The notes under the pieces: model-generated
What the model was told of the DNA's origin: nothing
Database searches by the model: none
What the model saw: only the letters and a program-made list of their open reading frames with translations
Program-made: the position numbers and the translations under genes
Part shown: positions 1 through 64,000 of the stretch, piece after piece
Layout of the letters: each line of letters begins with the position of its first letter
How positions within the stretch are numbered: the first letter of the stretch is position 1
Sequence record: OQ689735.1
Reading direction: 5' to 3' (one strand)
DNA length: 64,000 bases
From: Escherichia phage 4E10

Positions 1-11
1 AATTTTCCTTA

Positions 12-2189
12 TTAGGCCGCAAGGGCCTTCATAGTTTTAGCGATTTGGGAGACTTCATCATCGCTTAAAGAGCTGCGATAACCGATGAAGTCGGAAACAA
101 TACGGAATTTCTTGGTAAACTCAGCAACCATTTTATCACTGTTTTTTGAAGCATTATTTGATAATACATCAAAAAGATTAGTTACTGTCCAGATGTCATG
201 ACCGATGGTATCTTTTCCACCATTAAAATATACACCGCGCAATGAACTAACTATATTAGCGAGCCGTGTATATTCTTCAGAAACTTCATCTGTACTGAAG
301 TACTTCATCATAAAATCTAATTCAGGATGCTTGATAATTTTATCAATATATCGTTGAGCTGAACTTGAATAACCTACATACTTATCATAATCTACATCAT
401 CAAAAGCATCTACATATAAATCACGCAAAGCTTCAAAAATACATTGGCACTGACCGAGTTCTTTTACCTTTTTCTGTAAAAGCGGACGAATAACATAAAA
501 TTCATTAATGCCAATAAGATTAGCCATACGAATCAAAATATTCATAGATGGATGACAAAGCGATGTAGTACCATCCATAGAGAAAATATCAGAACGATGC
601 ATATACGCTACATAACCAGTAATTTCATCTGCTTCTGATGTGAGCGTAAATAGTTCCTCTTTTTCCCATCGCCCGTCTTTAATTTCAAACTTAAATGCTG
701 TAGCAGCTTTAGGACGAGGAGCTTTACTTTTAACTACCTTTGGAATATAACTTTTAACCAAAGCTTCAATTTCTGACAAATAATGAATGTTAACTTCATC
801 ACTTTCAAACATTGCCATAATATCAGGTAGTAAATCAATCTGCGATTCTACTTCCGGATTAATAAACAGAAGACGCTCATTGTGATGAATATTTAAAGTG
901 TTATTAAATTCACTATCATCTAATGCACGTGCTAATCCACGGACAATATTAACACGATTTTTAATATTATCAATAACAATATTAATTTTTGTCGTATTAA
1001 TACCAAACAGACGATAACTTGATGCAACGGCTGAAGTTTCATGACTTTGTTTAATGCGTTTCAGTCGAGGGTCAAGATTTACTTCATACACAACTCCTGC
1101 ATTGCATAACTTACTGTCAGGTTCAAACATGCTCTGCATCTTCTTATATGACAGATTTTTAGTCGTGAATTTGACTGAATTACTAATCATATAATCTCGA
1201 GCAGAATACCCCATCTTCATCAATTCACGATATGTATGACGAGGAGATGTAGATTCTTTAAATCGTTTTACATCTTCATTAAATGCTTTCTCACTGAGTT
1301 CTTTAACTCGTTCAATAATATTTTTACGAGTGCGATCATCTAGTGAAAGAGCCTCACGAGATGGAGCAATATCAAGTGAACCCATTGGAAACTTAATGTA
1401 ATTCACTTCATTGCGGATGCTTAACCAGTTACGGTCTCTAATAACACCATCGATAGGATAAACAATACCGCCATAGATAGCATATAATCCGCCGCGATCT
1501 GGCCAGTATCTTTCTGGATTTACACCGTAATAGTCATCAAAATCCGGAAAATAATCAATTTCGCGATCAAGACCATTAATAATAGCCAAATCTTTGAACG
1601 GTCGCATGATATAAGAAACTTCATAAGCAAAGTTTCTAAAGTCTTTTTCTTCAACTGGAACTACGATTTCAATACCAGTTTTATCATCTGGACCCATTTC
1701 TTTTACGAATGTAGGTTTAATTTGTGGACCATCGCCATCCATGTAAGCTACATAACCACGAATTTCACCTTTATGATACGAAGTAATACTAAATGTATCA
1801 GTATAACTAAACGGAGATTTAGAACCTAAACCAAATCCGCCAATGAAATCGTTAGATTCAGCCTTAGATGAACTGAAATATGAATTATACAAACCAGGAG
1901 AATTATCATCACCTTGAATATCAAAATCACTCATACCCGGACCAAAATCTCGACAAACAAATCGTGGATCTAAACGTCCAGGAACTTGTATGATAAATTT
2001 TTCAGGATTTCCATTGAGTGCATGGGCATCAATCATGTTGGTAATCAATTCACGGACTACTGCGCGAATCTTGTTTGTATACAAATCAGACGACAGAATT
2101 TTAAATACTTTAGGAGATGCTGTGATGCTAAATGCTTTTGATTTAGAACCATTACCAAGAATTGTTTCTTTTTCAGTGGTGATAATCAT
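12..2189 (-). CDS. rIIA: rIIA protein (rapid-lysis / exclusion locus)
   Basis: 725-aa ORF; length, position at map start and sequence match T-even rIIA. Confidence 0.9.
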
Positions 2190-2199
2190 AATTTCCTCA

Positions 2200-2403
2200 T
2201 TAATTCATATTACGCTTAATAACTTCAGCAACTTCTAGTAGTTCATCTTTAGTTGCGGTGTCGGATTGAATTTTATCTCTAATATCTTTAAAGCGGTTTT
2301 TAAATTCTTCGGCTTCTCCCATATCGAAAAAGCGTTGAATGATTCTATATTCTCGATGAACTGCTTTATCAAAAAGTTCTAAATTTACTTTATATGATTT
2401 CAT
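2200..2403 (-). CDS. small hypothetical protein (T4 rIIA.1 position)
   Basis: 67-aa ORF directly upstream of rIIA, same strand. Confidence 0.6.
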
Positions 2404-2428
2404 TCCAATATCCTCATTTGCCCAATTA

Positions 2429-2458
2429 ATTATACCACATCCTTGTGGTAAAGTAAAC
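2429..2458 (-). promoter_or_regulatory. T4-type early promoter
   Basis: Minus strand reads GTTTAC, 18-bp spacer, TATAAT; spacer holds ACCACA/TGTGGT inverted repeat. Confidence 0.6.
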
Positions 2459-4278
2459 TACTGGCTCATCCATTCTTTACGAAGGTCAGCATTATCTCCC
2501 ATGAGCATTTCAAAAAGCTCTTTCCAGTTCTGAGGAAGTTTAACAACATCATATACTGGATTTTGAATCATCTCACGATATTCAGATTTTTCCAAAGAGC
2601 CAAGTCCCTTAATATAACGGATGCTATGTTTAGGTAGAGCATCTTTAGCACTCTCATATTCAGCGACTGTATAAAACCATTCTTGTTTTTTACCGACCTG
2701 AGCGATGATTACGGGAGTTTTGACAAAGCGAATTCTTCCTTGTTCAAACAGTTCTGGCCAATTACTAAAAAATCCGAGCAGAGAAGGATAAATGCTTCCT
2801 AAACCATCATGGTCAGCATCGGTCATAATAGCAATATTATGATAATTCAAGTTTTCAGCTTTTTCACCAAGAACTAATCCAGTGATTGCGCAAATATCAA
2901 ATAGTTCTTTGTTTTTAAGCATATCAGCATATGACATACCCCAACTGTTGAGAACTTTACCACGCAATGGATAACCACCATGAAGTTCTTTATCACGAAC
3001 ATCAATAAGATATCCGATAGCAGAATCACCCTCAGTCAAGAAAAGAGTAGTGTCAGCATCTTTACCGCAAAGATTCGCTTTGATATGTTTATGAACCTTA
3101 GCTTTAGAAGCCTTTTTAGCTGCTTTAGTTTCTGCTGCTTTTTCTGCTGCCAATTTACGTGCTAAAGCAGCTTCAATAATCGGCATTAAAATTGCTTCAT
3201 TATTTAGAATAGCGCGTGAAATCTTTTTAGCATCAAGTTGAATATGACTACGAATTTCACCAAAAGGAGAAGTAAGTCGTTCTTTAGTTTGAGAATCAAA
3301 TCGCATGTTTTTCATATCACGGACAAACATAACGATAGTCAAACATTCTTTGACACGCGCTTTAGTTACATCAATTTTGAACTTACGTTTGATTTGTGGA
3401 ATAAGGTCTTCACAAATATCATCCATAACACAGTCAATGTGATGGCCACCATTCTTAGTGTGAATGTTATTCACATAAGTTAATTGACGAAAACCATCCG
3501 GTGAACGACCAACCGCAATAGAACAATTTTCTTGTTCTTGAACAATAGCATGTTCATCATACTGTCGTGCATATTTCTTAAAATTGCCCTGAACCTTTTT
3601 ACCATTAAAAGTAAATTGAATATCAGGATAAACAACAGCAAGTGTCTGGAGACGATCTAGTGTAATGTCAAGATAAACTTGGGACAGCTCATTAGTTTCA
3701 AATGACATAAAATCAGGAATGAAAGTAACACGGGTTCCTTTCCATTTTCCTGGAATAGTTTCCCAGGATTTATTTTCCATGCCATTTGAACAACGAACTA
3801 CAATATTATTTTGACCATCGCCAGTTTCACCGACAAACATCACAGAAAAAATGTTAGTTAAACTAGAACCAACACCATTCATACCACCGGTGACGCGTTC
3901 TTTATCATCACCGAAGTTACCACCTGCTTTTGGAATAGTCCAGGCAGCAACAGGACCAGGAATTTCTTCACCAGTAGGTGTTTTAACCATCGCTTGTGGA
4001 ATACCGCGACCGTTATCTTCAACTGTTACTTGATTATTTTTGATAGTAACATTAATTTTATTTGCGAATTTAAACTTAGTACGAATACCTTCATCTACTG
4101 AGTTATCGATAATTTCATCAATAAGCTTAACAAGACCAGGTACATACTGAACACTTTCCCATTTACCAAACAGAAAGCGCTCATGCATTTCATTAGCAGA
4201 AGAGCCAATATACATGCCGCTACGCTTTTTGATATGTTCAATATCGCTCAGAATTTTAATTTCATTCTTAATCATCAC
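2458..4278 (-). CDS. 39: DNA topoisomerase II large subunit, fused gp39+gp60 type
   Basis: 606-aa ORF; GHKL ATPase motif (EDNGRGIP), TOPRIM-like LTEGDSA and IMTDADHDG; single uninterrupted ORF; likely true start is the ATG one codon in. Confidence 0.9.
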   Translation of the reverse strand: MMIKNEIKILSDIEHIKKRSGMYIGSSANEMHERFLFGKWESVQYVPGLVKLIDEIIDNSVDEGIRTKFKFANKINVTIKNNQVTVEDNGRGIPQAMVKTPTGEEIPGPVAAWTIPKAGGNFGDDKERVTGGMNGVGSSLTNIFSVMFVGETGDGQNNIVVRCSNGMENKSWETIPGKWKGTRVTFIPDFMSFETNELSQVYLDITLDRLQTLAVVYPDIQFTFNGKKVQGNFKKYARQYDEHAIVQEQENCSIAVGRSPDGFRQLTYVNNIHTKNGGHHIDCVMDDICEDLIPQIKRKFKIDVTKARVKECLTIVMFVRDMKNMRFDSQTKERLTSPFGEIRSHIQLDAKKISRAILNNEAILMPIIEAALARKLAAEKAAETKAAKKASKAKVHKHIKANLCGKDADTTLFLTEGDSAIGYLIDVRDKELHGGYPLRGKVLNSWGMSYADMLKNKELFDICAITGLVLGEKAENLNYHNIAIMTDADHDGLGSIYPSLLGFFSNWPELFEQGRIRFVKTPVIIAQVGKKQEWFYTVAEYESAKDALPKHSIRYIKGLGSLEKSEYREMIQNPVYDVVKLPQNWKELFEMLMGDNADLRKEWMSQ

Positions 4279-4302
4279 TTATCCTCGTTTGGTTTCGGGA
4301 AT

Positions 4303-4329
4303 ATTATACTCCGGCAATCATAAAGCTAA
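4303..4329 (-). promoter_or_regulatory. candidate MotA-dependent middle promoter for gene 39
   Basis: Minus strand TATAAT with a MotA-box-like TTTAGCTTTA about 12 bp upstream (one mismatch to TGCTT). Confidence 0.35.
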
Positions 4330-4345
4330 AGGCCCGAAGGCCTTT
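4328..4345 (-). terminator. hairpin terminator (AAAGGCC-CGAA-GGCCTTT)
   Basis: Perfect 7-bp stem with tetraloop directly after the stop of the 4345..4614 ORF. Confidence 0.5.
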
Positions 4346-4614
4346 TATTTAAAACGAATAGTTGAATCCTTAAAGAACAACCCAGAACATACTGTTCCTT
4401 CTACTTTCTGCCCGGTAGGTCCAACAGCACGAAATCCAGTATGTTGGAAATCATTTTCAGAGCAACCGAACCAGTTATATCCAGTGATTTCAATATTCGT
4501 AAAACCACTTGATGATAAAATTTTAGTTGCATTATCAGCATCAGTACATCCTACTAAAGATACTGCTAATACTAATGCTGCGATAGAACGATTAACATAT
4601 TTCATAATTTTCAC
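4345..4614 (-). CDS. putative lipoprotein
   Basis: 89-aa ORF; N-terminal signal peptide with lipobox-like LVGC. Confidence 0.55.
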   Translation of the reverse strand: MKIMKYVNRSIAALVLAVSLVGCTDADNATKILSSSGFTNIEITGYNWFGCSENDFQHTGFRAVGPTGQKVEGTVCSGLFFKDSTIRFK

Positions 4615-4991
4615 TTAAATTTAATGGCTTGAAGGAGACTAATAATTCTCAAACGGCTTCTTTCATCTTTAACTGTAAAAGAAAGAGGGTCGCCAGATTT
4701 CATAGTGATAGTGCATTCAAAATCAAAATCTTCAGGAACTTCTTCGAAGAAGTCAAATTCTTCATCATAAATTAGAACTTCACTCCGCAGACTGTGAAGA
4801 ATTTTTCCAGCATTTCTGCTAGTTGCTGTACTAATCATTGTAACATTATGACCTTTCATATCTTCAACGATAAATTCGCTTGTAGATATTACGGCATTAA
4901 TAGAACCATTCCTATTACTAGCAGAAAGTAGATATTTCTTTTCTTCACCTTCGCGAACACGATATTTCTTACCGATTTTAAACATAATCAC
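4611..4991 (-). CDS. hypothetical protein
   Basis: 126-aa ORF; start overlaps upstream stop. Confidence 0.55.
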   Translation of the reverse strand: MIMFKIGKKYRVREGEEKKYLLSASNRNGSINAVISTSEFIVEDMKGHNVTMISTATSRNAGKILHSLRSEVLIYDEEFDFFEEVPEDFDFECTITMKSGDPLSFTVKDERSRLRIISLLQAIKFK

Positions 4992-5164
4992 CCTTTAATT
5001 AAATCGTAAAAACCGCCATTCACATGCTTAGGAGCAGAAGGCCGACGAGTAGACAAACAATGACATTTAGGGCAAACATCATTTTCTCGTTCAGAAATCT
5101 TTTTAATTTTTTCATATTCATGCCCGCAATCTTCGGATTGGCATTTATAATCATACATTGGCAT
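4988..5164 (-). CDS. small zinc-ribbon protein (CxxC...CxxC)
   Basis: 58-aa ORF below the track cutoff: MPMYDYKCQSEDCGHEY...CPKCHC; fills the gap between flanking ORFs. Confidence 0.45.
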   Translation of the reverse strand: MPMYDYKCQSEDCGHEYEKIKKISERENDVCPKCHCLSTRRPSAPKHVNGGFYDLIKG

Positions 5165-5166
5165 AA

Positions 5167-5604
5167 TTATTCCTTAAAGTGTGCTTTCAACATCTGATAC
5201 AAAGACCATGCCTGTTCATTATTTTCAATAGTAACTTTCATGACCGGGAATTCTGTGAAATCTTCTATTTGTTCTTGCTCTTCCTGCTCTTGTTCTTCAG
5301 CAGCCTGGTAGGGATTTTTAACTTCATCAAAGAACACAGCTTCACTCGTTGAAAGCCAGATAAAATCTTCATCCAAAATATCTTTACCAGAAGATAACGC
5401 CAATTTTCCACTAGATGTCACAAGTTTAGTAGGACGACCAAGATAGTCAATATCTGTAACTCTAAAAGGTTCCATACCAAGACGTCGTGCATAAATTCCG
5501 TTTTCAGTATGGTCCTTGATAAAATCTTCTTGAGCTTGTTTATTTTTAAATTGATACCATTTATTAACTTCAAATTTAATAGCCATTAATAAGTTTCCTT
5601 CCAA
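5167..5604 (-). CDS. hypothetical protein (T4 goF position); start may be at 5586
   Basis: 145-aa ORF with acidic EQEQEEQEQ stretch; assignment by synteny only. Confidence 0.45.
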
Positions 5605-5801
5605 TAAGTTGTACCATCTTCAGTAATTTCGCGAAACACACCATAAATTGGTTGTTTATCACCAACTTTTTCGTACACATAAACCGAAGTCAAGTGAGTA
5701 AACTTATTAGTATGTTCCTTTTGAACTACTACAAGATTTGGATCAAATAATACATCTTCAAATTCGTCATTAGTGCAATTCTGAACAATTTTACGTTTCA
5801 T
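5586..5801 (-). CDS. hypothetical small protein (T4 cef position)
   Basis: Track ORF 5586..5858 trimmed to the internal ATG (MKRKIVQNC...), giving 71 aa. Confidence 0.4.
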
Positions 5802-5814
5802 TACAATTTCCTCA

Positions 5815-6084
5815 TTAATTGAACAGTGGAGCGATGCGTTTAAGAAGAGTAGCAGCACCTTTAGCGAATTTTACATCATGAAAAACAGTTTCTTCTTCCG
5901 TTACAACACGAGCTTTAATGTTTTCACAATCCCAATTTTTGCGAACAATCTTCAAAAGCTGCAGTAAATCTTTACATTCAGCAATATCGATAACACATCC
6001 ACGAGAATCTTCCATTATCGCACGATAACCGTAAGCCATACCATAATCGTTGAAAGATTGCTCGATGATAATTAAGTTTTCCAT
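5815..6084 (-). CDS. hypothetical protein
   Basis: Track ORF 5815..6096 begins MENKM via a TTG; ATG at 6084 follows GGAGAA and is the likely start. Confidence 0.5.
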   Translation of the reverse strand: MENLIIIEQSFNDYGMAYGYRAIMEDSRGCVIDIAECKDLLQLLKIVRKNWDCENIKARVVTEEETVFHDVKFAKGAATLLKRIAPLFN

Positions 6085-6108
6085 TTTATTCTCCAAGTTA
6101 TTTTCTGT

Positions 6109-6151
6109 ATCAGTAGTTGATATTGATATAGTACCATAATCAACTACTGAT
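6109..6151. repeat. 13-bp perfect inverted repeat (ATCAGTAGTTGAT / ATCAACTACTGAT), 17-nt loop
   Basis: Read directly from sequence; lies in the 5-prime leader of the 5815..6084 gene. Confidence 0.6.
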
Positions 6152-6152
6152 G

Positions 6153-6180
6153 TATATAGTTTTATGAAAAAATTTTAAAC
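6153..6180 (-). promoter_or_regulatory. candidate early promoter (GTTTAA, 16 bp, TATATA)
   Basis: Minus-strand -35/-10-like hexamers right after the motB stop. Confidence 0.35.
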
Positions 6181-6181
6181 T

Positions 6182-6673
6182 TTATGCATAGCGAGCTTTG
6201 CTATAGTGTTTAATCCAACTTTCAGGAATGACTTTGTATGTTCCTAAAAATACCGCGTTGTATAACTTAACGCCATCTTCTACCCATTGATCAGTAATGT
6301 ATGCACACATAGCGCGAGTACGGTTAACAACACCTTCCTCACCTTCAGTAAATTCAAACTCATAAGGAGCAACGAACTTAATAGCTTGACCGAGTTTCCA
6401 CTTAAAGTCTACACCTACATGCGAAGTATCAATCGTTTCAATTCCTTTAGCAGGAACAGCTTTCAAAAACGCAGACTCAAGAAATTTCCATCGAACATAA
6501 CCAAACTGAGGTTTAGACATTCCATCTTTAGGAATGATACGCACTTTTACTTCAGAATCTTCATCTTTAACACCATGTTTAAGCTGAATGCTTACGACTT
6601 CAACCAATTTTCCTGCTGCTTTAGAACGGGATTTATCAGATACACGAGCAATTTCACCGATATTAATATTCAT
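6182..6673 (-). CDS. motB: MotB-like protein
   Basis: 163-aa ORF at the T4 motB position; size matches. Confidence 0.5.
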   Translation of the reverse strand: MNINIGEIARVSDKSRSKAAGKLVEVVSIQLKHGVKDEDSEVKVRIIPKDGMSKPQFGYVRWKFLESAFLKAVPAKGIETIDTSHVGVDFKWKLGQAIKFVAPYEFEFTEGEEGVVNRTRAMCAYITDQWVEDGVKLYNAVFLGTYKVIPESWIKHYSKARYA

Positions 6674-6717
6674 AATTATCTCTCACTTGTTAAAAAGATT
6701 TTATACTCCGCAGGACC

Positions 6718-6747
6718 ATTATACTCTGGTCCCAAGAGTTTGTAAAC
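6718..6747 (-). promoter_or_regulatory. T4-type early promoter
   Basis: GTTTAC, 18 bp, TATAAT on minus strand; GGACCA/TGGTCC inverted repeat brackets the -10. Confidence 0.6.
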
Positions 6748-7247
6748 TAGCTTACACGAACATTAATCACTGCGCTGCGAGGAACTACAGAGTACTCTCC
6801 AGCATGAACTACGTTCAGAAGTTCAACGCCATCTTCAATCCACTGGTCAGTTACCCAACCGCCAATCGGATTCGCGAATGGACGACGAATATAAACTGCC
6901 TTACACAACAAATCAGTCGGGTCTTCAATTTTTTCAACTGGTGTTACATACATAGAAACTAAATCCATATCAATATGGGATTTTTCTTGTTCTTCTTTTT
7001 CAATTTCTGTCAATAAATTGAAATCTTCTTCATAGATGATGAATGATGATACCCTTCCATAATAGTTTCTAATTTCCATGTACACTGTACCAATGAGAAT
7101 TCCGCTATTAACACTAATAACAGTAAAAGGATATCCGCCAGTTGTACCAAGAAGTTCCCAAAACTTGCTATCAGTCGTATTCGACATTGTCTGGAAATCA
7201 ATTTCAGATGGTTTTTTCATTTGATACGTAGTATTAATTTTAATCAT
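6747..7247 (-). CDS. hypothetical protein, MotB paralog by C-terminal domain
   Basis: 166-aa ORF; C-terminus GWVTDQWIEDGVELLNVV resembles MotB AYITDQWVEDGVKLYNAV. Confidence 0.55.
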   Translation of the reverse strand: MIKINTTYQMKKPSEIDFQTMSNTTDSKFWELLGTTGGYPFTVISVNSGILIGTVYMEIRNYYGRVSSFIIYEEDFNLLTEIEKEEQEKSHIDMDLVSMYVTPVEKIEDPTDLLCKAVYIRRPFANPIGGWVTDQWIEDGVELLNVVHAGEYSVVPRSAVINVRVS

Positions 7248-7256
7248 AATTTTCCT

Positions 7257-7769
7257 TTAATCTAAGGTAATAAAGCCTTTTAATTCGGCATGCGATTTGC
7301 GAAACATTACTTGATGCCCACCAATGATAACTTGATCATCTGGCACTTCATAAATCGCAATGTACATTCCACGATCTTTTAAGTCTTCACGCTCTTCTCG
7401 AGTAAACCATCTCATTATATCATATTCACTAGCAAAAGCAAAATGATATAATGCAATAAACCACAATGGAATATAATTTTCAATTCGTGAATAATCTTTA
7501 TTCCATTTAGTTTTAATAGCATCATTAGCATTTTCAACTAATAACTTATCATCGTGTGGAATAGGAATACTTTCATGACTTTCATAATCATTGCTATGAT
7601 GATGAAATGATGATGAATTAATACCGCAAAATTTTAGCCAAGTTCGAGTTTTCATAGAATCAAATCCACGATAAGGAGTTGATTGAACACATAACTCTTG
7701 CCTAATTTTCATTATACCACTATCATCATTTAATGCGCTAAACGATGATTCAACACGATAAATTTTCAT
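7257..7769 (-). CDS. hypothetical protein
   Basis: Track ORF 7257..7808 trimmed to ATG preceded by GAGGA (MKIYRVESS...). Confidence 0.5.
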   Translation of the reverse strand: MKIYRVESSFSALNDDSGIMKIRQELCVQSTPYRGFDSMKTRTWLKFCGINSSSFHHHSNDYESHESIPIPHDDKLLVENANDAIKTKWNKDYSRIENYIPLWFIALYHFAFASEYDIMRWFTREEREDLKDRGMYIAIYEVPDDQVIIGGHQVMFRKSHAELKGFITLD

Positions 7770-7796
7770 TTTATTATCCTCAGTAGCTATGGTGTT

Positions 7797-7826
7797 ATAA
7801 TACCGCAACTAACCGAGGAAATAAAC
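7797..7826 (-). promoter_or_regulatory. candidate early promoter (GTTTAT, 18 bp, TATTAT)
   Basis: Minus-strand hexamers upstream of the 7257..7769 gene. Confidence 0.4.
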
Positions 7827-7832
7827 AACTTT

Positions 7833-8516
7833 TTATCGTTTAGTTGGAAGAGATAGAGGATCGCATTCTTCCTCTGATGGAGCGTCTTCAAGACCCATAG
7901 CATAGCGCAAAGCATACTTCATCATCAGGATGTCTTTCGCACAGTCATGAATAGAATCATGTGCAACGAATCCATCTAAAGTTCCCTTTGGAAGAGGACA
8001 TGTGGTCATATCACGAACAAGTAGAAGTGCTTCAATTCTGGTACGAATATCACGCTGATTCCAGAATTTACACGGTTCTAACTTAAATGTATCAAGCTCA
8101 TTCTCGGAAACGCCATTAAGACGTTGAATATCGCGAATGAGATCGACTAAAATTGGAAAATCAAACGACATTCCACGGCACCAGCCTTGAGATTTCCAAG
8201 GATCGATATTATGTGCATTGATGTAATCGTTGAATTTTGCAATACCATCAATGGTGCTTACATCTTCATCGGATGGTGCAATATTTTTTCGAGCTTCAGG
8301 AGACTGATTTTTCCACCATTCGATAGTGCTTTTAGTAAAAAGACGATGTCCTTTTTGGCTTTTTAAATCAAATTTGATTTTAATGCCACGTGAAACTAAT
8401 TCATCAAATGTTTCAACAACTTCTGGGTTAGGGTCAAAGGCAATAACAGCCAAATCAATAACAGCTGCTTTTTCACCACTTCCCATCGTTTCAAAATCTA
8501 TAATAAAATCAAACAT
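7833..8516 (-). CDS. dexA: exonuclease A (3-prime to 5-prime DEDD-type exonuclease)
   Basis: 227-aa ORF; matches T4 DexA in length and sequence; acidic exonuclease motifs. Confidence 0.85.
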   Translation of the reverse strand: MFDFIIDFETMGSGEKAAVIDLAVIAFDPNPEVVETFDELVSRGIKIKFDLKSQKGHRLFTKSTIEWWKNQSPEARKNIAPSDEDVSTIDGIAKFNDYINAHNIDPWKSQGWCRGMSFDFPILVDLIRDIQRLNGVSENELDTFKLEPCKFWNQRDIRTRIEALLLVRDMTTCPLPKGTLDGFVAHDSIHDCAKDILMMKYALRYAMGLEDAPSEEECDPLSLPTKR

Positions 8517-8773
8517 TAAACTTTCCTCGCTAAATCGCGAATTTGACCTACAGTATAATCTTGGATATAAACTTTATTAATGGGCTCATCAATAAATTTT
8601 GCCATAGATTCAATATCTTTTTGCATCTCTTCAAGACTGTATACTATCTTTGAAGCTTTTTCACGAATAGTTACATTTTCAGGTCCTGGATTTTCTTCAA
8701 TGACAGCTTTAACATTTGTCATAAGAGATTTAAACTGGTACCAACTTAATTCAATCATTAATAATCGCCTCAT
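8516..8773 (-). CDS. hypothetical protein (dexA.1 position)
   Basis: 85-aa ORF; resembles the next ORF (tandem paralogs). Confidence 0.5.
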   Translation of the reverse strand: MRRLLMIELSWYQFKSLMTNVKAVIEENPGPENVTIREKASKIVYSLEEMQKDIESMAKFIDEPINKVYIQDYTVGQIRDLARKV

Positions 8774-9011
8774 AAAGATAGCTAATTTCGCCTAAAACGT
8801 AATCATTGATTGTAACAGTTTTCACTTCACCACAAAAGAATTCTAACGCAATTAAATCTCGTTCAATTTCTTCTAATTGAAGCATCAACTTACTAGATTC
8901 AATTTTTATAGTTTCACGATTTTTACCATGAGCAATTTCATAAATTTCGCTCACTTTATCTTGAAGCAGATAAAACTGGTCTTTAGTTATTTCCACGAAT
9001 AGCTTCCTCAA
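8751..9011 (-). CDS. hypothetical protein (dexA.2 position)
   Basis: 86-aa ORF; paralog-like to 8516..8773 (INDYVLGEI vs IQDYTVGQI). Confidence 0.5.
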   Translation of the reverse strand: MRKLFVEITKDQFYLLQDKVSEIYEIAHGKNRETIKIESSKLMLQLEEIERDLIALEFFCGEVKTVTINDYVLGEISYLYEAIIND

Positions 9012-9243
9012 ATTTAATTAGTAATTTACAGACACTTTCATCTAGTGTAATTACCGTATCTGTATTACTGTGATATGATTGTTTTTCAATTCGTTTAATT
9101 GCTAATATAGTATCACTTATAAGATAAAGCTTATGAAGGAGCTCAGCTCCTGTTACCATAACATCGAGATTATCTTGCTTATTAGTATGCTTCCTTATAC
9201 CATCTATTAGACGATTTAAATATTTTGAATTGATGTTAATCAT
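8983..9243 (-). CDS. hypothetical protein
   Basis: 86-aa ORF just downstream of dda. Confidence 0.45.
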   Translation of the reverse strand: MININSKYLNRLIDGIRKHTNKQDNLDVMVTGAELLHKLYLISDTILAIKRIEKQSYHSNTDTVITLDESVCKLLIKFEEAIRGNN

Positions 9244-9249
9244 ATAGCC

Positions 9250-10569
9250 TCACACATAAAACACATCATAACGACCACGGGTGACACCAACATAAAGAAG
9301 TTGTTGAGCCAATTCAGCATCTGCATAATGAATACAAGGCGTATAGATGAAAGCACGGTCTACAGACATACCCTGAGCTTTATGGAATGTTGATGCAGGA
9401 AGTGCTTTCACTTTACTAAACTGTGATTTAGCATCCCAAAAATCACTCCACGGAGCTTTTCCGCCTTTGTTCCAATTTTTATAAGTTTCTGCGGTTTTAC
9501 CTAAAAATAGGTTAAACTTATACAATTCTTCATCGGATGAAATTATTTTAATCTTTTCACGATAATATTCATCATCGCCGTAAGTTTCTACTGTTAAATC
9601 CCAATGACGAATTAAGTATTCTCCAGGAACACCACGAGCTTTAACAAACGTTGATGTATACTCTGCTTCTATAATACGAACTAACTGTCCGTTATTAAAA
9701 ATAATTTCTGACACAGGCTTTCCATCAATTTTATATGTTTTAATTAATGGTTCCTGCATTACAATAATTTCACCGACAATAAAATCTTTATCAGTTTCAA
9801 AAATCTTTTTACGAATAATGCTATTTAACTTATCAACAGATTTATTCGTAAATGCCATCACACGATTTTCAAACAAATCATCTAATGATTTAACAATTGA
9901 AAAATAATTTACCATAAAATCACGTAAAGCGGTATCACCAGTAAATCCACGTACTCCATGCCCGTCAACAACTTTATCATAAATCCACTTACCGTTACGA
10001 ACGTCAGTAGCTACATCAATAATAGGAGCATTACTGCGTTTAACTTCAGTGAGTTCACACTGATAAAAATCTTTATGTGTAAAGAATGGACTGATATAAG
10101 CAGTATTTTCTCCTGGGTCAACAGGTCTAATTTGCTTATTATCACCTATTCCAATTATAGTACACCAAGGTGGAATAGTTGAAAGCAAAATTTTAAATAG
10201 CTTTCTATCATACATTGACACTTCGTCGCAGATTAATACCCTGCATTTAGCTAAATCTGGTACTTCCTTCTGTTCAAAAAGAACGTTTTCTTCATACGTA
10301 ACTGGGTTAATTTTAAGAATACTGTGAATAGTACTCGCTTCTTTCCCCGACAGTTTTGAAAGAATCTTTTTAGCTGCATGTGTAGGAGCTGCCAAAATGA
10401 TACCAGTTTCGCCTGTTGATATTAAAGCTTCAATGATGAACTTAGTAAGAGTAGTCTTACCAGTACCAGCAGGTCCATTAATAGTTACATGGTGTTTCTT
10501 TTCTTTAATAGCCCTCATAACGATGTTAAAGGCATTTTTCTGGCCTTCTGTCAAATCATCAAATGTCAT
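9250..10569 (-). CDS. dda: Dda DNA helicase (SF1B)
   Basis: 439-aa ORF; Walker A GPAGTGKT; near-identical to T4 Dda as I recall it. Confidence 0.95.
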   Translation of the reverse strand: MTFDDLTEGQKNAFNIVMRAIKEKKHHVTINGPAGTGKTTLTKFIIEALISTGETGIILAAPTHAAKKILSKLSGKEASTIHSILKINPVTYEENVLFEQKEVPDLAKCRVLICDEVSMYDRKLFKILLSTIPPWCTIIGIGDNKQIRPVDPGENTAYISPFFTHKDFYQCELTEVKRSNAPIIDVATDVRNGKWIYDKVVDGHGVRGFTGDTALRDFMVNYFSIVKSLDDLFENRVMAFTNKSVDKLNSIIRKKIFETDKDFIVGEIIVMQEPLIKTYKIDGKPVSEIIFNNGQLVRIIEAEYTSTFVKARGVPGEYLIRHWDLTVETYGDDEYYREKIKIISSDEELYKFNLFLGKTAETYKNWNKGGKAPWSDFWDAKSQFSKVKALPASTFHKAQGMSVDRAFIYTPCIHYADAELAQQLLYVGVTRGRYDVFYV

Positions 10570-10877
10570 CGGAAAGTCCCTGCAATTGGAATACTAACAA
10601 TACGCCCAGTATCTAGAATTCGTTGATATAATCTTTGTGTATCTACATCAGGCTTAACATGTTTAACTTCTATTTTATTAAACCAAAACTTGCGTGGAGT
10701 CTCAACTAGTCTTGGAATTCCCATACCTAAAGCTAGTTTATATTGGTCTTTGAGAGTAGTAAAAACTCTATCAGCAATCTCTCTTTCAAAAAATACAGCA
10801 GGACGATGTTCATCAAGCGGAACTGGCGCCGTAAATCCGTCTTTGTCTCGGTAAACTATCGCATATACATAAACCAT
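10566..10877 (-). CDS. hypothetical protein (dda.1 position)
   Basis: 103-aa ORF overlapping dda start. Confidence 0.5.
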   Translation of the reverse strand: MVYVYAIVYRDKDGFTAPVPLDEHRPAVFFEREIADRVFTTLKDQYKLALGMGIPRLVETPRKFWFNKIEVKHVKPDVDTQRLYQRILDTGRIVSIPIAGTFR

Positions 10878-10878
10878 A

Positions 10879-11625
10879 TTATCCTCGGATAAGTTTAAAA
10901 ATTGAACAATTTAGCGGATATCCTCTTTTCAGTTTAAGTTTATCAATAAAAGACAAGTTTTGATACCGCTCTACACCTTGAATAATTTTATCACACATAT
11001 CATATTGCATTTCTGCTTCTGACAACTTTTTCACAATTTTCCAATCCGAGCCTTTAAGAAGAACGTTCAGTTTAACAACTTCAGCGCCTTCTGCTATGCG
11101 AGAACCATCAATACGAGCTTTAAGCGCTATAATTCTTAGCTTAATGTCAGAGGTCTGTTTTGATTTAGAAAGCTGAGAAATGTGTTCAATTCGGTTTTCA
11201 CGTTTTTTCTGTATAGCTTTAATTTGATTATAAGTCTTTTTGATTTTAGCCCATTTCTTTTCATCTAAATTTAGTTTATGAACTTTTTTCGCAGATGAAC
11301 GACCAATTCGCAGAGCAAATAAATCACGCTTTTCAATCAACTCTTCTAAAGTATAATCAGAACGAAATGTATTATACTTTTTCTTTACTGCAATAACATT
11401 CCCTTTAATGTATCCAACGTTATTATCAAAACGTTCTAATGATAATTTCTCTCCTTCAATACGATTATCAAAAGGTTCTCCTGAATAGGCACAAACTTTT
11501 TGATCTAAAATATTCTTAATGTAATTGAAGTCTAAGTTAAAATCTTTAGAACGTCTTTTTGCAGATGCCTGAGTATGCTCTAGACGACGTTTAATTTTAC
11601 GAATTTGATTATTAGACAGCTTCAT
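10879..11625 (-). CDS. srd: Srd-like protein
   Basis: 248-aa basic ORF at the T4 srd position; synteny and size only. Confidence 0.5.
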   Translation of the reverse strand: MKLSNNQIRKIKRRLEHTQASAKRRSKDFNLDFNYIKNILDQKVCAYSGEPFDNRIEGEKLSLERFDNNVGYIKGNVIAVKKKYNTFRSDYTLEELIEKRDLFALRIGRSSAKKVHKLNLDEKKWAKIKKTYNQIKAIQKKRENRIEHISQLSKSKQTSDIKLRIIALKARIDGSRIAEGAEVVKLNVLLKGSDWKIVKKLSEAEMQYDMCDKIIQGVERYQNLSFIDKLKLKRGYPLNCSIFKLIRG

Positions 11626-11661
11626 ATTTTTCTCACATCTTACGGATGGTTAACTACTTAT

Positions 11662-11690
11662 ACTATAACATTTTACTTCAGCTTGTAAAC
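11662..11690 (-). promoter_or_regulatory. T4-type early promoter
   Basis: GTTTAC, 17 bp, TATAGT on minus strand upstream of srd. Confidence 0.5.
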
Positions 11691-11702
11691 AACTTTATGA
11701 AA

Positions 11703-11729
11703 AATGCTTTAAAACTTTCATGGTATAAT
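11703..11729 (+). promoter_or_regulatory. candidate MotA-dependent middle promoter on the plus strand
   Basis: Plus strand reads AAATGCTTTA, 12 bp, TATAAT; perfect middle-promoter geometry pointing into the 3-prime end of modA. Confidence 0.35.
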
Positions 11730-11746
11730 GAATCTAAGTCCTTCCA

Positions 11747-12349
11747 TTATAGATTAAATCCTTCAAAATCAAGAGTATAGACAGTGTATGTTGAATACTT
11801 TTTATACTCGTATCTATCCGCAATTCTAAATACACTTCCAGCTGGTATCATTACTTCTTGTTCATCTGAAACTAATTCCATATTACGATAACGGTGGCTA
11901 TCTGGAAACTTAAAACTTGGGCTATATTCTTTACAACGTAAAGCTTTTATAGCATACTCCTGGAAATTAAATACCATAGGAGCTTTGAATTCAAAAATAA
12001 CTTGTGTATTGTATTCTAATCCAGAAGCAAAATGTAGAGCTATATTTTTATCATATGAAGCTGATACTACTTTATCAAATGTAATAATATCAATTCCTTG
12101 ATTTAACACCTGTTTAGTCTCAACTGGAACACCTCTCCAAAGAGGTTTATCGTTTGGAACCAAACGAGATTTGATTATTTCATTTAACCAAGAATGATCG
12201 TCTGGCTTATTAGTAATACAATGAATTAAAAGTTCAATTTCGGATAAATTAAATCCTTCAGAAAGTAATTCTTCACGAATAGAAGCACGCACAGATGCAT
12301 CCATTGATTTGATTTTAAAATCTTTTAATTGCATTGCTGAATATTTCAT
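11747..12349 (-). CDS. modA: ADP-ribosyltransferase ModA
   Basis: 200-aa ORF; ART-like R / S-x-S / E-x-E elements; size and order match T4 modA. Confidence 0.7.
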   Translation of the reverse strand: MKYSAMQLKDFKIKSMDASVRASIREELLSEGFNLSEIELLIHCITNKPDDHSWLNEIIKSRLVPNDKPLWRGVPVETKQVLNQGIDIITFDKVVSASYDKNIALHFASGLEYNTQVIFEFKAPMVFNFQEYAIKALRCKEYSPSFKFPDSHRYRNMELVSDEQEVMIPAGSVFRIADRYEYKKYSTYTVYTLDFEGFNL

Positions 12350-12969
12350 TCAACTACCTCAATATCATACACTTTAAATGTTCCAAATGAATCGTGTAAT
12401 TTTTCTTTTGAAATAGAAGTTATTTTATACTTTCCAATTGGAATCATCCATTCTTGTTCATGTGCAATCATCATTAAGTTATCAGTACGTTCTGAATCTA
12501 ATCCATCAGTATCTTCATATGTATACTTAAACTCAGTATTAGGAGAAGAAAGTATAATATCGCTGATATGGTCAGAGTAATTAAAAGCTTTATCAGTTTT
12601 TAAGCGAAGTATTGTGTCAGTGAAATATTCAGCATAAGAAAAAGAACACGCTGTATGCAAACTAGTAGTAAATGAATCTACCCTGTTCGTTGAAAACACA
12701 TCTCCAACCTGTAAATTTTCTATTATTTCTTTTGTTGTTTTTGATATACCACGATATAATTGATAAGGCGATTTAGTTAAATGCTTTTTAATGATTTTAT
12801 TCAACTGTCTGTGAAGAGCTTCATTCTTTTTGGCTTCCATACATTGCCAAAGAATTGATTGTTCAAAATCAGTAAACTTTTCACAAACCTTTTTATACAT
12901 ATCATGTTGAAAATCAACGCTTTCAGCTTTTATAGATAACTGTTCAACATCTGCAAGATTAATAATCAT
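12346..12969 (-). CDS. modB: ADP-ribosyltransferase ModB
   Basis: 207-aa ORF, paralog of adjacent modA (YRGIS, HEQEWMIP). Confidence 0.7.
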   Translation of the reverse strand: MIINLADVEQLSIKAESVDFQHDMYKKVCEKFTDFEQSILWQCMEAKKNEALHRQLNKIIKKHLTKSPYQLYRGISKTTKEIIENLQVGDVFSTNRVDSFTTSLHTACSFSYAEYFTDTILRLKTDKAFNYSDHISDIILSSPNTEFKYTYEDTDGLDSERTDNLMMIAHEQEWMIPIGKYKITSISKEKLHDSFGTFKVYDIEVVE

Positions 12970-13036
12970 GATAGCCTCCGTATACTTCAGAAGCTATCAT
13001 ATCATTGTTAGAAAGGAAAGTAAACAACTTTTTGAA

Positions 13037-13219
13037 TTATTTTGCCCAGGGAGCCCAAGGCGGAGGGTCAAGATGGTATGAAGCCAGTTCTTCTAGAAGA
13101 GCATCTGGGGCTTCAATTCCATAATTCTGTAATACTATACGGTATTCTTTCTTATAATCACTAGAATCATTCTGGATATTCGTAGAATGATTATCTTCTA
13201 ACATCTCAAATAAATCCAT
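13037..13219 (-). CDS. hypothetical protein
   Basis: 60-aa ORF. Confidence 0.45.
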   Translation of the reverse strand: MDLFEMLEDNHSTNIQNDSSDYKKEYRIVLQNYGIEAPDALLEELASYHLDPPPWAPWAK

Positions 13220-13227
13220 ACTAATTC

Positions 13228-13698
13228 CTAGCGATAAAAACCAAATTGACGATTAGCTTCAATAATCTTTCTTTCTTCTTCGGACATTCTCCAGCGTAGT
13301 CCAACATCAAAATGAGCCCAGACCATCTTAACAAATGCATTTATATCTTTAATATCTTCAATAATGAATGTTTTACTTTTAGAAGGTTGACTCGCTAATT
13401 TAACTTTATCGTCTTCAAACATGTCAAAAAGACCATATTCATGAGCTCTTTTATAGCCTTTAATAGTTAAAGCTTCGGAAGAAGAAAACGGTGAATCAGT
13501 ATTCTGCAAAATATCTTCAGTATGCTTTATAATTAGAATAACATTTTCTGGATATTTTCTTTCTTTTATATCTTTAATTAAACTATCTGGATTTTCTGCT
13601 AAAGGAATAATTAATGAGCATTTTTTATCAAGTGTATTTACTGATTTACCTTCTTTAGACATAAATTCTATTGAATAATGTTTTGCTACTTCAATCAT
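13228..13698 (-). CDS. hypothetical protein
   Basis: 156-aa ORF. Confidence 0.5.
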
Positions 13699-13855
13699 GT
13701 GATTTCCTTTTGCCTACTAATGGACCGTCAGGAACTTTGTTTTCCTGAATGTATTTCTCATTTTCTTCCATCATTTTACTGCCAATTTTAAGAAGCAAAT
13801 CTAAGGCTTCATTTGCTTTAGCCTTTGCCTCTTCTAACGTCATATCTTTGGTCAT
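13691..13855 (-). CDS. small hypothetical protein
   Basis: 54-aa ORF below track cutoff ([21 protein letters not shown]...); start and stop overlap neighbours. Confidence 0.4.
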
Positions 13856-14055
13856 GATTTATCACCATAGATGTCTCTCATCAATTTAAGCGCTGAGCGT
13901 TCTAATTTCTTTTCTTTCTCGGCACTAATCATTGATTTCATCCATTCTTCTGATTCGTTCTGCATTTCTTTATTTGCCTGTTCAACCCAACCATCGTCAA
14001 TATACATTGAGTTTGGTCTATTGAACCATTCAAGAATCTTCTTGAGAGCTTTCAT
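13852..14055 (-). CDS. small hypothetical protein (T4 srh position)
   Basis: 67-aa ORF. Confidence 0.45.
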
Positions 14056-14527
14056 TTATTTTACCTAAAACAATAGTATGGACACCGTCAAATTTATGAA
14101 TTTTTAGCAAATTAGGATTTAAATTATTCCATAAAGAGGTAATAAAATATGATAGCGCACTTTCGTCCGTAATTATAAATTTATTTCCCTTATCAATTTT
14201 CCAGTCATATATTGAATCATATGAATAGAAGGATAACGGTTTATTATTATAGTATGCTTCAGCAACATCAATATAGTTAGATTTAGTAAATGCTTGAATT
14301 GACATAAATGGAGAATTTTGTACAGTTTCAATAATTCCGATCTTTTTGAGTTTTATTTCAACATCTTCTGGAACTGGCATTGAAATAAAATCTTCTACTA
14401 GATACATGTTATTGTCATATCTTTTATCAATCATTACTGCTACGGTAATTGGAACATCCTTGACAAACGCCATACTAATACTATTGATAGACATTTCAAA
14501 CAAAATTGCTTCCATAATTTTCCTCAA
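14030..14527 (-). CDS. hypothetical protein (T4 mrh region)
   Basis: 165-aa ORF. Confidence 0.45.
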
Positions 14528-14865
14528 TCACAAGATGTAGATGAACAACTAGAATCACAAGAACTTCCACATGAATCACCTGCCCATACATGAACAGGAA
14601 CATTAGTATCATATGAATCAGAACTAGACTGTGTATTCTGTGCATTAGATGATGTAGTAGGTACTGGCCAGCGCCAAGGATTTTTATAATATTCTTGGGC
14701 TTCTTCATAAGTCATAGTAACTGCTTCTACTGTTCCATCTCCCATATAAACATACTCAACTACAGTTAAAGGAAGGTAGTCATTTGAAATAGGAACTACG
14801 CCTTCTCCGGGAGTTGTAGAGAAAAAATCTGTAAAGAAATTTTTAAACCAATTAAAGATAAACAT
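14524..14865 (-). CDS. hypothetical protein with Cys/Ser-rich C-terminal tail
   Basis: 113-aa ORF; hydrophobic N-terminus; tail [16 protein letters not shown]. Confidence 0.5.
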
Positions 14866-15071
14866 TACAAAAAGCCTCTTTTGAATTCGACCTGCTTCTC
14901 ACCATAATCATATCGAATCTCTGCGTTAAATTCAACAGAACCATCTGCGTACATCATAAATGAATGCACAACAACTTCTGTAGACCATGGTTGCAATTCA
15001 TATTTCTTCATTACATGCCGTGAAATGATAATATCTAAATCTTCATTTGGTTTAATCCAACGATTTAACAT
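14865..15071 (-). CDS. small hypothetical protein
   Basis: 68-aa ORF with GGAG before the ATG. Confidence 0.5.
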   Translation of the reverse strand: MLNRWIKPNEDLDIIISRHVMKKYELQPWSTEVVVHSFMMYADGSVEFNAEIRYDYGEKQVEFKRGFL

Positions 15072-15097
15072 AGTGCTCTCCTCTATAAGATAATTCT

Positions 15098-15127
15098 ATT
15101 ATACCATACTCATTTTGGAAAGTAAAC
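15098..15127 (-). promoter_or_regulatory. T4-type early promoter
   Basis: GTTTAC, 18 bp, TATAAT on minus strand, just downstream of the soc terminator. Confidence 0.55.
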
Positions 15128-15141
15128 CGGTAAAATGAAAA

Positions 15142-15163
15142 AAGGACTCCCGAAGGAGTCCTT
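15142..15163 (-). terminator. hairpin terminator (AAGGACTCC-CGAA-GGAGTCCTT)
   Basis: Perfect 9-bp stem with tetraloop after soc stop. Confidence 0.55.
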
Positions 15164-15169
15164 GAATTA

Positions 15170-15406
15170 TTAACCACCTATTTCTGTGGGCGTAAACATC
15201 GCAGCATTCTTAGTTTTCCAGTCAGCTGCATCAGAAACTACAGTAGAATATGCCGCCTTTTCAGAAGGAAAGGTCTGATAATGAGAATCTGCAATACGAT
15301 GCTCGTTAGAATAAATTTCAAACGGAACAGAAACTTCCATACCTTTAACTTCTTTGCCTTCACCTGCTGGATGAGTAAAGGTCTTGATGTTAACGAAACC
15401 ACCCAT
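15170..15406 (-). CDS. soc: small outer capsid protein Soc
   Basis: 78-aa ORF; matches T4-like Soc (VNIKTF...HYQTFPSEKAAYSTV). Confidence 0.8.
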   Translation of the reverse strand: MGGFVNIKTFTHPAGEGKEVKGMEVSVPFEIYSNEHRIADSHYQTFPSEKAAYSTVVSDAADWKTKNAAMFTPTEIGG

Positions 15407-15447
15407 AATAAACTCCTTTATTGTTTAATTACAAGTGTATTTATAAC

Positions 15448-15588
15448 TTACAATTTAGCGGCTTTCCAGAGTTGTTCAATAATCTCTTGGTCTATTTCTT
15501 TAGTTATTTCATTACGTAATAAAGCAGTAAGGGCTTTCGCCCTTTTCTTATTCAACTTTTTGAGTTGACGCTTATTTAAACGAGCCAT
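15448..15588 (-). CDS. small basic hypothetical protein
   Basis: 46-aa ORF below cutoff (MARLNKRQLKKLNKKRAKAL...); ATG overlaps gene 56 stop (TAATG). Confidence 0.4.
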   Translation of the reverse strand: MARLNKRQLKKLNKKRAKALTALLRNEITKEIDQEIIEQLWKAAKL

Positions 15589-16106
15589 TAATAACCTCGG
15601 TCTTGACGAGCGAAATTTTCAGCATTTTTCAAGTAATAAAGTTTAAAGATTTCTTCAGCTGTAAGACCAAGACCCTGGAACATATTCAGAACGAAATGAA
15701 GAATATCAATCATTTCAAATTTAATTTCTAACTGGTCTTGCGGAGACAAATCAGTAATCAGAGTTTCACGACGTTCACCATGCTGCGACTTCCAAGGTTT
15801 CCATACAGCAGATGCGTCTTTTTCACCATTACTCATACCACCAAGAGAAGTCAGAAGTTCACGGAATTCATCATCAATATAATCTTTCTGATTGCGTAGC
15901 CAATCAACAACTTCACCGGCAGTAGCCAAGTCATCAGGATGACGATTATATTCAGGTTTATCTTTAGCTAAACGAATCTGCAGAGATTTCTGCATGTCAA
16001 GCATTACCTGCAGCGGGTCTTTTTCATCACCGAGAATATCCCAGTATTCATTTTGAGCTTTATCAGCGCCTTCGATCAGTTGACTACATTCGTTGAAATG
16101 CGGCAT
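15588..16106 (-). CDS. 56: dCTP pyrophosphatase (MazG-like)
   Basis: 172-aa ORF; matches T4 gp56 in size, position and sequence. Confidence 0.85.
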   Translation of the reverse strand: MPHFNECSQLIEGADKAQNEYWDILGDEKDPLQVMLDMQKSLQIRLAKDKPEYNRHPDDLATAGEVVDWLRNQKDYIDDEFRELLTSLGGMSNGEKDASAVWKPWKSQHGERRETLITDLSPQDQLEIKFEMIDILHFVLNMFQGLGLTAEEIFKLYYLKNAENFARQDRGY

Positions 16107-16179
16107 GTTATTTTTCCTTTCAATTCATGGGTTAGTAGATTAATTATACAATAAATATATAAAGCAATAAGGAGGACAT

Positions 16180-16236
16180 ATGGTACAAAAATTAATGGCA
16201 CTTGTTAATGCCATCAAAAGTAATAAAAACGTATAG
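16180..16236 (+). CDS. plus-strand mini-ORF (18 aa) with strong RBS
   Basis: AAGGAGG 5 nt before ATG; MVQKLMALVNAIKSNKNV. Confidence 0.3.
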   Translation: MVQKLMALVNAIKSNKNV

Positions 16237-16253
16237 CTTTTACTATTTCTGCT

Positions 16254-16379
16254 ATGGTAGGAATTTTACTCTGGAACTTTATTTTATCACCAATTGCAAT
16301 TGCACATGGTGTTAATATTCCAGTAGTTACTCTTGATACATTTGTAGATTTAGCATTTGCTTTAGTTGGGTTAATTTAA
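16254..16379 (+). CDS. plus-strand mini-ORF (41 aa), hydrophobic peptide
   Basis: MVGILLWNFILSPIAIAHGVNIPVVTLDTFVDLAFALVGLI; stop overlaps gene 61 stop convergently. Confidence 0.3.
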   Translation: MVGILLWNFILSPIAIAHGVNIPVVTLDTFVDLAFALVGLI

Positions 16380-17404
16380 ATCTTAGCATATTTAGATAGC
16401 CGCATTTTAGCCATTAACCCCTGGGCAATATTATTTTTCATATATTCCATAATTTGTTCAGGGGTTGCACCTTCCTTTCTAATCATATCATTAACATCTT
16501 TTGATTTCCAGGGAGATTTATCCCAAAACATAACCCTTTCTCCTGCATCAACTAATTTAGTCATTCGCTTGATAGTGTCAGGGTGACGAGGTTCATTATC
16601 TAAAACCCACACTCGTCTATCTTTAAATGGAACAACTTCTAGGTCTAATTGACCACCCGTAATAGCTATACCATTTTCAATGAAAAGGGAATCGATAGGT
16701 CCTTCTAGAACATATACATCGCCATCTTTAACTCGTTCAACTCCATAGATTTTTGTTGCCTCAGGATAAGCTTTAATGGTGATATATTTTTGAGGAGCAT
16801 CTTTCTTTAATGCGCGTCCTTGAAAAGACTCAGCCTTTCCATTAGCATTATAAATTGGAATAACAAGACGAGGCTCAGAAATTTCCTTTTTGTATGTTCC
16901 CGGTGCGATGCTATTAACTAATTTAGGCCATTCGGTTGTAAACCAAAGATATTTCCATTTATCCTTTGGAATACAACGAGCTTTTACATATTTTATAATT
17001 GGATGGTCTTCCGCCAGTTTATCTAATCTAACACATGACGGAAGAGATTTAATTATTTTCTTCTCAGGTTGTTTAGGAAGTTCTTTAGGTTTTTCTACTG
17101 GACGACTTTTACCTTTTTCTTTTCTTATTTCAAAGATATACTCACGATATAAATCAGGTTCAAACTCCTTTAAATATATTCCGATTGGTGCATGATAGTT
17201 ACAGTTATAACAATGAATATTTCCTTCATTATTATCACCATAATACCATCCACGAGCTTTATTCTGGTCGGTTTTTGAATCTCCGCAAACAGGGCATCTA
17301 AACCGCAATTTAAAAGTTGAACTATTATTTACTTGTGTGAATTTAGGTAAATGAGCCAATGCACGATACGCAAACTCATTATCAATCCAAGGTATTGATG
17401 ACAT
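16376..17404 (-). CDS. 61: DNA primase
   Basis: 342-aa ORF; zinc ribbon CPVCGD...CYNC plus TOPRIM region; matches T4 gp61. Confidence 0.9.
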   Translation of the reverse strand: MSSIPWIDNEFAYRALAHLPKFTQVNNSSTFKLRFRCPVCGDSKTDQNKARGWYYGDNNEGNIHCYNCNYHAPIGIYLKEFEPDLYREYIFEIRKEKGKSRPVEKPKELPKQPEKKIIKSLPSCVRLDKLAEDHPIIKYVKARCIPKDKWKYLWFTTEWPKLVNSIAPGTYKKEISEPRLVIPIYNANGKAESFQGRALKKDAPQKYITIKAYPEATKIYGVERVKDGDVYVLEGPIDSLFIENGIAITGGQLDLEVVPFKDRRVWVLDNEPRHPDTIKRMTKLVDAGERVMFWDKSPWKSKDVNDMIRKEGATPEQIMEYMKNNIAQGLMAKMRLSKYAKI

Positions 17405-17406
17405 TT

Positions 17407-17571
17407 TTACTCTTCTTTTTCTTTAGATTCCTCTTTTTTCTTTTTAGGAATCTGTTCAGGACCTTTATTTACTACAGCACCTGACGTTGTTCCAGTAGAG
17501 ATATTTTCAGGACTACTACCTGAATCTCCAGCGACCATATCTTCTTTGATAAATTCTTTATATGTTTTCAT
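17407..17571 (-). CDS. mini-ORF with internal-protein-like N-terminus
   Basis: 54-aa ORF below cutoff; N-terminus MKTYKEFIKED resembles the IP capsid-targeting sequence MKTYQEFIAE; low-complexity tail. Confidence 0.4.
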   Translation of the reverse strand: MKTYKEFIKEDMVAGDSGSSPENISTGTTSGAVVNKGPEQIPKKKKEESKEKEE

Positions 17572-17614
17572 ATTAACCTCTATTCATAAAAGCATTAAAA
17601 ATTTGGTCATCAAT
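17569..17614. repeat. 46-bp direct repeat, copy 1
   Basis: 43/46 identical to 17927..17972; spans the 61.1 stop and next-gene RBS/ATG. Confidence 0.7.
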
Positions 17615-17929
17615 CGATGGAATAGCAACTTTTTCTGCATCATTTAGCAAATCATTAATTTCATCAGATAGCATAACACATGTACCTTTATTTCCTGTAA
17701 TTGTTACTGCACAATTACGAACGTTTTCTTTATTAAATTTTAGGTTAATATTTTCGTAATGAAAATCCTTTAATGCTGAATATATTTTTAAAATAAAATT
17801 GTCTTTTACTACAATAAACCCAACCTCACTATTAAAACATGGTTCATGGAAACTGTAATAAACCTTTTCATCTATAAAATCGTATGAAATTTTTTCCATT
17901 TTTAAATATGAAAATTCAGAACTATACAT
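17573..17929 (-). CDS. hypothetical protein (T4 61.1 position)
   Basis: 118-aa ORF; C-terminal tail SIDDQIFNAFMNRG shared with next gene. Confidence 0.55.
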   Translation of the reverse strand: MYSSEFSYLKMEKISYDFIDEKVYYSFHEPCFNSEVGFIVVKDNFILKIYSALKDFHYENINLKFNKENVRNCAVTITGNKGTCVMLSDEINDLLNDAEKVAIPSIDDQIFNAFMNRG

Positions 17930-17972
17930 ATTAACCTTTATTCATAAAAGCATTAAAAATTTGATCGTCAAT
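17927..17972. repeat. 46-bp direct repeat, copy 2
   Basis: Near-identical to 17569..17614. Confidence 0.7.
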
Positions 17973-18572
17973 AGAAACTTTTACTTTAGGCTGTTCTTCA
18001 AACGGTAATTCATATCCACATATTACAATTTTGTGATCGATACCAAAATACACAGAAGCAATATGATTAATATTATTTTCAGTGAAATCTAAATCAACAT
18101 CAATATCTTTTTGACTAACGCTCAAAGGATAATTAATACGAATAATTCGATTATCTTTAACAAAGATTCCACCGACATACTCTGTGTTGCGTTTAAAGTT
18201 TACACGTTTCCTAAATGAAAAATATTCAGGTTCTTTATGAGCCCGACTCATAGGACATAATGAATAGCTAGAATAAGAGATGTCAAATCCTACACCTTCA
18301 ATATGAACCAACGCGTCATGATTAAACCAATTATAATCATATGCCAAATCCATTATATTGTAATATGTGAAAGGCACCGGATTAACATCATATATTGTAC
18401 CTTTAAAATCTGCCCAGGCAACGATTTCATTATCTTTAACAATTACAAAAATTGTGCCAATAAGATATCCACGGTTATTTTCATCAGGCGTTATATTATA
18501 ACATTGTGCATCAGGAAATTTACCGTATTTAAACGGTGGATTTTTGTGCATATAATAAATCATATTATTCAC
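17931..18572 (-). CDS. hypothetical protein (T4 61.2 position; possible AdfA-like)
   Basis: 213-aa ORF; positional equivalent of T4 61.2. Confidence 0.5.
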   Translation of the reverse strand: MNNMIYYMHKNPPFKYGKFPDAQCYNITPDENNRGYLIGTIFVIVKDNEIVAWADFKGTIYDVNPVPFTYYNIMDLAYDYNWFNHDALVHIEGVGFDISYSSYSLCPMSRAHKEPEYFSFRKRVNFKRNTEYVGGIFVKDNRIIRINYPLSVSQKDIDVDLDFTENNINHIASVYFGIDHKIVICGYELPFEEQPKVKVSIDDQIFNAFMNKG

Positions 18573-18858
18573 CTGTGATTTCGGTTACGATATCTTTGTT
18601 ATCAAAATTAGGGTCACAATACAGAACATAATTATACTGCATTACACCACCAGACTTAAGCTGTTTTTGTACTTCAGCTTTCATTTCAGGACGATCGCGC
18701 TCAACGATATTCATAATATCCGCTTCAATTTGAGTTTCAACTTCAGTCTGATCTGCAGTCATAGACCATTCACATAAATCTTTATCATAACCTGCCATAG
18801 CAGGCTGAGCAGCACAAGAAGCTAAAGCAAAAATTGTAGCAAAGATAAATTTTTTCAT
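18565..18858 (-). CDS. sp: Spackle periplasmic protein
   Basis: 97-aa ORF with signal peptide; matches T4 Sp in size and position. Confidence 0.75.
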   Translation of the reverse strand: MKKFIFATIFALASCAAQPAMAGYDKDLCEWSMTADQTEVETQIEADIMNIVERDRPEMKAEVQKQLKSGGVMQYNYVLYCDPNFDNKDIVTEITGE

Positions 18859-18886
18859 GATAATCTCCTCAGTAGTTTATGTTTAT

Positions 18887-18916
18887 ATAGTATCTCAATT
18901 TCCAACAAAAGTAAAC
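18887..18916 (-). promoter_or_regulatory. T4-type early promoter
   Basis: GTTTAC, 18 bp, TACTAT on minus strand, then GGAG and the sp ATG. Confidence 0.5.
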
Positions 18917-18918
18917 AG

Positions 18919-19176
18919 TTATTTTAAAACTTCTGCGTAATCACATGTTACAAACTGTTTCTCTAACTTGTCGATTTTACGAAAATACCTTTTACACTGA
19001 CGAATCTGTCGCTTCGTAGGACGTACAGCAAACTTAATAAATTCCACTCGACCAAATGGAGGACTTTCTTCTGCTGGAATATCTAGCACCAATTCCCACG
19101 TATCTGCAATAAGTGCTTTGAATTGAGTATTTTTCCTGACGTTATACGGAGTAGGTTTAAATAAAACAATATGCAT
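18919..19176 (-). CDS. hypothetical protein (T4 61.4 position)
   Basis: 85-aa ORF. Confidence 0.5.
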   Translation of the reverse strand: MHIVLFKPTPYNVRKNTQFKALIADTWELVLDIPAEESPPFGRVEFIKFAVRPTKRQIRQCKRYFRKIDKLEKQFVTCDYAEVLK

Positions 19177-19177
19177 A

Positions 19178-19360
19178 TTATCCTCGGCAATCTACTTCAC
19201 ATACTTTCTTGTCATCAATGAAAGCTTTAACTAATGCTTTATTAACTTCAGCATATTGAGTAGTAGCCCATTGAACGTCATCTTTCATCATTGTGATTTC
19301 TTTAGTAAACATACTTTCATTCTTAAACCACCCCATAAAAACTACCTTTACCAATTCCAT
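19178..19360 (-). CDS. dmd: Dmd antitoxin
   Basis: 60-aa ORF; matches T4 Dmd in size, position and sequence. Confidence 0.8.
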   Translation of the reverse strand: MELVKVVFMGWFKNESMFTKEITMMKDDVQWATTQYAEVNKALVKAFIDDKKVCEVDCRG

Positions 19361-19389
19361 AACAATCTCCTCATTTAACCAACAAGACT

Positions 19390-19419
19390 ACTATACCATA
19401 GTCTTGTCAGCTTGTAAAC
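19390..19419 (-). promoter_or_regulatory. T4-type early promoter
   Basis: GTTTAC, 18 bp, TATAGT; ACAAGAC/GTCTTGT inverted repeat brackets the -10. Confidence 0.5.
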
Positions 19420-20846
19420 TAAAATTTTAATTCATTTGCCAAAGCATCTAACTGAGCTCGAGCTGATTCGTTTCTTTGATAGCGATTCTGTTCAGCCTGA
19501 ATCTGTTGTGAACCTGCTACTTCACTCAATTCGGTTGGAGTAGAATCTTGTTCAATTTCTACCCATTTTTGATTTCCTTTTTGAACACCCATCAAAAACT
19601 TATTCCACTTATTCTTATCACCATATCGTGATTTGATTTGCTTAATGAGTTGTTGTTCAGCAGCTGCTAGCTCCTCGGTTTCAATGACCGCAAGCATAAA
19701 ATCAGCTGTTGCTGGAAGACCAGCAGATTCTGCAATATCGCTCATGTTAACATCGGAAGAGTCCCAAGCTTGTTTACCAACCTGTGCTGCAGTCCAAAGA
19801 ACAGTTTCGGTTTCAACAGCCAGAGCACGCAATTCCTCTGCGATAGCTTTAACAGTTGTGTAACTATTTTCTGAATAAACTCGGATGCGACAAGATTTAC
19901 AAATACCCAGATAGTCGACAATAATGATTGTTGGAACAAAATTCTTTTTGAGCTTCAATTCATTCAAGAGAGACCTGAATGTGTTAGCGTCTGCTCCACC
20001 AGTAGGATACTGTTTAACGATTAAACGCCCAAGAGTAGATTTCTCACGCCATTTTTCCATTTTTCCTTTATACTCAGCGTAAGAAATATGTCCATCATCA
20101 ATATCGTCAAGAGAAACATCGAGCATATTAGCGTCAATACGTTTAGCACAGACTTCTTCTGCCATTTCCATGGAGATATAAAGAACATTATGTCCGAGCT
20201 GTAAATAATCTGCCGCTAATGAACACAATCCTAATGACTTACCAACGTTAACGCCAGCCATTAAAACGTTCAGTGTTCCGGTCTCAGCTCCGCCTTTAGT
20301 AATTTTGTTTAGAATTCTGAGTTTAAATGGAACTTTACGAGCTTTATTCATATAAGATAGCCAGCGTGCTTCGTAGTCATCCATCCAATCATGACCAACG
20401 TAGCTATCAAATGAAATTGATAATGCTTGTCGCATGATGTCAGGAATAGCACCTACATCTGGCATTTTCTTATTTCGTTTTTCCGGAGGAAGCTCAGCAT
20501 TAGTTTGAATTTCAATTATTTTAGACGTAGCATTAAACATCGCCCTTTGCTGAACATATTTTTCTGTTTCTTTTACTAACCAGCTGTGGTCTTCTGGAGA
20601 ATCAGCCAGTTTTGAAATAAGTGTTTTTACACCAGAATATTCTGTTTCAGTAAATGAACTATTTTCTAATGCAACATTTAACGCATTAATAGATGGAACG
20701 CTATGGTACTCATTAACATGAGATTTAATTAATTTGAATGTATTTTTAGCTGGACCACTTTCAAAATATTCTGAATCCATATATGGCCAAACTTTTGAAA
20801 AATAAGCTTGATCAAATATAAGATGAGAAAGAATAATTTCTACCAC
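19419..20846 (-). CDS. 41: replicative DNA helicase (DnaB family)
   Basis: 475-aa ORF; Walker A GVNVGKS; matches T4 gp41 length. Confidence 0.9.
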   Translation of the reverse strand: MVEIILSHLIFDQAYFSKVWPYMDSEYFESGPAKNTFKLIKSHVNEYHSVPSINALNVALENSSFTETEYSGVKTLISKLADSPEDHSWLVKETEKYVQQRAMFNATSKIIEIQTNAELPPEKRNKKMPDVGAIPDIMRQALSISFDSYVGHDWMDDYEARWLSYMNKARKVPFKLRILNKITKGGAETGTLNVLMAGVNVGKSLGLCSLAADYLQLGHNVLYISMEMAEEVCAKRIDANMLDVSLDDIDDGHISYAEYKGKMEKWREKSTLGRLIVKQYPTGGADANTFRSLLNELKLKKNFVPTIIIVDYLGICKSCRIRVYSENSYTTVKAIAEELRALAVETETVLWTAAQVGKQAWDSSDVNMSDIAESAGLPATADFMLAVIETEELAAAEQQLIKQIKSRYGDKNKWNKFLMGVQKGNQKWVEIEQDSTPTELSEVAGSQQIQAEQNRYQRNESARAQLDALANELKF

Positions 20847-20855
20847 ACTTACTCC

Positions 20856-21218
20856 TTAAAAGAATTTAAATTTTTTCTTTGACCTTTTATTAAATGCATC
20901 TTGTAGTTGCATTGTAATACATTTTTCTACATGAGGAGCTAACTCAGCTTTTCTTTCTTGGTCAAGAACAGCAAAGTCCATTACAACCTTTCCATCAACC
21001 CAATCTAATTTTGTCACATACACAATGTGTGTAGAACCATCTTCTAGTTTAATGACAATCTCCTGGATAACATTTTCCATGGCAGATTTAATTATCTTAA
21101 GAGATTCATTAAAAAGACGTTCTTTTCTTTCTTCTTCCCCCTCCGAAGAGGGGGATTCATCGATAATTTCTAGATCTAAATCTAAATCATCTTTATTCAT
21201 TAAATTCTTCCATATCAC
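20856..21218 (-). CDS. 40: hypothetical protein at the T4 gene 40 position
   Basis: 120-aa ORF between 41 and uvsX; acidic N-terminus; synteny only. Confidence 0.55.
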   Translation of the reverse strand: MIWKNLMNKDDLDLDLEIIDESPSSEGEEERKERLFNESLKIIKSAMENVIQEIVIKLEDGSTHIVYVTKLDWVDGKVVMDFAVLDQERKAELAPHVEKCITMQLQDAFNKRSKKKFKFF

Positions 21219-22374
21219 TTAACTGCTCGAGGTCAGTTTCTAAATCAGCAGCTGATTTACTTTTACTTTCTGGAGATTTAAATTTTTCAACCTTTGAGTT
21301 AATCAATTCATCAACTTCAGCTTCAACAATTTCATTACTATCAATAGCACCTAACTGATAAGCACGTTTAATAGCATCTCGGAATGGTTGATGCTTAAAT
21401 AAAGGACCCCAGAATGTAGTGCAGTTAGTATCTTTTGCACGCCAAGATTTTTCTTCGCGAATCATCTCACCGGTTTCTTCGTCAAGAAATTCACGAGCAT
21501 ACCAACCATTCTTAGGTTTTACCACGAATCCTAATTCTAGAGCCATATCTAACAATCCAGAATAAGGATCGATACCACCGTCAAATTTAACATCAATAAA
21601 GAATTTACTTTTTTCTTTAACGGTACGAGATTTTTCTACATTTAGAACAAATTGATACCCCTGAAGATCAGAACCATCTTTAATCTGACGTTTACCGATA
21701 ATGAATACAGTATCAGCCGAATACATTACGCCTGTACCACCTGTCATCACGGTTTTACTAAACATTTCAATTGTTTCAATTGTATGGTTAACCGCAACGC
21801 ATGGAATATTTTTAATGCTAAAGTAAGGAGTAACAATACGGAATAATGACTTCAGCGATTTAGCACGAGTCATATCTGCCACAGATTTTTCATTCAAGGC
21901 ATCTTCCGTTTCTTTCTTAGAAGCCATATTACCGATTGAGTCGATGAATACAATAACTTTTTCACCGCGTTCAATAGCTTCAAGCTGGTTCACCATATCA
22001 ATTTTCAGCTGTTCAACTGACTGGATTGGCGTATGAATTACTCGTTCCGGGTCAACTCCCATGGATCGCAAATAAGCTGGAGTAATACCAAATTCACTAT
22101 CATAGAATAGACAAACCGCGTCAGGATATTTGTTCAAATACGCCGCAACCATAGTCAAAGACATATTTGATTTAAAGTGTTTAGAAGGCCCTGCGAAAAT
22201 AGTTAAACCAGACTGCATACCGCCATCAATCGCACCAGAAATAGCGATATTAAGCATTGGAATTTTTGTACGGATTACATCTTTTTCATTAAAGAATTTA
22301 GATGTAGTCAGTTCAGCAGTCATTTTAGAAGTGGAAGCTTTAATCAAACGGGATTTTAAATCTGCGATAGACAT
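21193..22374 (-). CDS. uvsX: UvsX recombinase (RecA-like)
   Basis: 393-aa ORF; Walker A GPSKHFKS; strong match to T4 UvsX. Confidence 0.9.
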   Translation of the reverse strand: MSIADLKSRLIKASTSKMTAELTTSKFFNEKDVIRTKIPMLNIAISGAIDGGMQSGLTIFAGPSKHFKSNMSLTMVAAYLNKYPDAVCLFYDSEFGITPAYLRSMGVDPERVIHTPIQSVEQLKIDMVNQLEAIERGEKVIVFIDSIGNMASKKETEDALNEKSVADMTRAKSLKSLFRIVTPYFSIKNIPCVAVNHTIETIEMFSKTVMTGGTGVMYSADTVFIIGKRQIKDGSDLQGYQFVLNVEKSRTVKEKSKFFIDVKFDGGIDPYSGLLDMALELGFVVKPKNGWYAREFLDEETGEMIREEKSWRAKDTNCTTFWGPLFKHQPFRDAIKRAYQLGAIDSNEIVEAEVDELINSKVEKFKSPESKSKSAADLETDLEQLSDMEEFNE

Positions 22375-22451
22375 TCATTTTTTCCATAGGCATCATTATA
22401 TTTTCCTCACTGGTTAAAGATAAAGTAATTATAACACAATAAATTTAGGCA

Positions 22452-23300
22452 TTAATCAACTTCTATCGGATGAATAGCATTAAACTTATGAAATGCTTCT
22501 GATTTTTCTTTACGTGAAACACACATGCGAAGAACCTTTAATGGCTCATCTTCTTCACCCAACGATTTTCGTTTTTCAATATTCGATGTTTTCCAACGAG
22601 CTTGTTCTGGAAACTCTCTATTGATTTGCTCAAGCGCTCTATTATGTTTAGAATTACTACGAATTGAACTGCACCCGCCAGGAGCTTGTGCTTTTCCAGA
22701 TACAACCAGATATTTGAACAAGGCCAAATGCGGATAACCTTGATTAATTAAATTGAGAAATGCATACATATCTTCGCACAAATCAATTTTTCCATACCCA
22801 ATTTGTTCTGTCGTAAGTTTTCCGAGGTCATACCATGTATTCGTGAATCCATATGAATTTTCACGATAATTACCCCAAGATGAAGTAATTTTAAAAATAG
22901 GTAGACGAGCATGACCATGATAATACCCGCAATCCATGGCATCCTCAACATATTGAATCAATTCATAGAACTGTTCACGAGTTAATTGATTAATTTTATC
23001 TACACAACGACGATCATCTCTTTTTCGCATTGAACTCATACGAATAGTAGTATCATCGTCAATCATCCAGATTCGTTGACCTGCATACATATCAGTAATT
23101 GCTTTACGAGTACCGGCAATTCCGTTTACATCATCAGGAATAGTTATAATTTTAGCTCTAGACCCATAAGCGTCATGATAAGCTTTTTCTTCATGTTCAC
23201 GCACTACAATATGGGGTTCATAATCAGTCGGAAACATATCAAGGGCAGAAACTGCCCCGACACGCTGATAACTTGGAATTACGAATTGAATCATTTCCAC
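22452..23300 (-). CDS. putative GT-A fold glycosyltransferase at the beta-gt locus
   Basis: 282-aa ORF between uvsX and 42; DxD-like motif IWMIDDDTT; not T4 beta-gt as I recall it. Confidence 0.55.
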   Translation of the reverse strand: MEMIQFVIPSYQRVGAVSALDMFPTDYEPHIVVREHEEKAYHDAYGSRAKIITIPDDVNGIAGTRKAITDMYAGQRIWMIDDDTTIRMSSMRKRDDRRCVDKINQLTREQFYELIQYVEDAMDCGYYHGHARLPIFKITSSWGNYRENSYGFTNTWYDLGKLTTEQIGYGKIDLCEDMYAFLNLINQGYPHLALFKYLVVSGKAQAPGGCSSIRSNSKHNRALEQINREFPEQARWKTSNIEKRKSLGEEDEPLKVLRMCVSRKEKSEAFHKFNAIHPIEVD

Positions 23301-24031
23301 TCACCTTTATAGTCTTTTTTCACAATATGAGTTTCGCCAGTATTCCACCAATGATCAACCAAGTAAAAATGACGAGAATATACATGAAGACTTCCGACAT
23401 TCCATATAATAGAACCTGCTTTATACTGACGAATTGAATCGCCGGCATTCAAATCAGATACTAATTTATCTAATACGTATTTTTGCCATGCATAATCATT
23501 ACGGAATCCGAAGACCACGTCATTTGAGCGCATGCTTACTACTGCATTGACTTTCTTATCACGAATCAGGTACTGTACTGTATTAGTACACATGAAATCT
23601 GACATACCATCTTTATTGTAGTCAAATTGCATGGATGGACGAGTATAAATCATGATACCACGTCGAGAATCAGGGTTTTGACCAAGTTCAGCTAAACACA
23701 TATCATACTGGGCGTAGTTATCTTCTGACCAAATAGCCCAACCATAATTCGAGTTAATTTCGCCTTTAGAAGATGCTACCTGCTGCCAAATCTTTGGTGT
23801 TTCGCCTGGAATATCTTTAACAAACAAGCTCTTAGATTTATACCATTCAAGTTCACGCTGAATGTATTCATCATTAAGAGCGCCAAAAATAAACGGTTCA
23901 TCTGCTACAAATGATGCGCCAATAATTTCAATAGTTTTAACACCGGTTTTATCAACTACGAAATCTTTTTCTTTTAATGCAAGCCCCAAATGAAGACGGA
24001 TTTCTTCAACTGTCATAGAGTCACTAATCAT
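23291..24031 (-). CDS. 42: dCMP hydroxymethylase
   Basis: 246-aa ORF; matches T4 gp42 in length and position. Confidence 0.85.
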   Translation of the reverse strand: MISDSMTVEEIRLHLGLALKEKDFVVDKTGVKTIEIIGASFVADEPFIFGALNDEYIQRELEWYKSKSLFVKDIPGETPKIWQQVASSKGEINSNYGWAIWSEDNYAQYDMCLAELGQNPDSRRGIMIYTRPSMQFDYNKDGMSDFMCTNTVQYLIRDKKVNAVVSMRSNDVVFGFRNDYAWQKYVLDKLVSDLNAGDSIRQYKAGSIIWNVGSLHVYSRHFYLVDHWWNTGETHIVKKDYKGEWK

Positions 24032-24184
24032 TTAAACCTCAATTGATACATTCATATTTAACTTGTAACAGTAATAAGCTCCAACCTAAAATAATAGTTG
24101 GAATCATAAGAGGAACCGTTACACTATAGTATATACTTATTATAATCATCAAGATTAAAAGCAACACTGCTATAATTTTGCTTT

Positions 24185-24436
24185 TCATTCCTTCTCTCTG
24201 ATGATAATTACTTGATTTGGCTGTGCAGACTTTTTAGTTTCACCCGCAATTGACCAAATAAATGTAATAAACCAACCAATAATTGACCAGTTAAACAGTA
24301 AAGACGTGAAAAAGATTCCTACTGTCGATTTTGACCCACGCATCAAGGCGATAAACCATGGAAGCATGTATATAATAATAGCCAACACACCTGAAACTAA
24401 AACCATAAAAATTGAACCTGCTACTAAAGTTTCCAT
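24185..24436 (-). CDS. imm: Imm superinfection immunity membrane protein
   Basis: 83-aa ORF with two hydrophobic helices; T4 Imm size and position. Confidence 0.75.
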   Translation of the reverse strand: METLVAGSIFMVLVSGVLAIIIYMLPWFIALMRGSKSTVGIFFTSLLFNWSIIGWFITFIWSIAGETKKSAQPNQVIIIREKE

Positions 24437-24443
24437 GTTTTCC

Positions 24444-24824
24444 TCACTTAGTCAAATTTTTTACACATGAATTATAAGAATTCACTACATACTCCATCGG
24501 AGCATTTTTACCAGTACGCAACTGGTAATTATTAGCCCAATTTGCCCAAAGCACGGCGCAGTAATTTTCAATTTTTTCTTCGTGTGTAATTACATCCGAA
24601 TTACGATATGCTTGAGCAGATTCATCTGGACGAATAGCTTCGTCAAAATTTGCCTGCATTTGTTCTACTGTTTTCTTTGGAGCTTCTTTATAACACTTGA
24701 CATTAGGATTATAAAACTTGCTTGAACAGTTTACAATTTTTCCTACATCAGACTGATTTACTACCGGTCCTTGAGCCACACAACCAGTAAGACCTAATGC
24801 AATAACCAAAATAGCGATTTTCAT
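24444..24824 (-). CDS. putative lipoprotein (T4 imm.1 position)
   Basis: 126-aa ORF; signal peptide with lipobox LTGC. Confidence 0.55.
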   Translation of the reverse strand: MKIAILVIALGLTGCVAQGPVVNQSDVGKIVNCSSKFYNPNVKCYKEAPKKTVEQMQANFDEAIRPDESAQAYRNSDVITHEEKIENYCAVLWANWANNYQLRTGKNAPMEYVVNSYNSCVKNLTK

Positions 24825-24834
24825 AATAATTTCC

Positions 24835-25071
24835 TCAAATGCAAGTAGTAATTACTCCAGTAGTGCTTATGCAGATATTACCCATTTGCACACCTAAAGA
24901 TCCATTTGTATTCACATGAAGATTATCATCAATTTTAACTGATATTTTACCATTAGTGTGAATAACGGTGCTAGATTTAATCACAGGTTGAGTATCATTT
25001 TCAACACTAACAAATGGAACTGCTACTAATGCAACTAAACAAACTGCTAAACACCCCATAACAATTTTCAT
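24835..25071 (-). CDS. small secreted/membrane protein
   Basis: Track ORF 24835..25083 trimmed to ATG after GGAGAA; N-terminal signal-like segment. Confidence 0.5.
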   Translation of the reverse strand: MKIVMGCLAVCLVALVAVPFVSVENDTQPVIKSSTVIHTNGKISVKIDDNLHVNTNGSLGVQMGNICISTTGVITTCI

Positions 25072-25108
25072 TTTATTCTCCAAATCTGTATCAGTAGTTG
25101 ATAGTTGT

Positions 25109-25138
25109 ATAGTACCACAGAAGAACAGTCTTGTAAAC
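25109..25138 (-). promoter_or_regulatory. T4-type early promoter in a repeated cassette
   Basis: GTTTAC, 18 bp, TACTAT; about 50 bp identical to the cassette at 51431..51480. Confidence 0.6.
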
Positions 25139-25224
25139 AGTTTTGTGAAAATTTTTTAGGGAATTCTAAAGGTCTAGAATCATCTGTTTTTCATAAGTAT
25201 AGATTTATATTACTTGTATGAAAA

Positions 25225-25242
25225 AGGGACCCGGAGGTCCCT
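25225..25242 (-). terminator. hairpin terminator (AGGGACC-CGGA-GGTCCCT)
   Basis: Perfect 7-bp stem after gene 43 stop. Confidence 0.5.
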
Positions 25243-25254
25243 AGATTTATTCTA

Positions 25255-27951
25255 TCAGCCAAACAGGAAGTCTAACGAAGCTTTTTCTTCATAGTCCATA
25301 CCAGCCGATTCACACATGCCTGCAAGCGGTTTAACAAACGATTTTTGGAACAAAGTTGAGTAGTCAATCCAAGACAGTACGTCAGAACGAATTTCTTTTG
25401 GAAGTTCTGTACCCGACGGCCAAGCAATGCACTTGTCACCAAATGGATTTCCTTCACGCAATGGAAGAACCATTACTTTATTTCCATCCAAAATTGGAGC
25501 TACACCTAAACCGCTAACAGCTCGACGATAAGTTAGCACACCACGAATATGGAACGGGCATTTAAATCCTGGCCAACCTTTATCATCATATTTCGCTATA
25601 TCGTTCGCAGTTTTTACTTCAGCAATAACTTTATAGTCAAGTTGACGATATTCTTTCTCGAAGTTCTTGTAATATTCTTGGACAGACTCTTCACCTTCCT
25701 GAAGAATACGACGAATACTTTCTTCGAGAGCTTCTTGGACCGCTTTAGGCGTTGAACTCTGCTGAGTTTCCATACCCATGATTTTTAGATGCGGTTCAGC
25801 AAATCGCTTATCTTCCATATCATAAACGTTCAGAGCATAACGCTTTTTCGCTTTCCAAAATCCACCAACGCCCTTTGAACCAAGTGGAGGGCAAGAAATA
25901 GCTTCACGGTCCATATGCATCAGATGCTCGCGGTTATTCATATAATCACATAACTCACGATATGCAACATCAATCATAGGTTCCATCTTTTTCTTACCGA
26001 ACTGATTCATGAATTCAACTAAATCGTTCTGCTCTTTGAATCGGTCAAGACCAACTTTTTCAATAACTTTATCTACACAAACATATACCGAATCAGTATC
26101 ACCTGCTGCGATGAAATCTTCGCCATTAGTTCCACATACTTTATTCAGATACTCATTAATTTTACGAGCAATCCACTGAATACCGACTTGACCAAAAATT
26201 GTAATAGCAGTAGCATTTCGCAAATCATAGTAGCGGAAATGAATATTACCAAGAGCACCGTAAAGGCTGTTAATAAGAATTTTACGGTTCAGCTGATTTG
26301 TATTAGCAAGTGTAGCCGCTTTTTCACATTCTTCAATCAAACTATTGAGAACAGATTCAGTATAATTCGATAGTTCATTTAAGAAATCATCACTGAACTT
26401 AACATATCGTTTAACTTCAGGTTTAGTTGAACAAGACCCTGCGCCTTTCATAATAATCTTTTTAATAGCTTCGGCATTCATTTCTTCAGCGAACATTTTC
26501 TTTTTCCAATCTTTACGCTGGAAAAATACTTTAGCGATTTCCTTTGGAATGATACCTTCTTGATGCTTATCATACATCCATCCATTCGGAGAACAAGAAT
26601 ATTCATCACTCGGTTTAGGAGCTGTTCCTGCGATATATTCATGAATTGGATGAACTTTAAACTGACCACGAATAGTCTCAGGACTAATGTTAACCTGACG
26701 AATAATGCTAGGATACAGAGACGTCAAGTCAAAACTCATAATATATCGACGAGCAATTGGTTTAGGTTCAAACACAAATGCACCCGGAAAACTTTGTTTA
26801 ACGTGCGAACCTTGTTGAGGAATAACCTTATGTTCACCTTTCAATGAGTTAAAAATAATAGCATCCCAAGTTTTAATAGGACTCATTACACCGGAAAAAG
26901 GCATTTTAGCGTAATAAGACATACTTAAAACTAGATCGATAAACCCGCGAATTTTATCAATTGCTTGAACTGATTCTACGTCAATGATGTTATAACTGAT
27001 ATATCGTTGATGATTAGTCTCACGAAGTTTATTAATAGGACCATCGTACGGTAATTTACCTTTTTTGGTTTCATGCTGAGCAACTGATTCCAAAGAGAAT
27101 GACGGCAAATTAGTAAATGCGAATTTCTTATACAAATCTAAATAATCAAGAATAGATACGCCATCAATAGAATAAATTTCTTTGCTACCGTACATATTTT
27201 GAATTAGTTTAGATTTTACCCGACCGATTGGAGAGAAGCGTTTCATACTGCGTTCACCGAGAACCATTTTAACACGATTCATGATATACGGAACGTCAAA
27301 TCCCTCAATATTCCAACCAGTAAAAATAGCAGGTCGTTTCTGTTCCCAAAGATTAATATATTCCATGAGCATATCACGCTCATTATCGAATGGCATATAA
27401 ATTACTCGGTCAAGAATTTCTTGAGGAACTTCATCACCACCTTCACAGTCAAGCTTAGCAGCTAACTTTGCATCCCATTTTGATACTGAACCGTACATTG
27501 AATTCAACAAATCAAAGACGTAAAAACGATCGTCAATTGAATCATAATGAGTGATAGCATCAATTTCATATTCTGCTTTCATTGGGTCAGGAAATTTATC
27601 ACCAGTAACCTCAATGTCACAGTTAGCTACACGAACAAATTTTCGGTCATAAACAATTTCTGAACCGTATGTATCACTGATATAAGCGAGTTTAAAATCG
27701 TTCATACCGAGAGCTTCGAGACCGATGTCTTCCATTCGTTTCATCCAATCTCGAGCATCTTTCATTGATGGAAATTTTTGAGGAGCACAGTTTTTACCAT
27801 AGATGTCTTTATATTTTGACTCTTCCTTACAATGCCTAAACATAGTTGGAAGATATTCTACTTCACGAGTACGTTCCTTTCCGTTTTCATCAATATAACG
27901 TTCAACAATGTTATTTCCGACTGTTTCGATAGAGATATAAAATTCTTTCAT
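25255..27951 (-). CDS. 43: DNA polymerase (family B)
   Basis: 898-aa ORF; exo motif CDIEV, pol motifs DLTSLYPS and GDTDS; T4 gp43 length. Confidence 0.95.
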   Translation of the reverse strand: MKEFYISIETVGNNIVERYIDENGKERTREVEYLPTMFRHCKEESKYKDIYGKNCAPQKFPSMKDARDWMKRMEDIGLEALGMNDFKLAYISDTYGSEIVYDRKFVRVANCDIEVTGDKFPDPMKAEYEIDAITHYDSIDDRFYVFDLLNSMYGSVSKWDAKLAAKLDCEGGDEVPQEILDRVIYMPFDNERDMLMEYINLWEQKRPAIFTGWNIEGFDVPYIMNRVKMVLGERSMKRFSPIGRVKSKLIQNMYGSKEIYSIDGVSILDYLDLYKKFAFTNLPSFSLESVAQHETKKGKLPYDGPINKLRETNHQRYISYNIIDVESVQAIDKIRGFIDLVLSMSYYAKMPFSGVMSPIKTWDAIIFNSLKGEHKVIPQQGSHVKQSFPGAFVFEPKPIARRYIMSFDLTSLYPSIIRQVNISPETIRGQFKVHPIHEYIAGTAPKPSDEYSCSPNGWMYDKHQEGIIPKEIAKVFFQRKDWKKKMFAEEMNAEAIKKIIMKGAGSCSTKPEVKRYVKFSDDFLNELSNYTESVLNSLIEECEKAATLANTNQLNRKILINSLYGALGNIHFRYYDLRNATAITIFGQVGIQWIARKINEYLNKVCGTNGEDFIAAGDTDSVYVCVDKVIEKVGLDRFKEQNDLVEFMNQFGKKKMEPMIDVAYRELCDYMNNREHLMHMDREAISCPPLGSKGVGGFWKAKKRYALNVYDMEDKRFAEPHLKIMGMETQQSSTPKAVQEALEESIRRILQEGEESVQEYYKNFEKEYRQLDYKVIAEVKTANDIAKYDDKGWPGFKCPFHIRGVLTYRRAVSGLGVAPILDGNKVMVLPLREGNPFGDKCIAWPSGTELPKEIRSDVLSWIDYSTLFQKSFVKPLAGMCESAGMDYEEKASLDFLFG

Positions 27952-28009
27952 AGATATTCCTTAGTTTATAGCCCGAGTTATTAGGCTCTTGATATATTAT
28001 ACTCCAATT

Positions 28010-28027
28010 AAGGGGCCGAAGCCCCTT
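28010..28027 (-). terminator. hairpin terminator (AAGGGGC-CGAA-GCCCCTT)
   Basis: Stem-loop after the stop of the 28030..28251 ORF. Confidence 0.5.
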
Positions 28028-28029
28028 GC

Positions 28030-28251
28030 TTAAATTAGTACTATTTGCCGGGTGAAAATTGTCAATCCATCTGCATTAATTGACTTAACGAATGCTGTAA
28101 AATGTTTTTGTTCTGGATGAACTAGTTTTTGAAATTCTACTTGAAATTTTAGTTGGAGGTTTTCTGGTAAATCAAAAAGTGTTTCTGTTGCAGAAAGATT
28201 ATATTTTTCTTTAAGAGACGCCATGTATTCTTGTGGAGTTATAGCAGTCAT
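28030..28251 (-). CDS. hypothetical protein
   Basis: Track ORF 28030..28293 trimmed to internal ATG (MTAITPQEY...) adjacent to regA stop. Confidence 0.45.
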   Translation of the reverse strand: MTAITPQEYMASLKEKYNLSATETLFDLPENLQLKFQVEFQKLVHPEQKHFTAFVKSINADGLTIFTRQIVLI

Positions 28252-28252
28252 A

Positions 28253-28621
28253 TTAATTACCAATCGTATATTTAGGAACGAGTTTCCATTCATGTTTTTG
28301 TTTAAAAGAAATAACTCGGAAGTTATTAGTTAAATCTTTCATAAAAGTTCTTTGTCCAGGAACGATTTCAATCAATCCCCAATCTTCTAACAACCATGCA
28401 ATCGAATCACGACGAACTTCATCTTCTTCTGTCATTTCAACTTGACGACCATCCATACGAAGCATTTCTTTAAAATGAACGATATAGTATAGTCCTTTTT
28501 TCTGAAGAATATGACAGGACTGATACAGAACTTTATCTTTATTATTAGCAATTCCCATACGAGTCAAAGTTTCTTTTACTTTCAGAAAATCTTCAGGTTT
28601 TTTAAGAGTAATTTCAATCAT
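28253..28621 (-). CDS. regA: translational repressor RegA
   Basis: 122-aa ORF; matches T4 RegA. Confidence 0.9.
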   Translation of the reverse strand: MIEITLKKPEDFLKVKETLTRMGIANNKDKVLYQSCHILQKKGLYYIVHFKEMLRMDGRQVEMTEEDEVRRDSIAWLLEDWGLIEIVPGQRTFMKDLTNNFRVISFKQKHEWKLVPKYTIGN

Positions 28622-28622
28622 T

Positions 28623-29186
28623 TTACCATTCCAATGCTAGTTTTTTGAGTTGTTTCTGTTCTTTTACGTTCTTAGTCACTTCTTTCAAAAAATCATCCGT
28701 GACTAAACCTTTTAGTTCTTTTAATACTAAAGGAAGTTTTCCATTTTTAGTAAGAATTGATTTATAGTTAATTGCATCATTTGTATTAACTTGATACCGC
28801 TTAGCAAGTAACTTAATAATCAATACTTCGGTGGAATCTTCAACCAGTTTTGCCCATTTACCATATCTTTTACCACGAGGAACAGCAGCCATTAGATAAT
28901 TAAAATGGGCTTCATCACTTAAGCCTGATCCAATTAAATTCATAGCATATACAGCTGGCATGCACTCTGGAAATTGTGATAATGCATTTTCAACCATGAA
29001 TTTTGAATAATCTTTTTGAGCAATAGAGCATTTAGTTTTATTATTAATAGCTCCAATTATTTCAAAAAACTCATTTTCAGCTTTTTCTTTAAAAGAATCA
29101 GCAGCGGATTGGACAGCTGTCCAATCTTTTGAATACCAAGCAACTTGATGCTCGTTTAATTGAATATCATCTTCAAATAAGCTCAT
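28623..29186 (-). CDS. 62: clamp loader small subunit
   Basis: Track ORF trimmed to MSLFEDD start, giving 187 aa as in T4 gp62. Confidence 0.85.
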
Positions 29187-29187
29187 A

Positions 29188-30147
29188 TCACTTCCACTGC
29201 ATTTCACATGCTAACTGAATGAAAAGATAAGCTAAATGCAATTCAGTATTAGCTGCAATACCATGATACTGATTATTTTCGCCGACAATTTCGTACATAC
29301 GAATAATACTCTGTGGAGTTACACGTGAATAGATTTCTTCGGCAAGTTTACCCACGAACCACGAATAATCGGCTGCATATTTTGGTGCTAAAGCTCTGAG
29401 TTGTTTAACATCTTTATTTTTGAGAGACTCAAGAACATCATCAATAGCACCACGATCGTTAGTAACCAGTGATAAAATACCAGCATCCAAAACACCTTTA
29501 GATGAATAACTATCGAGCTCACCAATAGTTTTACGAAAATCAGGAAAATTCTTTTTAACCAAAGCTGCTACAACTTTCATATCAGCTATAGCAATTCCTT
29601 CATGCTTGCAGATTTCAGTCAATCGACGAATCATCTGCTTCATCATTTCAATTTTATCTTCATCAGTTGGTTGACCGAATGTAATAACTCGGCAACGTGA
29701 CTGAAGTGGTTTAATAATACCATCAATATTGTTAGCAGTAATAATAATACTACAGTTTGAACTATAAGCTTCCATAAAGGAACGAAGATGTCGCTGAGAC
29801 TCTGCTAGCCCTGAACGGTCAAATTCATCAATAACGATTACTTTTTGACGACCATCAAATGAAGCTGCACTAGCAAAATTAGTCAAAGGACCGCGAACGA
29901 AATCAATTTTACAATCTGACCCATTCACAAACATCATATCAGCATTTACATCATGACACAATGCTTTTGCTACAGTTGTTTTACCTGTTCCTGGAGAAGG
30001 AGAATGAAGAATAATATGTGGAATCTTACCTTTACTTGTAATAGATTTAAAGGTTTCTTTATCAAAGGCGGGAAGAATACATTCATCGATAGTAGATGGA
30101 CGATATTTCTGTTCAAGAATGTGTTCTTTTTCATTTACGGTAATCAT
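29188..30147 (-). CDS. 44: clamp loader ATPase subunit (AAA+)
   Basis: Trimmed to MITVNEK start, 319 aa; Walker [11 protein letters not shown]. Confidence 0.9.
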
Positions 30148-30181
30148 AATTTCCTCATTCAAGTTTTAGTGTAAATTATAA

Positions 30182-30195
30182 AGGGCCGAAGCCCT
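30182..30195 (-). terminator. hairpin terminator (AGGGC-CGAA-GCCCT)
   Basis: Stem-loop after gene 45 stop. Confidence 0.45.
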
Positions 30196-30198
30196 CTA

Positions 30199-30885
30199 TT
30201 AAAAATCGTGGGTAGAATCAGCTTCAAGAGCTACTACATAATTCGCGTGTTCACCTTCAAATTTAGCAGCACCTTGTTTACCTTTTGCCCAGAGTAAAAG
30301 TTTATAATTTCCTGGTTGCATTTTCATATTTGCCATATTGATAATGAAATTAAATGTATTTTCACCATCATAATCACCAAGAGTCAAAGAATATTTAACA
30401 CGGGTAAGAGCAGAATCTTCTACTTTATTAAAACCGTTAATTACGATTTTACCTTCTTTTACTGTGATAGCAATTGTATCAATCTGCAGACCACGAGATA
30501 CACGCAACAGTTGTTGAAGGTCTTCAGCTTTAATTTCAGTAACAACAGATGCTACCGGGAATGGAATTGGTTTATTAGGAGCAACTACTGTGCTCGGATC
30601 AGCTGCTGGCCAAAAAATTGTTGAACGAGCATCAGCAATTTTAATATTTCCATCTTCTGACTGGGAAATTTCTGCATCGTCATTAACTAGGGACAGAATA
30701 CCGAGAAAACCGTTCAAATCGTAAATTGCTACATCAAAATCAATAGTGTCAGAAATATTTGCTTCCGCATAAGTTGTACCATTAACTGCACGAGTCATAA
30801 TAAATTGACCAGATTTAAGCATAATGCCAGAGTTAATAGTAGCGAAATTTTTAAGCAGAGCAGTAGTATCTTTAGACAGTTTCAT
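30199..30885 (-). CDS. 45: sliding clamp
   Basis: 228-aa ORF; matches T4 gp45. Confidence 0.9.
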   Translation of the reverse strand: MKLSKDTTALLKNFATINSGIMLKSGQFIMTRAVNGTTYAEANISDTIDFDVAIYDLNGFLGILSLVNDDAEISQSEDGNIKIADARSTIFWPAADPSTVVAPNKPIPFPVASVVTEIKAEDLQQLLRVSRGLQIDTIAITVKEGKIVINGFNKVEDSALTRVKYSLTLGDYDGENTFNFIINMANMKMQPGNYKLLLWAKGKQGAAKFEGEHANYVVALEADSTHDF

Positions 30886-30940
30886 GTAATTTCCTTCAAT
30901 TCAAATGAGATTTAATTTTATAACTAATTTAATAAAGCAA

Positions 30941-31330
30941 TTAACGATTAAAATCGGCAGCAATTGTTTCCGCAACAAGTTGAGCAGCAACAATTAGACG
31001 TTCATCTGCATTACCACAATAATCATCTTCAAGACGTTCACCGCATGAAGTCATAATAAATTTAGCACCGGCGTTTAGGGATTCTGTAGTATGTTTGCGC
31101 ATTAGTTCAATCCATTTATTACTTACTTCACGATCGATAGCTTCATAATACGCATGACGAGCAGGTGCAGATTTAATTTTGTTCTGAATAACTTCCATTG
31201 CGTTATCAGAAAGAGACAAAACCCATGCTCGACGAATTTTATTTTGGTTTTGTGGATTTGATTCAGAACGCACGTGTTTTGGCTGAATATCTTTTACATC
31301 AACAGTATAATTCACAGTAATTTTAGTCAT
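30941..31330 (-). CDS. rpbA: RNA polymerase-binding protein RpbA
   Basis: 129-aa ORF directly downstream of 45; T4 RpbA size and position. Confidence 0.65.
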
Positions 31331-31339
31331 AATACACCT

Positions 31340-31528
31340 TTAGTCATAATAATCAGTAACAGTCCAAGCTTCATTTCTATTGGACATTATTTTTGTATAT
31401 TCTGCTTTAAATGCATTCCTAAGCATAGATTCAGTAACTATATGCTCTTCATTAGAAAAATTATTTCTCAGAATATATCGTTTTATTTCAGGAATAGTTA
31501 ATAGATGTTGTCCAGTTGAATATTCCAT
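31340..31528 (-). CDS. small hypothetical protein (45.2 position)
   Basis: 62-aa ORF. Confidence 0.5.
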   Translation of the reverse strand: MEYSTGQHLLTIPEIKRYILRNNFSNEEHIVTESMLRNAFKAEYTKIMSNRNEAWTVTDYYD

Positions 31529-31583
31529 GTTTTTCCTCCACAGAGATTATACTCTAATAAATTAAAGCATAATCTCTTATAAA

Positions 31584-33266
31584 TTAAACCATTACAGTAA
31601 ATCGACCAACTTTCTTCATTTGAAGGTGCTGACCATATGCTTGTGGGTCATGGTCTCTATGCGAAATAACAAAAACATTAGTATTTTTTAAACTATCTAA
31701 AATAGTTGAAATAGCTTTTACACCTTCAACATCGGTCGCTGAATCAAAAACTTCATCAAGAATTAGTGTGTTTATTTTAACACCTGAAACTTTTTCAGCA
31801 ATATCACGCCAAGTAAATAAAAGAGCAATATCAATTCGTGCTTTTTCACCTTGACTGAATGAAGCATAACTAAAATCTTCACGACCACGGGATTTAATTG
31901 TCTCATTAAATTCTTCATCTAATGTAAACACATAATCCGCTTCCATTATTTTAAGATAATGGTTAATCTGCTTATTAAATAATGGAATGTACTTTTTAAT
32001 AATAGCACCTTTAATACCAGAATCTTTGAGCATATCAGTCAAAATTCCTCGGTGGTATTTTTCCATTACTAAATTAGTTTTTGTCTTAACAATTTTATCA
32101 AGTTCTTCTTGAAGCAGTGCTATTTCATCAGCATGGTCAATAAACTCAGAAGATGCTTTTTCTATAGCCGCTTTAACCTTTTTAGCTTTATCTACTGTCG
32201 TGATTAGAGATTGCTTTTTATTGCGAATATCATTTGCCAACGACTGCTGGGTTTTAATATTATCTCGGTATTCATCAACAAGAACTTTTAAATTATCACG
32301 GTGTGTTGAAAGCTGTTCAAACGAATGCGTGCATTCAGAAACTTTATCTTTAATTTTAGAAACAACTTTATCACCGGAACTCAATTGTGACAAACAGGTT
32401 GGACATAATCCACCTTCGTGATACATATTAATGACTTTATTATACGAGTCAATTTTTGATTTAATTAAAACTGCTTCTTGACCGATTTTATTAAATGCAT
32501 CAGTCGGGTCTTCGTCTAAAACAATATTAACTAATCTTTCGTTAGCTTCTTCTATTTCCGATTTTAGCGTTCTAGCTTCTTTTGCCAAATCATCATACAT
32601 ATTTTGCAGACGAGTAAGGTTGTCACCCGTTAATTTTTTCTGGCGTTCAACGTTATCATTATATATTTTAATTTGTTGGATAATACTATCTTTTTTAACA
32701 TCAAGCACTTGGTTTTGTGAATTTAATTCACGTATTAGTGCTTTATTAAGCTTATCCATTTCAGCTAATGTTCCTACCTCAAGCAGGTCTTCCACAAGCT
32801 TTCTTCGTGCAGGGGTCGACAAACCCATGAAAGGGGTATACCCTGCTGTACCAAGGACAACAATCTGCTTGAAACTGGCATATGACATTCCGATAAGCTG
32901 TTCAAATTCTGCTTGGAAATCTTTACTGCTGGCAGATTCATTAAGACGTGTACCGTTAACGGTGATTTCGAAAACGTTTGGTTTTTGTCCTCTTTTGATA
33001 TAGTACTTTTTCTCATCATATTCCATCCACAGTTCAACTAAAAGTTCTTTCTTATTTGTGCTGTTTATTAATTGACCTTTCTTTACATCACGAAATGGCT
33101 TACCAAAAAGCCCAAATGTGATGGCTTCTAACATAGTAGACTTACCACCGCCATTTCGTCCAGTAATAAGAGTTTTTTGAACCTTATCTAATTGAATGTC
33201 AATAGGATTTCCACCTACTGACATTATATTTTGATACCTAACTCGGTTTAGTTTAAAATTCTTCAC
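31584..33266 (-). CDS. 46: recombination nuclease ATPase subunit (Rad50/SbcC-like)
   Basis: 560-aa ORF; Walker A GRNGGGKST, Walker B LDEVFD, central coiled coil. Confidence 0.9.
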   Translation of the reverse strand: MKNFKLNRVRYQNIMSVGGNPIDIQLDKVQKTLITGRNGGGKSTMLEAITFGLFGKPFRDVKKGQLINSTNKKELLVELWMEYDEKKYYIKRGQKPNVFEITVNGTRLNESASSKDFQAEFEQLIGMSYASFKQIVVLGTAGYTPFMGLSTPARRKLVEDLLEVGTLAEMDKLNKALIRELNSQNQVLDVKKDSIIQQIKIYNDNVERQKKLTGDNLTRLQNMYDDLAKEARTLKSEIEEANERLVNIVLDEDPTDAFNKIGQEAVLIKSKIDSYNKVINMYHEGGLCPTCLSQLSSGDKVVSKIKDKVSECTHSFEQLSTHRDNLKVLVDEYRDNIKTQQSLANDIRNKKQSLITTVDKAKKVKAAIEKASSEFIDHADEIALLQEELDKIVKTKTNLVMEKYHRGILTDMLKDSGIKGAIIKKYIPLFNKQINHYLKIMEADYVFTLDEEFNETIKSRGREDFSYASFSQGEKARIDIALLFTWRDIAEKVSGVKINTLILDEVFDSATDVEGVKAISTILDSLKNTNVFVISHRDHDPQAYGQHLQMKKVGRFTVMV

Positions 33267-33526
33267 AAAAGATTCCTTTTAATGTATCTTTTAGACCATT
33301 CTATCATATCATCATAATCTAAAAAGTATTCATCAAATTCAGCCATACAAACAACACCTTGTGCTGCTTTTGATGTGATATAAATTATTCCAACATATCT
33401 AGAATCTTCTTCGGTATAATCAATATTTGCTATGAATTCATCATTAATGTCAAATGTCGAAAACTTCACAGTATGCATCCTTAATACAAGATACAGCCAT
33501 ATCTTGTAATGATTTAGGTGTGTCAT
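33263..33526 (-). CDS. small hypothetical protein (46.1 position)
   Basis: 87-aa ORF; start uncertain, overlaps next ORF in another frame. Confidence 0.4.
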   Translation of the reverse strand: MTHLNHYKIWLYLVLRMHTVKFSTFDINDEFIANIDYTEEDSRYVGIIYITSKAAQGVVCMAEFDEYFLDYDDMIEWSKRYIKRNLL

Positions 33527-33713
33527 TATCTAAAATGTTGAAGTTAAAAGATACAGCCCAGTCAGTGCAGACTGTAACCTTTTTAATACAATTATCTTCA
33601 ACCTCTAACGGTTCAAACCAATATTCAATAATTTCTTTATGCCCAATATCATCTTTTACTTCGCATTCAAAATGCTGACTCATCATAACATTTTTAAATT
33701 CATCAAAAGTCAT
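33450..33713 (-). CDS. small hypothetical protein (46.2 position)
   Basis: 87-aa ORF between 47 and 46. Confidence 0.45.
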   Translation of the reverse strand: MTFDEFKNVMMSQHFECEVKDDIGHKEIIEYWFEPLEVEDNCIKKVTVCTDWAVSFNFNILDNDTPKSLQDMAVSCIKDAYCEVFDI

Positions 33714-34729
33714 TGTGTTGCCTCTACATATAGCTGGTTTGCATATTGAATAAGTGCTTCACGGTCAGAATCAGTGATGTCTGGAATTGCATTAATGTAT
33801 TCTTCCATCAACGTCTGAAGAGATTGAACTTCAACTTCTTCACTGTCATCTGACTCGACAGAGTTATCAATTTTTGACACAACTCGTAATGAATGCACAA
33901 CTTTTTCTAGTTCAGATTCGAACTTCGTTAGATTTTTGTCTACTTCAGTTACTATAACACGTACTGATAGATTTGTAAAATCTTTATAGTCAATTTTTCC
34001 TTTAAATGGATAATGAATTCTACGATGCCAGGTAGTGTTGTTTGGAATAAATTCCATTCGTTCTGTTTCTGTATCAAACATCCAGAACCCACGAGGGTCA
34101 TTCTCGTCACCTGCAGTTAGTGTCCATGGTGTCCCAATATATCTGACGTTAGCAGCCTCAGAGATAGTATGGAAGTGACCAGACCACACTTCTTTATAAG
34201 TCTTAAGGAAATCAGGTTCAAGACCATGAGATTTCATTCCTTTATAAAAATAAAATCCGTTCAGTTCCCAGTGACCAACGCAAAAAGAAGCAGATGAAGT
34301 TTTGATGTGTTCAAGAATTTCACCAGTATTTTCTTCACACATCCAAGGAATTAAATCAATTAAACATCCGTCAAAATCTACTGTAGTAGGCTTATCATAT
34401 ACTTTAACATTAGGATATTTAGCCAAAAGCTCAGTAGAGGCATTTGGAGTTAAAGTATTTTTAAAGTGCATATCATGGTTTCCTACAACAGTATGTAGGG
34501 TAATACCAGCATCATCAAGCATTTGAACTATTTCACGAGCGAACTCCATAGTTTTATGCGTGATTGCTTTTCGCACATCAAAAATATCGCCGTATTGAAT
34601 CCATGTAGTAATTCCATTTTTCTTAGAATATTCTATTGCTTGTTTAATTCCATCCAACTGAATGGATTGAACCCACTCATCATCGGCTTTAACGCCTAAA
34701 TGCCAATCACCTAAATTTAAAATTTTCAT
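33710..34729 (-). CDS. 47: recombination nuclease subunit (Mre11/SbcD-like)
   Basis: 339-aa ORF; phosphoesterase motifs GDWHLG and GNHD. Confidence 0.9.
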   Translation of the reverse strand: MKILNLGDWHLGVKADDEWVQSIQLDGIKQAIEYSKKNGITTWIQYGDIFDVRKAITHKTMEFAREIVQMLDDAGITLHTVVGNHDMHFKNTLTPNASTELLAKYPNVKVYDKPTTVDFDGCLIDLIPWMCEENTGEILEHIKTSSASFCVGHWELNGFYFYKGMKSHGLEPDFLKTYKEVWSGHFHTISEAANVRYIGTPWTLTAGDENDPRGFWMFDTETERMEFIPNNTTWHRRIHYPFKGKIDYKDFTNLSVRVIVTEVDKNLTKFESELEKVVHSLRVVSKIDNSVESDDSEEVEVQSLQTLMEEYINAIPDITDSDREALIQYANQLYVEATQ

Positions 34730-34866
34730 ATATCAAGAACCGTCATTGAAATGCAAAATAAAATTATTGAAATAAACCCATCTGGTGTGCTAAAGAACCC
34801 AATCCAACATGCTCTAGTGAATAGATAAAATGCGAGAAAAAGTATCACATATCCAAGAAATATCAT
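34726..34866 (-). CDS. small hydrophobic peptide (47.1 position)
   Basis: 46-aa ORF below cutoff (MIFLGYVILFLAFYLF...); stop overlaps gene 47 ATG. Confidence 0.4.
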   Translation of the reverse strand: MIFLGYVILFLAFYLFTRACWIGFFSTPDGFISIILFCISMTVLDI

Positions 34867-34890
34867 TATATCAAACTCCGTATAAAGCTA

Positions 34891-34906
34891 AAGGGCCGAA
34901 GCCCTT
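34891..34906 (-). terminator. hairpin terminator (AAGGGC-CGAA-GCCCTT)
   Basis: Stem-loop after alpha-gt stop. Confidence 0.5.
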
Positions 34907-36108
34907 TATTTTGTAATAATGTCAAACTGTTCTTTAAAGCAGAAGCTTGAATCTTGATGCTGATACAAAAATTCATATGCTTTTTCTCGCTCACGGTCAT
35001 AAAGAGCTCGGTCAGATGACAGTTCTTTAATACGCTCAAATGTTGATTCCATATCATTTTCATCAAACCAAATGATACCGCTATCATGCGAGGTCAAAGG
35101 AGTATTATCAACACGGAATTTTAAATTTTCGCCAGTAGATTTCCAGAAAACAGGAATTGTTCCACATGCACCAAGCTCGAGATGAGTATATTCTAAAGAA
35201 CGTTGTAGATATTTTTTATCCAACTTACTCAACTGATAACCAAAACCGGATTTACTCATACGTTCAAGCATTTCGCTATTTACATAACGGTCAAGAATTT
35301 GCGTTGGCAAATTAGGAGCAATTTTAATTTGGTCTACTTGATGAAGACGATAATACTCGTATGGAATTCCTTTTTCTTTAATAGGAATGAACGCTGGAGA
35401 ACGTTCCAGACCTTCCATAATAGTACTTAGTCCTGCAGGTTTAAGATGTTTTTCATGAAAATCAAACATCTGATAAAAACCTTTCCATGTAGTCGTGCGA
35501 CCAATCCAACGGTTGATATTCATGTTAATTTCAGAAACATCTTTCCAGTAGGTTGACCGAACCTTCGCAATATCCATAGGAGGCTGAAAGTTATATACGG
35601 TCGGTGCTTCTTCAATATCATCAAACAGAGAAACAGTTTCTGGATACCATTCTTTCATCAGAACTTTATTAAAATCGCCATTATCAGAATGGCTAAAAAT
35701 AACATCAGCTCGACGAACAGTTTCTTCTAATCCCAAATTTCGACGCAAAGAAAGAGAAGAATGGTCATGTTGATAAACTACAACACGAACAGAAGGTTTA
35801 ATGTTATCAATAATTTTTTTATAGTTATTAATAGTGTCTTCTTCAACCGAAGTAGCAGGAACTGAATTGATAATTAGAATATCACAATCATTTACCAGCT
35901 TAAGTGTTTTATCATATTCTTTTGCCAATAAAACCGGAATTGAAAATGATTTATAATCATGCGCGCAATTACGAGTAAATGATTTATCTTTAGCATAAAC
36001 CAAAGTTACTTCATGACCATTCTTAATAAACCAATCACGTTGCTCAAGAGAAAATTTAGTTACACCACAACCTTCAAGACCTCGAGCCATAAAAATACAT
36101 ACTTTCAT
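34906..36108 (-). CDS. agt: DNA alpha-glucosyltransferase
   Basis: 400-aa ORF; strong match to T4 alpha-gt (MKVCIFMARGLEGCGVTKF...). Confidence 0.9.
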   Translation of the reverse strand: MKVCIFMARGLEGCGVTKFSLEQRDWFIKNGHEVTLVYAKDKSFTRNCAHDYKSFSIPVLLAKEYDKTLKLVNDCDILIINSVPATSVEEDTINNYKKIIDNIKPSVRVVVYQHDHSSLSLRRNLGLEETVRRADVIFSHSDNGDFNKVLMKEWYPETVSLFDDIEEAPTVYNFQPPMDIAKVRSTYWKDVSEINMNINRWIGRTTTWKGFYQMFDFHEKHLKPAGLSTIMEGLERSPAFIPIKEKGIPYEYYRLHQVDQIKIAPNLPTQILDRYVNSEMLERMSKSGFGYQLSKLDKKYLQRSLEYTHLELGACGTIPVFWKSTGENLKFRVDNTPLTSHDSGIIWFDENDMESTFERIKELSSDRALYDREREKAYEFLYQHQDSSFCFKEQFDIITK

Positions 36109-36159
36109 TTAATATCCTCTTTGTTTTGGTTTATTTTACCAAAAATTTATAAAGCAATA

Positions 36160-36177
36160 TAGGAGCCGAAGCTCCTA
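36160..36177 (-). terminator. hairpin terminator (TAGGAGC-CGAA-GCTCCTA)
   Basis: Stem-loop overlapping the stop of the 36175..36348 ORF. Confidence 0.45.
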
Positions 36178-36348
36178 TCCACATAATACGCCATACAGAG
36201 GCTCGTTAGAACTTTTAAATTTTATGCGCTTATATTTTATAGTTCCTTCTGCTTTAGCTTTATCATGAGACTCTTTAAAGCGTCTCATCATTTCCTCTTT
36301 AGAGGAACGAATTTTATTATAATCTATTTCAGAAGTCTGGGTGTTCAT
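36175..36348 (-). CDS. small hypothetical protein
   Basis: 57-aa ORF below cutoff (MNTQTSEIDYNKIRSSKEEMM...). Confidence 0.4.
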   Translation of the reverse strand: MNTQTSEIDYNKIRSSKEEMMRRFKESHDKAKAEGTIKYKRIKFKSSNEPLYGVLCG

Positions 36349-36351
36349 CTT

Positions 36352-36558
36352 TCATAATTGCCACCATTTTTTGACTTGATAAGAATCAACCCACACTTTC
36401 ATATTAGGGTCTGCTCTTACAATAGGAGGATTAACTTCTTTAATTGAACTATCATGGTATTCTTTTTCAGAAATTTTCACACAAAGATGACCATTCAAAG
36501 ATTCAGTAAATCCTGCATTAATTTTAAGACGCTTGAATTTTACGTGTGTAAGCATCAA
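36352..36558 (-). CDS. small hypothetical protein
   Basis: 68-aa ORF. Confidence 0.45.
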   Translation of the reverse strand: MMLTHVKFKRLKINAGFTESLNGHLCVKISEKEYHDSSIKEVNPPIVRADPNMKVWVDSYQVKKWWQL

Positions 36559-36841
36559 TCATATCCTCAATTTGCGATCTAGTAGTCTTCCAAAGAATAC
36601 TGATGAGTTCATCGTTATATGGCTGTTTTAGAATATCCCGACTTTTCTTGATAGCATATTCGTATTGAGCAAAATTATTGTTTTCAGCTGCGATCTGAGC
36701 GTGCTTATAAAGACGATTCAGTTCGCGTTTGTTTTTAGACAATAACTTATTTGCTTTTCTTTCTGCTTCAAGACGGTTCTTTTCTTCAATAGAAGAAATA
36801 AGCTTTTCCACTTCATCATTAATTTCGGGTTTATCAGTCAT
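36524..36841 (-). CDS. hypothetical protein
   Basis: 105-aa ORF, coiled-coil-like. Confidence 0.5.
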   Translation of the reverse strand: MTDKPEINDEVEKLISSIEEKNRLEAERKANKLLSKNKRELNRLYKHAQIAAENNNFAQYEYAIKKSRDILKQPYNDELISILWKTTRSQIEDMIDAYTRKIQAS

Positions 36842-36842
36842 A

Positions 36843-37061
36843 TTATTTCTCTAATATAAAATAAAAATCATCATCTGTTAAATGATACCGATAGTTTAAT
36901 TCTACACCATTAGATTTAAAAGCGGTATCATACGGATTTTCTGGATCAATATCAATGTCAAGAGCTAAAACTTCCCTGAGATACATTTTAAGTAAATAGG
37001 GAATAGCTTCAACTTCAGGTATTTCTTCCAAGAATCCGGAGAGGTTAATCGTTAGCCTCAT
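36843..37061 (-). CDS. small hypothetical protein
   Basis: 72-aa ORF. Confidence 0.5.
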
Positions 37062-37602
37062 ATAAAAAATCCAAACTAGGAGAATCGTCTACAACACTTT
37101 TCTTTTCAGCCCCCGGTGTTCTATAGGTTGATTCTTCGTAATGCGTCATTTTATCGTAGATGTCTTGAATAAAAGTTTCATCTACTAACGCAACCATATC
37201 GTCGTCACGACTGTCATAGACATTGTGAACGAAGTAACTATATTTCTTTGCAACTTCCTTACGTTCTTTTTTAATACGTTGGACGAATGCATTAAAACAA
37301 GCTTGAGTTATATACGCATGTGGGTTTTTATATTTCGTTTCATCAAAATTATGAAGCCCCTTAATAGAAGCTTCTATACCATCTGCAATCATTTCTTGTT
37401 TCCAAGACTGGGTGTATCCTGAAAAGTTGAAACGTTTAGATAAGCCTTCTGCAATAAGCATAATGGCTAATCCGATAGTATCATTCTGACGAACTACTTT
37501 ATTTGGGTCTTTATTATTTGCTAATTCTGTTTTCCAATCAATAATAGCTTGTAAAAGCTCTTTATTGTTTACGTAATTATATTTAGGCTTAGTTTCTGAC
37601 AT
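37045..37602 (-). CDS. 55: late-transcription sigma factor
   Basis: Trimmed to [10 protein letters not shown] start, 185 aa; matches T4 gp55. Confidence 0.9.
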
Positions 37603-37680
37603 TTTCACCTCTTAGCTCAATTCATAGATCTATTATATCATAATATTTGAAGATCTATCTTAAAGCATAGAGGATATCAG

Positions 37681-37950
37681 TTATCTAAGTAAGCAGTATG
37701 CTTGGAACACTTTCTCCATCATCTTTTTAAATTCATGAATATCTATGTAATGATCATTAATATCAGCGCGATATAAAAAGTCTAAAAACTTTTTATGGGT
37801 ATTAGAATATTTACTTCCAGTTAATTCAGAAACATGGCTTTCCCAATATCCAACACCAGTTTTATTTGGGAAAAATGAAATTTTCATGTATTGGTCAACA
37901 TAGAAAATACCAAAATTTTCAATAGCAATAGAAATATTAATTAATTTCAT
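37681..37950 (-). CDS. hypothetical protein
   Basis: 89-aa ORF. Confidence 0.5.
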   Translation of the reverse strand: MKLINISIAIENFGIFYVDQYMKISFFPNKTGVGYWESHVSELTGSKYSNTHKKFLDFLYRADINDHYIDIHEFKKMMEKVFQAYCLLR

Positions 37951-38162
37951 ACATTCATCAACTTAGCCGCTTCAAGAGCTGCATCTAGTGAATCAAACTG
38001 GTCAACGTATTCAATCAATTCGCCATAATTGGCATATAACCACCATTGGCTAAATTCATACTCAAGGATGAATCCGTTTCCTTCAATTTGAGTTAAACCA
38101 ATGCCATTTGTATTTACTTCATACCCAGCAAGACGTAAATCGTTAATAAGAGCTTCGTTCAT
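37947..38162 (-). CDS. hypothetical protein
   Basis: 71-aa acidic ORF. Confidence 0.5.
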   Translation of the reverse strand: MNEALINDLRLAGYEVNTNGIGLTQIEGNGFILEYEFSQWWLYANYGELIEYVDQFDSLDAALEAAKLMNV

Positions 38163-38164
38163 AA

Positions 38165-38491
38165 TTATACCTTAGTAATTTTCAGGTCTGCAAATTTTTT
38201 CTTACGTTGATTTTTCATGCGACGAATAGTTTTATCGGAAATTTCATGCTTTTGATAAGCTTTAGATTCTACACCAAAAGCTTTAACATCAAATTCTGAC
38301 AAGATATATTGAACCAACAATTCACGGACAGTGTTGCGTCCAATCTTCTGATCATTCTGTTTCATCGTCTGATGAAGCTCTTTTTCCCATTTATCCAAAA
38401 TTTGAGGAGTTACAATATCGCCTTTTTCTAACAAAGAAACTACTTTATCATATGCGTAAGAATTGATGGCGTTTTTAATTTGAATAGTCAT
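38165..38491 (-). CDS. hypothetical protein
   Basis: 108-aa ORF. Confidence 0.5.
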   Translation of the reverse strand: MTIQIKNAINSYAYDKVVSLLEKGDIVTPQILDKWEKELHQTMKQNDQKIGRNTVRELLVQYILSEFDVKAFGVESKAYQKHEISDKTIRRMKNQRKKKFADLKITKV

Positions 38492-38529
38492 ACATTATCC
38501 TCAATTACGTTAAAATTTTATTATCCAAA

Positions 38530-38545
38530 AAGGGCCGAAGCCCTT
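38530..38545 (-). terminator. hairpin terminator (AAGGGC-CGAA-GCCCTT)
   Basis: Stem-loop at the stop of the 38544..38744 ORF. Confidence 0.45.
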
Positions 38546-38744
38546 AGCTAAACTTTTTGGCACCCTTCCAGCCTTCATACATCATTGCGGCTGATATTAA
38601 TATTGCTCCTGAGCAACTTGAATATTTGTGATTCCAAAACCAGTTTAGAAAAACTTCGTCATCAATACCTTGGGCTATCATATTTTCAAAGAACTGACGA
38701 CGAGCTTCGGCAATTCGCTGCGATAATTTAGATTCAGGATTCAT
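38544..38744 (-). CDS. small hypothetical protein
   Basis: 66-aa ORF. Confidence 0.45.
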   Translation of the reverse strand: MNPESKLSQRIAEARRQFFENMIAQGIDDEVFLNWFWNHKYSSCSGAILISAAMMYEGWKGAKKFS

Positions 38745-38883
38745 TTAAATTTCCCAATTGCCATTTTCATCAATAAATTTAATCCAGTCATTTACTGACC
38801 ACTTAGTTGTATCACCTTTTGGAGTAACATTTAAAGTGTATAACCCCTGCTTAAAAAGCATTCGTTTGATATTCATATTTTCC

Positions 38884-39177
38884 TCAGCTGTAACGATAAC
38901 ACTCGTTTGATTTACGTTTAGCAACTCGTTGAGATGTATTATAATCTAATTCATCGTCGATGTAAACATCTTTTTTCAACTTTCTCACTTCATTACGTAA
39001 TTGACGATTTAATTCATTCTTAACCTCTGAATCAACACCTCGCATACGTCGCCATTTATCTGAACGAAAAATGTTTTCAACCATATCTTTATGACTTACA
39101 CCATCAGGAGCTTTACGCTTTCCGAAATAGTCATAATCACGTACTTTTAAATCTTTACGACGATACGTTTTACCCAT
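38884..39177 (-). CDS. basic hypothetical protein
   Basis: Track ORF 38884..39222 trimmed to MGKTYRRKDL; Lys/Arg-rich. Confidence 0.45.
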   Translation of the reverse strand: MGKTYRRKDLKVRDYDYFGKRKAPDGVSHKDMVENIFRSDKWRRMRGVDSEVKNELNRQLRNEVRKLKKDVYIDDELDYNTSQRVAKRKSNECYRYS

Positions 39178-39352
39178 GGAGTTTAATTTCCTTAGCAACT
39201 GAACTAAATACAGCACGGTCACAAATCATGTGTTTATGTAACTTAAGTATAATATAGCAAACTTCAAAACTATTTACATGAGTAACACGAACAGCATTAC
39301 CATTAATAAAATAATACTGTCCCTTTTTAATTTCTTTATCAACCACAACCAT
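39170..39352 (-). CDS. small hypothetical protein
   Basis: 60-aa ORF. Confidence 0.4.
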   Translation of the reverse strand: MVVVDKEIKKGQYYFINGNAVRVTHVNSFEVCYIILKLHKHMICDRAVFSSVAKEIKLHG

Positions 39353-39492
39353 ATCAAATCCTCAAAGGCAATTCATATGTTAATAATACCACGGTTTGAA
39401 CTTGTTGTAAACAACTTTGTGAAAATATTTTAGGGAATGACAAGAAGGGAACGATAGCTTAGAATGGTAATATACAGAATGCGAGAAAGAAA

Positions 39493-39505
39493 GGCCCAGA
39501 GGGCC
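39493..39505 (-). terminator. short GC hairpin (GGCCC-AGA-GGGCC)
   Basis: Stem-loop after the nrdH-like ORF stop. Confidence 0.35.
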
Positions 39506-39509
39506 CGTC

Positions 39510-39833
39510 TTAATCTTCTATGATATCTCTATCATATCCAAGTGAAATGAGAGTTTCTTTGAAGTGTTTAATGTTCTTTTGCCTAGAATCATTAATGAAA
39601 ATGACCGGATACCGAATATTAAGAGATGTGAATCCGGCGCGTTTGGCAAGAGATACAATCAGTGGACGATCATACTCAATCTTACCATTATTAGTAAGAA
39701 CTTTATAGAAAGTAAAAGGAGCATTGAGCTCCTTTAGAAGTTTTGTAACTGATTGACATCCAGGACAACGACCTACTTCATCTGGAATTCCATAGACTTC
39801 AATCTTATTCTTTAAGTTCGAGTTTTGTTCCAC
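39510..39833 (-). CDS. nrdH: NrdH-like glutaredoxin/thioredoxin-fold protein
   Basis: CPGC redox motif in GIPDEVGRCPGCQS; track ORF extends to 39962 but that overlaps the upstream gene, so a GTG start near 39833 is likely. Confidence 0.5.
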   Translation of the reverse strand: MEQNSNLKNKIEVYGIPDEVGRCPGCQSVTKLLKELNAPFTFYKVLTNNGKIEYDRPLIVSLAKRAGFTSLNIRYPVIFINDSRQKNIKHFKETLISLGYDRDIIED

Positions 39834-40116
39834 GAGAAATAATTCCTTGGTAAGCCCAATAAGGAGGATTAACAGAATCCTCACCAGAGTTTTCTTCAGG
39901 AAAATAAACCTGGATAACGAAGCCGGATTCATCAAAGGTAAAATAAACCGTAGGCAGTTCACCTAACAAATCGGCACGAGCGTTGATTTCTTCGAGGTCT
40001 TGTTCACGTCCAGCCCAGAAGCTTGGGTTCAGACTACATTCATAGAAATAATAGTCATTACCGAACATATCAAAACCATTCCAACTCTCTACTACATACC
40101 GCTCAAAACTAATCAT
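39805..40116 (-). CDS. hypothetical protein
   Basis: 103-aa ORF with protein-like composition. Confidence 0.5.
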   Translation of the reverse strand: MISFERYVVESWNGFDMFGNDYYFYECSLNPSFWAGREQDLEEINARADLLGELPTVYFTFDESGFVIQVYFPEENSGEDSVNPPYWAYQGIISRGTKLELKE

Positions 40117-40118
40117 AA

Positions 40119-40334
40119 TTAAGCCTTTTTATCAAGAACCGCATTCAGCTTGTTAGTAATTTTATCCAGACGCTCATTGAACTCACTAGAAGATAAGCCC
40201 TTTTCTGGAGAAATTAAACTAATCACGAAAAATACAACAATAAAAGGAATAAGAAAAATAGCTCCAACTGCCATAAACAGAAAGAACGTTACAGTTGTAA
40301 GAAAATCAGCTAAACCTTTACGAAATTTATACAT
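40119..40334 (-). CDS. small membrane protein
   Basis: 71-aa ORF with one long hydrophobic helix. Confidence 0.5.
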   Translation of the reverse strand: MYKFRKGLADFLTTVTFFLFMAVGAIFLIPFIVVFFVISLISPEKGLSSSEFNERLDKITNKLNAVLDKKA

Positions 40335-40449
40335 ATTTTACCCTTAATTGATTAACCAAGCATTGATAAGCACTAAACTATATTGCGAATAAAATTCTGG
40401 ACCAAAATGAAAAATCATATCATTTATAGTGTCCATAATATAATTCAAT

Positions 40450-40920
40450 TTAATCATGTTTCCACACCCCATCGGTATTTGACCAAAGTCGCTGATTATC
40501 TGATCCTCGCCACAGCTTTTTAGTCGGAAGATTTTTCTCATACTTCCCATCAATAATAACATCAACATATTTAAGCATTTCTAGTTGTTTAATATCTTCA
40601 AACTTATATCCTGTCCACAACCAAATGCTTTTATTGGGATAAAGATTTTTAATAGTTTGAACCACAGAGTGAATCACGTCTCTGTTATCAGGATAGAGAG
40701 GGTCACCTCCGGTTATAGTCAATCCTTCTATATAATCATTATTCAAACATTCAATTAATTGTTCTAGTGTTTCACCAGTGAATGGAACACCATTTCTAGC
40801 ATTCCATGTTGATTTATTATAACACCCTTCGCATTTATGCAAACAACCTGTAACGAAAAGAACGGTCCTGCAGCCAGGACCATTAACAAAATCGCAAGGA
40901 TAAAATCTATCATAATTCAT
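40450..40920 (-). CDS. nrdG: anaerobic ribonucleotide reductase activase (radical SAM)
   Basis: 156-aa ORF; CxxxCxxC as CLHKCEGC. Confidence 0.9.
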   Translation of the reverse strand: MNYDRFYPCDFVNGPGCRTVLFVTGCLHKCEGCYNKSTWNARNGVPFTGETLEQLIECLNNDYIEGLTITGGDPLYPDNRDVIHSVVQTIKNLYPNKSIWLWTGYKFEDIKQLEMLKYVDVIIDGKYEKNLPTKKLWRGSDNQRLWSNTDGVWKHD

Positions 40921-42734
40921 TGGTGCTTAACCCTATGCATGATTTCTTTATTTTTGCCGAGATTAAATCCGCGTTCGTTCGGATTTCCCAAATAACCACA
41001 TGTTCTTCTTATTGTGTTCATCTTTTTAGGATCAGTTTCTCCACAAATAGAACAAACAAATCCATTTTCAGTAGGAGTCATTTCATGGGTACTTCCACAT
41101 GTAAAACATTTATCTACTGGCATGTTAACACCAAAATAATCTAAATGTTGTGCAGCATAATCCCATACGGCCTCAAGACCCTTTAAGTTATTTTTCATAT
41201 CAGGAAGTTCAACATAAGAAATGTGACCACCTGTCGCAATGAAATGATATGGCGCTTCACGAGAAATCTTTTCAAACGGAGTAATATTTTCTTCTACTGA
41301 AACATGGAAACTGTTAGTGTACCAACCTTTATCGGTAACATCCTTTACACTTCCATATTTTTCGGTATCAAGTTTACAGAAGCGATAACAAAGGTTTTCA
41401 GCAGGAGTAGAATACAAGCTAAAAGCAAAACCAGTTCTTTCAGTCCACTGCTTAAGACGAGCATTCATTTTAGTTAAAATTTCTTGTCCAATATCACGAC
41501 CGACAAGAATATTCAATTCGTGAATACCAATGTATCCTAAGGACACTGAACTTCTACCGTTTTTAAATAACTCAATTATATCATCATCAGGTTTAAGACG
41601 AACCCCGAATGCACCTTCTTGGTAAAGAATAGGAGCAACAGTAGCTTTAACTCCTTTTAAGGAACTAATTCTACACATCAATGCTTCAAAACATAAATCC
41701 ATTCGTTCATTGAACAATTCGATAAATTTCTGTTCATTGAACTGTGTTCCAATATAAGAATCTAATGCGATACGAGGAAGATTCAGTGTTACAACACCGA
41801 GATTATTACGTCCATCAAGAATTTCATTACCAGTCGAATCTTTCCATACGCTCAAGAAACTACGGCAACCCATTGGAGAAACAGGAATAGATGAGCCGGT
41901 GATAGCTTTATTGTTCTTAGCCGAAATGATGTCAGGATACATTCTTTTGCTTGCGCACTCTAAAGCAAGCTGCTTAATATCATAGTTCGGGTCGTCTTTA
42001 TAAAGATTAACACCTTCTTCAACGAACATAACAAGTTTAGGGAAAATAGGAGTTATCCCATCACGACCAAGACCTTTAATACGATTTTTCAGAATTGCTT
42101 TCTGAATCATTCGTTCAGTCCAGTCAGTTCCCGTACCAAATGTAATTGTTACAAAAGGAGTCTGTCCGTTTGAACTAAAGAGAGTATTTACTTCATATTC
42201 ATAAGCTTGGAATGCATCGTATACGTCTTTTTCTGTTTTAGATTGAGCATAATTCAACGCATCAGCAATTTGCCATTTTTCTGCATCCTCAATATGTTTT
42301 GCATAGGTGCGTTTAACATAAGGAGAAAGTACTTTATCTACATTCGCAAAAGTCGTTCCGCCATATTGATGGGAAGCAACCTGTGCAGTAATTTGTGCCA
42401 TAATTGCAGTAGCAACTCCAATTGATTTAGGAGTTTCAATCTGTGCATTACCTAGCTTAAATCCATTCTCAAGCATTCCTTTTAAATCTACTAAACAACA
42501 ATTAGTAAATGGAAGAGCAGGGGAATAATCAATATCATGGAAATGAATAATTCCGCTTTCATGCGCTTTCATAATAAAAGACGGGACCATATTTTTGGCA
42601 ATGTGTTTAGACACAATACCAGCCATAAGGTCCCGTTGAGTTGGAAAAACACGAGAATCTTTATTAGCATTCTCGTTTAAAAGGTCTTTATTAGTTTTAT
42701 GAATCAATCCTTCAATTTCTTTTTCAATTGTCAT
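40917..42734 (-). CDS. nrdD: anaerobic ribonucleoside-triphosphate reductase
   Basis: 605-aa continuous ORF; C-terminal glycyl-radical motif RRTCGYLG and Zn-ribbon cysteines; no intron interruption. Confidence 0.9.
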   Translation of the reverse strand: MTIEKEIEGLIHKTNKDLLNENANKDSRVFPTQRDLMAGIVSKHIAKNMVPSFIMKAHESGIIHFHDIDYSPALPFTNCCLVDLKGMLENGFKLGNAQIETPKSIGVATAIMAQITAQVASHQYGGTTFANVDKVLSPYVKRTYAKHIEDAEKWQIADALNYAQSKTEKDVYDAFQAYEYEVNTLFSSNGQTPFVTITFGTGTDWTERMIQKAILKNRIKGLGRDGITPIFPKLVMFVEEGVNLYKDDPNYDIKQLALECASKRMYPDIISAKNNKAITGSSIPVSPMGCRSFLSVWKDSTGNEILDGRNNLGVVTLNLPRIALDSYIGTQFNEQKFIELFNERMDLCFEALMCRISSLKGVKATVAPILYQEGAFGVRLKPDDDIIELFKNGRSSVSLGYIGIHELNILVGRDIGQEILTKMNARLKQWTERTGFAFSLYSTPAENLCYRFCKLDTEKYGSVKDVTDKGWYTNSFHVSVEENITPFEKISREAPYHFIATGGHISYVELPDMKNNLKGLEAVWDYAAQHLDYFGVNMPVDKCFTCGSTHEMTPTENGFVCSICGETDPKKMNTIRRTCGYLGNPNERGFNLGKNKEIMHRVKHQ

Positions 42735-43204
42735 TTTAAACTCTTTCTAAGCTGCTTCTTGAATGAAGCTATTAATTGTGTTTTGGTGTCAGATTCATTA
42801 TATTCAAATCCTCTTTGAAGCATCTCGGCCATCATTTCCTCTTTTCCTAAACGAGAAAATTCCTTTGATTTATCTCCAACAAAGTTAGGGTGAATATTAT
42901 TTTGGGTGTAATCGGATTTTAAATAAGTAAGTAAATTTTCTAACCATTCAAGATAATCAACCCCTTGTCCCTTTAAGCCAGAACGATTAAATTTATGCTT
43001 CATTTGACCTTCTGCAGCATTGCAGAGATTACAAAGCAATCCACGTACCTTTCCTGCTTTTGGTCCATTTAATTCATGGTCATGGTCAAGGTGATTAGCT
43101 TGAACATCAGGATTTAATTCTCGTTGGCAAATTAAGCATTTACCATTTTGTGCATCATAAAATTTCTGTTTTTCTTCTTTATATAATTTGCCAGTCAATA
43201 ACAT
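42731..43204 (-). CDS. 49: endonuclease VII (Holliday junction resolvase)
   Basis: 157-aa ORF; matches T4 gp49 with Cys-rich N-terminus. Confidence 0.9.
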   Translation of the reverse strand: MLLTGKLYKEEKQKFYDAQNGKCLICQRELNPDVQANHLDHDHELNGPKAGKVRGLLCNLCNAAEGQMKHKFNRSGLKGQGVDYLEWLENLLTYLKSDYTQNNIHPNFVGDKSKEFSRLGKEEMMAEMLQRGFEYNESDTKTQLIASFKKQLRKSLK

Positions 43205-43245
43205 AATAAACCCTTACCTTAAATAGATAAGGGTATTTATTATTT

Positions 43246-43731
43246 TCAAGTATTGTAAAACATTCGATGCAATCGCTTATATTGCCGAATCTTTTGGTCA
43301 GAAAAAGAAATTTGGGTTTCAAGCCATTCAATATATTCTGCCGCAGCTTGCATCAAATTTCCTTCATAGCCATCGTTATTTTCTTGTGCAGCTAATTTAG
43401 CTAATGCGTATGAAATACGTTCACCTTGAAAATCAGCTTTAGGCTTCTGAACAACTTGATTAGTTCGCTCTACAACTTCTTCAATTTCGCCATTTTCGAC
43501 TGATTCAGTATTCCACAAGCACCAATATGTAATTGGCTTATCGTAGATGTTAATAATCTTTCCATCAGAAAGTTCAATTTCAATAATTCCAGTGTCAGGC
43601 TCTATATCATCTTCACATTCTTTTGCAAGTTCACGAACTTTAAAGACAGTACCTGCACTAAGTTCCGGCCAGTAATTACACAGCCCTGTATCAGCACGAT
43701 TAATTCTAAACCACTTATCTACTGTAATCAT
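43246..43731 (-). CDS. pin: protease inhibitor Pin-like protein
   Basis: Trimmed to MITVDKW start, 161 aa; T4 pin position; synteny and size. Confidence 0.55.
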   Translation of the reverse strand: MITVDKWFRINRADTGLCNYWPELSAGTVFKVRELAKECEDDIEPDTGIIEIELSDGKIINIYDKPITYWCLWNTESVENGEIEEVVERTNQVVQKPKADFQGERISYALAKLAAQENNDGYEGNLMQAAAEYIEWLETQISFSDQKIRQYKRLHRMFYNT

Positions 43732-43853
43732 GTCCCATCTCCATATCAATTAAGTCATTTATCGTTGGTTCATTATATACTGTTTCTTCATCAGTGTAAA
43801 CCGGTTCTTCCGGCTCTGGCTCTACAGTTTCCCATCTAGCCGCCCACCAAGGT

Positions 43854-44048
43854 TTAACCCCGAAGCTTATTAAGTTCTTCATCATCAATCCAGGATTCTA
43901 GTCCTGTTGGCAGGTCACATTCAATTTCCCAAAGAAGTTCTTCAATTTTCTGAAGACGATCTAGTTCTTCGGCTGGAATAGTAACCATTGATGGAGTTCT
44001 TGATACACTAATATCGTAAATCATATTTACCCCAGTTTGACCATGCAA
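43854..44048 (-). CDS. small hypothetical protein
   Basis: 64-aa ORF. Confidence 0.45.
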   Translation of the reverse strand: MHGQTGVNMIYDISVSRTPSMVTIPAEELDRLQKIEELLWEIECDLPTGLESWIDDEELNKLRG

Positions 44049-44242
44049 TCACCGTATTTCCACTTAGAAATAGACTTTTCACCATTAGAATAATAAACTT
44101 CGAGTTTAGCACGATTATTTTTAATTTGAATAACCTTGGCTGTCATCAAAGTTCCATACCCATAATAAACTGCAACTTCATCACCTACATATACCGCGCT
44201 TCCGCGGTAATCATGAATATAGTCAGTTCCTTCGAGCATCAT
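44027..44242 (-). CDS. small hypothetical protein
   Basis: 71-aa ORF. Confidence 0.45.
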   Translation of the reverse strand: MMLEGTDYIHDYRGSAVYVGDEVAVYYGYGTLMTAKVIQIKNNRAKLEVYYSNGEKSISKWKYGDCMVKLG

Positions 44243-44502
44243 TTAAAGTATTCCCGCAATTGGTCAAATCCACCAATATGACTTCCATCAGGAGCAAATA
44301 CTTGAGGCATCGTCAAGCCAATTTGAGTATCACGACCCAATTTAGTCAGAAGCTCAGCAATTTTCTCATCATCAAAAACACCTTTTTCCGGCATAATGTT
44401 GATAAATTCAAACGACTGTTTCTTCACAGTCAAAAGACGTTTTGCATTATCGCAGTACACACATTTGTGGATGTTGCTATCATAACCATATACTTTAAAC
44501 AT
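44239..44502 (-). CDS. nrdC: thioredoxin/glutaredoxin NrdC
   Basis: 87-aa ORF; CVYC active site; matches T4 NrdC. Confidence 0.85.
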   Translation of the reverse strand: MFKVYGYDSNIHKCVYCDNAKRLLTVKKQSFEFINIMPEKGVFDDEKIAELLTKLGRDTQIGLTMPQVFAPDGSHIGGFDQLREYFK

Positions 44503-44503
44503 A

Positions 44504-44746
44504 TTATTCCTTAATTCCTAGTACTTGTTTAAAAGTCTCGTCGTAATCAAGACTTTGGCCCGTTTGTTCTTTATGTTTGTATATAATATCACTTACTTCT
44601 GATAGCATATTTTTATATGAACGAGTTAAAGCAGATTTAAGCACGCTGTATCTATCAGGAAATTTACCATGTTCATTATAATAAGCTATTGCTAATTCAC
44701 GGACTGCCTTTTCAGCAGTCTCCATATATTCTTTACGCTTTGTCAT
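44504..44746 (-). CDS. small hypothetical protein
   Basis: Track ORF 44504..44887 trimmed to internal start [13 protein letters not shown] to avoid frame overlap. Confidence 0.4.
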
Positions 44747-45047
44747 TTTCTTCTCGGTCAAATCGGTGTTTACAATGGCGACATTTATAACGAAGATTAC
44801 TAGTCTGCCAATGGACCAATTGCACCTGTTCAGTTCCACATTCAGGGCAATTAGGAACGTTTTTAGAAGCCCTTTCACGACGTTCAACCATGACCATTAC
44901 AGAATCCCAATTAACAGGAGGGCTATAATCATCACAACCATGAATCTTTCCACGCATTTCCAAATTGTCTTCTTCACCAGCCATAATAATTTTAATTAGA
45001 CTAGAATTACTTGAAGCTGCAATGTCTTCTAATAGACGCTTTTTCAT
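44733..45047 (-). CDS. zinc-ribbon protein
   Basis: 104-aa ORF; CPEC...CRHC four-Cys motif. Confidence 0.5.
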
Positions 45048-46012
45048 TTCAATACCTCAATAGCATTGCGTAAACCATTTGCTTTTGCATTAAGAGCTTT
45101 TAACAATTTGGTGTGTTCTGCAATTTGGGCTTCAACTTCAATCAAACGAGCATTGAGATATTCGCGTTCTTCGCTCAGGTTATCAACCTTTTCTACTTTA
45201 GGTTCTTTTACAACTGGCTTATACGTATTAGGGTTCTTCAGTTTAATTAGAATGCGTGAGCTGTATAACATTGAACCATTATCTTCGGTTTCATCATACA
45301 TTTCCACTACGTCCATAATTTTTAACATCATGCGAAGTTTATAAGACAACGAACGAATAGTTTTGTTGTGCTTATTAATTTCTTTAGCTGTCATGGTGCC
45401 GAGATTACGTGAGTAATAATAAGGAACCTGGATATTAATTAATACTGATGAACCACCTGGCTTGTGTGTTACTTCATCAGCAATAACCCAGTCCTTAACA
45501 TGAACTGTATTTGTACGGTCATCGCCTGCGGTAAATAGTTTACGAGCATGCTTAAAAAGCATATTCACTTGGTCATTGAATTGACAAGCGAATTTATCAG
45601 CAAATTTAGTTTCAGGAATGGTAGATAACCAATCAGCTAAATGGGTCTTTTTAACATCGTTAACAATAGTAAATTCAACCAAATCGGTTATAGATGTCGC
45701 AGATTTAATGAAGCTCGGCTTCATAAAGTTTTTAATGTTATCGCGAGCTACAGTAGAAGATAACATACGAGAACGTTTAAACCATTCAAGCAAATTGCCT
45801 AACGAATGAGAATAAGCATTTTGAGTATCTTTACAGATATGATTTTCCTGGCCAACATATTGAAGGAAATCACGAAGAATATTATTGATTACTGCTCTGT
45901 GTCCTATCTGATAATTACGATGTTTAGTAATAAGACTATCAAAATAATCAATATAATGTTTACGAGTTTTCATGTTCTTCTCACTTGGTTGATGATTTAT
46001 ACTCCGAGCCAT
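45044..46012 (-). CDS. hypothetical protein, coiled-coil family member A
   Basis: 322-aa ORF; C-terminal coiled coil; true start may be the internal ATG at about 45973. Confidence 0.55.
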   Translation of the reverse strand: MARSINHQPSEKNMKTRKHYIDYFDSLITKHRNYQIGHRAVINNILRDFLQYVGQENHICKDTQNAYSHSLGNLLEWFKRSRMLSSTVARDNIKNFMKPSFIKSATSITDLVEFTIVNDVKKTHLADWLSTIPETKFADKFACQFNDQVNMLFKHARKLFTAGDDRTNTVHVKDWVIADEVTHKPGGSSVLINIQVPYYYSRNLGTMTAKEINKHNKTIRSLSYKLRMMLKIMDVVEMYDETEDNGSMLYSSRILIKLKNPNTYKPVVKEPKVEKVDNLSEEREYLNARLIEVEAQIAEHTKLLKALNAKANGLRNAIEVLK

Positions 46013-46025
46013 CCTTGGCTTTAAA

Positions 46026-47027
46026 TTACTTAATTAACTGTAAAGCTTGTTCCAAACGATCCAGGCGATTAACAGATTCTTCCCAAATCCTTTTAGCCTG
46101 CTCATATTCTTTCTGCGCTTTATTAGAAATTTCTAGAGCTTCTTTATAAGCTTTTTCTAATGCAATAACTTCTGGACGAATTTCTACCGATTTAGGCGAA
46201 TCATCAAGATTATCCATTAGTTCCTCAAGTGTAGTTTCTTCTTTAGGAGTATTCACAATTTCTTCACATTTTTGTTGGTAAATTTCTTTATCAGTTAGTG
46301 AATAAGCACACTTTACTTCACGAAGACTAACTACAATTTTATATCCTTCCCAACCGCATATATTCTTAAAAGGATAAGTATGAATATTTTCTACTGTTTC
46401 CATACAAAGTAGTGCAGTCTCTAATTGTCGAGTTATATCACTAGCAATTGAGAAAAATTTATTAATATTCTTTTGGTTAGCGTCTGGTGTAAAAAATTCA
46501 TAATTCACAAAAATAGCTGCTTTATTTTTATCAAGCTCATATTCTTTTATGATAATCATATCAGAAGCCCAAGGATGAATTTGACGATAATCGCCATAGC
46601 ATAATTTAGAAGCTGATTTTAGAATTTGCTTTTTGAAAAGTCTGAAATTACTAATCCAACGACGAGTAAAAATATTCTCAGGGTCTTCTTTAATATTAAG
46701 ATGATAAGAATTAACATCACCGAACCAATTATATCCTACTACATCTTTAGTTCGTTTAATTTCTTTCCCAAAATTACCAAGAATATCCCGATTAACCAAA
46801 TATGAAAGAAGACGAGACTCTTTAAAGGTTTTCTTGATAACATCTTTATCTACACGGCTAGAAATTTTACGAATTTCATGAATAAATTTAGTAGAAGAAA
46901 CAATACTTGCATCAACACTATTGAGCCATTGATTGATAATAGAAAGAACGATATTTTGGCCAAACATCGGTATAGCTTTATCATCAATAACGCTATTGAA
47001 TGATTTGATATATTCGTTACGAGTCAT
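46026..47027 (-). CDS. hypothetical protein, coiled-coil family member B
   Basis: Track ORF trimmed to ATG after GAGGAG (MTRNEYIKSF...); motif WISNFRLFKKQILKSASKL. Confidence 0.55.
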   Translation of the reverse strand: MTRNEYIKSFNSVIDDKAIPMFGQNIVLSIINQWLNSVDASIVSSTKFIHEIRKISSRVDKDVIKKTFKESRLLSYLVNRDILGNFGKEIKRTKDVVGYNWFGDVNSYHLNIKEDPENIFTRRWISNFRLFKKQILKSASKLCYGDYRQIHPWASDMIIIKEYELDKNKAAIFVNYEFFTPDANQKNINKFFSIASDITRQLETALLCMETVENIHTYPFKNICGWEGYKIVVSLREVKCAYSLTDKEIYQQKCEEIVNTPKEETTLEELMDNLDDSPKSVEIRPEVIALEKAYKEALEISNKAQKEYEQAKRIWEESVNRLDRLEQALQLIK

Positions 47028-47055
47028 ATTAATCTCCTCAGTAGAAAGTAAGAAC

Positions 47056-47085
47056 ATTATACCACATCCTTGTGGCAAAGTAAAC
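47056..47085 (-). promoter_or_regulatory. T4-type early promoter
   Basis: GTTTAC, 18 bp, TATAAT with CCACA/TGTGG spacer repeat. Confidence 0.55.
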
Positions 47086-48104
47086 TAGTTCAGTGCATTT
47101 AGTGCATTGTTCAGTTTAGAACGTTGCTTTGTCAGATTTTGAACCCTTGACTGAGCTTGTTCTAACACCTTTTCAGCTTCTAGCACTTCATTGGTCGCTT
47201 TAACGAGTTCATCATCTACTGCCTTAAGAGACTTCTCAATCGCGTCAGCGTGCCATTTTTCTACAGGTTTAAAATTTGAATTTTCAGTAGGAAGAAAACT
47301 CACTTTATTAAGTTTACATGCATCTATATTGCTTGAGTTATACATCCAAAATTTAGGATCGTTTGATAAGTAATTAGATAAATTTAAGTTATCTTGCACT
47401 TCTTGCTTTTTCTCTTGTGGGACTTCGTCCTTTCTCAAAAAATCGTATTTAAATGAAACGACCATATCAAGTTCATACGTTGTTGTGTCTAATTTAAATC
47501 GCTCAAAACGAGGTAAAATCTTAGAATGAACACTAGCAACAACATCCATATACTTAAATGCTTCTGTCAACTGCGATTTAAGGCATTCGCAAATTGAAAG
47601 AGAATTTTTTGTATTAGGTTTAAAGCTAATTCGTGCAGTTCTATTATTTTCTTTTAATGGTCTTACTTCCATCTGAAGAGTATAACCATCAAATTTCAGG
47701 TTCTTTAAGTTAATGTCAGAACCTTTTAATCGACTAGCTGTCGACAAAATTTGCTTTAATTGTTTACGGAATAGAGCAATAAATCTCCATTCAAGACGGT
47801 AATGATTTGGATTAAAAAATCCTGTTGATAAATCAACCTTACTCTGACCAACGCCTTGAACAAATAGAGGATTTTTATAATCAATAGTTTTACAGAAATC
47901 GGTGAGCTGTTCACGAGCAGTCATTTGCGTAATATATCCAGCTTTATCAAAATGTCGCAACCATTCACTGCTATTCATATACTTAAAGTGAATGGAACTA
48001 TTAACTCTATCAGGGTCTAAATTATTTTGGCACAAAAATGTCATAACATTACGGGTATAGCTGGCATTACGAACCATATCTTCAATTTGAGAACGAGTTT
48101 TCAT
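47085..48104 (-). CDS. hypothetical protein, coiled-coil family member C
   Basis: 339-aa ORF; motif WRFIALFRKQLKQILSTASRL; C-terminal coiled coil. Confidence 0.55.
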   Translation of the reverse strand: MKTRSQIEDMVRNASYTRNVMTFLCQNNLDPDRVNSSIHFKYMNSSEWLRHFDKAGYITQMTAREQLTDFCKTIDYKNPLFVQGVGQSKVDLSTGFFNPNHYRLEWRFIALFRKQLKQILSTASRLKGSDINLKNLKFDGYTLQMEVRPLKENNRTARISFKPNTKNSLSICECLKSQLTEAFKYMDVVASVHSKILPRFERFKLDTTTYELDMVVSFKYDFLRKDEVPQEKKQEVQDNLNLSNYLSNDPKFWMYNSSNIDACKLNKVSFLPTENSNFKPVEKWHADAIEKSLKAVDDELVKATNEVLEAEKVLEQAQSRVQNLTKQRSKLNNALNALN

Positions 48105-48112
48105 GGTATTCC

Positions 48113-49000
48113 TTAAGATTTAAGTAAATCAACAATTTTAATTAACTTTTCACGCTCAGATTTAGCTTTACTACTCAATCCAGATAGTCTAAAGATTTCA
48201 TCGTCATATTGTTGAATAGAAATATTCAGCTCTTCAATTTGCTTATTAAAATAATCAATTTGCTCAGAATGTTTTTCGTTACTACGAACTGGTACAGGTT
48301 TTGTAGGCAATTTAGTTGAACTGGATTCATCCGGGCGATAAATTAAAATACAACTTGAACCAATTGGACATTTTGCACCAGATGAATATTCTAATGTTCC
48401 AGATTCTTTTAAAACTTCAAAAGCTAAACAGAGATGATGACCCATATTGACATAATCAGTAGAGCGAGCTCTGATGTAATAATCATCTCCACGAGTACTA
48501 AATTTAAAGCATTTAAGGTCTTCTGTATTATTGGTCTTAAAAATCATTTGTTTATCTAGACCTTTAGCTAATCGAGCGCCTAATGCTAATAATCGTCGTT
48601 GATTTTCCCACAAATCTGCAATCATTTGGTCAAATGATAATTTTGGCATTAGTCGACCATAAAGGTCATATCCTTTATTATAATTACGAAGAATTTCACT
48701 CGCATTAATACGAGACAATGCTCCAATTTTATTAAGGGCTTTCATGATGCGATTAGATAAACTCATTCCAGATCCGTTTGTTCGCTGTAAATGTTTTTCT
48801 AATCCAAATCCAATATCAACTTTAAATTTATCTAAAATTTCAGCATGAACATCTCTGTCAATAACATTCAAATCCAAAGTTGGGTTAAATCTATGAAAAA
48901 ATTTATCTGGCTCTCCACGACGAAGTACAGTCCATTCATTCAATTTTTTATTAACTAAAGATTTAATTACTGTATTGACATTATTAATTACTACTGACAT
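48113..49000 (-). CDS. hypothetical protein, coiled-coil family member D
   Basis: Track ORF trimmed to ATG after GAGGA (MSVVINN...); C-terminal coiled coil. Confidence 0.5.
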   Translation of the reverse strand: MSVVINNVNTVIKSLVNKKLNEWTVLRRGEPDKFFHRFNPTLDLNVIDRDVHAEILDKFKVDIGFGLEKHLQRTNGSGMSLSNRIMKALNKIGALSRINASEILRNYNKGYDLYGRLMPKLSFDQMIADLWENQRRLLALGARLAKGLDKQMIFKTNNTEDLKCFKFSTRGDDYYIRARSTDYVNMGHHLCLAFEVLKESGTLEYSSGAKCPIGSSCILIYRPDESSSTKLPTKPVPVRSNEKHSEQIDYFNKQIEELNISIQQYDDEIFRLSGLSSKAKSEREKLIKIVDLLKS

Positions 49001-49007
49001 ATTTTCC

Positions 49008-49415
49008 TCACTCAATTTCAATTTTACTAAATACACAGAATATGATGGAAAAGACTATATAAGCACCGCATACAGATTGAACTAATACCATTCCAAAGAA
49101 CCAAACAATATTATCAAACCATGTCTGTTTTACGTCGAAAGGACGTAAACTTACAGTAATATTATCACCTTTTTCTATTGAAGAATACATCTCTGGGGAA
49201 ATATATTCACTAAATCTATAACCGTCTTTGAGTTCATATACGGCAATAAACGATAAACTAGACCCCTTTCCTTGAGTTCCTGTAAGGGTATTAACTACAG
49301 TAACATCATAATCTTTATAATGCATATAATCATTAATAGCATAATAACCATATGCAACTACTATACATAAACAACATATCAATAAATTCAATCTTTTAAT
49401 TATCAACTGTTTCAT
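49008..49415 (-). CDS. membrane protein
   Basis: 135-aa ORF with N- and C-terminal hydrophobic helices. Confidence 0.5.
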   Translation of the reverse strand: MKQLIIKRLNLLICCLCIVVAYGYYAINDYMHYKDYDVTVVNTLTGTQGKGSSLSFIAVYELKDGYRFSEYISPEMYSSIEKGDNITVSLRPFDVKQTWFDNIVWFFGMVLVQSVCGAYIVFSIIFCVFSKIEIE

Positions 49416-49470
49416 AATAATCTCAATTAAAAGGGCTTAGAACCATTATACCATCCTTGGTATAAAGCGG

Positions 49471-49998
49471 TTATGCGAGTACCGTCTTTAACCGTTCTTC
49501 AAACTTCCGAAGAGTATTTTGGCGTTCAGCTCTTTGCTTTTTGTAAGTTTCAATACGCTCTGAAATGAGAGTGTATCGTTCATTTACTGATTCTTTCATA
49601 AAATCAGGAATTTCACGAGAAGCTTTAATCTCATCAAATTTATCAATAACAGCTTGCTCTTCAGCAATTAAGTTATCATACATTAAAATATCTTTCTTGA
49701 TGAACTCAATATCTTCTTGAGTTACACGAGATAATTTAGATGCTTTATCCTTTTTGTACTGTTCGTTAGTATCACGAGACCAGTGTAATGTACGATTTTT
49801 ATTCGTATTTTTGTAAATTTCTACAATACCAATTTCATCAATAATAACGATCCAATTCCAACGGGATTTGTAAATTTGTCCTCCATCAACAGTGATTTCA
49901 CCTCCGATTGAGATGTCATTAAAGAACTTGCTTTGTGCTTCAGATTTAAATTTACCATCGTTGTAATTTACCAGGTTGAAAATATCTTTAGCATTCAT
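49471..49998 (-). CDS. hypothetical protein with C-terminal coiled coil
   Basis: Track ORF 49471..50058 trimmed to ATG after GGAGG (MNAKDIF...); the upstream part is promoter leader. Confidence 0.5.
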   Translation of the reverse strand: MNAKDIFNLVNYNDGKFKSEAQSKFFNDISIGGEITVDGGQIYKSRWNWIVIIDEIGIVEIYKNTNKNRTLHWSRDTNEQYKKDKASKLSRVTQEDIEFIKKDILMYDNLIAEEQAVIDKFDEIKASREIPDFMKESVNERYTLISERIETYKKQRAERQNTLRKFEERLKTVLA

Positions 49999-50026
49999 TT
50001 TGTGTTCCTCCGTAGTTGATAGTTGT

Positions 50027-50056
50027 ATAGTACCACAGAGGAACAGTCTTGTAAAC
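50027..50056 (-). promoter_or_regulatory. T4-type early promoter (cassette copy)
   Basis: GTTTAC, 18 bp, TACTAT; shares GTAGTTGATAGTTGTATAGTACCACAG core with 25091..25120. Confidence 0.55.
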
Positions 50057-50058
50057 AA

Positions 50059-50373
50059 CTAAAAGAAACTTCTTTCACAATTTTTTCCACTAAACCATGC
50101 GCTGACCGCTTTCTTAGTCTCAGGAGCAGTGTTATCCATAAACCATTCAAAGGCAGCCTTTTTATGATTCTGGAGGGCTTCTCGGGCTTTAATCTGCTCA
50201 CGGTCTATTAACACTAATATATGAGCCTTTCTTGTCACCAAGGGCTTCTTATGATTCTTGGAGTATTCCCAGTCATTTGTCCAACGCATTGTCGTTGCGA
50301 ACTGATGAACCGCGTCTTTAATTTTAGTTTCATAAATTTCACGAGCCTTTGAGTATAACATCACTACCTCCAT
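50059..50373 (-). CDS. hypothetical protein
   Basis: 104-aa ORF. Confidence 0.5.
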   Translation of the reverse strand: MEVVMLYSKAREIYETKIKDAVHQFATTMRWTNDWEYSKNHKKPLVTRKAHILVLIDREQIKAREALQNHKKAAFEWFMDNTAPETKKAVSAWFSGKNCERSFF

Positions 50374-50462
50374 TCACCAGTTTAATTCTAGTCATCTTTT
50401 TGATGGCAGTCCATATAATCTATTTCTGAACTGCCTTTTTGTCATAGAAGTCCTCTTATGAA

Positions 50463-51431
50463 TTATTTCAGAAGAGTAACCTCAGCGATTTCTTCCCAAC
50501 CGTTTTTGTCGGTCATAATAAAGTCAGCAAGATAAAGAGCAGTACGCAGTGAAACATTGCGTAAACGATTAACATTGACTTTCATCCATGATAATGCTTT
50601 ATAAGTTTCTTCATCAGAAAGACCGCGCTTTTGCATCATGTCAGTTGAAAGAATAACATCTTCAACCCTGACCATAATTTCTTCATTAGTGTGAACACCC
50701 AAATCTAAATAAACTGAGCGGGACACTAATGCTTGTAAATGTGGAGCAAGTTTAGTACCACGGTCTAATTCGCGGTCAATGTCAACGTTTGTGATAAAAA
50801 CAATCGTTCCTTTAAATTCAAACTCACGCTCAATGCCTTTTTCTTCTAAGTAAGAAGATGCAGTGCTCCAGCAGACTTTACGGGTCTCTCCAGTGTCCAG
50901 AGCGGCTTTTAGAAGATTAAGAATATCCATATCAGAGAAAACATCCACATCATCAATCAAAAGGACAGAATTCTCTTCACGATTATTCCAAAGCTGCTCA
51001 TAAAGACCGATACCGGAGATTTTACCGTTAATGCTTTTATATTCAATGTATCCAATATCATTTGCTTTATTTAAAGCTTTATCTAAAGAATACGTTTTAC
51101 CAATACCTGCTGCACCAGAGATAATTAATGAACGAATGTTTCCGTTAATAATACCATTCGTCATCATTCCCATAACATTAAATCTTTTATTAATGCGGGT
51201 TTTCATATCTTCATACGATTCTTTAACTTCTTCAACTTTTACACCATCATATGAAATGTCTGATTTGTAAACCCAAACACCGCGACGTTTACCGTCAATT
51301 TCAACAAAAACTTTACCATCTCCTTGTGCATCTACCGGAGCATTATCTGGGAACCATTCGCCTAAAAGCTCAAAAGTTCCAGAGATTTCTTTACCGAAGT
51401 AGATACCCTTATTGATAGTTACAGTTTTCAT
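50463..51431 (-). CDS. P-loop NTPase
   Basis: Track ORF trimmed to MKTVTINK start; Walker A GAAGIGKT, Walker B LLIDDVD. Confidence 0.6.
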   Translation of the reverse strand: MKTVTINKGIYFGKEISGTFELLGEWFPDNAPVDAQGDGKVFVEIDGKRRGVWVYKSDISYDGVKVEEVKESYEDMKTRINKRFNVMGMMTNGIINGNIRSLIISGAAGIGKTYSLDKALNKANDIGYIEYKSINGKISGIGLYEQLWNNREENSVLLIDDVDVFSDMDILNLLKAALDTGETRKVCWSTASSYLEEKGIEREFEFKGTIVFITNVDIDRELDRGTKLAPHLQALVSRSVYLDLGVHTNEEIMVRVEDVILSTDMMQKRGLSDEETYKALSWMKVNVNRLRNVSLRTALYLADFIMTDKNGWEEIAEVTLLK

Positions 51432-51468
51432 TTTATTCTCCAAATCTGTATCAGTAGTTGATAGTTGT

Positions 51469-51498
51469 ATAGTACCATAAAGCTTTATGATTGTAAAC
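51469..51498 (-). promoter_or_regulatory. T4-type early promoter (cassette copy)
   Basis: GTTTAC, 18 bp, TACTAT; about 50 bp identical to 25071..25120. Confidence 0.6.
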
Positions 51499-51528
51499 CG
51501 TTTTGTGAAAAATTTTTGAAATAAAAAA

Positions 51529-51546
51529 GGGAGCCCGAAGGCTCCC
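51529..51546 (-). terminator. hairpin terminator (GGGAGCC-CGAA-GGCTCCC)
   Basis: Perfect 7-bp stem after the 51549..52562 stop. Confidence 0.5.
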
Positions 51547-51548
51547 TA

Positions 51549-52562
51549 TCATTTATAATAACTTCGGTGGTTTTCAAGATAGACCTTCTCAAGGAAGTCA
51601 TCCCAGAAACTCATGTCTACTGTTTTAGGCATACCGTTCTTAGAAGCTTCAGTAGATGCTGCTTCTACTTGATCGACCACATCTTCTAAAAACTCTTGAA
51701 CCGTTTTAAATGGATGCTTACCCAACTTCACGTCGAGAATAAATGGAGCGTCTTGAAGTGGATAAATCAAGTCGCCAGTTTTGTAAATTTCCAATAGTTG
51801 AAGTCCACCACGACAGGCATGACTCAGAGCTTTCCAGTCAATGCCTTCATTGGCTTCGGCCTTACGAGCACGTTCACCATATTCAGCATCTAATTTGTTC
51901 AGTGACTGCTTAAGCTCAATAAGAGAAAGCGTTGTCTGATATTTACGACCCAATACAGTGTAGAACGTTTGTGGACCTGTTTTCTCATGATTATGGAATA
52001 CCCATTCACAAAATTCGTTCTCTGGAAGACGATGCTTAATATCTTCAACTTTAGTTCGACGCTGCTTAATGGAACCGTCTTCTTGGTAATCAACCCATTG
52101 CTCAGGGATTTGATTAACTACTTTCAATACATCACGTAATGCGGCCAAACGAGAACCCTTAACACCGTATTTAGAAGCTTGCTTGCGAACATATCCTAAA
52201 TAGGATTTCATGTTAGTCGTATAAAAACGAGAACGGTTGTCTTGAATAAACTTCCACACATCAGGCAAATCGGATTTAACCACTAGTTCAGGTGGAGTGT
52301 GAAGCATATCCAATGCTACAGTTTCACCATCTGCTGCTAATTTAAAGAAATACTTAAGACTGTATAGTTCATGGTCAATATCATCTTTAGTGTTTTTAGA
52401 TGATGTGTTGTTAGTGTTTTTACTCATATGCTCTTTAACATTTCCAATAAGAATATCGCGAGCAGGAGGAACAAAGATTTCTTTAAAATCTACATCAGAT
52501 TCTGGAGTAGAAGTTCCATAAAGATGACTACCAAAATAGCTTTTCATTACTGTTTTCATCAT
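51549..52562 (-). CDS. putative nucleotidyltransferase (pol-beta superfamily)
   Basis: 337-aa ORF; N-terminal GS...D-x-D motif as FGSHLYGTSTPESDVDF. Confidence 0.5.
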   Translation of the reverse strand: MMKTVMKSYFGSHLYGTSTPESDVDFKEIFVPPARDILIGNVKEHMSKNTNNTSSKNTKDDIDHELYSLKYFFKLAADGETVALDMLHTPPELVVKSDLPDVWKFIQDNRSRFYTTNMKSYLGYVRKQASKYGVKGSRLAALRDVLKVVNQIPEQWVDYQEDGSIKQRRTKVEDIKHRLPENEFCEWVFHNHEKTGPQTFYTVLGRKYQTTLSLIELKQSLNKLDAEYGERARKAEANEGIDWKALSHACRGGLQLLEIYKTGDLIYPLQDAPFILDVKLGKHPFKTVQEFLEDVVDQVEAASTEASKNGMPKTVDMSFWDDFLEKVYLENHRSYYK

Positions 52563-53020
52563 TCAGCCTTATATTCAATAACAGGACATACTTTAGCTTT
52601 ACGCGCTTTTAAAAATTCGACGATAATAGATTTCTTGGGTTGAATAGGAGGTAAACCTTTATACGCCCTATCAATATTTTCTACATGTAAAGCATAATCC
52701 TTTTTCCATTTATAATCTTTATATTTTTCATGCAGTTGTGCAGGAATAACAAATGAACCGATAATAAGTAAAACAAGCAAAATGGCAAGTATAAATGCCG
52801 ATGGAAGAAGAGTCCATAAACTACCGAAAATAAGCCAACGTTGTAGGCTTTCTGCACAAATAATTGTTAGCCCTACGAGTATAGCACATCCAAAAATAGA
52901 AACGAAAAATGTAGGAATGGCAATAGACCAAAAATATGCGCATAGTGTCTTAGGTCGTTGCCATTCATCGTTAAACAATTTGAATAATTTATAATGCCAA
53001 GAGTTTTCATTAATAATCAT
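52559..53020 (-). CDS. membrane protein
   Basis: 153-aa ORF with several hydrophobic helices. Confidence 0.5.
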   Translation of the reverse strand: MIINENSWHYKLFKLFNDEWQRPKTLCAYFWSIAIPTFFVSIFGCAILVGLTIICAESLQRWLIFGSLWTLLPSAFILAILLVLLIIGSFVIPAQLHEKYKDYKWKKDYALHVENIDRAYKGLPPIQPKKSIIVEFLKARKAKVCPVIEYKAE

Positions 53021-53022
53021 AA

Positions 53023-53544
53023 TTATCCTTTCATTGAAGGCGTAACGGTTGTTAAATACTTAATCATAGCTTCAGCTTCTGATTTTGATAATGAAATTTC
53101 TCCATTGTTTTGACGAATAGAAATAAAATCCGGATGACGGTCACCACCAGCTTTTAAAACACACATATAAGTATCAGTTTCACCTTCAATATTTGAAATG
53201 ATTGAAGCAGTTCCACATGAATGCGGTTTTTGATAAATCAATGCAGCTTTTCTTCCGCCATTTGACTGCTCATAGGCTTTTAATACATCAAGCAAATCAG
53301 TTCTTTTATCAATAGCTAAAATGTTATTTTCATCTTCAATGTTAAATCCTTCGGATACTTCATAAAGTGTTACCCATAAATCACCAATGTCAATAACAGC
53401 ATTTACTTTTCCACGGCTTTCAAGAGTATGACAAATTTTCTTGATTTCGTCATAACTCATTTTAATAATATCATCTCCTTGACTAAGGAAGATGTCATTT
53501 TTAAATTCAACACGAATTAAACCGCTTCCACTTGAAATAAACAT
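53023..53544 (-). CDS. hypothetical protein (paralog pair member)
   Basis: 173-aa ORF; C-terminus EAEAMIKYLTTVTPSM resembles next gene. Confidence 0.5.
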   Translation of the reverse strand: MFISSGSGLIRVEFKNDIFLSQGDDIIKMSYDEIKKICHTLESRGKVNAVIDIGDLWVTLYEVSEGFNIEDENNILAIDKRTDLLDVLKAYEQSNGGRKAALIYQKPHSCGTASIISNIEGETDTYMCVLKAGGDRHPDFISIRQNNGEISLSKSEAEAMIKYLTTVTPSMKG

Positions 53545-53550
53545 ATTTCC

Positions 53551-54093
53551 TCACTTTGAAATCATAGTTGGAATGACAGAATCAAGATAAGTCTTTAGCG
53601 CAATAGCTTCGTCTTTGGTAAATGTGACAATATGTGCTCGAGAATCATCATTTTGGCGAACAAGTACGACATCGCCATCTTCATAAGAAGTCTTGACATC
53701 CAAAGTCGTAGTATAATTTGCAGCTACTGGATTAATAATGCTAGCACCGCGATCTTTAGCCCATTGAAGTTTAGCCTTTTCGGGTGTTTCGACTGTTTCA
53801 GATTCCAAGAATTCTTTCACCTTGGCAACGAATGTTGCCCAATTGTTGATAGAAAGACACGCAAGTTCAGTTTCAATATTACCACCGTGAGTGCCACGAT
53901 AAAAACGAACTTGGAGGTCGTCTGTAATATTAGTTACACAGGTAACTCCTGAGGGAGCATAAGATAAAATCGCAGGCAATTCCATAGGAAGAATAGTAAT
54001 ACTATCGTCTTCCTGCGTCAGAACGTATACATTACCACGTTTTTCGATAACCAGGTCACCGAACAAATCAGTTGTTTCAATTACAGCTTTCAT
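53551..54093 (-). CDS. hypothetical protein (paralog pair member)
   Basis: Track ORF trimmed to MKAVIET; C-terminus EAIALKTYLDSVIPTM. Confidence 0.5.
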   Translation of the reverse strand: MKAVIETTDLFGDLVIEKRGNVYVLTQEDDSITILPMELPAILSYAPSGVTCVTNITDDLQVRFYRGTHGGNIETELACLSINNWATFVAKVKEFLESETVETPEKAKLQWAKDRGASIINPVAANYTTTLDVKTSYEDGDVVLVRQNDDSRAHIVTFTKDEAIALKTYLDSVIPTMISK

Positions 54094-54094
54094 A

Positions 54095-54280
54095 TTATTT
54101 ACCAATTAAAGTTTCAATATAAGAATCAAGATTTACTTTAGCTTCTTCCATAAGAGTTTTGTATTTAATCTTGCTGGCATGTCCAGAAAAAGCTGATTCA
54201 TCAATAATTGTTGACGTATGAACAGCTTTACTATACGTCTCAATTAATTCTCTTAATTTAAAAGCCTGCTCACTTGTCAT
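54095..54280 (-). CDS. small hypothetical protein
   Basis: 61-aa ORF. Confidence 0.45.
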   Translation of the reverse strand: MTSEQAFKLRELIETYSKAVHTSTIIDESAFSGHASKIKYKTLMEEAKVNLDSYIETLIGK

Positions 54281-54412
54281 TACATACTCCTCTGAATCAT
54301 ATCAATAATGTTGTTCACCAGATTATAAGTAAACATTGGGTAATTATATTGAATCATCACATACACAACAAACAAAACTTTCATTCTCTTCTCCTTGGCA
54401 GTTGACAAGATT

Positions 54413-54442
54413 ACTATACCATAACCTTGCCAACTTGTAAAC
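54413..54442 (-). promoter_or_regulatory. T4-type early promoter
   Basis: GTTTAC, 18 bp, TATAGT; imperfect inverted repeat GTTGACAAG/CTTGCCAAC brackets the -10. Confidence 0.5.
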
Positions 54443-54444
54443 CA

Positions 54445-54600
54445 TTAAATGACGTTTTCGATAAAATTCTGAAGCTTTGTATGAGCATCAACCATGATTT
54501 TCAATTCTTCTTTAGCGAAAGCCGTACCTCTTTCCCGAGCAGAATACTCATAGTCAGAAACTGCATTAGCATATTCTTCAATTAGCTTCATTAAAAACAT
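54445..54600 (-). CDS. small hypothetical protein
   Basis: 51-aa ORF below cutoff (MFLMKLIEEYANAVSDYEY...). Confidence 0.4.
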   Translation of the reverse strand: MFLMKLIEEYANAVSDYEYSARERGTAFAKEELKIMVDAHTKLQNFIENVI

Positions 54601-54607
54601 CTGCTTT

Positions 54608-54802
54608 TCAGTTTTCATTATTCCACCTAATCATTTCAAGATATTGAACTAACTTAGCTTTAGATTTATCCAAATCCCTTTTAGCTGATTCTATACCATC
54701 GTATGAATATCCTTCACAATGCTCAACTGCTAATTGGTATGAATCTATTTCAATATCATGCGCTAATTTAATGATTTTTTCAAACTGTTCACGTGTTAGC
54801 AT
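54608..54802 (-). CDS. small hypothetical protein
   Basis: 64-aa ORF. Confidence 0.45.
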   Translation of the reverse strand: MLTREQFEKIIKLAHDIEIDSYQLAVEHCEGYSYDGIESAKRDLDKSKAKLVQYLEMIRWNNEN

Positions 54803-54804
54803 AA

Positions 54805-55008
54805 TTAAACTCTCGTATTATGATCGATAATTTCATCAAGAAACATATCTAACGCTTCTAAAGCATTATCAACTTTAGTTTCAAGTTCATCAATGCCTTT
54901 ATTTGCAATGCCTGATGAAAACCAAGCAAAGTCACTAAGTTCCTCATCTGCTTTACGAATTAAAGCTACCAATTCCTTAATTTTATCCGCTTGTTCGATA
55001 CTAATCAT
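54805..55008 (-). CDS. small hypothetical protein
   Basis: Track ORF 54805..55044 trimmed to MISIEQADK. Confidence 0.4.
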   Translation of the reverse strand: MISIEQADKIKELVALIRKADEELSDFAWFSSGIANKGIDELETKVDNALEALDMFLDEIIDHNTRV

Positions 55009-55196
55009 TATTCCACCACATATGAAAGAGAGAATATTGCACATGCCATGTGAGTTGCAACTTCATCACACATATTATAGCGTTTCTTAAGAAGTTCTAC
55101 AAGTTCTTCACTAGTAACTTCATCCATGTCGACGAAAAAATCACCATTAATGATGACGTAGATATTTCCTTCTTGATTGAGTGCTTCAATTTTCAT
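55008..55196 (-). CDS. small hypothetical protein
   Basis: Track ORF 55008..55343 trimmed to ATG after GAGGAG (MKIEALNQ...); the rest is promoter leader. Confidence 0.45.
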
Positions 55197-55224
55197 GATG
55201 TTCTCCTCTTTATCCGATAGTTGT

Positions 55225-55254
55225 ATAGTACCACAGCTCAAACGGAAAGTAAAC
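55225..55254 (-). promoter_or_regulatory. T4-type early promoter (cassette copy)
   Basis: GTTTAC, 18 bp, TACTAT; upstream flank shared with the soc-proximal promoter. Confidence 0.55.
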
Positions 55255-55269
55255 CGGTAAAATGAAAAA

Positions 55270-55285
55270 GTCTCCCGAAGGAGAC
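55270..55285 (-). terminator. hairpin terminator (GTCTCC-CGAA-GGAGAC)
   Basis: Stem-loop after the 55291..55677 stop, abutting the next promoter. Confidence 0.5.
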
Positions 55286-55290
55286 TAATG

Positions 55291-55677
55291 TTATTCGAGG
55301 GAAAGAAGATACTTACTCTGGTAAAACATTCCAGTAATATCATCTATCGTGCTTTGGATGGCTGGAGGCATTTCTTTATAAATGCTGTTAGATTGGTCTA
55401 GTATGCGATCAATCATTTTAATTGTGTCGGTAGGAAGTTTACTGGCATCTGGAATTGAAGGTGTGTATTTTCTACCAGAATACCCCAAATATTGCTCACC
55501 AAATTTATCAATCAAATCTGGTAACTCGGAGAAAATAAAATCGTATGCTTTGTGTCTAGCATAATTTTTAGTTTCAAAATGTGCAGAATGAAAATAAGCT
55601 TGTGCAGCCATTAATAAACCTAAGTATTCATCTGCCTTTGAAGGTTTTCCACTTTGTGAAAAGTCGCTGAATTTCAT
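55291..55677 (-). CDS. hypothetical protein (T4 rI.-1 position)
   Basis: 128-aa ORF. Confidence 0.5.
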
Positions 55678-55967
55678 TCAGTCTCCAATTTAATGTTCAT
55701 AATTTTAGCGTATGATTGTGCCATCTCCGCGCCTCGTTCTATACATTCAAAATCAGAAGAGCACGGGTCATTTTTATAGGTCGTTCTCATAAAACTATAG
55801 AATTGTTCAGACGATTCTACGCTTTTATTTTCAAAAAGCATATAAACGTGCCTAATACCAGATTCCATAAATTTATCAAAATGAGGATCGACATTCGCTT
55901 CAATCGATGGAGATAAAACAAATGACAATCCTAGCATGGCAAATAGTGCCGTTGCTTTTAAGGCCAT
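55674..55967 (-). CDS. rI: lysis-inhibition regulator rI
   Basis: 97-aa ORF with N-terminal signal-anchor; matches T4 rI in size and position. Confidence 0.7.
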   Translation of the reverse strand: MALKATALFAMLGLSFVLSPSIEANVDPHFDKFMESGIRHVYMLFENKSVESSEQFYSFMRTTYKNDPCSSDFECIERGAEMAQSYAKIMNIKLETE

Positions 55968-55979
55968 AAAGGCCTCCTA

Positions 55980-56192
55980 TCATTTTTGTCCTGTATTTAC
56001 TTTATGCCGATGCACGGCCTTAACTTTATCAAGGTATTTTTCAAAATTTCGCAATCTAGTATAGTCTGCCGGAGATTGGTTGAGTGATACTTCTCGACGC
56101 AAAGCTGAAATGATATTTCCAACTTCCCTACGAATTTCATCTAATTGAAGAACAGTAAGATTGCGAAGTTGCTTTTCAGTTAATTGTAGCAT
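55980..56192 (-). CDS. small hypothetical protein
   Basis: 70-aa ORF. Confidence 0.45.
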
Positions 56193-56234
56193 ATATACCC
56201 CTTTAGTTAGATAAACCTATTTATAACTTTTGCA

Positions 56235-56816
56235 CTAACCGAGCTTTTTAGTTAATTCATTCCAATGTTTTCTGCACAAAGAAACATAAATTTCATCACC
56301 AATACAGATTTGATTACCTTCTTTAACAGGCGTTCCATCTTCCATTAATCGAGCTGTCATAATCGCTTTTTTACCACAATGACAAACTGCCTTTAGTTCA
56401 ATAAGTTTATCTGCAATCGCCAAAAGCTCTTTAGAACCTTCAAATAATTTTCCAGCGAAATCAGTCCTTAGCCCATAAGCCATAACAGGAACATTATATG
56501 TATCAACAATTCGGCTTAATTGATGCACCTGTTCAGTTTTTAAAAACTGAGCTTCATCTACAAATACACAATGAATATCTTTTTGTGCTTCAGCCCATTT
56601 GTAGAACTCAAAAATATCCATATCATCCGTAATAATATTCGCTTCCTGTTTAATTCCAATGCGAGAAACGACTTCACAGACAGAATCGCGAGTATCAATA
56701 GCAGGCTTAAGAACTAATACACCCATTCCGCGTTCTTTATAATTATGCGCAGCAGTCAAAAGAGAAGCAGATTTTCCAGCATTCATTGCCGCATAAGTAA
56801 AAATTAAACTCGCCAT
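56235..56816 (-). CDS. tk: thymidine kinase
   Basis: 193-aa ORF; P-loop AAMNAGKS and C-terminal Zn cysteines; matches T4 Tk. Confidence 0.9.
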   Translation of the reverse strand: MASLIFTYAAMNAGKSASLLTAAHNYKERGMGVLVLKPAIDTRDSVCEVVSRIGIKQEANIITDDMDIFEFYKWAEAQKDIHCVFVDEAQFLKTEQVHQLSRIVDTYNVPVMAYGLRTDFAGKLFEGSKELLAIADKLIELKAVCHCGKKAIMTARLMEDGTPVKEGNQICIGDEIYVSLCRKHWNELTKKLG

Positions 56817-56825
56817 ATCACCTTC

Positions 56826-57011
56826 TTAAAGCGTATTCACATAAGCTATTAATTCGTTTTCTTTCTTATCAAACCGATCAGCAAATTCTTCTTGCTGATC
56901 GGGAGATAGCGGGCCATATTCATCATAAAAGGTGTTTGCTTCTGTATGCTCATCTAGAAGTTCATGGATAAGCTCAAACAATTTATCTTTTTGTTCTTTG
57001 CTTAGGCTCAC
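56826..57011 (-). CDS. small acidic hypothetical protein
   Basis: 61-aa ORF. Confidence 0.45.
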   Translation of the reverse strand: MSLSKEQKDKLFELIHELLDEHTEANTFYDEYGPLSPDQQEEFADRFDKKENELIAYVNTL

Positions 57012-57184
57012 AGTATGTCAATCCCCAAAAGTTTTAAAATGACTCGTTTCTGATTCATAACCGCTACGATTGAATGACCGTTGGGGTCTTTTTGACCTGA
57101 TCCAATTATAAATCCTTTTTGCGCAGAAAGTTCAATCAAAACATCAAGTTCACGTAATAATTGATATTTTAAATCATCATTCAT
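57008..57184 (-). CDS. small hypothetical protein
   Basis: 58-aa ORF below cutoff (MNDDLKYQLLRELDVLIELSAQKG...). Confidence 0.4.
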   Translation of the reverse strand: MNDDLKYQLLRELDVLIELSAQKGFIIGSGQKDPNGHSIVAVMNQKRVILKLLGIDIL

Positions 57185-57408
57185 TTTGGTTTACCTTCTT
57201 TAACGAAATCAGGATAAGGATAAAATCCTGAATAAAATCCTTCACCTTTATGATTGATGCATCCTTTATTAGAACAATAGCACCAATAATCGAAATCACA
57301 AGCCATTTCATCGTTGCATAAAGCAAAAACAACCGGCCACTTACACTTTTCACAGTGGGCATTTTTAAGAATACTAGTTTGGCTCATAACCATGTAACCT
57401 TTAAGCAA
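57181..57408 (-). CDS. Cys-rich small protein (putative zinc binding)
   Basis: 75-aa ORF with 8+ Cys (CEKCKW...CNDEMACDFDYWCYCSNKGCINHKG). Confidence 0.5.
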   Translation of the reverse strand: MLKGYMVMSQTSILKNAHCEKCKWPVVFALCNDEMACDFDYWCYCSNKGCINHKGEGFYSGFYPYPDFVKEGKPK

Positions 57409-57596
57409 TATTCTTCTACATGTTGTTTACGACCTTTCCTATCAATAAAGGTATATTCAACGAATGTTCCAATATAGTCTTTATCTACATCATGTGGACT
57501 ATTAATTGGGCATTTAGTACGGCAAATGCGTTCCCATTGACGAATAATTACTGCTTTGTTTTTAGGATCAAACGGATGCGGGTAATGTACTTTCAT
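57384..57596 (-). CDS. small hypothetical protein
   Basis: 70-aa ORF. Confidence 0.45.
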   Translation of the reverse strand: MKVHYPHPFDPKNKAVIIRQWERICRTKCPINSPHDVDKDYIGTFVEYTFIDRKGRKQHVEEYCLKVTWL

Positions 57597-58047
57597 AATC
57601 CACCACTATTAAATCAATATCAGGAGTAAACATACCGATTAATTTAGAAACCTTATCCCAATCGCCGCCAGCAATACCACAACCTATGCGTGGAATGTAA
57701 ATTACCGGTTTAAACAAAAGGATTTCTGCCTGTAGATTTAATTCTATCATGCAGTTTACTAAAGCACCATAATCAAGATTAGGACCCGGTTCGTATTGCG
57801 TATACAAATTATAGCATATACCAAATCCCGTAGGATTATGTTTAAAAACAATAGACATATCGCCTAATTTATCACGAGAACCGTACTCGGTAGTGGTTTT
57901 ATCTATTTCTAAAATTTTGGGATAGGCTCTTGCTAATTGACCTGCTACGCCAGAGCCCATTGTGTGGAAGCAATTGCACCCGTGCGCAATAATATTACCT
58001 TGAAGAAATAGGGCGACAATATCGCCCTTGATATATTTTACAATCAT
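57568..58047 (-). CDS. macro-domain protein (T4 tk.4 position)
   Basis: 159-aa ORF; macro-like motifs IAHGCNCFHTMGSGVAGQLA and IGCGIAGG. Confidence 0.6.
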   Translation of the reverse strand: MIVKYIKGDIVALFLQGNIIAHGCNCFHTMGSGVAGQLARAYPKILEIDKTTTEYGSRDKLGDMSIVFKHNPTGFGICYNLYTQYEPGPNLDYGALVNCMIELNLQAEILLFKPVIYIPRIGCGIAGGDWDKVSKLIGMFTPDIDLIVVDYESTLPASV

Positions 58048-58385
58048 CTAGTACTCAATCCTCGATTATAAGAATCTACCAAACGGTCAACCATTGAATG
58101 ACAAGCGGCTTTATCTTTCTCCTCCGCAACTGAACATTCTAATGTATTCCACTTTTTAGCATATCGTTTTAATAATGTATCGTTTTTGTATCTGCTTGAT
58201 TTATCTCTTTCTCCGTCTTTATATGCATATATTAATTTCTGTGCAAATTCAGCTTGGCATGCTTTATTTTTCCCACAATAATCTGCCGCAGTGCGGTTTA
58301 CATACTCTCTAATTTCAGTATATGATGTATCTGCTAACGCAGAAAATGAAATTAATCCTATACATAAAACCAAAATTTTAGTCAT
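58044..58385 (-). CDS. secreted hypothetical protein
   Basis: 113-aa ORF with cleavable-looking signal peptide. Confidence 0.45.
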   Translation of the reverse strand: MTKILVLCIGLISFSALADTSYTEIREYVNRTAADYCGKNKACQAEFAQKLIYAYKDGERDKSSRYKNDTLLKRYAKKWNTLECSVAEEKDKAACHSMVDRLVDSYNRGLSTR

Positions 58386-58923
58386 TTACTATTTCCAAAA
58401 GTTTATTATTTTTAAGGTAATTAGCCTTTTCTAGGACTTCAGAAGCATATTTAGAACCTGCTTTAACATTCCATCCCGAATTATAAGAGGATATCGCCTT
58501 TCTTATATCGCCCTTATGTATATTTAACCAATAAGAAAGTTCAATGTACGCCCAGGAAGCTGAATTGGACCGTTTATTCAACATTCTTTTTATTTCAGTA
58601 TCGGTCATATTATAACCAAGTTCCTTAACTCTCGCTCGCATTGTCGGCAAATAATTTTGGAACATTCCATAGGCATGATGCTTTGGTTTAGATTTTAAAT
58701 TAACTCCGGCAGAGCTTTCTTGCCATAAAATAGCAGCCATTATATGACCTAATCCGCTCTTGTGGATATTTTTGTGTGTTTTATATTTTCCATCCTTAGA
58801 AAATTGTTCCCCGAATTGATACGCGTAACGCATGTTATCGAGTTGGACATTACTGAAAGTATGCTCGGAGCTATGTGCCATCATTGAAATGGCCAATAGA
58901 CCAGCGAGTAGTGCTTTTCTCAT
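58378..58923 (-). CDS. putative periplasmic lytic transglycosylase-like protein
   Basis: 181-aa ORF with signal peptide; SLT-like segment GMFQ by weak motif. Confidence 0.45.
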   Translation of the reverse strand: MRKALLAGLLAISMMAHSSEHTFSNVQLDNMRYAYQFGEQFSKDGKYKTHKNIHKSGLGHIMAAILWQESSAGVNLKSKPKHHAYGMFQNYLPTMRARVKELGYNMTDTEIKRMLNKRSNSASWAYIELSYWLNIHKGDIRKAISSYNSGWNVKAGSKYASEVLEKANYLKNNKLLEIVND

Positions 58924-58930
58924 GCTTACC

Positions 58931-59392
58931 TCATTGAGTTTTAATTACTGCTTTAGAAGCCTTTCCTGGTAAACGACGACTGTTGATAATTGCCATTCTA
59001 CATTGAAGTGACGGGTCTTTGAACTTCGCATTAGGTTTACAAACTGTAAATCCAAGCCAAAGATTTCCATCTGTGATTTCTAAACGTCCAGGACGATATT
59101 CAACCCCATCAATAAAATTCTCGTCAATGTCAGGACGCGGAGGCATACTCAGGAATTCATTAACTTCTAAAACATGGTCTTTTATTTTGTGGAATAATTC
59201 AAAAACATATGTCTCATCAATCTCCCGTTGAATTGCACGATCAAGAAGATGCTGAGAATATTTTAGATGAAACGATGAGACCCCTGCTGCTTTTGATGCC
59301 TCACGAATCTCATTGTTAATTTGACGAAACTCCGACTCAAAGTGACGACGAAGCTTATTTCGACGGATAAAAACTTCTGTATTGATAGTCAT
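58931..59392 (-). CDS. regB: RegB endoribonuclease
   Basis: 153-aa ORF; matches T4 RegB. Confidence 0.85.
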   Translation of the reverse strand: MTINTEVFIRRNKLRRHFESEFRQINNEIREASKAAGVSSFHLKYSQHLLDRAIQREIDETYVFELFHKIKDHVLEVNEFLSMPPRPDIDENFIDGVEYRPGRLEITDGNLWLGFTVCKPNAKFKDPSLQCRMAIINSRRLPGKASKAVIKTQ

Positions 59393-59451
59393 GTTATTCT
59401 CCTCTTAACTGATAGAAAAATTATACCACAGTCAAGAGGAAAAGTAAACAG

Positions 59452-59772
59452 TTATTCTTTAAATCTAATCAATTTATTCATAGACTTTGAAACTTCTGCA
59501 CGGACCTCATGTAAGTTTTTAAGCTGTTCAAGACGCTGCTCATAATAAGCAATTTCATCTTCTTCGAGACAGTCCTGTGAATCTTCTTTAAGATAGCGTG
59601 CATAGTCCTGGAAAGCGTTACGGATTACTTCCTGGAAATCATCAAGACTTTGAATTTTCTTAGGAGCAGCAGATACACGACGAGGGGCAGTATAATACTC
59701 ATAACCAAACCCTGCGCTTAATTGAGCCATTAGTATTTTTCCTCTGGTTGGAACACTGCACGACAAGCCCAC
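59452..59772 (-). CDS. hypothetical protein (vs.3 position)
   Basis: 106-aa ORF; start uncertain. Confidence 0.45.
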
Positions 59773-60032
59773 ATACTGGCTTCTTTGAGTTTCGTTTTAG
59801 CAATAGTTAACTGATCGAGGCTTTCAGCATAATTCTTTGCGAATTCATAGTCTTCACAATTATCTAGTGCTTCCCAGAATTCGTCATATAAAGCGTCAAA
59901 GATAAGTCCTAAACGAACTTCAGCATCTTTGATAGCATTCACTTTACCGATTTTCTCTTCAGTATGTGGCTTATAACCCTTAATGTCTTCAATCATATTT
60001 GACTTCCTCACCAGTACATAAATCGTATTCAA
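59730..60032 (-). CDS. hypothetical protein (vs.4 position; possible Acb2-like)
   Basis: 100-aa ORF; start may be internal (MIEDIKG); function by position only. Confidence 0.4.
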
Positions 60033-60210
60033 CTAAACGAATAGGTTCATGAATGCCATATCCCTGAACAGAAATTTCTGTCGTAGGATAAATTCCACTA
60101 ATATCACCCATATTCCACGCTTCATTAAATTGCTGTTCGCCTGAATTACTAAACCATTCTGCGAAAGCATTTAGCACATCTTTAGAACCTTCAATAATTA
60201 TCTTTGCCAT
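59989..60210 (-). CDS. small hypothetical protein
   Basis: 73-aa ORF. Confidence 0.45.
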   Translation of the reverse strand: MAKIIIEGSKDVLNAFAEWFSNSGEQQFNEAWNMGDISGIYPTTEISVQGYGIHEPIRLVEYDLCTGEEVKYD

Positions 60211-60572
60211 TACAGACTCTCAGTAAAGGTACGAGCAATAACGTCGCGCTGCTGTTCCGGAGTCAGAGAGTTAAAGCGAACTGCATAACCGGATACACGG
60301 ATGGTCAGCTGCGGATATTTTTCCGGATGCTTAACTGCATCTTCCAGAGTTTCACGACGCAGAACGTTAACGTTCAGGTGTTGACCACCTTCAATTTTAA
60401 CTGTAGGTTGTGGCTCAATTTCAATTTCACGGGCATGCAAACCATAGAAAATTTCTGGGTCTACAAAAGAGTCCTCTTTAAAGGTTTTAGAGACAATAAT
60501 TCGTGCTTGAATACCATCTTCAAAATAAATAGTACCTTTATGTGTGCCTTCAAGAATTTGATATGCTTTCAT
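60210..60572 (-). CDS. GrcA/YfiD-like autonomous glycyl-radical cofactor
   Basis: 120-aa ORF; C-terminus [25 protein letters not shown] matches the glycyl-radical motif; visibly GC-richer, host-like codon usage. Confidence 0.7.
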
Positions 60573-60579
60573 ATAAACC

Positions 60580-60960
60580 TCAATTAGAAAATAAATTTAT
60601 CCAAGATTGTTCTTTAATTAAAAATGGCTCAGAATCATATGCCATTAAACTTTGCGTAATTAATCCTTTAAAAGGTCCATCAATAAATTCCATGGTAAAA
60701 TATGGAATTTTATTCATTAGCCGTGCATTAGGAGCAGTGCACAAAACTCTGCATCCTTTGAATACGCCTTTTTGTAATTTGTATTGCTTGGGATAAAATT
60801 CGCTCAAAATGTTATTATTTGCCAAAATTTCAAAATGATTTACCAATTTATTTTTAATAGTTTTTGGCGAAAAATAAAGATATTCGAAAAGCTGTGTATC
60901 TGTCATCATTGCATTCCGATTACGAAAAACTGCGGACGAGTAATACCACCAATGCAACAT
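60580..60960 (-). CDS. hypothetical protein
   Basis: 126-aa ORF. Confidence 0.5.
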
Positions 60961-61445
60961 TTACTATTACAGCAGTAGTGTACAGTGTCAATATGGACAC
61001 TATAAATCTTATCCATATCAGGAGATTTGACAGGCTCATCAATTATATACAAAATTCGCGAAAGCGATAAACCTCTGAACTTGCTTCCTTTATTACCAAT
61101 AAAACTGCGCACAGAATCAGTAAATAAACGAAAACGTATATCATCATTAGAATAACGCGAAAATTCCTTTTTGATGTTATTTGCAGAAATTTTAGCGTAA
61201 GCTGAAGTATTAGAAAGAACAATAACTGTTCCGCCATCATACAGCCAATTAGCAGCAAAGTTAGTCACAGCAATTGATTTGCCGGATTGACGTCCACCAT
61301 CTATGCGAAGTGTGCAGTACTGTTTGAGTAAGTCTTCAAATGGCGGGGTATATTCGTTTTTACAAATTTCTTCTACTCTAGCATCAGAATGGTGTGTAAA
61401 AGCATTCATCAGGGATAGATAAGGACCAGTTAAAAATGTTCTCAT
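60906..61445 (-). CDS. P-loop-containing hypothetical protein
   Basis: Track ORF 60906..61493 trimmed to ATG after GAGAGAA (MRTFLTG...); GGRQSGKS P-loop-like. Confidence 0.45.
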   Translation of the reverse strand: MRTFLTGPYLSLMNAFTHHSDARVEEICKNEYTPPFEDLLKQYCTLRIDGGRQSGKSIAVTNFAANWLYDGGTVIVLSNTSAYAKISANNIKKEFSRYSNDDIRFRLFTDSVRSFIGNKGSKFRGLSLSRILYIIDEPVKSPDMDKIYSVHIDTVHYCCNSKCCIGGITRPQFFVIGMQ

Positions 61446-61586
61446 TTTATTCTCTCTAAATTTGGGCCATTCCGTGGCGCATGAATTGTCCATTTCTGTA
61501 TTTACCCATTACCGCACTCAGGCTCGACCTTATTACAGGTTGGCGGGAATCCCTCACAAAATCATGAGGTCCAGGTTGTTCCCATA

Positions 61587-62060
61587 TTATTTGAATGATT
61601 TGACGTACTGAATAGAACCTTTACTATTCACAAAGGCAATTTTACCATTTTTGTTATACATGGTAGCAGTACGCTGATAGCCATAAGTTTGTTTACCAGA
61701 TTGATAACCAACTAATGCAAAATTATCTTCGCCCATTTTATTCTGCTTAGCGCGGATACGTTCATGACCGTGCGCCATAAGAACCTTAGCGTCGCCAGTT
61801 GCAATGGATCTACGAGTTTTTTCATCTTCAACTGTATTAACAAAGTCGTCAAATGAATCAAATTTAGCATGAGATTTATTATACAGTTTTCCATCTACTG
61901 CATAATTATATCCCTGTACATCCATCTCAACTTCTGTACCATCATCCAATACAGCAGTGATTTTTTGACCTTTTTTAAATTTCAAAAGATCAGTAAAAGA
62001 TTCAGCAATAATTTGAGAATTAATAGCTGCTTCAGTAATAAATTCTTGATATGTTTTCAT
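61587..62060 (-). CDS. head internal protein (IP family)
   Basis: 157-aa ORF; N-terminus MKTYQEFITEA is the IP capsid-targeting sequence. Confidence 0.7.
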   Translation of the reverse strand: MKTYQEFITEAAINSQIIAESFTDLLKFKKGQKITAVLDDGTEVEMDVQGYNYAVDGKLYNKSHAKFDSFDDFVNTVEDEKTRRSIATGDAKVLMAHGHERIRAKQNKMGEDNFALVGYQSGKQTYGYQRTATMYNKNGKIAFVNSKGSIQYVKSFK

Positions 62061-62069
62061 ATGTTTCCT

Positions 62070-62486
62070 TTAAATGTAAATATTTTTACCGTAATACTTG
62101 TACCAATGTGGTTTCATTAAAATTTTTTCATCAAGTCGTTGTTGACTCAATTTAATAGCTGATTTGCATGGATTATAATCATTTTTCCATTCTGCTGGAA
62201 TATCGCTGATGTCAGGAACTTCAGTATCTTTTATACTAAACCCGCGTTTTAAGCATTCCGTTATAATGTCTGATTGACGCTTTCGCAAAAATTCTAACTT
62301 ATCGTAAAAGAAAGTAACATGACCAGAACCTAAAATAAACTCGGAAGATATTTTAAAATCTTTAACCCGCTTACCATTTGCCACATGTTTACGAACTATA
62401 CCAAAAACACGCGGCAATTCACGGTATTCTGCGATTAAATGTTGATCAGCAAGTTCAGATACTAAAGTCAAATTAATACGAGTCAT
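62070..62486 (-). CDS. denV: endonuclease V (pyrimidine-dimer DNA glycosylase)
   Basis: 138-aa ORF; matches T4 DenV ([17 protein letters not shown]...). Confidence 0.9.
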
Positions 62487-62545
62487 TTTATCCCTCCAAG
62501 TAACTGTGAATATACTATCACAATTCTAGGAGAAAGTAAACAACT

Positions 62546-63076
<531 letters not shown>

Positions 63077-63532
63077 TTAAAAGAGGTTGTTCATTATTCG
63101 GTAAAGTGAAGGACCCATCACATATTGCCACTGAGTACGAGGAATAAGAGCAAAAGCGTCCATCTCTGGAATCATAACGCCATCTTTATTTTCAAAATAA
63201 GACTCGCAGCGGCAATTTCTAAACATCTCATGCTCTACTGGAATCGTATAGTAAAATAGCTGTAAGTCTTTATTACTAGAATATTTAAATACACCTAGAT
63301 CTTCTAGAAGGTCTGGATTATAATTGCTAAAACCGGTCTCTTCTAAACATTCTCTTCGTGCTGCATCTAATGCGCTTAAATCAGAATTTTCTACACGGCC
63401 CTTTGGAATATCCCAGCGATGTGCCATCATTCCAGGCTTACGAGAACCAGTAACTCGTCCCATAAATAGGTCTTTATCTTCTGTCATAAAGATAATACCA
63501 GCTGATAATGTTTTCATTTTAATTTCCTGCAT
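63077..63532 (-). CDS. nudE: Nudix hydrolase
   Basis: 151-aa ORF; Nudix box GRVENSDLSALDAARRECLEETG; start may be the internal ATG near 63517. Confidence 0.8.
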   Translation of the reverse strand: MQEIKMKTLSAGIIFMTEDKDLFMGRVTGSRKPGMMAHRWDIPKGRVENSDLSALDAARRECLEETGFSNYNPDLLEDLGVFKYSSNKDLQLFYYTIPVEHEMFRNCRCESYFENKDGVMIPEMDAFALIPRTQWQYVMGPSLYRIMNNLF

Positions 63533-63912
63533 TCAGTGATAAAGTTATTTAAATTTTGAGTATATTTCTTTTCATCAAAAATCTTTTGCTGCCTACGTAA
63601 CCGCCATGGCATTTCAATGAACATGTACCATATTCCTGATAGTATTGCTGCTGTAAAAATATTAACAAGTATGGTTAAAAGAGCCCAATCTCCTATTCTA
63701 TCCATTGGATTTTTTATAAAAAAGTAAAACACAAACGATGATATAGGAAGACTAATGATATACCACAGAATCATAATCTTATTTGTAAACCAATCAGCAT
63801 TTGTTAACTTAGCGCGACCGTTTTGAATACATACGAACTTATCATCTGTTATAGTAGATGGCTTAGCTGCTTGATATCCCATTCTAAACTCCCTAATCAA
63901 CAAATTTTTCAT
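63514..63912 (-). CDS. membrane protein (e.2 position)
   Basis: 132-aa ORF with two hydrophobic helices. Confidence 0.5.
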   Translation of the reverse strand: MKNLLIREFRMGYQAAKPSTITDDKFVCIQNGRAKLTNADWFTNKIMILWYIISLPISSFVFYFFIKNPMDRIGDWALLTILVNIFTAAILSGIWYMFIEMPWRLRRQQKIFDEKKYTQNLNNFITECRKLK

Positions 63913-64000
63913 ATCTTCTGAACAACCATTCCAGTCAACTCTATCAACTGAAATGCCATCATCCCCATCATCTAAATCATACCAGCGAGTTTTTAAAATC

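Follow-up and report, generated by a model that had tools for sequence, protein, structure and literature searches.

A candidate MotA-dependent middle promoter at the modA–srd junction of T4-like phages is directed antisense to modA

Results and Discussion

Gene Context of the srd–modA Spacer

The DNA analyzed here, referred to below as the window, is a 64,000-nt stretch of the genome of Escherichia phage 4E10 (OQ689735.1). The locus comprises the genes dda, dda.1, srd, modA, and modB, all of which lie on the minus strand of the window, as they do in T4. According to the ORF list and the T4 annotation, modA (11747–12349, minus strand) encodes the 200-residue ADP-ribosyltransferase of the RNA polymerase α subunit, while its upstream partner, modB (12346–12969, minus strand), encodes an ADP-ribosyltransferase of 207 residues. 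Across a 121-bp intergenic spacer from modA lies srd (10879–11625, minus strand; 248 residues). The spacer contains the plus-strand site that is the subject of this study, and about 500 Tequatrovirus genomes match the 1.1 kb around this site at 90–98% identity. T4 is identical to the window across the whole site, with window position 11736 corresponding to T4 position 11897. The motA and asiA genes are located outside the 64-kb window, and T4 has both.

The spacer also carries the early promoter of srd (11662–11690, minus strand), which was identified in our σ70 scan with 10 of 12 matches and consists of GTTTACA, 16 bp, and TATAGT, with a TG before the −10 element. In the window this promoter and the plus-strand site are arranged back-to-back, which puts the MotA box of the latter roughly at −40 to −60 relative to the srd promoter.

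Architecture of the Plus-Strand Site

The plus-strand site begins with the MotA box AAATGCTTTA (11702–11711), which matches the published consensus (a/t)(a/t)(a/t)TGCTT(t/c)A (PMC2988021) at 10 of 10 positions. It is followed by the 12-bp spacer AAACTTTCATGG (11712–11723) and by a perfect σ70 −10 hexamer, TATAAT (11724–11729). The preliminary description had placed here a perfect MotA box at the right distance from a consensus −10, pointing rightward into the 3′ end of the leftward-transcribed modA. The sequence and the ORF positions bear out the match, the spacing, and the orientation; only the start of the site, which had been put at 11703, was one base late, as the box begins at 11702. An extended −10 element, which lies beyond that description, is also present. 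The last three bases of the 12-bp spacer, TGG (11721–11723), supply the TGn of TGnTATAAT, with the TG at 11721–11722 and TGGTATAAT spanning 11721–11729. The predicted transcription start, an A (11736–11737), is located 7 nt after the −10 hexamer, a placement derived from the −10 position and from identity with the T4 uvsY promoter, PuvsY (see below). The modA stop codon (11747–11749, minus strand) is located 11 nt beyond this A11736. A σ70 −35 element is absent: the hexamers 16–18 bp upstream of the −10 (AAATGC, AAAATG, and AAAAAT) each match TTGACA at no more than one of six positions, and the σ70 scan of the window lists no plus-strand promoter at the site.

These properties are those of the T4 middle promoters, in which the MotA box is centered near −30 and the consensus is (a/t)(a/t)(a/t)TGCTTtA located 12 ± 1 bp from TAtaaT, with a TGn in about half of the cases (PMC2988021); the 12-bp spacing of the modA–srd site falls within this rule. 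In promoters of this class, AsiA remodels σ70 region 4, MotA binds both the box and σ70, and transcription starts ~7 nt past the −10, while those that bear a TGn keep basal activity (PMC2988021). At the level of sequence, every feature of a MotA-dependent middle promoter is present at the modA–srd site in its best form.

The Site Is the Best Middle-Promoter Match in the Window and in the T4 Genome

A two-block weight matrix was trained on the 58 published T4 middle promoters, which were extracted via their start sites. All 58 align on the minus strand, and the best spacer alignment is 12 bp in 35 of them. The modA–srd site scores 22.6 bits with this matrix, the top score on either strand of both the window and the whole 169-kb T4 genome. 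PuvsY, the best of the 58 known promoters and itself a member of the training set, lies below it at 21.7 bits, and the runner-up plus-strand match in the window scores 15.0 bits. The motif exceeds chance: among 300 simulated 64-kb windows generated with a first-order Markov model, none reached 22.6 bits and 1.7% reached 20 bits. A loose pattern, TGCTTYA-N11-13-TANNNT, occurs at 14 sites in the window compared with 2.15 expected, and 10 of these are on the minus strand.

The region had been described as otherwise unidirectional, and this holds. The T4 genes from 12 to 77337 are all annotated on the minus strand, and the late-promoter octamer TATAAATA is found zero times on the plus strand of the window (four occurrences in total, compared with 10.8 expected). 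This shortage suggests that stray late promoters, which would be antisense, are selected against in the early region. Weight-matrix matches of at least 15 bits in the window number 22 on the minus strand and one on the plus strand. Thus, with no plus-strand TATAAATA and a single plus-strand matrix match at this threshold, stray antisense promoters appear to be avoided in this region.

The Antisense Motif Is Kept in Seven Tevenvirinae Genera

Divergent modA–srd junctions were fetched by tblastn with Srd, as a search for related loci, also with Srd, returned near-identical phages only. An antisense MotA box, a 12–13 bp spacer, and TATAAT are found at the modA–srd junction in seven Tevenvirinae genera, Tequatrovirus, Mosigvirus, Dhakavirus, Karamvirus, Gelderlandvirus, Jiaodavirus, and Tegunavirus, in which Srd identity falls as low as 31%. 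The sites score 15.2–22.6 bits over the seven genera, while the best sense-strand matches in the same spacers reach at most 9.7 bits. On the antisense strand, the Mosigvirus sites score 21.4 bits in RB69, 21.4 bits in S143_2, and 19.6 bits in ESCO47; the remaining values are 17.7 bits for MX01 (Dhakavirus), 15.2 bits for ZX13 (Karamvirus), 18.6 bits for STML-198 (Gelderlandvirus), 16.5 bits for KpV477 (Jiaodavirus), and 20.4 bits for fHe-Yen9-01 (Tegunavirus). Of 495 Tequatrovirus records, 492 show 95% identity or more over a 59-nt region.

Alignment of eight phages representing the seven genera shows that the only invariant columns are TGCTTT, TATAATG, the T at −3, and the G at +3. The sequence of the spacer and both flanks vary, while the length of the spacer stays at 12–13 bp. 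The TGn is not kept in all genera. Because the MotA box is always kept and the TGn is not, the alignment points to MotA dependence as the conserved property. MotA homologues, checked per genus and host group, were found in 1,141 phage records with a host distribution that mirrors that of Srd and takes in the host groups whose phages have the motif. In the one Krischvirus modA–srd spacer analyzed there was no comparable motif, the best match scoring 7.1 bits; the RB49 group has been reported to lack motA and middle promoters (PMC1524935). Collectively, the cross-genus comparison supports a selected plus-strand promoter.

Where the antisense motif lies with respect to the srd early promoter depends on the genus. 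The two promoters are arranged back-to-back in Tequatrovirus, Mosigvirus, and Dhakavirus, their starts being separated by ~75–83 bp. In Karamvirus and Gelderlandvirus, where the intergenic spacer is 85–87 bp, the srd promoter (TTTACA/T, 17 bp, TAGAAT) instead faces the antisense promoter and the predicted starts of the two coincide. In Jiaodavirus and Tegunavirus, an srd promoter was not recognizable at the junction. What is constant in all seven genera is the internal architecture of the site, its placement at the modA/srd boundary, and its orientation toward modA. Given this variable placement, the antisense site is not an accessory of the srd early promoter.

A related arrangement was seen in the Acinetobacter phage Abraxas (Lazarusvirus), in which TGCTTTA, a 14-bp spacer, and TGGTATAATGGTTCTA occur in antisense orientation with no adjoining modA. 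This site, with a spacer outside 11–13 bp and no modA, was not counted as an orthologue. In the Abraxas stretch analyzed (~1211–1360), the TGCTTTA is part of the perfect palindrome TAAAGCACGCGTGCTTTA, which is located upstream of an srd-like gene and presents MotA-box cores on both strands.

Similarity to the uvsY Promoter and Related Sites

Between −15 and +14 (11721–11749, plus strand), the modA–srd site and the T4 uvsY/oriF promoter share 27 of 29 bases, among them an uninterrupted stretch of 21 nt, TGGTATAATGAATCTAAGTCC. In T4, neither the 18-mer TATAATGAATCTAAGTCC nor the 11-mer AATCTAAGTCC is found anywhere but at the modA site and at PuvsY, and the mapped PuvsY start is the same A in TATAATGAATCTAAGTCC. 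PuvsY, a strong middle promoter established by experiment and the promoter of oriF [also called ori(uvsY)], has in common with the modA–srd site the MotA box, a 12–13 bp spacer, TGgTATAAT, and the start TCTAAGTCC. Among sites close to known genes, no others score as high with the weight matrix as these two. In contrast, PuvsY lies on the minus strand, drives uvsY, and primes replication, whereas the modA–srd site lies on the plus strand and has neither a downstream ORF nor reported origin activity. P34i (oriG) and the oriE RNA offer a second comparison. These are T4 middle/early promoters, situated inside late genes, whose transcripts are antisense to the local gene; however, they are on the minus (counterclockwise) strand and antisense to late genes, whereas the modA–srd site is on the plus strand and opposes immediate-early genes. 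A+T richness downstream of the start was set aside as a marker of origins: P34i has 38% G+C and many non-origin promoters have 28% or less, so the measure is uninformative.

A second unlisted plus-strand site is located at T4 75965–76001, in the gene 3/gene 2 spacer, and its 21.8 bits make it the second-best match in the T4 genome. It is antisense to the late genes 2 and 4 and shares TGGTATAATGGGTCTAAGTCCCTTCCATT with the modA site and PuvsY. Its RB69 orthologue lies at 79262 (plus strand) and is listed, as Pm:79256 (+), only in the computed table of 2006. PnrdC.7 is similar over the same shared stretch. Judging by sequence, the PuvsY-like sites appear to be either copies of one strong promoter cassette or optimal versions of it that arose by convergence.

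The 58 T4 middle promoters identified by experiment do not include the modA–srd site; the nearest of them is Pdda.1 (T4 11138), on the opposite strand inside srd. No promoters are annotated in the T4 records NC_000866 and AF158101. An orthologous site in RB69, however, is listed as "Pm:12081" (+) by Nolan et al. (2006), Additional file 4 (PMC1524935). That entry is likewise on the plus strand in the RB69 srd–modA spacer (11996–12148) and scores 21.4 bits with our matrix, but it is a single line in a table of computed coordinates, with a low HMM score (7.9, "1 bp ins"), and was neither discussed nor tested. By dRNA-seq, 150 start sites have been reported for T4, of which 22 are antisense (bioRxiv 10.1101/2024.04.04.588121). 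Among the papers covered by our literature search, none describes a transcript from the modA–srd site. The site is, as a candidate recognized by its motif, a previously uncatalogued plus-strand antisense member of the well-known middle-promoter class.

The Predicted Antisense Transcript

Transcription from A11736 would produce an antisense RNA, presumably non-coding, that covers the 3′ portion of modA and for which 11736–12167 (plus strand) is a tentative extent. The terminator scan revealed two weak hairpins with T-rich tails (12131–12146 and 12150–12167), ~400 nt downstream of the promoter; neither the scan nor folding yielded a convincing terminator. The plus-strand RNA would contain more C than G, with a GC skew of about −0.2 over 11700–12000. 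Since such an RNA would be untranslated and C-rich, its termination by Rho is plausible. Only an antisense RNA of more than 600 nt would cover modB.

Two other kinds of product were considered for this stretch and discarded. In a comparison of nine phages, no downstream ORF was conserved in position or sequence that might represent a small protein gene. A structured small RNA was likewise dropped, as the +1 to +125 segment and the hairpin region fold no better than shuffled sequences (z −0.6 and −1.6).

The OOP RNA of phage λ is a short antisense RNA of 77 nt with a defined terminator, which starts just downstream of cII and overlaps its 3′ end. The modA–srd promoter resembles OOP in being placed right after the stop codon of an early regulatory gene and aimed back into that gene. 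Unlike the 77-nt OOP RNA with its defined terminator, the modA–srd transcript has no convincing terminator and its effect on the target is putative. The modA–srd promoter further differs from that of OOP in that it would be activator-dependent, by σ appropriation.

Proposed Function and Alternative Explanations

The explanation that we favor, and consider probable, is that the site is a genuine, maintained MotA/AsiA-dependent extended −10 promoter, which produces a non-coding antisense RNA over modA and possibly modB and likely serves in early-gene switch-off. The sequences show the motif, its rank, its conservation, and its orientation; transcription from the site, its dependence on MotA, the length of the RNA, and the regulatory effect are what we infer from them. 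In this mechanism, the MotA box would replace the −35 element; with σ70 region 4 remodeled by AsiA and MotA present ~2–4 min after infection, RNA polymerase would start at A11736 and run rightward, into the path of oncoming early transcription. This would yield a non-coding RNA that is complementary to the modA 3′ end, and also to modB if it is not terminated. The TGn element may in addition permit some MotA-independent firing. Polymerase collision, pairing of the antisense RNA with the modB–modA mRNA, or both would then lower immediate-early ADP-ribosyltransferase expression at the early-to-middle switch. In some genera, the antisense promoter overlaps the srd early promoter, so that binding to the two would be mutually exclusive and they would be in direct competition. 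ModA has been described as highly toxic and needed just for an early burst. Deletion of modA leaves early shut-off unchanged (PMC2988021), a result that has no bearing on the control of modA itself.

An unlikely alternative is that the MotA/RNA polymerase site works mainly as DNA, with a bound or abortive complex that blocks read-through from modA into srd-dda.1-dda or occludes the srd promoter. The location of the site exactly at the modA/srd boundary in all seven genera would suit such a role, as would the coinciding predicted starts in Karamvirus and Gelderlandvirus, which would exclude joint binding of two polymerases. A perfect extended −10 followed by G, as at this site, would favor a very stable open complex. 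Yet PuvsY, with the same −10 and start region, is a productive promoter. This DNA-level role also overlaps the antisense-promoter explanation, since transcriptional interference is common to both, and the two are inseparable by sequence.

Alternatively, the conserved bases could serve the minus strand, as an UP element or upstream region of the srd promoter, as part of the srd leader, or as the 3′ end or terminator of the modB–modA mRNA, in which case the promoter-like appearance of the plus strand would be a by-product. In the window and in T4, the position of the MotA box, at about −40 to −60 relative to the srd early promoter, is indeed the one expected of an A/T-rich UP element. In addition, our reading of the primer positions in a published modB–modA circularization assay, in which one primer is near the modA 3′ end, suggests that the mRNA ends nearby. 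We nevertheless regard a minus-strand role as quite unlikely. In three genera the motif lies upstream of the srd −35, in Karamvirus and Gelderlandvirus it is inside the srd leader, and the two genera in which the srd promoter is unrecognizable keep the antisense motif all the same. Moreover, TATAAT is as invariant as the box, yet has no known minus-strand role at about −70, and the 12–13 bp spacing is kept while the sequence of the spacer drifts. Neither scanning nor folding detected a significant minus-strand hairpin or terminator at the site.

The near identity of the site to the oriF promoter from −15 to +14 raises the further idea that the site provides the promoter of an R-loop replication origin of the type seen at oriF (uvsY) and oriG (gene 34), at which the hybridized transcript would prime a rightward leading strand. 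In both oriF and oriG, a middle promoter is combined with an A+T-rich unwinding element (PMC3016281). The G+C content is 28% over the 100 bp that follow the modA–srd start, compared with 30% at PuvsY, and antisense transcripts from origins have precedents in P34i and the oriE RNA. However, genome-wide origin mapping found only oriA, C, E, F, and G, with none reported at 11.9 kb (PMC3016281), and the annotated oriA, at T4 16763 close to soc and gene 56, is ~5 kb away. An origin at this site therefore seems very improbable.

Finally, the site could have arisen by chance or be a remnant of a duplicated promoter cassette that no longer has a function. Promoter-like words are common in an A+T-rich phage (the σ70 scan gave 25 sites compared with 21.8 expected), and middle-promoter cassettes get copied, as in the 49-nt P61-type repeat around an extra ORF at 17569–17975. 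We consider this explanation very improbable, given that zero of 300 simulations reached the score of the site, that the motif is kept in seven genera while the surrounding spacer diverges, and that the plus strand is otherwise nearly free of promoter-like sites. Thus, we consider an origin primer, a DNA roadblock, a minus-strand function, and a relic each less likely than an antisense promoter.

Implications for Early Gene Control

Middle transcription in T4 is the model for σ appropriation, and the 58 promoters of its catalogue have been viewed as running in one direction and as activating. The site that fits the consensus best in the whole genome is missing from that catalogue, has the opposite orientation, and is maintained across seven genera. 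If the antisense promoter fires, MotA would act negatively as well, on specific early genes, via antisense or convergent transcription. If it does not fire, the site would be a useful test case for the silencing in vivo of a perfect middle promoter. The mechanisms that stop T4 early gene expression were described as largely unknown in a 2010 review (PMC2988021). Located in non-coding DNA, the site offers a concrete and easily mutated handle, one that bears on the mechanism of early shut-off and equally on how toxic ModA is limited to a short burst. More speculatively, σ appropriation may be used for repression also. A MotA promoter behind modA would then be a timer, conserved in seven genera, that shuts the immediate-early ADP-ribosyltransferase operon and, in some genera, the srd early promoter when early transcription gives way to middle transcription, and together with the T4 75965/RB69 79262 site it would form a small class of "reverse" middle promoters taking part in early shut-off. 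We put this broader proposal forward tentatively, as an idea that is more doubtful than the promoter assignment on which it builds.

Additional Features of the Region

Several other features were observed in and around the spacer. A hairpin in the srd leader (11636–11648; minus-strand RNA CAUCCGUAAGAUG) lies just upstream of the srd ribosome-binding site and is kept across genera. Its stem changes on both sides, from ATC..GAT here to GTC..GAC in Mosigvirus, Dhakavirus, and Jiaodavirus, while the loop (TTACG on the plus strand) is the same across those genera. In Jiaodavirus this hairpin falls within the antisense promoter, separating its MotA box from its −10.

A minus-strand intrinsic modA terminator overlapping the site was sought and discarded, as none appeared in the scan and the region folds no better than shuffled sequences (z +0.36). 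The primers given for a circularization assay in the dRNA-seq preprint (bioRxiv 10.1101/2024.04.04.588121) place the 5′ end of a "modA-modB" transcript upstream of modB and its 3′ end shortly past modA, near the antisense promoter. No intrinsic terminator was detectable near that 3′ end.

The orthologue of the T4 middle promoter Pdda.1 is located inside srd at window position 11012 (minus strand) and consists of AAATGCAATA, 12 bp, and TGATAAAAT, with a score of 15.8 bits. Its presence indicates that middle-time expression of dda.1-dda would be served from inside srd; the plus-strand promoter is ~700 bp upstream of it and would fire in the opposite direction.

Farther along the window, a 49-nt direct repeat occurs at 17569–17617 and 17927–17975, the two copies being 92% identical and 358 bp apart. 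Each copy carries a P61-type middle promoter (TAATGCTTTT, 12 bp, GGTTAATAT) on the minus strand, at 17597 and 17955. The copies flank an extra ORF of 118 residues (17573–17929), and in the T4 scan the promoter sequence was found once only, at 19156. The repeat looks like a promoter cassette that was duplicated along with the insertion of a gene.

Follow-up and report, generated by a model that had tools for sequence, protein, structure and literature searches.

The 54-codon open reading frame that lies beside the primase gene 61 in phage 4E10 is gene 61.1 of the T4-type phages and, judged from its sequence, its product is a free-standing copy of the gp23 cleavage junction. [quoted passage not shown]

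We analyzed a 64,000-nucleotide stretch of this phage (the window), which megablast placed in Tequatrovirus with 97-99% identity to RB27, KIT03, and relatives. A preliminary description of the window, made from its letters, had pointed to a 54-residue frame next to the primase gene. This frame is real: it starts with ATG, is preceded by a GAGG ribosome-binding site, and translates to MKTYKEFIKEDMVAGDSGSSPENISTGTTSGAVVNKGPEQIPKKKKEESKEKEE, a protein with a pI of 5.5. Comparison with relatives gave dN/dS values of 0.07-0.25, which indicate purifying selection, with dS saturated between lineages; together with the conservation of the frame, this rules out a chance ORF. The TAA of the upstream ORF ends 1 nt ahead of the 61.1 ATG and the 61.1 TAA ends 2 nt ahead of the ATG of gene 61, a close packing that is typical of T4 early operons (Table 1).

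The same description took the frame for an unannotated gene, and here the public records say otherwise: the 54-residue CDS of RB27 bears the note "61.1," the T4 equivalent is gene 61.1 (NP_049649, "hypothetical protein"), and the protein matches PHROG 1823 over residues 1-54 (E value 1.5 × 10−32) as well as PHROG 2086, which holds a longer form of the family, over residues 8-53 (E value 2.3 × 10−15). The label 61.1 had apparently been attached in its gene track to the flanking ORF, which is instead a truncated paralog of AdfA (61.2) and corresponds to RB27_035, an extra gene without a gene name; the 61.2 product is now known as AdfA, an anti-DarT factor. Searches against Pfam yielded no match at E ≤ 1 for the short form of 61.1 and none for six long forms. 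A search of Rfam over 16300..19500 came back empty, giving no hint of an RNA element in place of the protein.

Table 1. Features of the 61.1 locus and of the internal protein gene used for comparison, in window coordinates
Feature	Position	Strand	Basis
Gene 61 (DNA primase, 342 aa), directly downstream of 61.1	16376..17404	minus	ORF list; RB27 and T4 annotation
Gene 61.1 CDS, 54 codons plus TAA	17407..17571	minus	ORF list and sequence; 93% identity to T4 gp61.1
Residues 39-54, EQIPKKKKEESKEKEE, variable Lys/Glu-rich tail	17410..17457	minus	Alignment
Residues 11-38, DMVAGDSGSSPENISTGTTSGAVVNKGP, putative copy of the first 28 gp23* residues	17458..17541	minus	BLASTP and PDB profile search
Residues 1-10, MKTYKEFIKE, CTS-like with I-K-E end	17542..17571	minus	Codons 8-10 at 17542..17550
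Upstream neighbor, 118-aa truncated AdfA (61.2) paralog	17573..17929	minus	Pfam PF23813 (AdfA), E value 3.6 × 10−8, profile positions 129-211
Shine-Dalgarno GAGG	17577..17580	minus	5 nt before the 61.1 ATG; direct sequence reading
Candidate sigma-70-type early promoter, TTTACA-17-TATAGT with TG	19390..19418	minus	Promoter scan, upstream of dmd
Internal protein (comparison), canonical CTS MKTYQEFITE/A	61587..62060	minus	PHROG 3155 "internal virion protein," E value 6 × 10−102; Pfam DUF7412

Some homologs of 61.1 carry the GenBank label "major capsid (domain-containing) protein," which prompted us to compare the family with gp23. By BLASTP, residues 2-38 of gp61.1 aligned with residues 57-93 of T4 gp23 ungapped and with 41% identity (E value 3 × 10−8), and a profile search across the entire PDB gave no match other than gp23 chains at the default significance threshold (E ≤ 0.001). 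Full-length gp23 (E value 3 × 10−5, 27.2 bits) scored above the mature chain (E value 9 × 10−4, 22.4 bits), indicating that residues ahead of the cleavage site contribute to the match; the long form of RB43 also matches gp23. Maturation of gp23 removes exactly 65 N-terminal residues (PMC9546572), and the deposited mature chain begins at A66, so the E10-D11 bond of gp61.1 aligns with E65-A66. In residues, F7-I8-K9-E10/D11 (a slash marks the cleaved or predicted bond) aligns with F62-L63-T64-E65/A66, the gp21 cleavage site, the N-terminal segment aligns with F59..E65 at the end of the propeptide, and residues 11-38 are the counterpart of the first 28 residues of mature gp23, the N-arm and N-fist region. 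The preliminary description had called everything after the N-terminus low-complexity; this holds for the last 16 residues, and residues 11-38 instead form the conserved motif shared with gp23 (GD.G, NI..G.TSGA[VI], and GP), which was kept in all 170 family members examined. The best-conserved part of the family is thus exactly the gp23-like motif and the cleavage site. In the unexpanded head, residues 66-105 of mature gp23 are disordered and face inward, probably in contact with the scaffolding core, and upon expansion they become the N-arm and N-fist (PMC9546572); AlphaFold2 predicted a helix in gp61.1 over residues 4-13 only and disorder elsewhere.

We also compared 61.1 with gp23 fetched from the same genome in seven cases; a word-indexed search with the gp23 N-terminus gave fragments only and no gp23 profile. 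Same-genome pairs aligned in all seven genomes. No excess identity of 61.1 to its own gp23 was seen on the diagonal of the seven-genome matrix, and the column SGA[V/I], which co-varied in 7/7 genomes, was not significant across 22 variable columns. We rejected the possibility that 61.1 is itself a major capsid protein: it is 54 residues long, has no HK97 body and no match to Pfam Gp23 (PF07068), and its similarity is restricted to gp23 57-93. The "major capsid protein" labels on its homologs are over-annotations.

The protease-site-like end noted in the preliminary description held up as well, I8-K9-E10 being the sole [LIVMF]-x-E in the protein and in register with the site that gp21 cuts in gp23. 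Among the 170 family members, whose sequences are related so that the counts are not independent, 164 carry [LIVMF]-x-E at the junction, its Glu lying 3-4 residues ahead of the AGD anchor. Leu or Ile occupies P3 in 136 of these 164, and the background of [LIVMF]-x-E elsewhere in the family proteins is 2.9% per position. The motif survives 2-residue insertions (KLNE/D and KLTE/D). Its alignment with the proven gp23 site strengthens the idea that gp61.1 is a prohead-protease substrate. Most members have Asp or Glu at P1', and the 61.1 of the window has Asp, whereas the proven gp21 sites have Ala or Ser at this position (gp23 E/A, gp24 E/S, IP E/A), which makes the cleavability of the predicted site in 61.1 uncertain. 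Substitution of the P1' residue in gp23 (A66D) alters head length (PMC9546572).

The likeness of the N-terminus to an internal-protein CTS, which the preliminary description had pointed out, was borne out. The first 11 residues of gp61.1 are identical at 8 of 11 positions to the start of the internal protein encoded in the window (MKTYQEFITEA), and in a six-frame translation of the 64-kb window the pattern MK[TS][YF].[ED][FVLIM][ILVM].[ED] occurred exactly twice, at the starts of these two proteins, and in 0/200 shuffles; the resemblance is therefore not due to chance. Mutagenesis of the IPIII CTS linked positions 4 and 7 to targeting and positions 8 and 10 to processing (PMC9026906). At the level of sequence gp61.1 carries Y4, F7, I8, and E10 at these positions, and the internal protein likewise has Y4 and F7. 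The first 33 nt of the two genes are identical at 27 positions and the DNA upstream is unrelated. A recent exchange of DNA with the internal protein gene was not demonstrated: the shared codons (AAA, ACA, TAT, GAA, and TTT) are presumably the A/T-rich ones that a T4-type genome favors, so the nucleotide identity need not mean exchange.

Short forms in other genera keep M-x-x-F-x-x-F-phi-x-E (phi, hydrophobic) despite a spacer before the junction, as in Krischvirus (MIGFKQFVEENKLKE/DMTAGD) and in members P0025 and P0027, which suggests that the N-terminal motif stands as a separate module. In many long forms P4 is Pro, and the CTS register is thereby broken. The T-even N-terminus may derive from the segment that precedes the junction in the long forms (Mosigvirus KEIFKELPLFE/DMVAGD against T4 MKTYKEFIKE/DMVAGD). 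In a complete Krischvirus genome, a loose version of the motif was found at 3/284 annotated CDS starts, those of gp24, UvsW.1, and 61.1, and in just 3 of about 2,050 other Met-ORFs; gp24 is a proven gp21 substrate in T4. The UvsW.1 N-terminus is similar in four genera, weakening the specificity of the CTS-like motif, and a 103-residue ORF in the window starts with MISFERYVVES. Either there is further cryptic cargo, or the IP literature makes the motif look more specific than it is.

To describe the spread of the family, we performed tblastn with 61.1 and found it in about 1,480 phage records with hosts including Escherichia, Klebsiella, Aeromonas, Acinetobacter, and Vibrio. A profile search of 1.84 billion representative proteins returned 50 family clusters and no gp23-length protein at E ≤ 1 × 10−3, an outcome to be expected when a match of about 35 bits is sought in so large a library, and a scan of IMG/VR returned 5 related loci only. 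Two architectures occur in the family. Tequatrovirus, Krischvirus, and Aeromonas phage 31 have a short form of 50-70 residues, and T4 and RB27 encode just the 54-residue version; RB43, Acinetobacter phages, Mosigvirus, and KVP40-like phages have a long form of about 125-165 residues, in which a helical N-domain precedes the conserved motif. In most other Straboviridae the junction and tail are the C-terminus of a protein of about 155 residues. Structure prediction of the long form gave a helical N-domain (pLDDT 76-90, residues ~10-70) and a disordered tail, and Foldseek found nothing in the PDB for the N-domain. By itself the N-domain also matches proteins of Pelagibacter and Rhizobium phages; tblastn with it hit 612 phage records, with Tequatrovirus accounting for 0/40 of the sampled matches. 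As part of our best reading, the T-even phages lost the N-domain and retained the putative targeting and cleavage element together with the gp23-like peptide.

The genomic neighborhood of 61.1 is equally stable. Besides the window, RB27, and T4, the gene is adjacent to the primase gene or a short way upstream of it in RB43, Aeromonas phage 31, a Mosigvirus, a Lazarusvirus, a KVP40-like phage, a Krischvirus, and one contig from a metagenome; Acinetobacter phage 133 has two hypothetical CDSs between the two genes. Across the loci inspected, the minimal layout is uvsX-40-41-61.1-61, an early module that 61.1 shares with the gene for gp40, the head-assembly chaperone, and that leaves it about 86 kb from gene 23. 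Throughout Straboviridae, KVP40-like phages among them, the ancient 61.1 family is nearly universal and keeps its position. The candidate promoter upstream of dmd is likely the start of a dmd-to-61 transcript that carries 61.1, and between this candidate and 61.1 our promoter scan found no late TATAAATA box and no MotA box.

In a published time-resolved study of T4 the 61.1 transcript was classed as early; the ipII and ipIII transcripts were early too, and their proteins late. The gp61.1 protein was not detected in the whole-cell proteomics of that time course (Class_P NA), though a 27-residue tryptic peptide is expected, and it goes unmentioned in the available main text and supplementary files of a T4 head mass-spectrometry study. 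In genome-wide T4 screens, 61.1 was "Not Fit" by CRISPRi-ART and "Non-essential" by HIDEN-SEQ with 13/13 sites hit, so any role is accessory; gene 61 itself scored "Intermediate" and "Not Fit." In the literature we searched, gp61.1 was found in gene lists only. The gene is long known, and its reading as a CTS-bearing paralog of the gp23 junction seems to be new.

Among known systems, gp61.1 would most resemble a T4 internal protein or the gp24 propeptide in its working, as a candidate carrier of a CTS and an L/I-x-E site. The gp61.1 decapeptide agrees with those of IPI, IPII, and IPIII in an aromatic position 4 and in F7, I8, and E10, and like the IPs gp61.1 is small, dispensable in the laboratory, and transcribed early, as are ipII and ipIII. 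The IPs are folded basic proteins encoded at variable loci and poorly conserved (PMC9026906); gp61.1, in contrast, has a pI on the acidic side, Asp rather than Ala at P1', a 44-residue body that is predicted to be disordered and is homologous to gp23, a fixed place beside the primase gene, and family-wide conservation. The IPs are also head cargo, and gp61.1 is at most a candidate member of their class.

The homology with gp23 covers the cleavage site plus the 28 residues that open the mature chain, and both segments are disordered (by prediction or observation) unless locked in the expanded lattice; gp61.1 differs in having 54 rather than 521 residues, no HK97-fold body, and an early rather than a late gene. 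The gp24 propeptide, like gp61.1, is a short N-terminal helix that ends in phi-phi-x-E, followed by cleavage (predicted in the case of 61.1); the Krischvirus gp24 starts with MTHIFTELLRE/S, and we take the T4 gp24 propeptide to be MAKINELLRE/S. The prohead core proteins gp67 and gp68, which likewise give small products on cleavage by gp21, are essential and encoded in the late head cluster, unlike the dispensable gp61.1 of the early replication module; in the RB43 record, genes 67 and 22 are annotated as internal-peptide precursors. In T4, alt.-1 and alt.-2 duplicate part of the 5' region of alt and set a precedent for a small ORF that comes from the N-terminus of a protein packaged in the head and processed by gp21. 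These lie beside their parent gene and are "hypothetical" rather than "conserved hypothetical," whereas 61.1 is distant from gene 23 and ancient.

Our favored reading of these features, which we put forward tentatively, is that gp61.1 is brought to the prohead core as an accessory protein and undergoes cleavage by gp21. The junction and CTS element would dock gp61.1 on the gp22 scaffolding core during prohead assembly, in the manner of the IPs and the gp23 N-terminus; gp21 would then cut after Glu10, releasing a 44-residue, 4.6-kDa peptide (D11-E54) that would either stay in the head or leak out with the scaffold fragments. The early ipII and ipIII transcripts and the presence of gp40 in the same early module fit this mechanism. 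Counting against it are the missing late promoter, the missing proteomic detection, the Asp or Glu at P1', the Pro at P4 of many long forms, the starts of the UvsW.1 type, the absence of excess similarity to the phage's own gp23, and the fixed synteny with helicase 41 and primase 61, which fits a replication role equally well. It is possible, if doubtful, that 61.1 is more broadly an ancient "capsid-junction mimic" that acts in trans, being loaded into the core and cut by gp21, as an overlooked head-maturation component or an injected peptide, and that together with UvsW.1 it reveals hidden CTS-tagged cargo outside the head clusters.

The solid homology to gp23 57-93 would also suit a protein that is never packaged. 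In this rather unlikely alternative, gp61.1 stays in the cytoplasm and imitates the gp23 N-terminal junction as a mimic or decoy, made early and occupying a gp23 partner, whether the gp21 zymogen, the gp22 scaffold, gp31/GroEL, or gp40, or a host capsid sensor such as Lit or CmdC, the CmdTAC chaperone; its effect would be to tune head assembly or to blunt capsid-triggered abortive infection. The early transcript without a late promoter agrees with a decoy, as do the position of 61.1 in T-even phages at the end of the counter-defense cluster dmd, sp, and adfA/61.2 and its dispensability in laboratory hosts, which is usual for counter-defense genes. gp23 is a known trigger of host defense through CmdTAC (PMC11618068); that study does not map which part of gp23 CmdC senses. 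Counter-defense genes are patchy and host-specific, however, and the 61.1 family is near-universal and fixed in position, with an N-domain that reaches even Pelagibacter and Rhizobium phages. The Gol peptide sensed by Lit presumably sits just past gp23 residue 93 and so falls outside the shared segment, and a pure decoy leaves both the conserved hydrophobic-x-Glu site and the CTS-like start unexplained. Even unpackaged, gp61.1 would remain a peptide with which nature mimics the capsid N-terminus, and a useful probe of scaffold, protease, and host-sensor binding.

Two further explanations were considered. We hold it unlikely that gp61.1 is a replication-module accessory that works with gp41 or gp61, its Lys-rich tail acting, for instance, on DNA or an acidic partner, and that its likeness to gp23 and to a CTS is the relic of an old partial duplication without a role in the head. 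The order 41-61.1-61 in every lineage examined, including the metagenomic T4-like contig, the 2-nt spacing to the gene 61 ATG, and the early transcript would all be natural for such a protein, and a dispensable helper is made plausible by the mild phenotype of gene 61 itself. We found, however, no sequence likeness to a known replication factor, no Pfam match, and no fold match for the N-domain; the module also houses the head-assembly protein gp40, so that position implies no replication role, and a relic would not keep its highest conservation at the gp23-like motif and the cleavage site. Less probable again is that the N-terminus is simply a generic start for small T4-type proteins, an A/T-rich, well-translated amphipathic helix of the MK(T/S)F.EF kind without targeting meaning. 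Starts of this kind on UvsW.1 and the 103-residue ORF are what this explanation predicts, and the codons shared with the internal protein gene, which we presume to be genome-favored, agree with it. Set against these are the rarity of even the loose pattern in the Krischvirus genome, where one of the three annotated instances is the gp24 propeptide, the absence of the strict pattern from all shuffles, and the register of the motif with the gp23 cleavage site.

Gene 61.1 is among the few small T4 ORFs that are conserved in position in nearly all Straboviridae, and it has been an orphan for 30 years. If its N-terminus is a working targeting and cleavage element, this suggests that a single recognition element of the form aromatic-x-x-phi-phi-x-E is shared by the IP CTS, the last part of the gp23 propeptide, and the gp24 propeptide. 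The proposed role in the prohead core, if true, would lengthen the list of proteins carried by T4-type heads, would bear on models of head maturation and on the engineering of T4 for protein delivery, and would offer a cheap, concrete experiment for an orphan gene.

Finally, variation within the family was noted at both ends of the conserved motif. A second, upstream [IL]-[TS]-E site in the long forms was considered and set aside as a family feature, being kept among close relatives only (10/22 diverse representatives). At the C-terminus, other lineages have a basic KKKRKK tail in place of the Lys/Glu-rich one, and T6-type variants (P0002 and P0004) are frameshifted in an A-run of the tail.

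Homologs of 61.1 go under the name "major capsid protein" or "major capsid domain-containing protein" in several GenBank and UniRef entries, among them OP870145, MN895435, MW082584 and KM236237. This label is an over-annotation, which arises from the 37-residue similarity to the major capsid protein gp23. We paired gp23 and 61.1 from T4, RB43, Acj133, Aeromonas phage 31, AlbertHofmann, Stupor and Aragogtheria (loci L004-L007, L014, L016-L019 and L021-L024). At the SGA[V/I] position, the 61.1 residue was that of the phage's own gp23 in all seven genomes (V in three, I in four). This match is suggestive of co-adaptation between 61.1 and gp23, though it is not significant given 22 variable columns and shared ancestry.

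The tail of 61.1 contains an A-rich run, AAAAAGAAAAAAGAGG. Two T6-type relatives (P0002 and P0004) encode a differing 62-aa product, ...IPKKKKRNLKKKKSKNVINTLD, and comparison of the sequences is consistent with its origin in a 1-nt deletion in this run; such a deletion would turn the acidic tail basic and leave the ORF overlapping the start of gene 61. Because the tails of these relatives differ, the exact tail sequence seems to be unconstrained. Some metagenomic T4-like phages (P0033, P0051, P0055, P0188 and the stretch L025 4001-4720) encode 61.1 as a fusion with a further domain, about 100 aa long, at its C-terminus. This domain, which had no significant PHROG match (a single weak match, E 0.048), follows the Lys-rich tract directly, and its first residues form a second motif of the F-x-Q-F-V-E type, as in ...KKKRKKMNEVMTFCQFQ... 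and ...NFKQFVEGLE.... The fusions resemble a polyprotein of modules tagged with the capsid-targeting sequence (CTS).

A CTS-like and cleavage-site-like decapeptide also opens UvsW.1 in four of four genera. UvsW.1, a small acidic protein, is encoded after the uvsW helicase gene. It may be a further cryptic prohead-targeted protein; alternatively, the motif may be broader than a CTS. A looser CTS-like N-terminus, MISFERYVVES, occurs in the window on a 103-aa ORF (39805..40116, minus strand).

Coordinates of the features discussed (a slash marks the end of the cleavage-site-like motif)
Feature	Record	Position	Strand	Remark
UvsW.1	T4, L003	about 6210-6441		starts MLLEFKQFLYE/A
UvsW.1	RB43, L014	8566-8796	-	starts MKSFTEFVNE/A
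UvsW.1	Aeromonas phage 31, L015	9531-9761		starts MLSFKSYLHE/A
UvsW.1	Krischvirus, L024	17865-18101		starts MISFKRFLVE/A
A-rich run	window	17410..17457	-	AAAAAGAAAAAAGAGG
Truncated AdfA/61.2 paralog	window	17573..17929	-	118 aa; partial PF23813 match
AdfA/61.2	window	17931..18572		
Internal-protein locus	window	60906..63040	-	

The match of the truncated AdfA/61.2 paralog to Pfam PF23813 is confined to the last 83 positions, at the C-terminal end of the profile; the paralog has the ending SIDDQIFNAFMN(K/R)G in common with AdfA/61.2. No similar CDS is annotated in the T4 61.2-61.1 interval, and a counterpart is present in RB27. Finally, the internal-protein locus of the window runs e, denV, one internal protein (DUF7412) and a 195-aa ORF, which differs from the T4 order of e, ipIII, ipII and denV. 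The 195-aa ORF starts without a CTS and carries a P-loop-like motif, GGRQSGKS.

Follow-up and report, generated by a model that had tools for sequence, protein, structure and literature searches.

The locus described here belongs to a Tequatrovirus (T4-like phage) and is 98.4% identical, across its length, to that of phage vB_EcoM-UFV09. By "the window" we mean the whole stretch of DNA that was analysed, 64 kb in length. All genes at this locus are on the minus strand, and comparison with T4 gives the following features:

17407..17571, minus strand: homolog of T4 61.1, 54 aa, PHROG 1823 (by comparison with the T4 annotation); repeat copy 1 supplies, at its 3' end, the translation-initiation region
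17569..17617, minus strand: repeat copy 1, the end of the 118-aa AdfA-like gene plus the ATG of the T4 61.1 homolog (last 14 codons, S to G, 17576-17617; TAA 17573-17575; T spacer 17572; ATG 17569-17571)
17577-17580, minus strand: Shine-Dalgarno GAGG of copy 1, within the codons AGA GGT
17573..17929, minus strand: 118-aa single-domain AdfA-like paralog, PHROG 4122, without counterpart in T4
17927..17975, minus strand: repeat copy 2, the end of adfA plus the ATG of the 118-aa gene (last 14 codons 17934-17975; TAA 17931-17933; T spacer 17930; ATG 17927-17929)
17935-17938, minus strand: Shine-Dalgarno-like AAGG of copy 2, weaker than that of copy 1, within the codons AAA GGT
17931..18563, minus strand: adfA (T4 gene 61.2), anti-DarT factor A, 210 aa, PHROG 3781 (by Pfam PF23813 and the T4 annotation)
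18565..18858, minus strand: sp (spackle), the upstream neighbour, where the adfA cassette indel of relatives has its left boundary

An earlier note on this DNA had called the gene bracketed by the repeats 61.1. Its gene names are shifted: by comparison with T4, 61.1 is the gene at 17407..17571 and 61.2 that at 17931..18563, so that the bracketed gene is not 61.1, an error that would otherwise propagate. After the sp stop comes TATG, where adfA starts (GGTGAATAATATG), and this ATG at 18563, rather than the GTG at 18572 that opens the longest reading frame, is probably where translation begins; the T4 annotation gives 61.2 a length of about 208 aa. PHROGs places adfA (3781) and the 118-aa gene (4122) in separate families, and the annotation of phage Sf21 describes the latter as 'similar to RB32 gp33'. 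In the window, gene 61 (16376-17404) comes almost straight after gene 56 (15588-16106), the two separated only by a small plus-strand ORF that is hypothetical in UFV09. In T4 (L005, 771-3464), segF lies before gene 56, and dam lies between 56 and 61; dam is absent from the window at 16107-16375.

The two copies of the repeat, 358 nt apart, agree at 45 of 49 nt (92%). The shorter match first noticed, 43 of 46 nt between 17569..17614 and 17927..17972, was right in both position and identity, and can simply be extended to these limits, which are sharp: at an offset of 358, identity is at background level directly outside both. The anatomy proposed for each copy, namely a gene's last codons, its stop, a ribosome-binding site and the next ATG, is also as described, since read in the gene sense each copy consists of the 14 codons for S-I-D-D-Q-I-F-N-A-F-M-N-R/K-G, then TAA, a single T and the next ATG. 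Both proteins do share the C-terminal tail that had been pointed out, ending in SIDDQIFNAFMN(R/K)G.

At a GC content of 34%, and for that reason alone, one might suspect a chance similarity of AT-rich DNA. The probability of this is negligible. No 49-mer match with three or fewer mismatches appeared in any of 100 dinucleotide-preserving shuffles of the window, which rules out a chance repeat and places the identity above that expected of an AT-rich background, the point on which the earlier note had staked its observation. Hundreds of phages, moreover, carry the repeat sequence at the equivalent gene position. Few coding repeats of such quality turn up when all direct repeats of 30 nt or more in the 64-kb window are listed, and this is one of them; the larger repeat families are intergenic and promoter-like.

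AdfA, the product of T4 gene 61.2, is known as anti-DarT factor A (LeRoux et al. 2022, as cited in PMC11257639 and PMC11825919). It binds and neutralises DarT1, and residue 164 (His versus Arg) is decisive for this; T4's own AdfA has shown no phenotype against the DarT1 tested so far (PMC11257639). Together with dmd and tifA (61.4), adfA forms what has been termed an anti-TA island (10.1101/2022.04.14.488369). The Pfam AdfA model PF23813 (gathering cut-off 27 bits) matches the 210-aa protein of the window over its full length (454.9 bits, E=3.8e-137), and this protein also has the two-domain, full-length architecture of about 208-216 aa, which the 118-aa protein, a predicted single domain, does not. 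The 118-aa protein scores 33.5 bits (E=3.6e-8) over model positions 129-211, about half of these bits coming from the tail; in the protein of Dhakavirus C6 the tail alone provides 16.3 bits. At the equivalent of RB69 residue 164, alignment places a His in the AdfA of the window (H167, in NINHIA) and an Asn in the 118-aa paralog (NVRNCA). The position is polymorphic in single-domain relatives, with His in P0005 and L021 (NVLHCA) and Asp in the P0058 group (NVRDCA). Neither paralogs nor a conserved C-terminal peptide are mentioned in the later AdfA literature covered.

The AdfA protein itself varies at its other end. Its first ~65 residues (18370-18563) come in two very different allelic types, a T4 type beginning MLYQMHKCKD and an RB69 type, shared by the window, beginning MIYYMHKNPPF. 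As each of these types is found both with and without the short paralog (L002, L005, L007 and L030), adfA is itself mosaic. In some phages adfA is frameshifted or fragmentary: P0062 encodes 69 aa, of which the first 50 are those of a window-type AdfA and the remainder unrelated sequence, and P0033 and P0055 hold fragments. This suggests pseudogenisation as a further route to the loss of adfA.

The likeness of the two proteins is not limited to the tail. BLASTP aligns the 118-aa protein with AdfA at 38% identity over 106 residues (E=8e-11), with 13 of the 40 identities falling within the tail, and once the tails are removed BLASTP finds no significant match between the two; hhalign of the window's two families without tails gives a weak one. 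A profile HMM built from the short family without its tail, however, gives tail-less AdfAs 10-21 bits, whereas none of 440 shuffled controls exceeds 5.8 bits. The predicted structures agree with this. In the AlphaFold model of the short protein (pLDDT 82.8), strands at residues 8-17, 22-29, 34-42, 45-51 and 56-64 are followed by a helix (67-78), a strand (84-87), a second helix (89-101), a flexible linker (102-105) and a tail helix (106-115). The same order of elements appears twice in the model of AdfA (pLDDT 73.5), which closes with a linker at 191-196 and a tail helix at 198-207. Because the tail-less HMM scores exceed those of the shuffles and the order of elements agrees, we regard the two genes of the window as true paralogs, related along some 100 residues, with the short one corresponding to the C-terminal domain of AdfA. 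From the predicted secondary structure and a weak sequence match we further infer that AdfA may have arisen by internal duplication. A known fold for the family was considered and rejected.

What sets the tail apart is the degree to which it is conserved. We searched 5.8 billion proteins with a profile and, exhaustively with HMMER, 1.84 billion representatives. Both searches, in which the tail itself contributed to the scores, returned only seven clusters at 50% identity, plus fragments, and all AdfA-superfamily clusters came from T-even-type phages. Every full-length member ends DDQIFNAFM(N/K/E)R(G/D/S), bar a few single substitutions. In an alignment of eight sequences from three subfamilies, 12 of the 17 invariant columns lie within the last 14 residues; in one of 42 sequences the invariant residues are G37, Q109, I110, F111, F114 and M115, and the pattern that these form (i, i+1, i+4, i+5) is that of one helix face. 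The codons that encode the tail are free to change: across genera we find GAT or GAC, CAA or CAG, ATT, ATA or ATC, GCT, GCC or GCA, AAT or AAC, and TAA or TGA. Measured on protein-guided alignments, the synonymous divergence of tail and body is 0.174 and 0.168, 0.065 and 0.086, and 0.227 and 0.175 in the three subfamilies, respectively. Amino-acid divergence within subfamilies is far lower in the tail than in the body, although this is partly built in, as the DNA sample was gathered by a pattern that fixes DDQIFNAFMN; the protein searches provide support that is independent of this bias. Scans of IMG/VR and of metagenomes yielded only 13 and 11 loci, respectively. Because synonymous sites in the tail diverge as those of the body do, while its amino acids barely change, these comparisons place the constraint on the peptide, not on the DNA. 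The suggestion that the tail is functional is thus upheld by its superfamily-wide invariance at freely varying synonymous sites, though calling it a 'tag' goes further than this.

In both models pLDDT exceeds 90 in the core, is below 50 in the linker and is 50-59 in the tail helix, the last of which could merely mean that AlphaFold cannot place the tail. Taken at face value, a segment that is at once the most conserved and the least confidently placed is what would be expected of a tethered docking motif. Docking peptides for the T4 sliding clamp, gp45, carry a C-terminal SLDFL(F/Y) motif, as at the C-termini of gp43 and gp55. We rejected this motif as an identity for the tail. The gp43 of the window ends KASLDFLFG, and the C-terminus of gp55 was compared as well; the tail matches neither, in that its invariants Q-I-F-x-x-F-M do not map onto SLDFL(F/Y) and its first residues, S and I, are variable.

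If the peptide is what is conserved, AT-rich background, against which the repeat easily passes, is a less suitable null for the similarity of the two DNA copies than an identical peptide encoded with the codon bias of the genome. The latter predicts about 6.05 nt differences over the 13 residues that are identical. The copies of the window have three synonymous differences, in addition to the R/K codon, which is unremarkable (P(≤3)=0.09). In several two-copy genomes, whose loci are phylogenetically related, the copies differ at only 0-2 synonymous sites (P=0.0005-0.028); there are 0-1 such differences in L030, PinkRuby, L021, Sf21 and slur08 (P(0)=0.0005, P(≤1)=0.005). Selection on the peptide alone does not explain the genomes with 0-1 differences.

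This raises the alternative that the DNA identity is owed mainly to recent gene conversion or unequal crossing-over, that is, to concerted evolution, with conservation of the peptide secondary. Besides the excess identity just described, set against the six or so differences expected, the distribution of tail haplotypes speaks for such exchange: the haplotype GAC GAT is that of adfA in the window and that of the short gene in L021 and Sf21, the modal haplotype is the same in the adfA of T4 and the short gene of ES12, and which 3' end a repeat copy has goes with the gene that follows it. As the main cause, however, exchange seems improbable to us. The peptide is invariant where synonymous sites are saturated (Dhakavirus L016 and T4 differ by 6 nt), and it is equally invariant in single-copy genomes of other genera, where there is no partner copy to convert it. 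Tail synonymous divergence equals that of the body within subfamilies, and the window's own three differences lie within expectation. Since tail synonymous sites are otherwise unconstrained, and both 0-2 differences and shared haplotypes are nevertheless seen, the sequences are suggestive of occasional exchange between copies.

Relatives in other genera raise a different question, namely whether the tail is a portable 3' module (peptide plus ribosome-binding site) that has been grafted onto unrelated bodies, making the 'superfamily' partly an artefact. In Dhakavirus C6 a protein of 122-146 aa has a very different body, with no detectable DNA similarity to that of T4, and yet a tail only 2 nt from that of T4, followed by the TATG of a TifA homolog. 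Stripped of their tails, the common Dhakavirus-type proteins score 0.4-4.6 bits, no better than the shuffle maximum of 5.8, and their sole match to the Pfam AdfA model is in the last 14 residues. The AGAGGTTAATATG module also persists where there is no AdfA gene at all. Set against this, hhalign of tail-less Dhakavirus-type sequences with the C-terminal domain of AdfA gives P=7e-4 over 80 columns, and a Foldseek search with the model of the short protein returns a Dhakavirus (VR25) protein as the second-best viral match (E=1.2e-4). All types share the hairpin motif G-x-(I/F)-x-V-x-D-(N/D)-x-I, and the window's own two genes have significant body homology without the tail. We thus consider grafting unlikely as a general account. 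The structural comparisons suggest that Dhakavirus-type proteins and AdfA share a fold; for the Dhakavirus subfamily itself, a grafted-tail origin is possible.

The TifA homolog in C6 (L006, MW679410.1, 2282-2503, minus strand) is an unannotated protein of 73 aa, 35% identical to T4 61.4 (E=4e-12). Its gene comes immediately after the AdfA-like one of this Dhakavirus, so that genera differ in how the cassettes of the anti-toxin island are ordered. In Mosigvirus SF the AdfA tail is followed by the AATG of a 65-aa gene, and the 61.1 sequence forms the C-terminal third of a 155-aa protein. The 61.1 gene of the window has a likeness of its own: its 5' end (17541-17573, MKTYKEFIKEDMVAGD...) is identical at 29 of 33 nt to 62030-62062 (MKTYQEFITEAAIN...), the 5' end of a 157-aa ORF (61587-62060) classed as 'internal virion protein' (PHROG 3155, DUF7412). 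The resemblance of the gp61.1 N-terminus to the capsid-targeting leader that T-even internal proteins share (PMC3012670) raises the possibility that gp61.1 is packaged.

The last part of the repeat, AGA GGT TAA T ATG (AGAGGTTAATATG), in which GAGG sits five bases ahead of the ATG, has a distribution of its own. It precedes the next gene at every cassette boundary, even where there is no upstream AdfA-family gene: AGAGG(T/C)TAATATG follows the sp stop in ES12, which has no adfA, and in G3F10, which has neither gene. Among the window and 40 further loci, which are related by descent, the last two codons before 61.1 are AGA GGT in 24 of 25 cases, whichever body precedes them. Before the short gene, in 13 likewise related two-copy loci, they are AAA GGT in ten, AGA GAT in three and AGA GGT in none. 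The 3' end of the repeat thus travels with the downstream gene, since AGA GGT precedes 61.1 and never the short gene in two-copy loci, a pattern that fits crossovers inside the tail, tuning of the Shine-Dalgarno sequence, or both.

Could the repeat then be a cis-acting nucleic-acid element, whether a recombination site, a promoter, an RNA structure or a signal for translational coupling? Its last 13 nt do serve as a Shine-Dalgarno-stop-start module at every cassette boundary, and the two distinct single-base weakenings of the Shine-Dalgarno sequence before the short gene (AAAGGT and AGAGAT) suggest tuning of expression. Junction RNAs fold no better than shuffles, though (z = -0.13, +0.11 and -0.54), the tails contain no promoter-like site on the coding strand, and there is no terminator in 17300-19500; RNA element, promoter and terminator are ruled out by these z-scores near zero and empty scans. 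Synonymous sites in the 12 upstream codons evolve at the rate of the body. At most the last ~13 nt qualify, not the repeat of 46-49 nt, and as an account of the whole we regard a cis element as very improbable. The genes look like one polycistronic unit. A 67-nt repeat family is present at 18869-18935 and at 6110, 25091, 39365, 50009, 51451 and 55207 (61-85% identity to the reference copy), with early-promoter features of the GTTTAC...TATA type on the minus strand. Its copy at 18869-18935 lies between 61.4 and sp, just upstream of the string sp-adfA-short-61.1-61, and from its sequence may be the promoter of that string.

Between sp and 61.1, relatives display four architectures, all of them common:

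Architecture A, both genes: the window, UFV09, PinkRuby and others
Architecture B, adfA only: T4 and Pu-Krd-SF4
Architecture C, short gene only: ES12
Architecture D, neither gene: G3F10

In the phage collection, the body of the short gene occurs in 294 records and that of adfA in 469, at least 125 records having both. The claim that the repeats flank exactly one gene agrees with the coordinates of the 118-aa gene, and the natural variants that this would predict, lacking the bracketed gene and retaining a single repeat copy, exist in T4, Pu-Krd-SF4, L011 and L020. In pairwise alignments, architectures A and B differ by one clean indel of 358 bp, with its edges inside the repeat and flanks 96-99% identical. 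This holds for pairs of matching adfA type, the two-copy L030 and PinkRuby against T4, Pu-Krd-SF4, L011 and L020, and likewise for L030 and L007 against T4, L002, L011 and L020. The junction in T4 is the exact product expected of a crossover between the repeat copies of an L030-like locus. Architectures C and D (ES12 and G3F10) differ by the same 358-bp unit, here with edges in the 14-nt TAGAGG(T/C)TAATATG. Between A and C, and between B and D, the difference is an adfA unit of 615 bp that extends from the sp stop as far as the point where ...ATGAA meets TAGAGG. For this larger unit we rejected a simple microhomology deletion: there is no simple microhomology at its edges, and the junction so predicted is TGAATAGAGG, as against the TGAATAATTAGAGG observed. 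Both indels keep all reading frames and initiation regions intact, and both are unpolarised, loss and gain being indistinguishable.

It had been proposed that recombination between the repeats would delete or duplicate the gene between them. Loss or gain of the 358-bp unit is what we observe; tandem duplication is not seen among the best junction matches, as the ten best records for such a junction gave two-piece matches spanning 372-404 nt and no contiguous match of 219 nt. The body of the short gene was found at 296 places in its 294 records, and the double matches in two of these could be terminal redundancy of the assemblies or real duplication. Comparison of genomes thus lends support to the recombination idea, and the mechanism seems plausible because T4 deletes and amplifies segments here via much shorter homologies (10.1101/2022.04.14.488369). 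The indel variants could also have spread by ordinary homologous exchange in the flanking genes, and not by repeated intramolecular events.

Our reading of these results is that the repeats are very probably the 3' ends of tandem AdfA-superfamily paralogs, alike mainly through purifying selection on a shared C-terminal peptide. The earlier note had the causality reversed: the tail is not shared because of a DNA repeat; rather, the repeat arises from the need, in both paralogs, to encode one and the same peptide and to provide the same ribosome-binding module for the next gene. The locus lies in the 'anti-toxin island' of a T4-like phage and pairs a full-length adfA (T4 61.2) with a half-size, single-domain relative, and strong purifying selection on DDQIFNAFM(N/K)RG, combined with AT-biased codon usage, mainly accounts for the near-identity. 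In the predicted structures, a flexible linker joins the folded domain to a short helix, one side of which would be made hydrophobic by the invariant residues Q-I-F-x-x-F-M. AGA GGT, the stop and the next ATG double as the ribosome-binding module of the following gene. As a by-product, the resulting 36-49 nt of identity would be a substrate through which recombination-proficient T-even phages gain or lose the short gene as an exact unit, and occasional crossover or conversion within the tail may keep the copies more alike than saturation would allow.

The tail may serve to dock onto some conserved partner, for which a conserved site on DarT-type toxins is the most plausible candidate, with specificity set by the variable body. 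More tentatively, the whole family might be modular, with a constant tethered helix that docks DarT-type toxins or some other partner and fast-evolving, cassette-swapped bodies, in one or two copies, that pick the variant; we would put this below an even chance. Were it true, two toxin variants would be covered by any phage that has adfA together with the short paralog. The ~290 sequenced T-even phages with an uncharacterised single-domain paralog may extend the anti-DarT repertoire. That the most conserved part of the family is, on the models, a 12-residue tethered C-terminal helix also gives a handle on how AdfA neutralises DarT1. Furthermore, because the cassettes of the island are bounded by the same Shine-Dalgarno-stop-start module, phages can mix and match the genes between these boundaries and leave expression unbroken.

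Several known systems invite comparison. In the T4 dmd-tifA locus, segments are amplified or deleted via microhomologies of 6-10 bp (Srikant et al., eLife 2022; 10.1101/2022.04.14.488369). The island is the same one, comprising dmd, tifA/61.4 and adfA/61.2, and in both cases short direct repeats remove or multiply the genes between them; those were laboratory events at 6-10 bp, whereas here we see 36-49 nt of coding homology and standing natural variation, in the form of loss or gain and no amplification. PeSLs are boundary sequences in hyperplastic regions that flank variable, non-essential genes (2010, PMC2839356; Comeau et al. 2014, PMC4122927). Like the present repeat, they are short conserved sequences at gene boundaries tied to the insertion, deletion and replacement of the genes they flank. 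PeSLs, however, are non-coding and combine a promoter (sigma-70-like, early) with a stem-loop terminator, while our repeat is coding sequence plus a ribosome-binding site and contains neither.

The capsid-targeting sequence (CTS) of T-even internal proteins (PMC3012670) offers an analogy only, that of diverse anti-defence proteins with a short common terminal peptide. The CTS is N-terminal, is cleaved and targets the prohead core, whereas the AdfA tail lies at the C-terminus, and the two are not similar in sequence. The closest relation is to the AdfA family itself, of which the 210-aa gene is the ortholog, with the His that the literature links to DarT1 neutralisation; the 118-aa protein is above the gathering threshold of the family, but with the C-terminal domain and tail only, and with Asn at the residue-164 equivalent. 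The locus is thus a pair of tandem paralogs within a known anti-defence family, and what is new is the tethered C-terminal helix common to the AdfA superfamily.

Follow-up and report, generated by a model that had tools for sequence, protein, structure and literature searches.

Sequence comparison supports the assignment of the reverse-strand open reading frame (ORF) at positions 17931..18572 of the window, the 64,000-nucleotide stretch of DNA from Escherichia phage 4E10 analyzed here (sequence record OQ689735.1), as adfA, the ortholog of T4 gene 61.2, of a Tequatrovirus close to RB51 and UFV09. The explanation that best accounts for the data as a whole, with a probability of about 0.8, is an adfA ortholog whose product inhibits DarT1-type toxins by binding to them. 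Neither the gene nor its role is new to the literature, Pfam has a curated entry for the family, and the databases already contain near-identical proteins, with identities of up to 99%. The novelty is mild and is confined to the mosaic allele, a possible AdfA-like superfamily at the locus and a conserved C-terminal peptide; phage 4E10 can be annotated with a His-type, mosaic adfA allele.

Identification of adfA

The preliminary description had proposed the ORF as a positional candidate for T4 61.2/AdfA. The sequence goes beyond this proposal, as the ORF is a homolog of AdfA over its full length. Its residues 4–213 match positions 1–211 of the 211-position profile of the Pfam family PF23813 (AdfA, anti-DarT factor A) with E=3.8e-137 and 454.9 bits, for a cut-off of 27 bits, and the match to phrog_3781 has E=2.2e-134. 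The proposed alignment to the T4 and RB69 proteins was made directly with four sequences and gives 83% identity to RB69 gp61.2, 75% to T4 gp61.2 and 97% to RB51 gp61.2, while the protein of UFV05 is 99% identical. A tblastn search with the window protein finds RB69 at E=1e-114 and T4 at 2e-94. The profile match, the homology to the RB69 and T4 proteins, the position of the gene and a His in the column of RB69 R164 all agree with membership in AdfA.

The window comes from a genome of the T4 type: over the 1.7 kb surrounding adfA, identity is 98.4% with Escherichia phages vB_EcoM-UFV09/05/06/10/11 and 97.1% with RB51/RB68, members of the genus Tequatrovirus. According to tblastn, 486 phage records encode a protein that covers at least 80% of the window AdfA, and these fall into three identity bands, corresponding to RB51-like, RB69/Mosigvirus-like and T4-like alleles.

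Translation start and gene neighborhood

The ORF finder lists an uninterrupted frame of 213 codons from GTG 18572. This frame, on which the preliminary description was based, exists; translation, however, almost certainly begins at ATG 18563, which would make adfA the stretch 17931..18563 (reverse strand), encoding 210 amino acids and ending in the TAA stop codon 17933-17931. This start is likely because of the agreement of profile start, homolog N-termini, RB51 annotation and the spacing of a ribosome-binding sequence. The Pfam AdfA and phrog_3781 profiles both align from residue 4 of the 213-residue frame, the database homologs of the same allele type are all 210 amino acids long with the N-terminus MIYYMHK, and the same gene is annotated in RB51 with 633 nt. 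A Shine-Dalgarno-like AGGTGA, read from the sequence at 18569..18574 (reverse strand), lies 5 nt upstream of the ATG. The in-frame GTG extension (18564..18572, reverse strand) is probably untranslated; it precedes the point at which homologs and profiles begin and overlaps the stop of sp, GTG 18572 itself falling within the final sp codons. The sp stop TAA (18567-18565) ends one base ahead of ATG 18563.

The equivalence in position to T4 61.2, as previously claimed, agrees with the gene order. The genes from dmd to 61.1 are on the reverse strand, and the whole order is dmd, 61.4, sp, adfA, a 118-amino-acid ORF, 61.1 and primase gene 61. The order in RB51 is an exact match, and T4 has the same order (dmd, 61.4, sp, 61.2, 61.1, 61) except for the absence of the 118-amino-acid gene. 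The first gene, dmd (19178..19360), encodes the inhibitor of the RnlA/LsoA toxins (Pfam Dmd, E=1.6e-46) and is followed by the 61.4 ortholog at 18919..19176, identified by Pfam DUF7279 (E=3.4e-20) and by synteny with the T4 tifA position. The upstream neighbor of adfA is sp (spackle) at 18565..18858 (Pfam T4_Spackle, E=2.1e-45). On the other side of adfA and the 118-amino-acid ORF lie the 54-residue 61.1 ortholog at 17407..17571 (phrog_1823, E=1.5e-32; synteny) and primase 61 at 16376-17404, placed by the gene order of RB51 and T4. A strong promoter-like site, TTTACA-17-TATAGT, is found upstream of dmd at 19418-19390 (reverse strand) as a consensus match only; all other matches of the promoter and terminator scan were generic AT-rich ones.

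Between gene 56 and primase gene 61 there is a small forward-strand ORF (16254-16379, listed with 41 amino acids). At this position RB51 has RB32ORF030w, annotated as similar to RB69ORF029w, and T4 has dam and segF near gene 56 and the primase gene instead, so that this region is variable.

Published properties of AdfA

The properties of AdfA are given by Johannesman et al. 2025 (PMC11825919), which summarizes and extends LeRoux et al. 2022. The literature bears out the earlier statement that mutations in the homolog from a related phage allow escape from DarTG: the escape of RB69 from DarTG1 is due to AdfA R164H, and T4 61.2 is adfA (PMC11825919, PMC9391042). Wild-type RB69 AdfA neither neutralizes nor binds DarT1; with R164H, DarT1 is neutralized and rescue is full (PMC11825919). 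The R164H variant binds catalytically dead DarT1 strongly in the bacterial two-hybrid assay, and it is from this assay only that direct binding between AdfA and DarT1 is known (PMC11825919). T4 AdfA, which has a natural His, rescues RB69 only on overexpression and binds DarT1 weakly. According to its published description, AdfA lacks both an enzymatic domain and structural relatives.

The primary anti-DarTG1 factor is the NADAR enzyme AdfN (gp30.3). T4 without adfA keeps full resistance to DarTG1, and the double deletion of adfA and adfN is no worse than the deletion of adfN alone (PMC11825919). Among the 17 Tevenvirinae tested, sensitivity to DarTG1 does not correlate with the presence of adfA or with its allele type; adfA is missing from four of them, T2 included, and those are still DarTG1-resistant (PMC11825919). 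The tested E. coli DarT1 may not be the natural target of AdfA, since the deletion of adfA is silent in T4 and neither presence nor allele is correlated with sensitivity. Other DarT homologs have been suggested as targets by the authors (PMC11825919).

Allele type and mosaic structure

The residue R164 of RB69 AdfA, as counted on the RB69 translation, sits in the motif NINR, and the aligned column in the window reads NINH. The corresponding His167 (210-residue numbering) is encoded by the CAT codon at 18063..18065 (reverse strand), and the surrounding sequence TENNINHIAS is identical in the window protein and in RB69 AdfA R164H. The window adfA thus belongs to the His-type alleles, the class reported to be able to neutralize DarT1. 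The column is polymorphic among the database clusters, with His in most of them, Arg in the RB69-type cluster P0013 and Asn in the cluster P0005 and the IMG/VR loci L008 and L029. An RB69-type allele with a natural His is also found (loci L009/L020), in agreement with PMC11825919.

The window allele is a mosaic of an RB69-like N-terminus and a T4-like C-terminal half. Within the first 60 alignment columns it is identical to RB69 AdfA at 49 and to T4 AdfA at only 23, the N-terminal region of the T4 protein being of a different type. In the C-terminal half it is identical to T4 AdfA at 87 of 101 aligned positions (14 differences) and to RB69 AdfA at 76 of 106 (30 differences). The domain carrying the His is therefore closer in sequence to that of the T4 allele, the weak binder.

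Both reference proteins share the general layout of the window AdfA. RB69 AdfA belongs to PF23813 as well, is encoded downstream of sp and has the same C-terminal tail, but its wild type carries Arg in place of the native His of the window protein, and it has a five-residue insertion before the tail and an extra Gly after RAH, both missing from the window AdfA. Downstream of adfA, RB69 has two unrelated small ORFs instead of the 118-residue paralog. T4 adfA occupies the identical position, with 61.1 following directly and no paralog between.

Distribution and structure of the AdfA family

AdfA is a family of T-even phages only. When 1.84 billion representatives were searched exhaustively with a HMMER profile, one full-length AdfA cluster came back together with five fragments or chimeras, while a word-indexed search returned 16 clusters, all belonging to PF23813, and a search of IMG/VR returned six loci; none of these searches found relatives beyond the T-even phages. 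Among the metagenomic proteins is one of 102 amino acids (P0020) that begins with a fragment of AdfA (MSRAHKEPEYFSFRRRVDFKRSTEYVGG) and continues with unrelated sequence, and which is probably a chimera of assembly or gene calling. NCBIfam contains no model for AdfA or for the 118-residue paralog. The AdfA domain is the only significant Pfam domain of the ORF, in which neither a NADAR nor a macro domain was found.

No chain in the PDB is related to AdfA by sequence. The AlphaFold model of the window AdfA is of modest quality (pLDDT 66.8, pTM 0.50). In it a helix follows each of the two beta-rich regions, and His167 is placed in the helix 162-173. A Foldseek search of this model against the PDB found nothing at E<=0.001. 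This is in line with the published description of AdfA and fits an inhibitor of the binding type. An internal duplication of AdfA, considered because a hairpin of the type hhVKDNxIh occurs in both halves, was rejected, as the hhalign match extends over 11 residues only with a probability of 11.8%.

The adjacent paralog

The gene directly downstream of adfA (17573..17929, reverse strand) encodes a 118-residue paralog of the AdfA C-terminal domain, of the RB32ORF033c type (phrog_4122), which is absent from T4. It aligns with residues 111-210 of AdfA in BLASTP (E=7e-11, 38% identity), with positions 129-211 of the Pfam AdfA profile (33.5 bits, cut-off 27) and with AdfA over 80 columns in hhalign (probability 97.9%), and the RB51 gene is annotated as ‘similar to gp61.2’. 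The specificity-determining His of AdfA is replaced by Asn in this protein, which reads NVRN where AdfA reads NINH. Because of the Asn at this position, neutralization of DarT1 should not be assumed for the paralog.

The paralog is encoded in 333 phage records, including distant Gaprivervirus versions with 43-48% identity. A fold search of BFVD gave significant matches only to four proteins of T-even phages: a 118-residue protein with 44% identity, probably the Gaprivervirus-type paralog, a 145-residue protein of VR25, a 212-residue protein with 30% identity, apparently an AdfA, and a 157-residue protein of Yersinia phage fPS-65.

Shared C-terminal tail and direct repeat

The C-terminal tail noticed in the preliminary description is indeed present at the ends of both adfA and the 118-residue ORF, and lies within a 49-nt direct repeat. 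In adfA the tail, SIDDQIFNAFMNKG, is encoded by 17934..17975 (reverse strand) and is common to the paralog and to proteins of around 146 residues from other T-even genera; in the paralog it is SIDDQIFNAFMNRG, encoded by 17576-17617 (reverse strand), and contains the peptide DDQIFNAFM. Copy 1 of the repeat (17569..17617) spans the 3' end and stop of the paralog and the start codon of 61.1, and copy 2 (17927..17975) spans the 3' end and stop of adfA and the start codon of the paralog. The copies are 92% identical, with a start-to-start spacing of 358 nt. A degenerate DNA pattern for DDQIFNAFM has exactly two matches in the window, where shuffled sequences give an expectation of 0, and in IMG/VR it is found only in AdfA, the 118-residue paralog and the ~146-residue protein type. 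The 61.1 ortholog of the window has no DDQIFNAFM tail.

In phages SP18 and MN01 the ~146-residue protein is encoded directly after sp and is followed by a 119-122-residue paralog. According to hhalign, this protein has only the 13-residue tail in common with AdfA (probability 92-95%). Tail-bearing gene pairs occur in loci L006 (2056-2496 and 2498-2857) and L007 (2062-2499 and 2501-2869).

The nine residues of DDQIFNAFM are invariant in eight gene copies from three genera. Synonymous differences among these copies affect six of the nine codons, and non-synonymous differences affect none. Because the codon variation is synonymous only, the peptide appears to be under purifying selection, and the pattern points to more than recent gene conversion. 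Every copy of the tail runs through TAA-T-ATG or TAA-A-ATG into the next gene. At its 3' end, T4 adfA has the same nucleotides as the 118-residue gene of the window, and not those of the window adfA. With only three informative sites, this weakly fits a recombination between the 49-nt repeats that added or removed the 358-bp unit.

The tail was also considered as a sliding-clamp-binding peptide. The comparison with the end of gp43 in the window, SLDFLFG, and with that of gp55 gave no support. The suggestion came from the resemblance of IFNAF to LFDMF, the tail of RB69 gp43. T4-type and RB69 phages have the AdfA tail in common, whereas the polymerases of T4 and RB69 end differently, so that the two kinds of tail would not vary together.

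Proposed action and alternative explanations

The adfA gene would be transcribed early, together with the dmd-tifA-sp cluster, and translated from ATG 18563 into a cytoplasmic protein of 210 residues. By homology to RB69 AdfA R164H and T4 AdfA, this protein is most likely a stoichiometric, non-enzymatic inhibitor, which would bind a DNA ADP-ribosyltransferase of the DarT1 type once infection has set the toxin free. The bound toxin would be prevented from ADP-ribosylating the phage DNA, in the manner of a type II antitoxin that occludes its toxin, and His167 would be part of the interface with the toxin. Toward the tested E. coli DarTG1, AdfA is probably redundant with AdfN in its own phage, and its specificity may lie with other DarT variants, because the His-bearing domain is closer to the weak T4 allele. 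The homology, synteny, His and mosaic structure are observed in the window; DarT1 binding and neutralization are known from the orthologs, and a corresponding activity of the window allele would follow from them.

A different account, which we consider improbable, retains the gene as a genuine adfA ortholog but places its natural target elsewhere, so that the binding of DarT1 by His alleles would be a cross-reaction. AdfA, the 118-residue paralog and the ~146-residue relatives would then form a set of inhibitors whose variable bodies bind different host toxins or defense proteins, and DDQIFNAFM would perform a step common to all, for example docking to a shared partner or oligomerization. Such a set is suggested by the three protein types that share only, or mainly, the tail at one locus and by the BFVD fold matches, which connect the 118-, 145- and 157-residue proteins with AdfA. 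The tail codons, synonymous in all their variation, agree with it, although gene conversion between the 49-nt repeats could partly keep the tail conserved, and both models give the tail helix low confidence, as if it were not packed on the domain. The lack of a DarTG1 phenotype in T4 without adfA and the inability of wild-type RB69 AdfA to bind DarT1 point in the same direction, as does the authors' own proposal of other DarT homologs (PMC11825919). However, strong binding and full rescue take no more than one substitution (PMC11825919), an argument for a surface that suits a DarT-like partner from the outset, and no alternative partner is known.

The dispensability of adfA in T4 and the continued DarTG1 resistance of the four adfA-less Tevenvirinae out of 17, T2 among them (PMC11825919), could also be read as signs that the gene is functionally inert in 4E10, a decaying or neutral passenger retained by linkage while AdfN and AdfM perform the anti-DarT work. 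The nearest relative UFV09 has an intact AdfN, and an ortholog of tk.4/AdfM lies within the window. This is nevertheless very improbable, since the frame is intact in the 486 records at coverage of at least 80%, many columns of AdfA stay the same even in alleles of only 61% identity and the variation in the tail is synonymous only, which together speak for purifying selection and not for decay. An AdfA that inhibits DarT1-type toxins by binding remains the preferred explanation.

A broader reading of the locus is tentative and somewhat doubtful, namely that it hosts a locus-bound superfamily of exchangeable toxin-inhibitor cassettes, in which the body of each protein sets the target, DDQIFNAFM is a handle and the repeat is the site of recombination. 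Its members may include AdfA, the 118-residue paralog and the ~146- and ~157-residue proteins of Gaprivervirus-like and Yersinia T-even phages. The shared tail may serve in docking to a common partner or in multimerization, and the peptide-coding repeat with its TAA-T-ATG junction may be where cassettes are gained and lost. If so, the 118-residue gene would encode an anti-defense factor that is directed at something different from E. coli DarT1.

Other anti-DarT genes and the expected effect of adfA deletion

The window does not contain adfN, as tblastn with T4 gp30.3 gave nothing significant; in these genomes the gene is positioned at ~125 kb, that is, outside the window. In UFV09, AdfN (gp30.3) is an intact protein of 152 residues with 95% identity to T4 AdfN. 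Since AdfN is dominant in T4 and adfN is intact in UFV09, a single deletion of adfA in this phage should, as in T4, give no phenotype on DarTG1. The preliminary description would have counted a deletion phage that shows no DarTG-dependent phenotype as evidence against the assignment. Because AdfN would mask the loss of adfA, such a result is not a valid refutation, and its use would wrongly reject a correct identification.

A 159-residue macrodomain ORF at 57568-58047 (reverse strand; Pfam Macro, E=1.9e-7) aligns with T4 Tk.4 from end to end at 57% identity, and its best NCBIfam match is DarG, under the cut-off. Tk.4 was named AdfM, an anti-DarTG2 factor, in a 2025 preprint (bioRxiv 10.1101/2025.11.20.689424). 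The window therefore carries a second anti-DarT gene, an ortholog of tk.4/AdfM.

Similarity to other phage inhibitors

AdfN (T4 gp30.3, NADAR) and AdfM (T4 Tk.4, macrodomain) counter DarT toxins in the same kind of genome as AdfA, but they do so enzymatically, by removing ADP-ribose from DNA (PMC11825919; bioRxiv 10.1101/2025.11.20.689424). AdfA, unlike them, lacks an enzymatic domain and would act by binding to the toxin, and the sequences are unrelated.

AdfB of the Vibrio phage ICP1 is a small protein that neutralizes a DarT toxin, apparently by interaction (PMC11825919). As in AdfA, a single substitution switches its specificity, and related phages are a natural source of active variants (PMC11825919). 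AdfB belongs to no known family (PMC11825919).

Dmd and TifA (T4 61.5 and 61.4), the neighbors of adfA, are likewise direct protein inhibitors of host toxins of toxin-antitoxin (TA) systems (PMC9391042), but they are unrelated to AdfA in sequence and have other targets, RnlA/LsoA and ToxN, correspondingly. Srikant et al. 2022 (PMC9391042) identified 61.4 as tifA, the ToxN inhibitor, described the dmd-tifA-adfA region as a possible anti-TA island and considered its other genes attractive anti-toxin candidates. In the window, dmd and the 61.4/tifA ortholog at 18919-19360 (reverse strand), with the promoter-like site upstream, show the layout of the T4 ‘anti-TA island’ (PMC9391042).

Follow-up and report, generated by a model that had tools for sequence, protein, structure and literature searches.

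A T2/T6-type beta-glucosyl-HMC-alpha-glucosyltransferase is predicted at the beta-glucosyltransferase locus of Escherichia phage 4E10

Phage T4 carries beta-gt between uvsX and gene 42, and Escherichia phage 4E10 has an open reading frame of different sequence in that place. The locus raises the question of which glycosyltransferase this frame encodes and which sugar modification its product makes on the hmC of phage DNA. We analysed the 64,000-nucleotide stretch of the genome that contains it (OQ689735.1), referred to below as the window. The gene very probably encodes a T2/T6-type beta-glucosyl-HMC-alpha-glucosyltransferase (ba-gt, also named ggt or TAGT), which would make gentiobiosyl-hmC, as judged from sequence comparison and by analogy with orthologues described in the literature.

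The gene and its neighbours

The ba-gt gene is best placed at 22452..23294 on the minus strand, stop codon included, where it would encode 280 residues. The open reading frame is real, being present both in the list of open reading frames and in the letters, and ends with a TAA stop codon at 22452..22454. The mechanical call extends the frame to a GTG at 23300, which gives 282 residues, and an earlier note on this DNA had used that coordinate and that length. The position of the frame between uvsX and gene 42 stands, but the true start is the ATG at 23294..23292, two codons after the GTG. The start is assigned to this ATG and not to the GTG because it overlaps the TGA stop codon of gene 42 (23293..23291) in the arrangement ATGA, because the Shine-Dalgarno-like sequence GGTGAG lies 5 nucleotides upstream of it, and because the annotated orthologues of phages T2, EH2, and G4507 begin at the same ATG and have a length of 843 nucleotides with the stop codon, or 280 residues.

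The DxD-like motif IWMIDDDTT, to which the note had drawn attention, is present and forms residues 75-83 of the 280-residue protein. The codons of D79-D80-D81, which read GAC GAT GAT on the minus strand, occupy positions 23052..23060. R11 is encoded by a CGT on the same strand at 23262..23264 and belongs to the motif IPSYQR, right after strand beta-1. D175, in the motif CEDMY, has its codon at 22770..22772, also on the minus strand.

The genes that flank ba-gt are those that flank beta-gt in T4, as had been described from the sequence. The downstream neighbour that marks the locus is uvsX (21193..22374, minus strand), recognised by the Pfam models T4_UVSX_C and RecA. Gene 42 (23291..24031, minus strand) encodes the dCMP hydroxymethylase that provides the hmC precursor; its product matches the T4 enzyme over its full length (PDB: 1B49/1B5E, E = 8.9e-165) and is 96.7% identical to T4 gp42. 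Further away, alpha-gt (34906..36108, minus strand) encodes a DNA alpha-glucosyltransferase of 400 residues, which is matched by the Pfam model PF11440 AGT (E = 1.8e-237) and is nearly identical over its full length to the T4 alpha-GT (PDB: 1XV5, E = 5.6e-258). The presence of this gene and of a dCMP hydroxymethylase, both reported before, is thus borne out by profile and structure matches. Gene 56 (15588..16106, minus strand), a dCTPase/dUTPase gene, was located by a tblastn search with T4 gp56 (73.8% identity over 172 residues, E = 2e-84). In T4, the equivalent slot holds beta-gt together with the homing endonuclease gene segA. A homologue of SegA was found nowhere in the 64-kb window, hence none lies between ba-gt and uvsX, and homologues of T4 dam and segF are likewise absent from the window.

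The spacer between ba-gt and uvsX is 77 nucleotides long (22375..22451). Its predicted RNA fold is not better than those of shuffled sequences (z = -0.59), and we claim no regulatory element there. A scan for promoters and terminators around ba-gt gave no more sites than shuffled sequence, and the sole terminator-like hairpin of the scan lies inside the coding sequence. No Rfam family matched anywhere in the 64-kb window.

Family membership, fold, and proposed chemistry

The protein belongs to the Pfam family PF20691 (TAGT, for TET-associated glycosyltransferase), which it matches with 40.7 bits against a gathering cutoff of 27.5. The whole 205-position model is matched (profile positions 2-205), by residues 3-207 of ba-gt, and about 70 residues at the C-terminus lie outside the model. 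The PHROG family 842, named beta-glucosyl-HMC-alpha-glucosyltransferase, is matched with E = 9.4e-89. Together, these two profile matches identify a ba-gt of the T2/T6 type, and a match to a GT2 profile did not appear. The window differs from the TAGT family in the genes that accompany ba-gt, which are a thymidylate-synthase-type hydroxymethylase and alpha-gt, not a TET/JBP dioxygenase.

The closest known systems are those of other Tequatrovirus phages. The T2 and T6 proteins, also of 280 residues and also encoded between gene 42 and uvsX, are 98.2% (275/280) and 97.9% (274/280, with an amber codon of T6 scored as a mismatch) identical to that of the window, and their partner genes are likewise those for alpha-gt, gp42, and gp56. 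Three differences set the window apart from T2 and T6, all of them conservative or at variable sites: H40, I101, and E278. The protein EH2_028 of phage vB_Eco_EH2 (OZ034684.1) is 98.9% identical (277/280) and has the same immediate neighbours; the changes from EH2 to the window are Y40H, V101I, and A278E. These private or rare substitutions of the window all fall at positions that are variable or gappy in the family. The closest relative at the locus is phage G4507, with 99.3% identity, and it shares the order 42 - ba-gt - uvsX with T2 and T6.

The gene is also widespread. The 1151-nucleotide locus is found in 472 phage records with at least 80% coverage, of which 410 are at least 95% identical; these records are mostly from Tequatrovirus phages of Escherichia, Shigella, and Yersinia, and many of their genes are named beta-glucosyl-HMC-alpha-glucosyltransferase. 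A tblastn search recovered the protein from 688 phage records, including relatives with about 64% identity from phages of Klebsiella, Enterobacter, and Salmonella. The number of relatives found depends on the method of protein search: a word-indexed search returned only 11, and an exhaustive HMMER search 331. The window is collinear over 24 kb with many Tequatrovirus genomes, with identity of up to 97.7%, and is therefore part of an ordinary mosaic member of this genus. The names given to ba-gt in databases vary and include "hypothetical protein", "b-gt", "putative beta-glucosyltransferase", "glucosyl transferase", and "thymidylate synthase". The last of these is also the name under which gp42, the dCMP hydroxymethylase, is entered in most RefSeq records.

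The predicted structure of ba-gt has a pLDDT of 95.5 and consists of a single Rossmann-like alpha/beta domain with a GT-A fold. Its top fold matches are all GT-A enzymes and include the inverting GT2 members TarS, TarP, K4CP, and cellulose synthase, so that the earlier assignment to the GT-A type agrees with solved structures of such enzymes. In the model, the three aspartates follow the central beta strand E74-78. The sequence identity of ba-gt to GT2-type GT-A enzymes (TarS, TarP, SpsA, K4CP, and cellulose synthase) is only 7-16%, and, by analogy with its orthologues, ba-gt differs from them in that its acceptor would be a sugar on duplex DNA. Searches of the PDB with the single sequence and with a profile of 88 sequences found no solved relative of ba-gt. 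The best matches of the profile, to de novo designed TIM barrels (E = 3e-5), were spurious, consisting of repeated short matches to a designed repeat, and the best GT2 enzyme was 9jma with E = 0.6. A Pfam scan at E <= 10 gave only TAGT and a sub-threshold match to RNA_binding, with no Glycos_transf_2, and NCBIfam offers a model neither for this protein nor for alpha-gt. Because the likeness to GT2 enzymes is structural only, ba-gt is not filed as a GT2 enzyme of CAZy or Pfam.

Four residues, R11, D80, D175, and G207, are invariant in all 88 aligned sequences of the family. At least 85 of the 88 also have D79 and D81 (87/88 each), G206, and R212, and 71 have E174. The protein from the window keeps all the residues that define the family, namely R11, the DDD at 79-81, D175, the GG at 206-207, and R212.

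From these features, ba-gt would be a metal-dependent GT-A enzyme, and probably an inverting one, because it would make a beta linkage from an alpha-linked donor. By comparison with GT-A enzymology, residues D79-D81 would hold a divalent metal ion together with the pyrophosphate of UDP, and R11 may help to bind the nucleotide donor. D175, possibly with E174, is a candidate for the general base that acts on the 6-OH of the acceptor. This residue is located about 95 residues past the DxD motif. The catalytic bases of SpsA, TarS, and TarP have a similar spacing, about 95 residues beyond the DxD, and it is this likeness that makes D175 the candidate. The approximately 70 C-terminal residues outside the Pfam domain are less conserved and may contact DNA.

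Proposed pathway, product, and extent of modification

In the pathway that we propose, gp42 would make hm-dCMP and gp56 would remove dCTP, so that the phage would replicate with hmC replacing C. Alpha-gt would attach a first glucose, donated by UDP-glucose, to hmC through an alpha linkage, and ba-gt would add a second glucose, again with UDP-glucose as the donor, beta-linked to the 6-OH of the first. The product would be beta-1,6-glucosyl-alpha-glucosyl (gentiobiosyl)-hmC. Both the product and its dependence on the gene are taken by analogy from the literature on orthologues that are 98-99% identical.

That literature is extensive. The cloning of ba-gt from T2 and T6 is attributed to Winkler and Ruger (1993, NAR 21:1500), as cited in PMC11946311. 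A T6 mutant with a deletion of ba-gt reportedly contains alpha-glucosyl-hmC only, which its authors presume to account for about 75% of cytosines, and it is more sensitive to the glycosylase Brig1 (PMC11078745). DNA of the T6 deletion mutant is a substrate of the glucosidase BapA, whereas wild-type T6 DNA is not (bioRxiv 10.64898/2026.02.25.707755). Tequatrovirus phages of the Durham Collection that encode alpha-GT and TAGT without beta-GT were found by HPLC-MS to contain hmC, alpha-glucosyl-hmC, and alpha-gentiobiosyl-hmC, with no beta-glucosyl-hmC detected in their DNA, and the DNA of EH2 was about one-third hmC and two-thirds gentiobiosyl-hmC by the same method (PMC13390438). The same study states explicitly that the position of TAGT is syntenic with that of T4 beta-gt. 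A second study modelled T6 TAGT as a GT-A enzyme and placed it as sister to GT2 (PMC13216743, NAR 2026). It found alpha-GT with TAGT to be the prevalent combination, and alpha-GT with beta-GT in only 6 of 753 phage genomes. Alpha-gt with TAGT is thus the usual Tequatrovirus configuration, and T4 is the exception. The earlier note had proposed that this phage makes a second sugar modification on hmC that differs from that of T4; orthologues of 97.9-99.3% identity, synteny, and the genes of the pathway support one of the T2/T6 gentiobiosyl type. The whole proposal is, however, already published, and the finding is correct and not new.

The window phage would accordingly be placed by comparison in the majority Tequatrovirus class, with alpha-glucosyl- and gentiobiosyl-hmC in its DNA, in contrast to the mixture of alpha- and beta-glucosyl-hmC in T4. 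DNA with gentiobiosyl-hmC resists Brig1 in vitro and the BapA glucosidase, and is still cut by the type IV enzymes GmrSD and BrxU (the papers cited above). The modification class therefore predicts the behaviour of a phage towards defence systems, which is useful in the choice of phages for therapy and in the interpretation of host range, and this is already familiar from textbooks and the recent literature.

The presence of the gene does not fix the level of modification, because T2 has only about 5% gentiobiosyl-hmC (PMC6024577, PMC11078745) with a protein as similar to that of the window as stated above, and because the Durham phages EL, BGP, and Geo have an intermediate level of about 40% (PMC13390438); the level in T6, for comparison, is about 70-72%. 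These cases are what speaks for a ba-gt that contributes little in the window phage, as a hypomorph, through limited expression, or in competition with alpha-gt, so that most of the modification would be mono-alpha-glucosyl-hmC as in T2. We consider such a low contribution unlikely. The window keeps R11 and the other invariant residues, in contrast to T2, which has R11H, and its allele is nearest to those of the EH2 type, which are linked to high levels. A good Shine-Dalgarno sequence precedes the start of ba-gt, which is also coupled to gene 42. Furthermore, the window has no dam, like T6 and the Durham phages with high gentiobiosyl levels, whereas EL, BGP, and Geo share a Dam-like gene with T4 (PMC13390438). 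On the grounds of the intact invariant residues, which set the window apart from the T2 and T6 alleles in databases, and of the missing dam, we predict with moderate confidence that the DNA of the window phage is heavily gentiobiosylated, at the level of T6 or EH2 and not at the 5% of T2.

A second alternative is that ba-gt transfers a sugar other than glucose, or acts directly on hmC as the primary glycosyltransferase, and that the modification is thus unlike that of T2 and T6. [quoted passage not shown] Nevertheless, we regard this alternative as highly improbable. A protein with 98-99% identity to those of T2, T6, and EH2, and with its substitutions only at variable positions, is very unlikely to have changed its specificity. 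Moreover, alpha-gt is there to provide the normal acceptor, and no genes for the biosynthesis of sugar nucleotides were noticed near the locus in the list of open reading frames, in agreement with the annotation of G4507.

Finally, a diverged T4-type beta-glucosyltransferase with a GT-B fold, which the genomic position and GenBank labels such as "b-gt" and "putative beta-glucosyltransferase" would suggest, is refuted by sequence and fold: a blastp comparison of ba-gt with T4 beta-gt gave a best E of 3.4, a tblastn search of the 64-kb window with T4 beta-gt found no homologue (best E = 1.4), the model is a single-domain GT-A structure with a DxD motif, no GT-B enzyme ranked high in either of two fold searches, and the published modelling agrees (PMC13216743). 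No alignment emerged that would make the gene an ordinary T4 beta-gt, and the view that it is not one holds. The T2/T6-type ba-gt predicted here and T4 beta-gt (PDB: 1JG7, according to PMC13216743) have in common their genomic slot, UDP-glucose as the donor, and a beta linkage formed on phage DNA. They are unrelated in sequence and differ in fold, GT-A for ba-gt and GT-B for the T4 enzyme, and in acceptor: T4 beta-gt glucosylates naked hmC, whereas ba-gt would extend alpha-glucosyl-hmC.

T2 and T6 alleles, and observations on neighbouring genes

The comparison of alleles brought up differences in T2 and T6 that the window does not have: R11H in T2, an amber codon in place of Q10 in one T6 record (MH550421.1), and the shortening of DDD to DD in another (AP018814.1). 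The ba-gt of T2 has a histidine at position 11 (positions 2531-2533 of locus L001, T2 AP018813.1). All seven T2 records share an identical 121-nucleotide stretch that contains codon 11 with SV76, whose record is equal in length to T2 AP018813.1, and the next-best records, EH2 included, differ from T2 by one base in this stretch. The T2 and EH2 proteins differ only in R11H and P251S; of these two positions, 251 varies and is gappy across the family, and R11 is one of the invariant residues.

In T6 MH550421.1, codon 10 is changed to TAG (about 3951-3953 of locus L002, minus strand), and the coding sequence is therefore annotated from Met20, with 261 residues. In T6 AP018814.1/NC_054907.1, one GAT of a GAT-GAT-GAT run has been lost in frame (about 1155-1160 of locus L006), which leaves a protein of 279 residues with DD in place of DDD. 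The T6 lesions may have arisen as real mutations of the stocks or as errors of sequencing. Their importance lies in the use of the T6 RefSeq protein, the DD variant, as the TAGT reference of the family (PMC13216743).

We tentatively suggest, from the sequences of the alleles, that small differences in ba-gt set the diglucosylated fraction in T-even phages, with R11H lowering it in T2 and the allele of the window representing an intact wild type; we hold this to be possible, at somewhat less than even chances. If it is true, it would explain the 60-year-old contrast between T2, with about 5% gentiobiosyl-hmC, and T6, with about 72%, and it would mean that the laboratory T2 allele and the T6 alleles, at least as found in databases, are damaged, whereas the window carries a natural intact one. 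Damaged alleles could be of consequence where T2 and T6 serve as modification standards. We found no paper that links R11H to the low gentiobiosyl-hmC content of T2, and this observation on T2 and T6, which lies outside the window, may be new.

Some features of the surrounding genes deserve mention. The absence of dam from the window is T6-like. Gene 56 and the gene 61 region are separated by only about 270 nucleotides (16107..16375). The gp56 of the window is only 73.8% identical to that of T4, as against about 97% for gp42 and near identity for alpha-gt. The gene 56 region is known as the target of the marker exclusion that SegF mediates between T4 and T2, and a divergent gene 56 allele in the window would be consistent with this.

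Two small open reading frames near gene 42 are predicted to encode membrane or secreted proteins. The first, between gene 42 and imm (24039..24188), encodes a very hydrophobic product of 49 residues, and the second, between imm.1 and gene 43 (24835..25083), a product of 82 residues whose N-terminus is signal-like. Both positions hold annotated coding sequences in G4507, and the annotations of T4 and T6 include neither; T2 AP018813.1 wrongly labels the place of the 82-residue frame as "tail tape measure protein". Between gene 47 and alpha-gt, G4507 has two extra open reading frames of 624 and 141 nucleotides (positions 32182-32942 of locus L005), whereas the window has only a 176-nucleotide spacer (34730..34905), which suggests a small indel or a mobile-element difference between these two phages.
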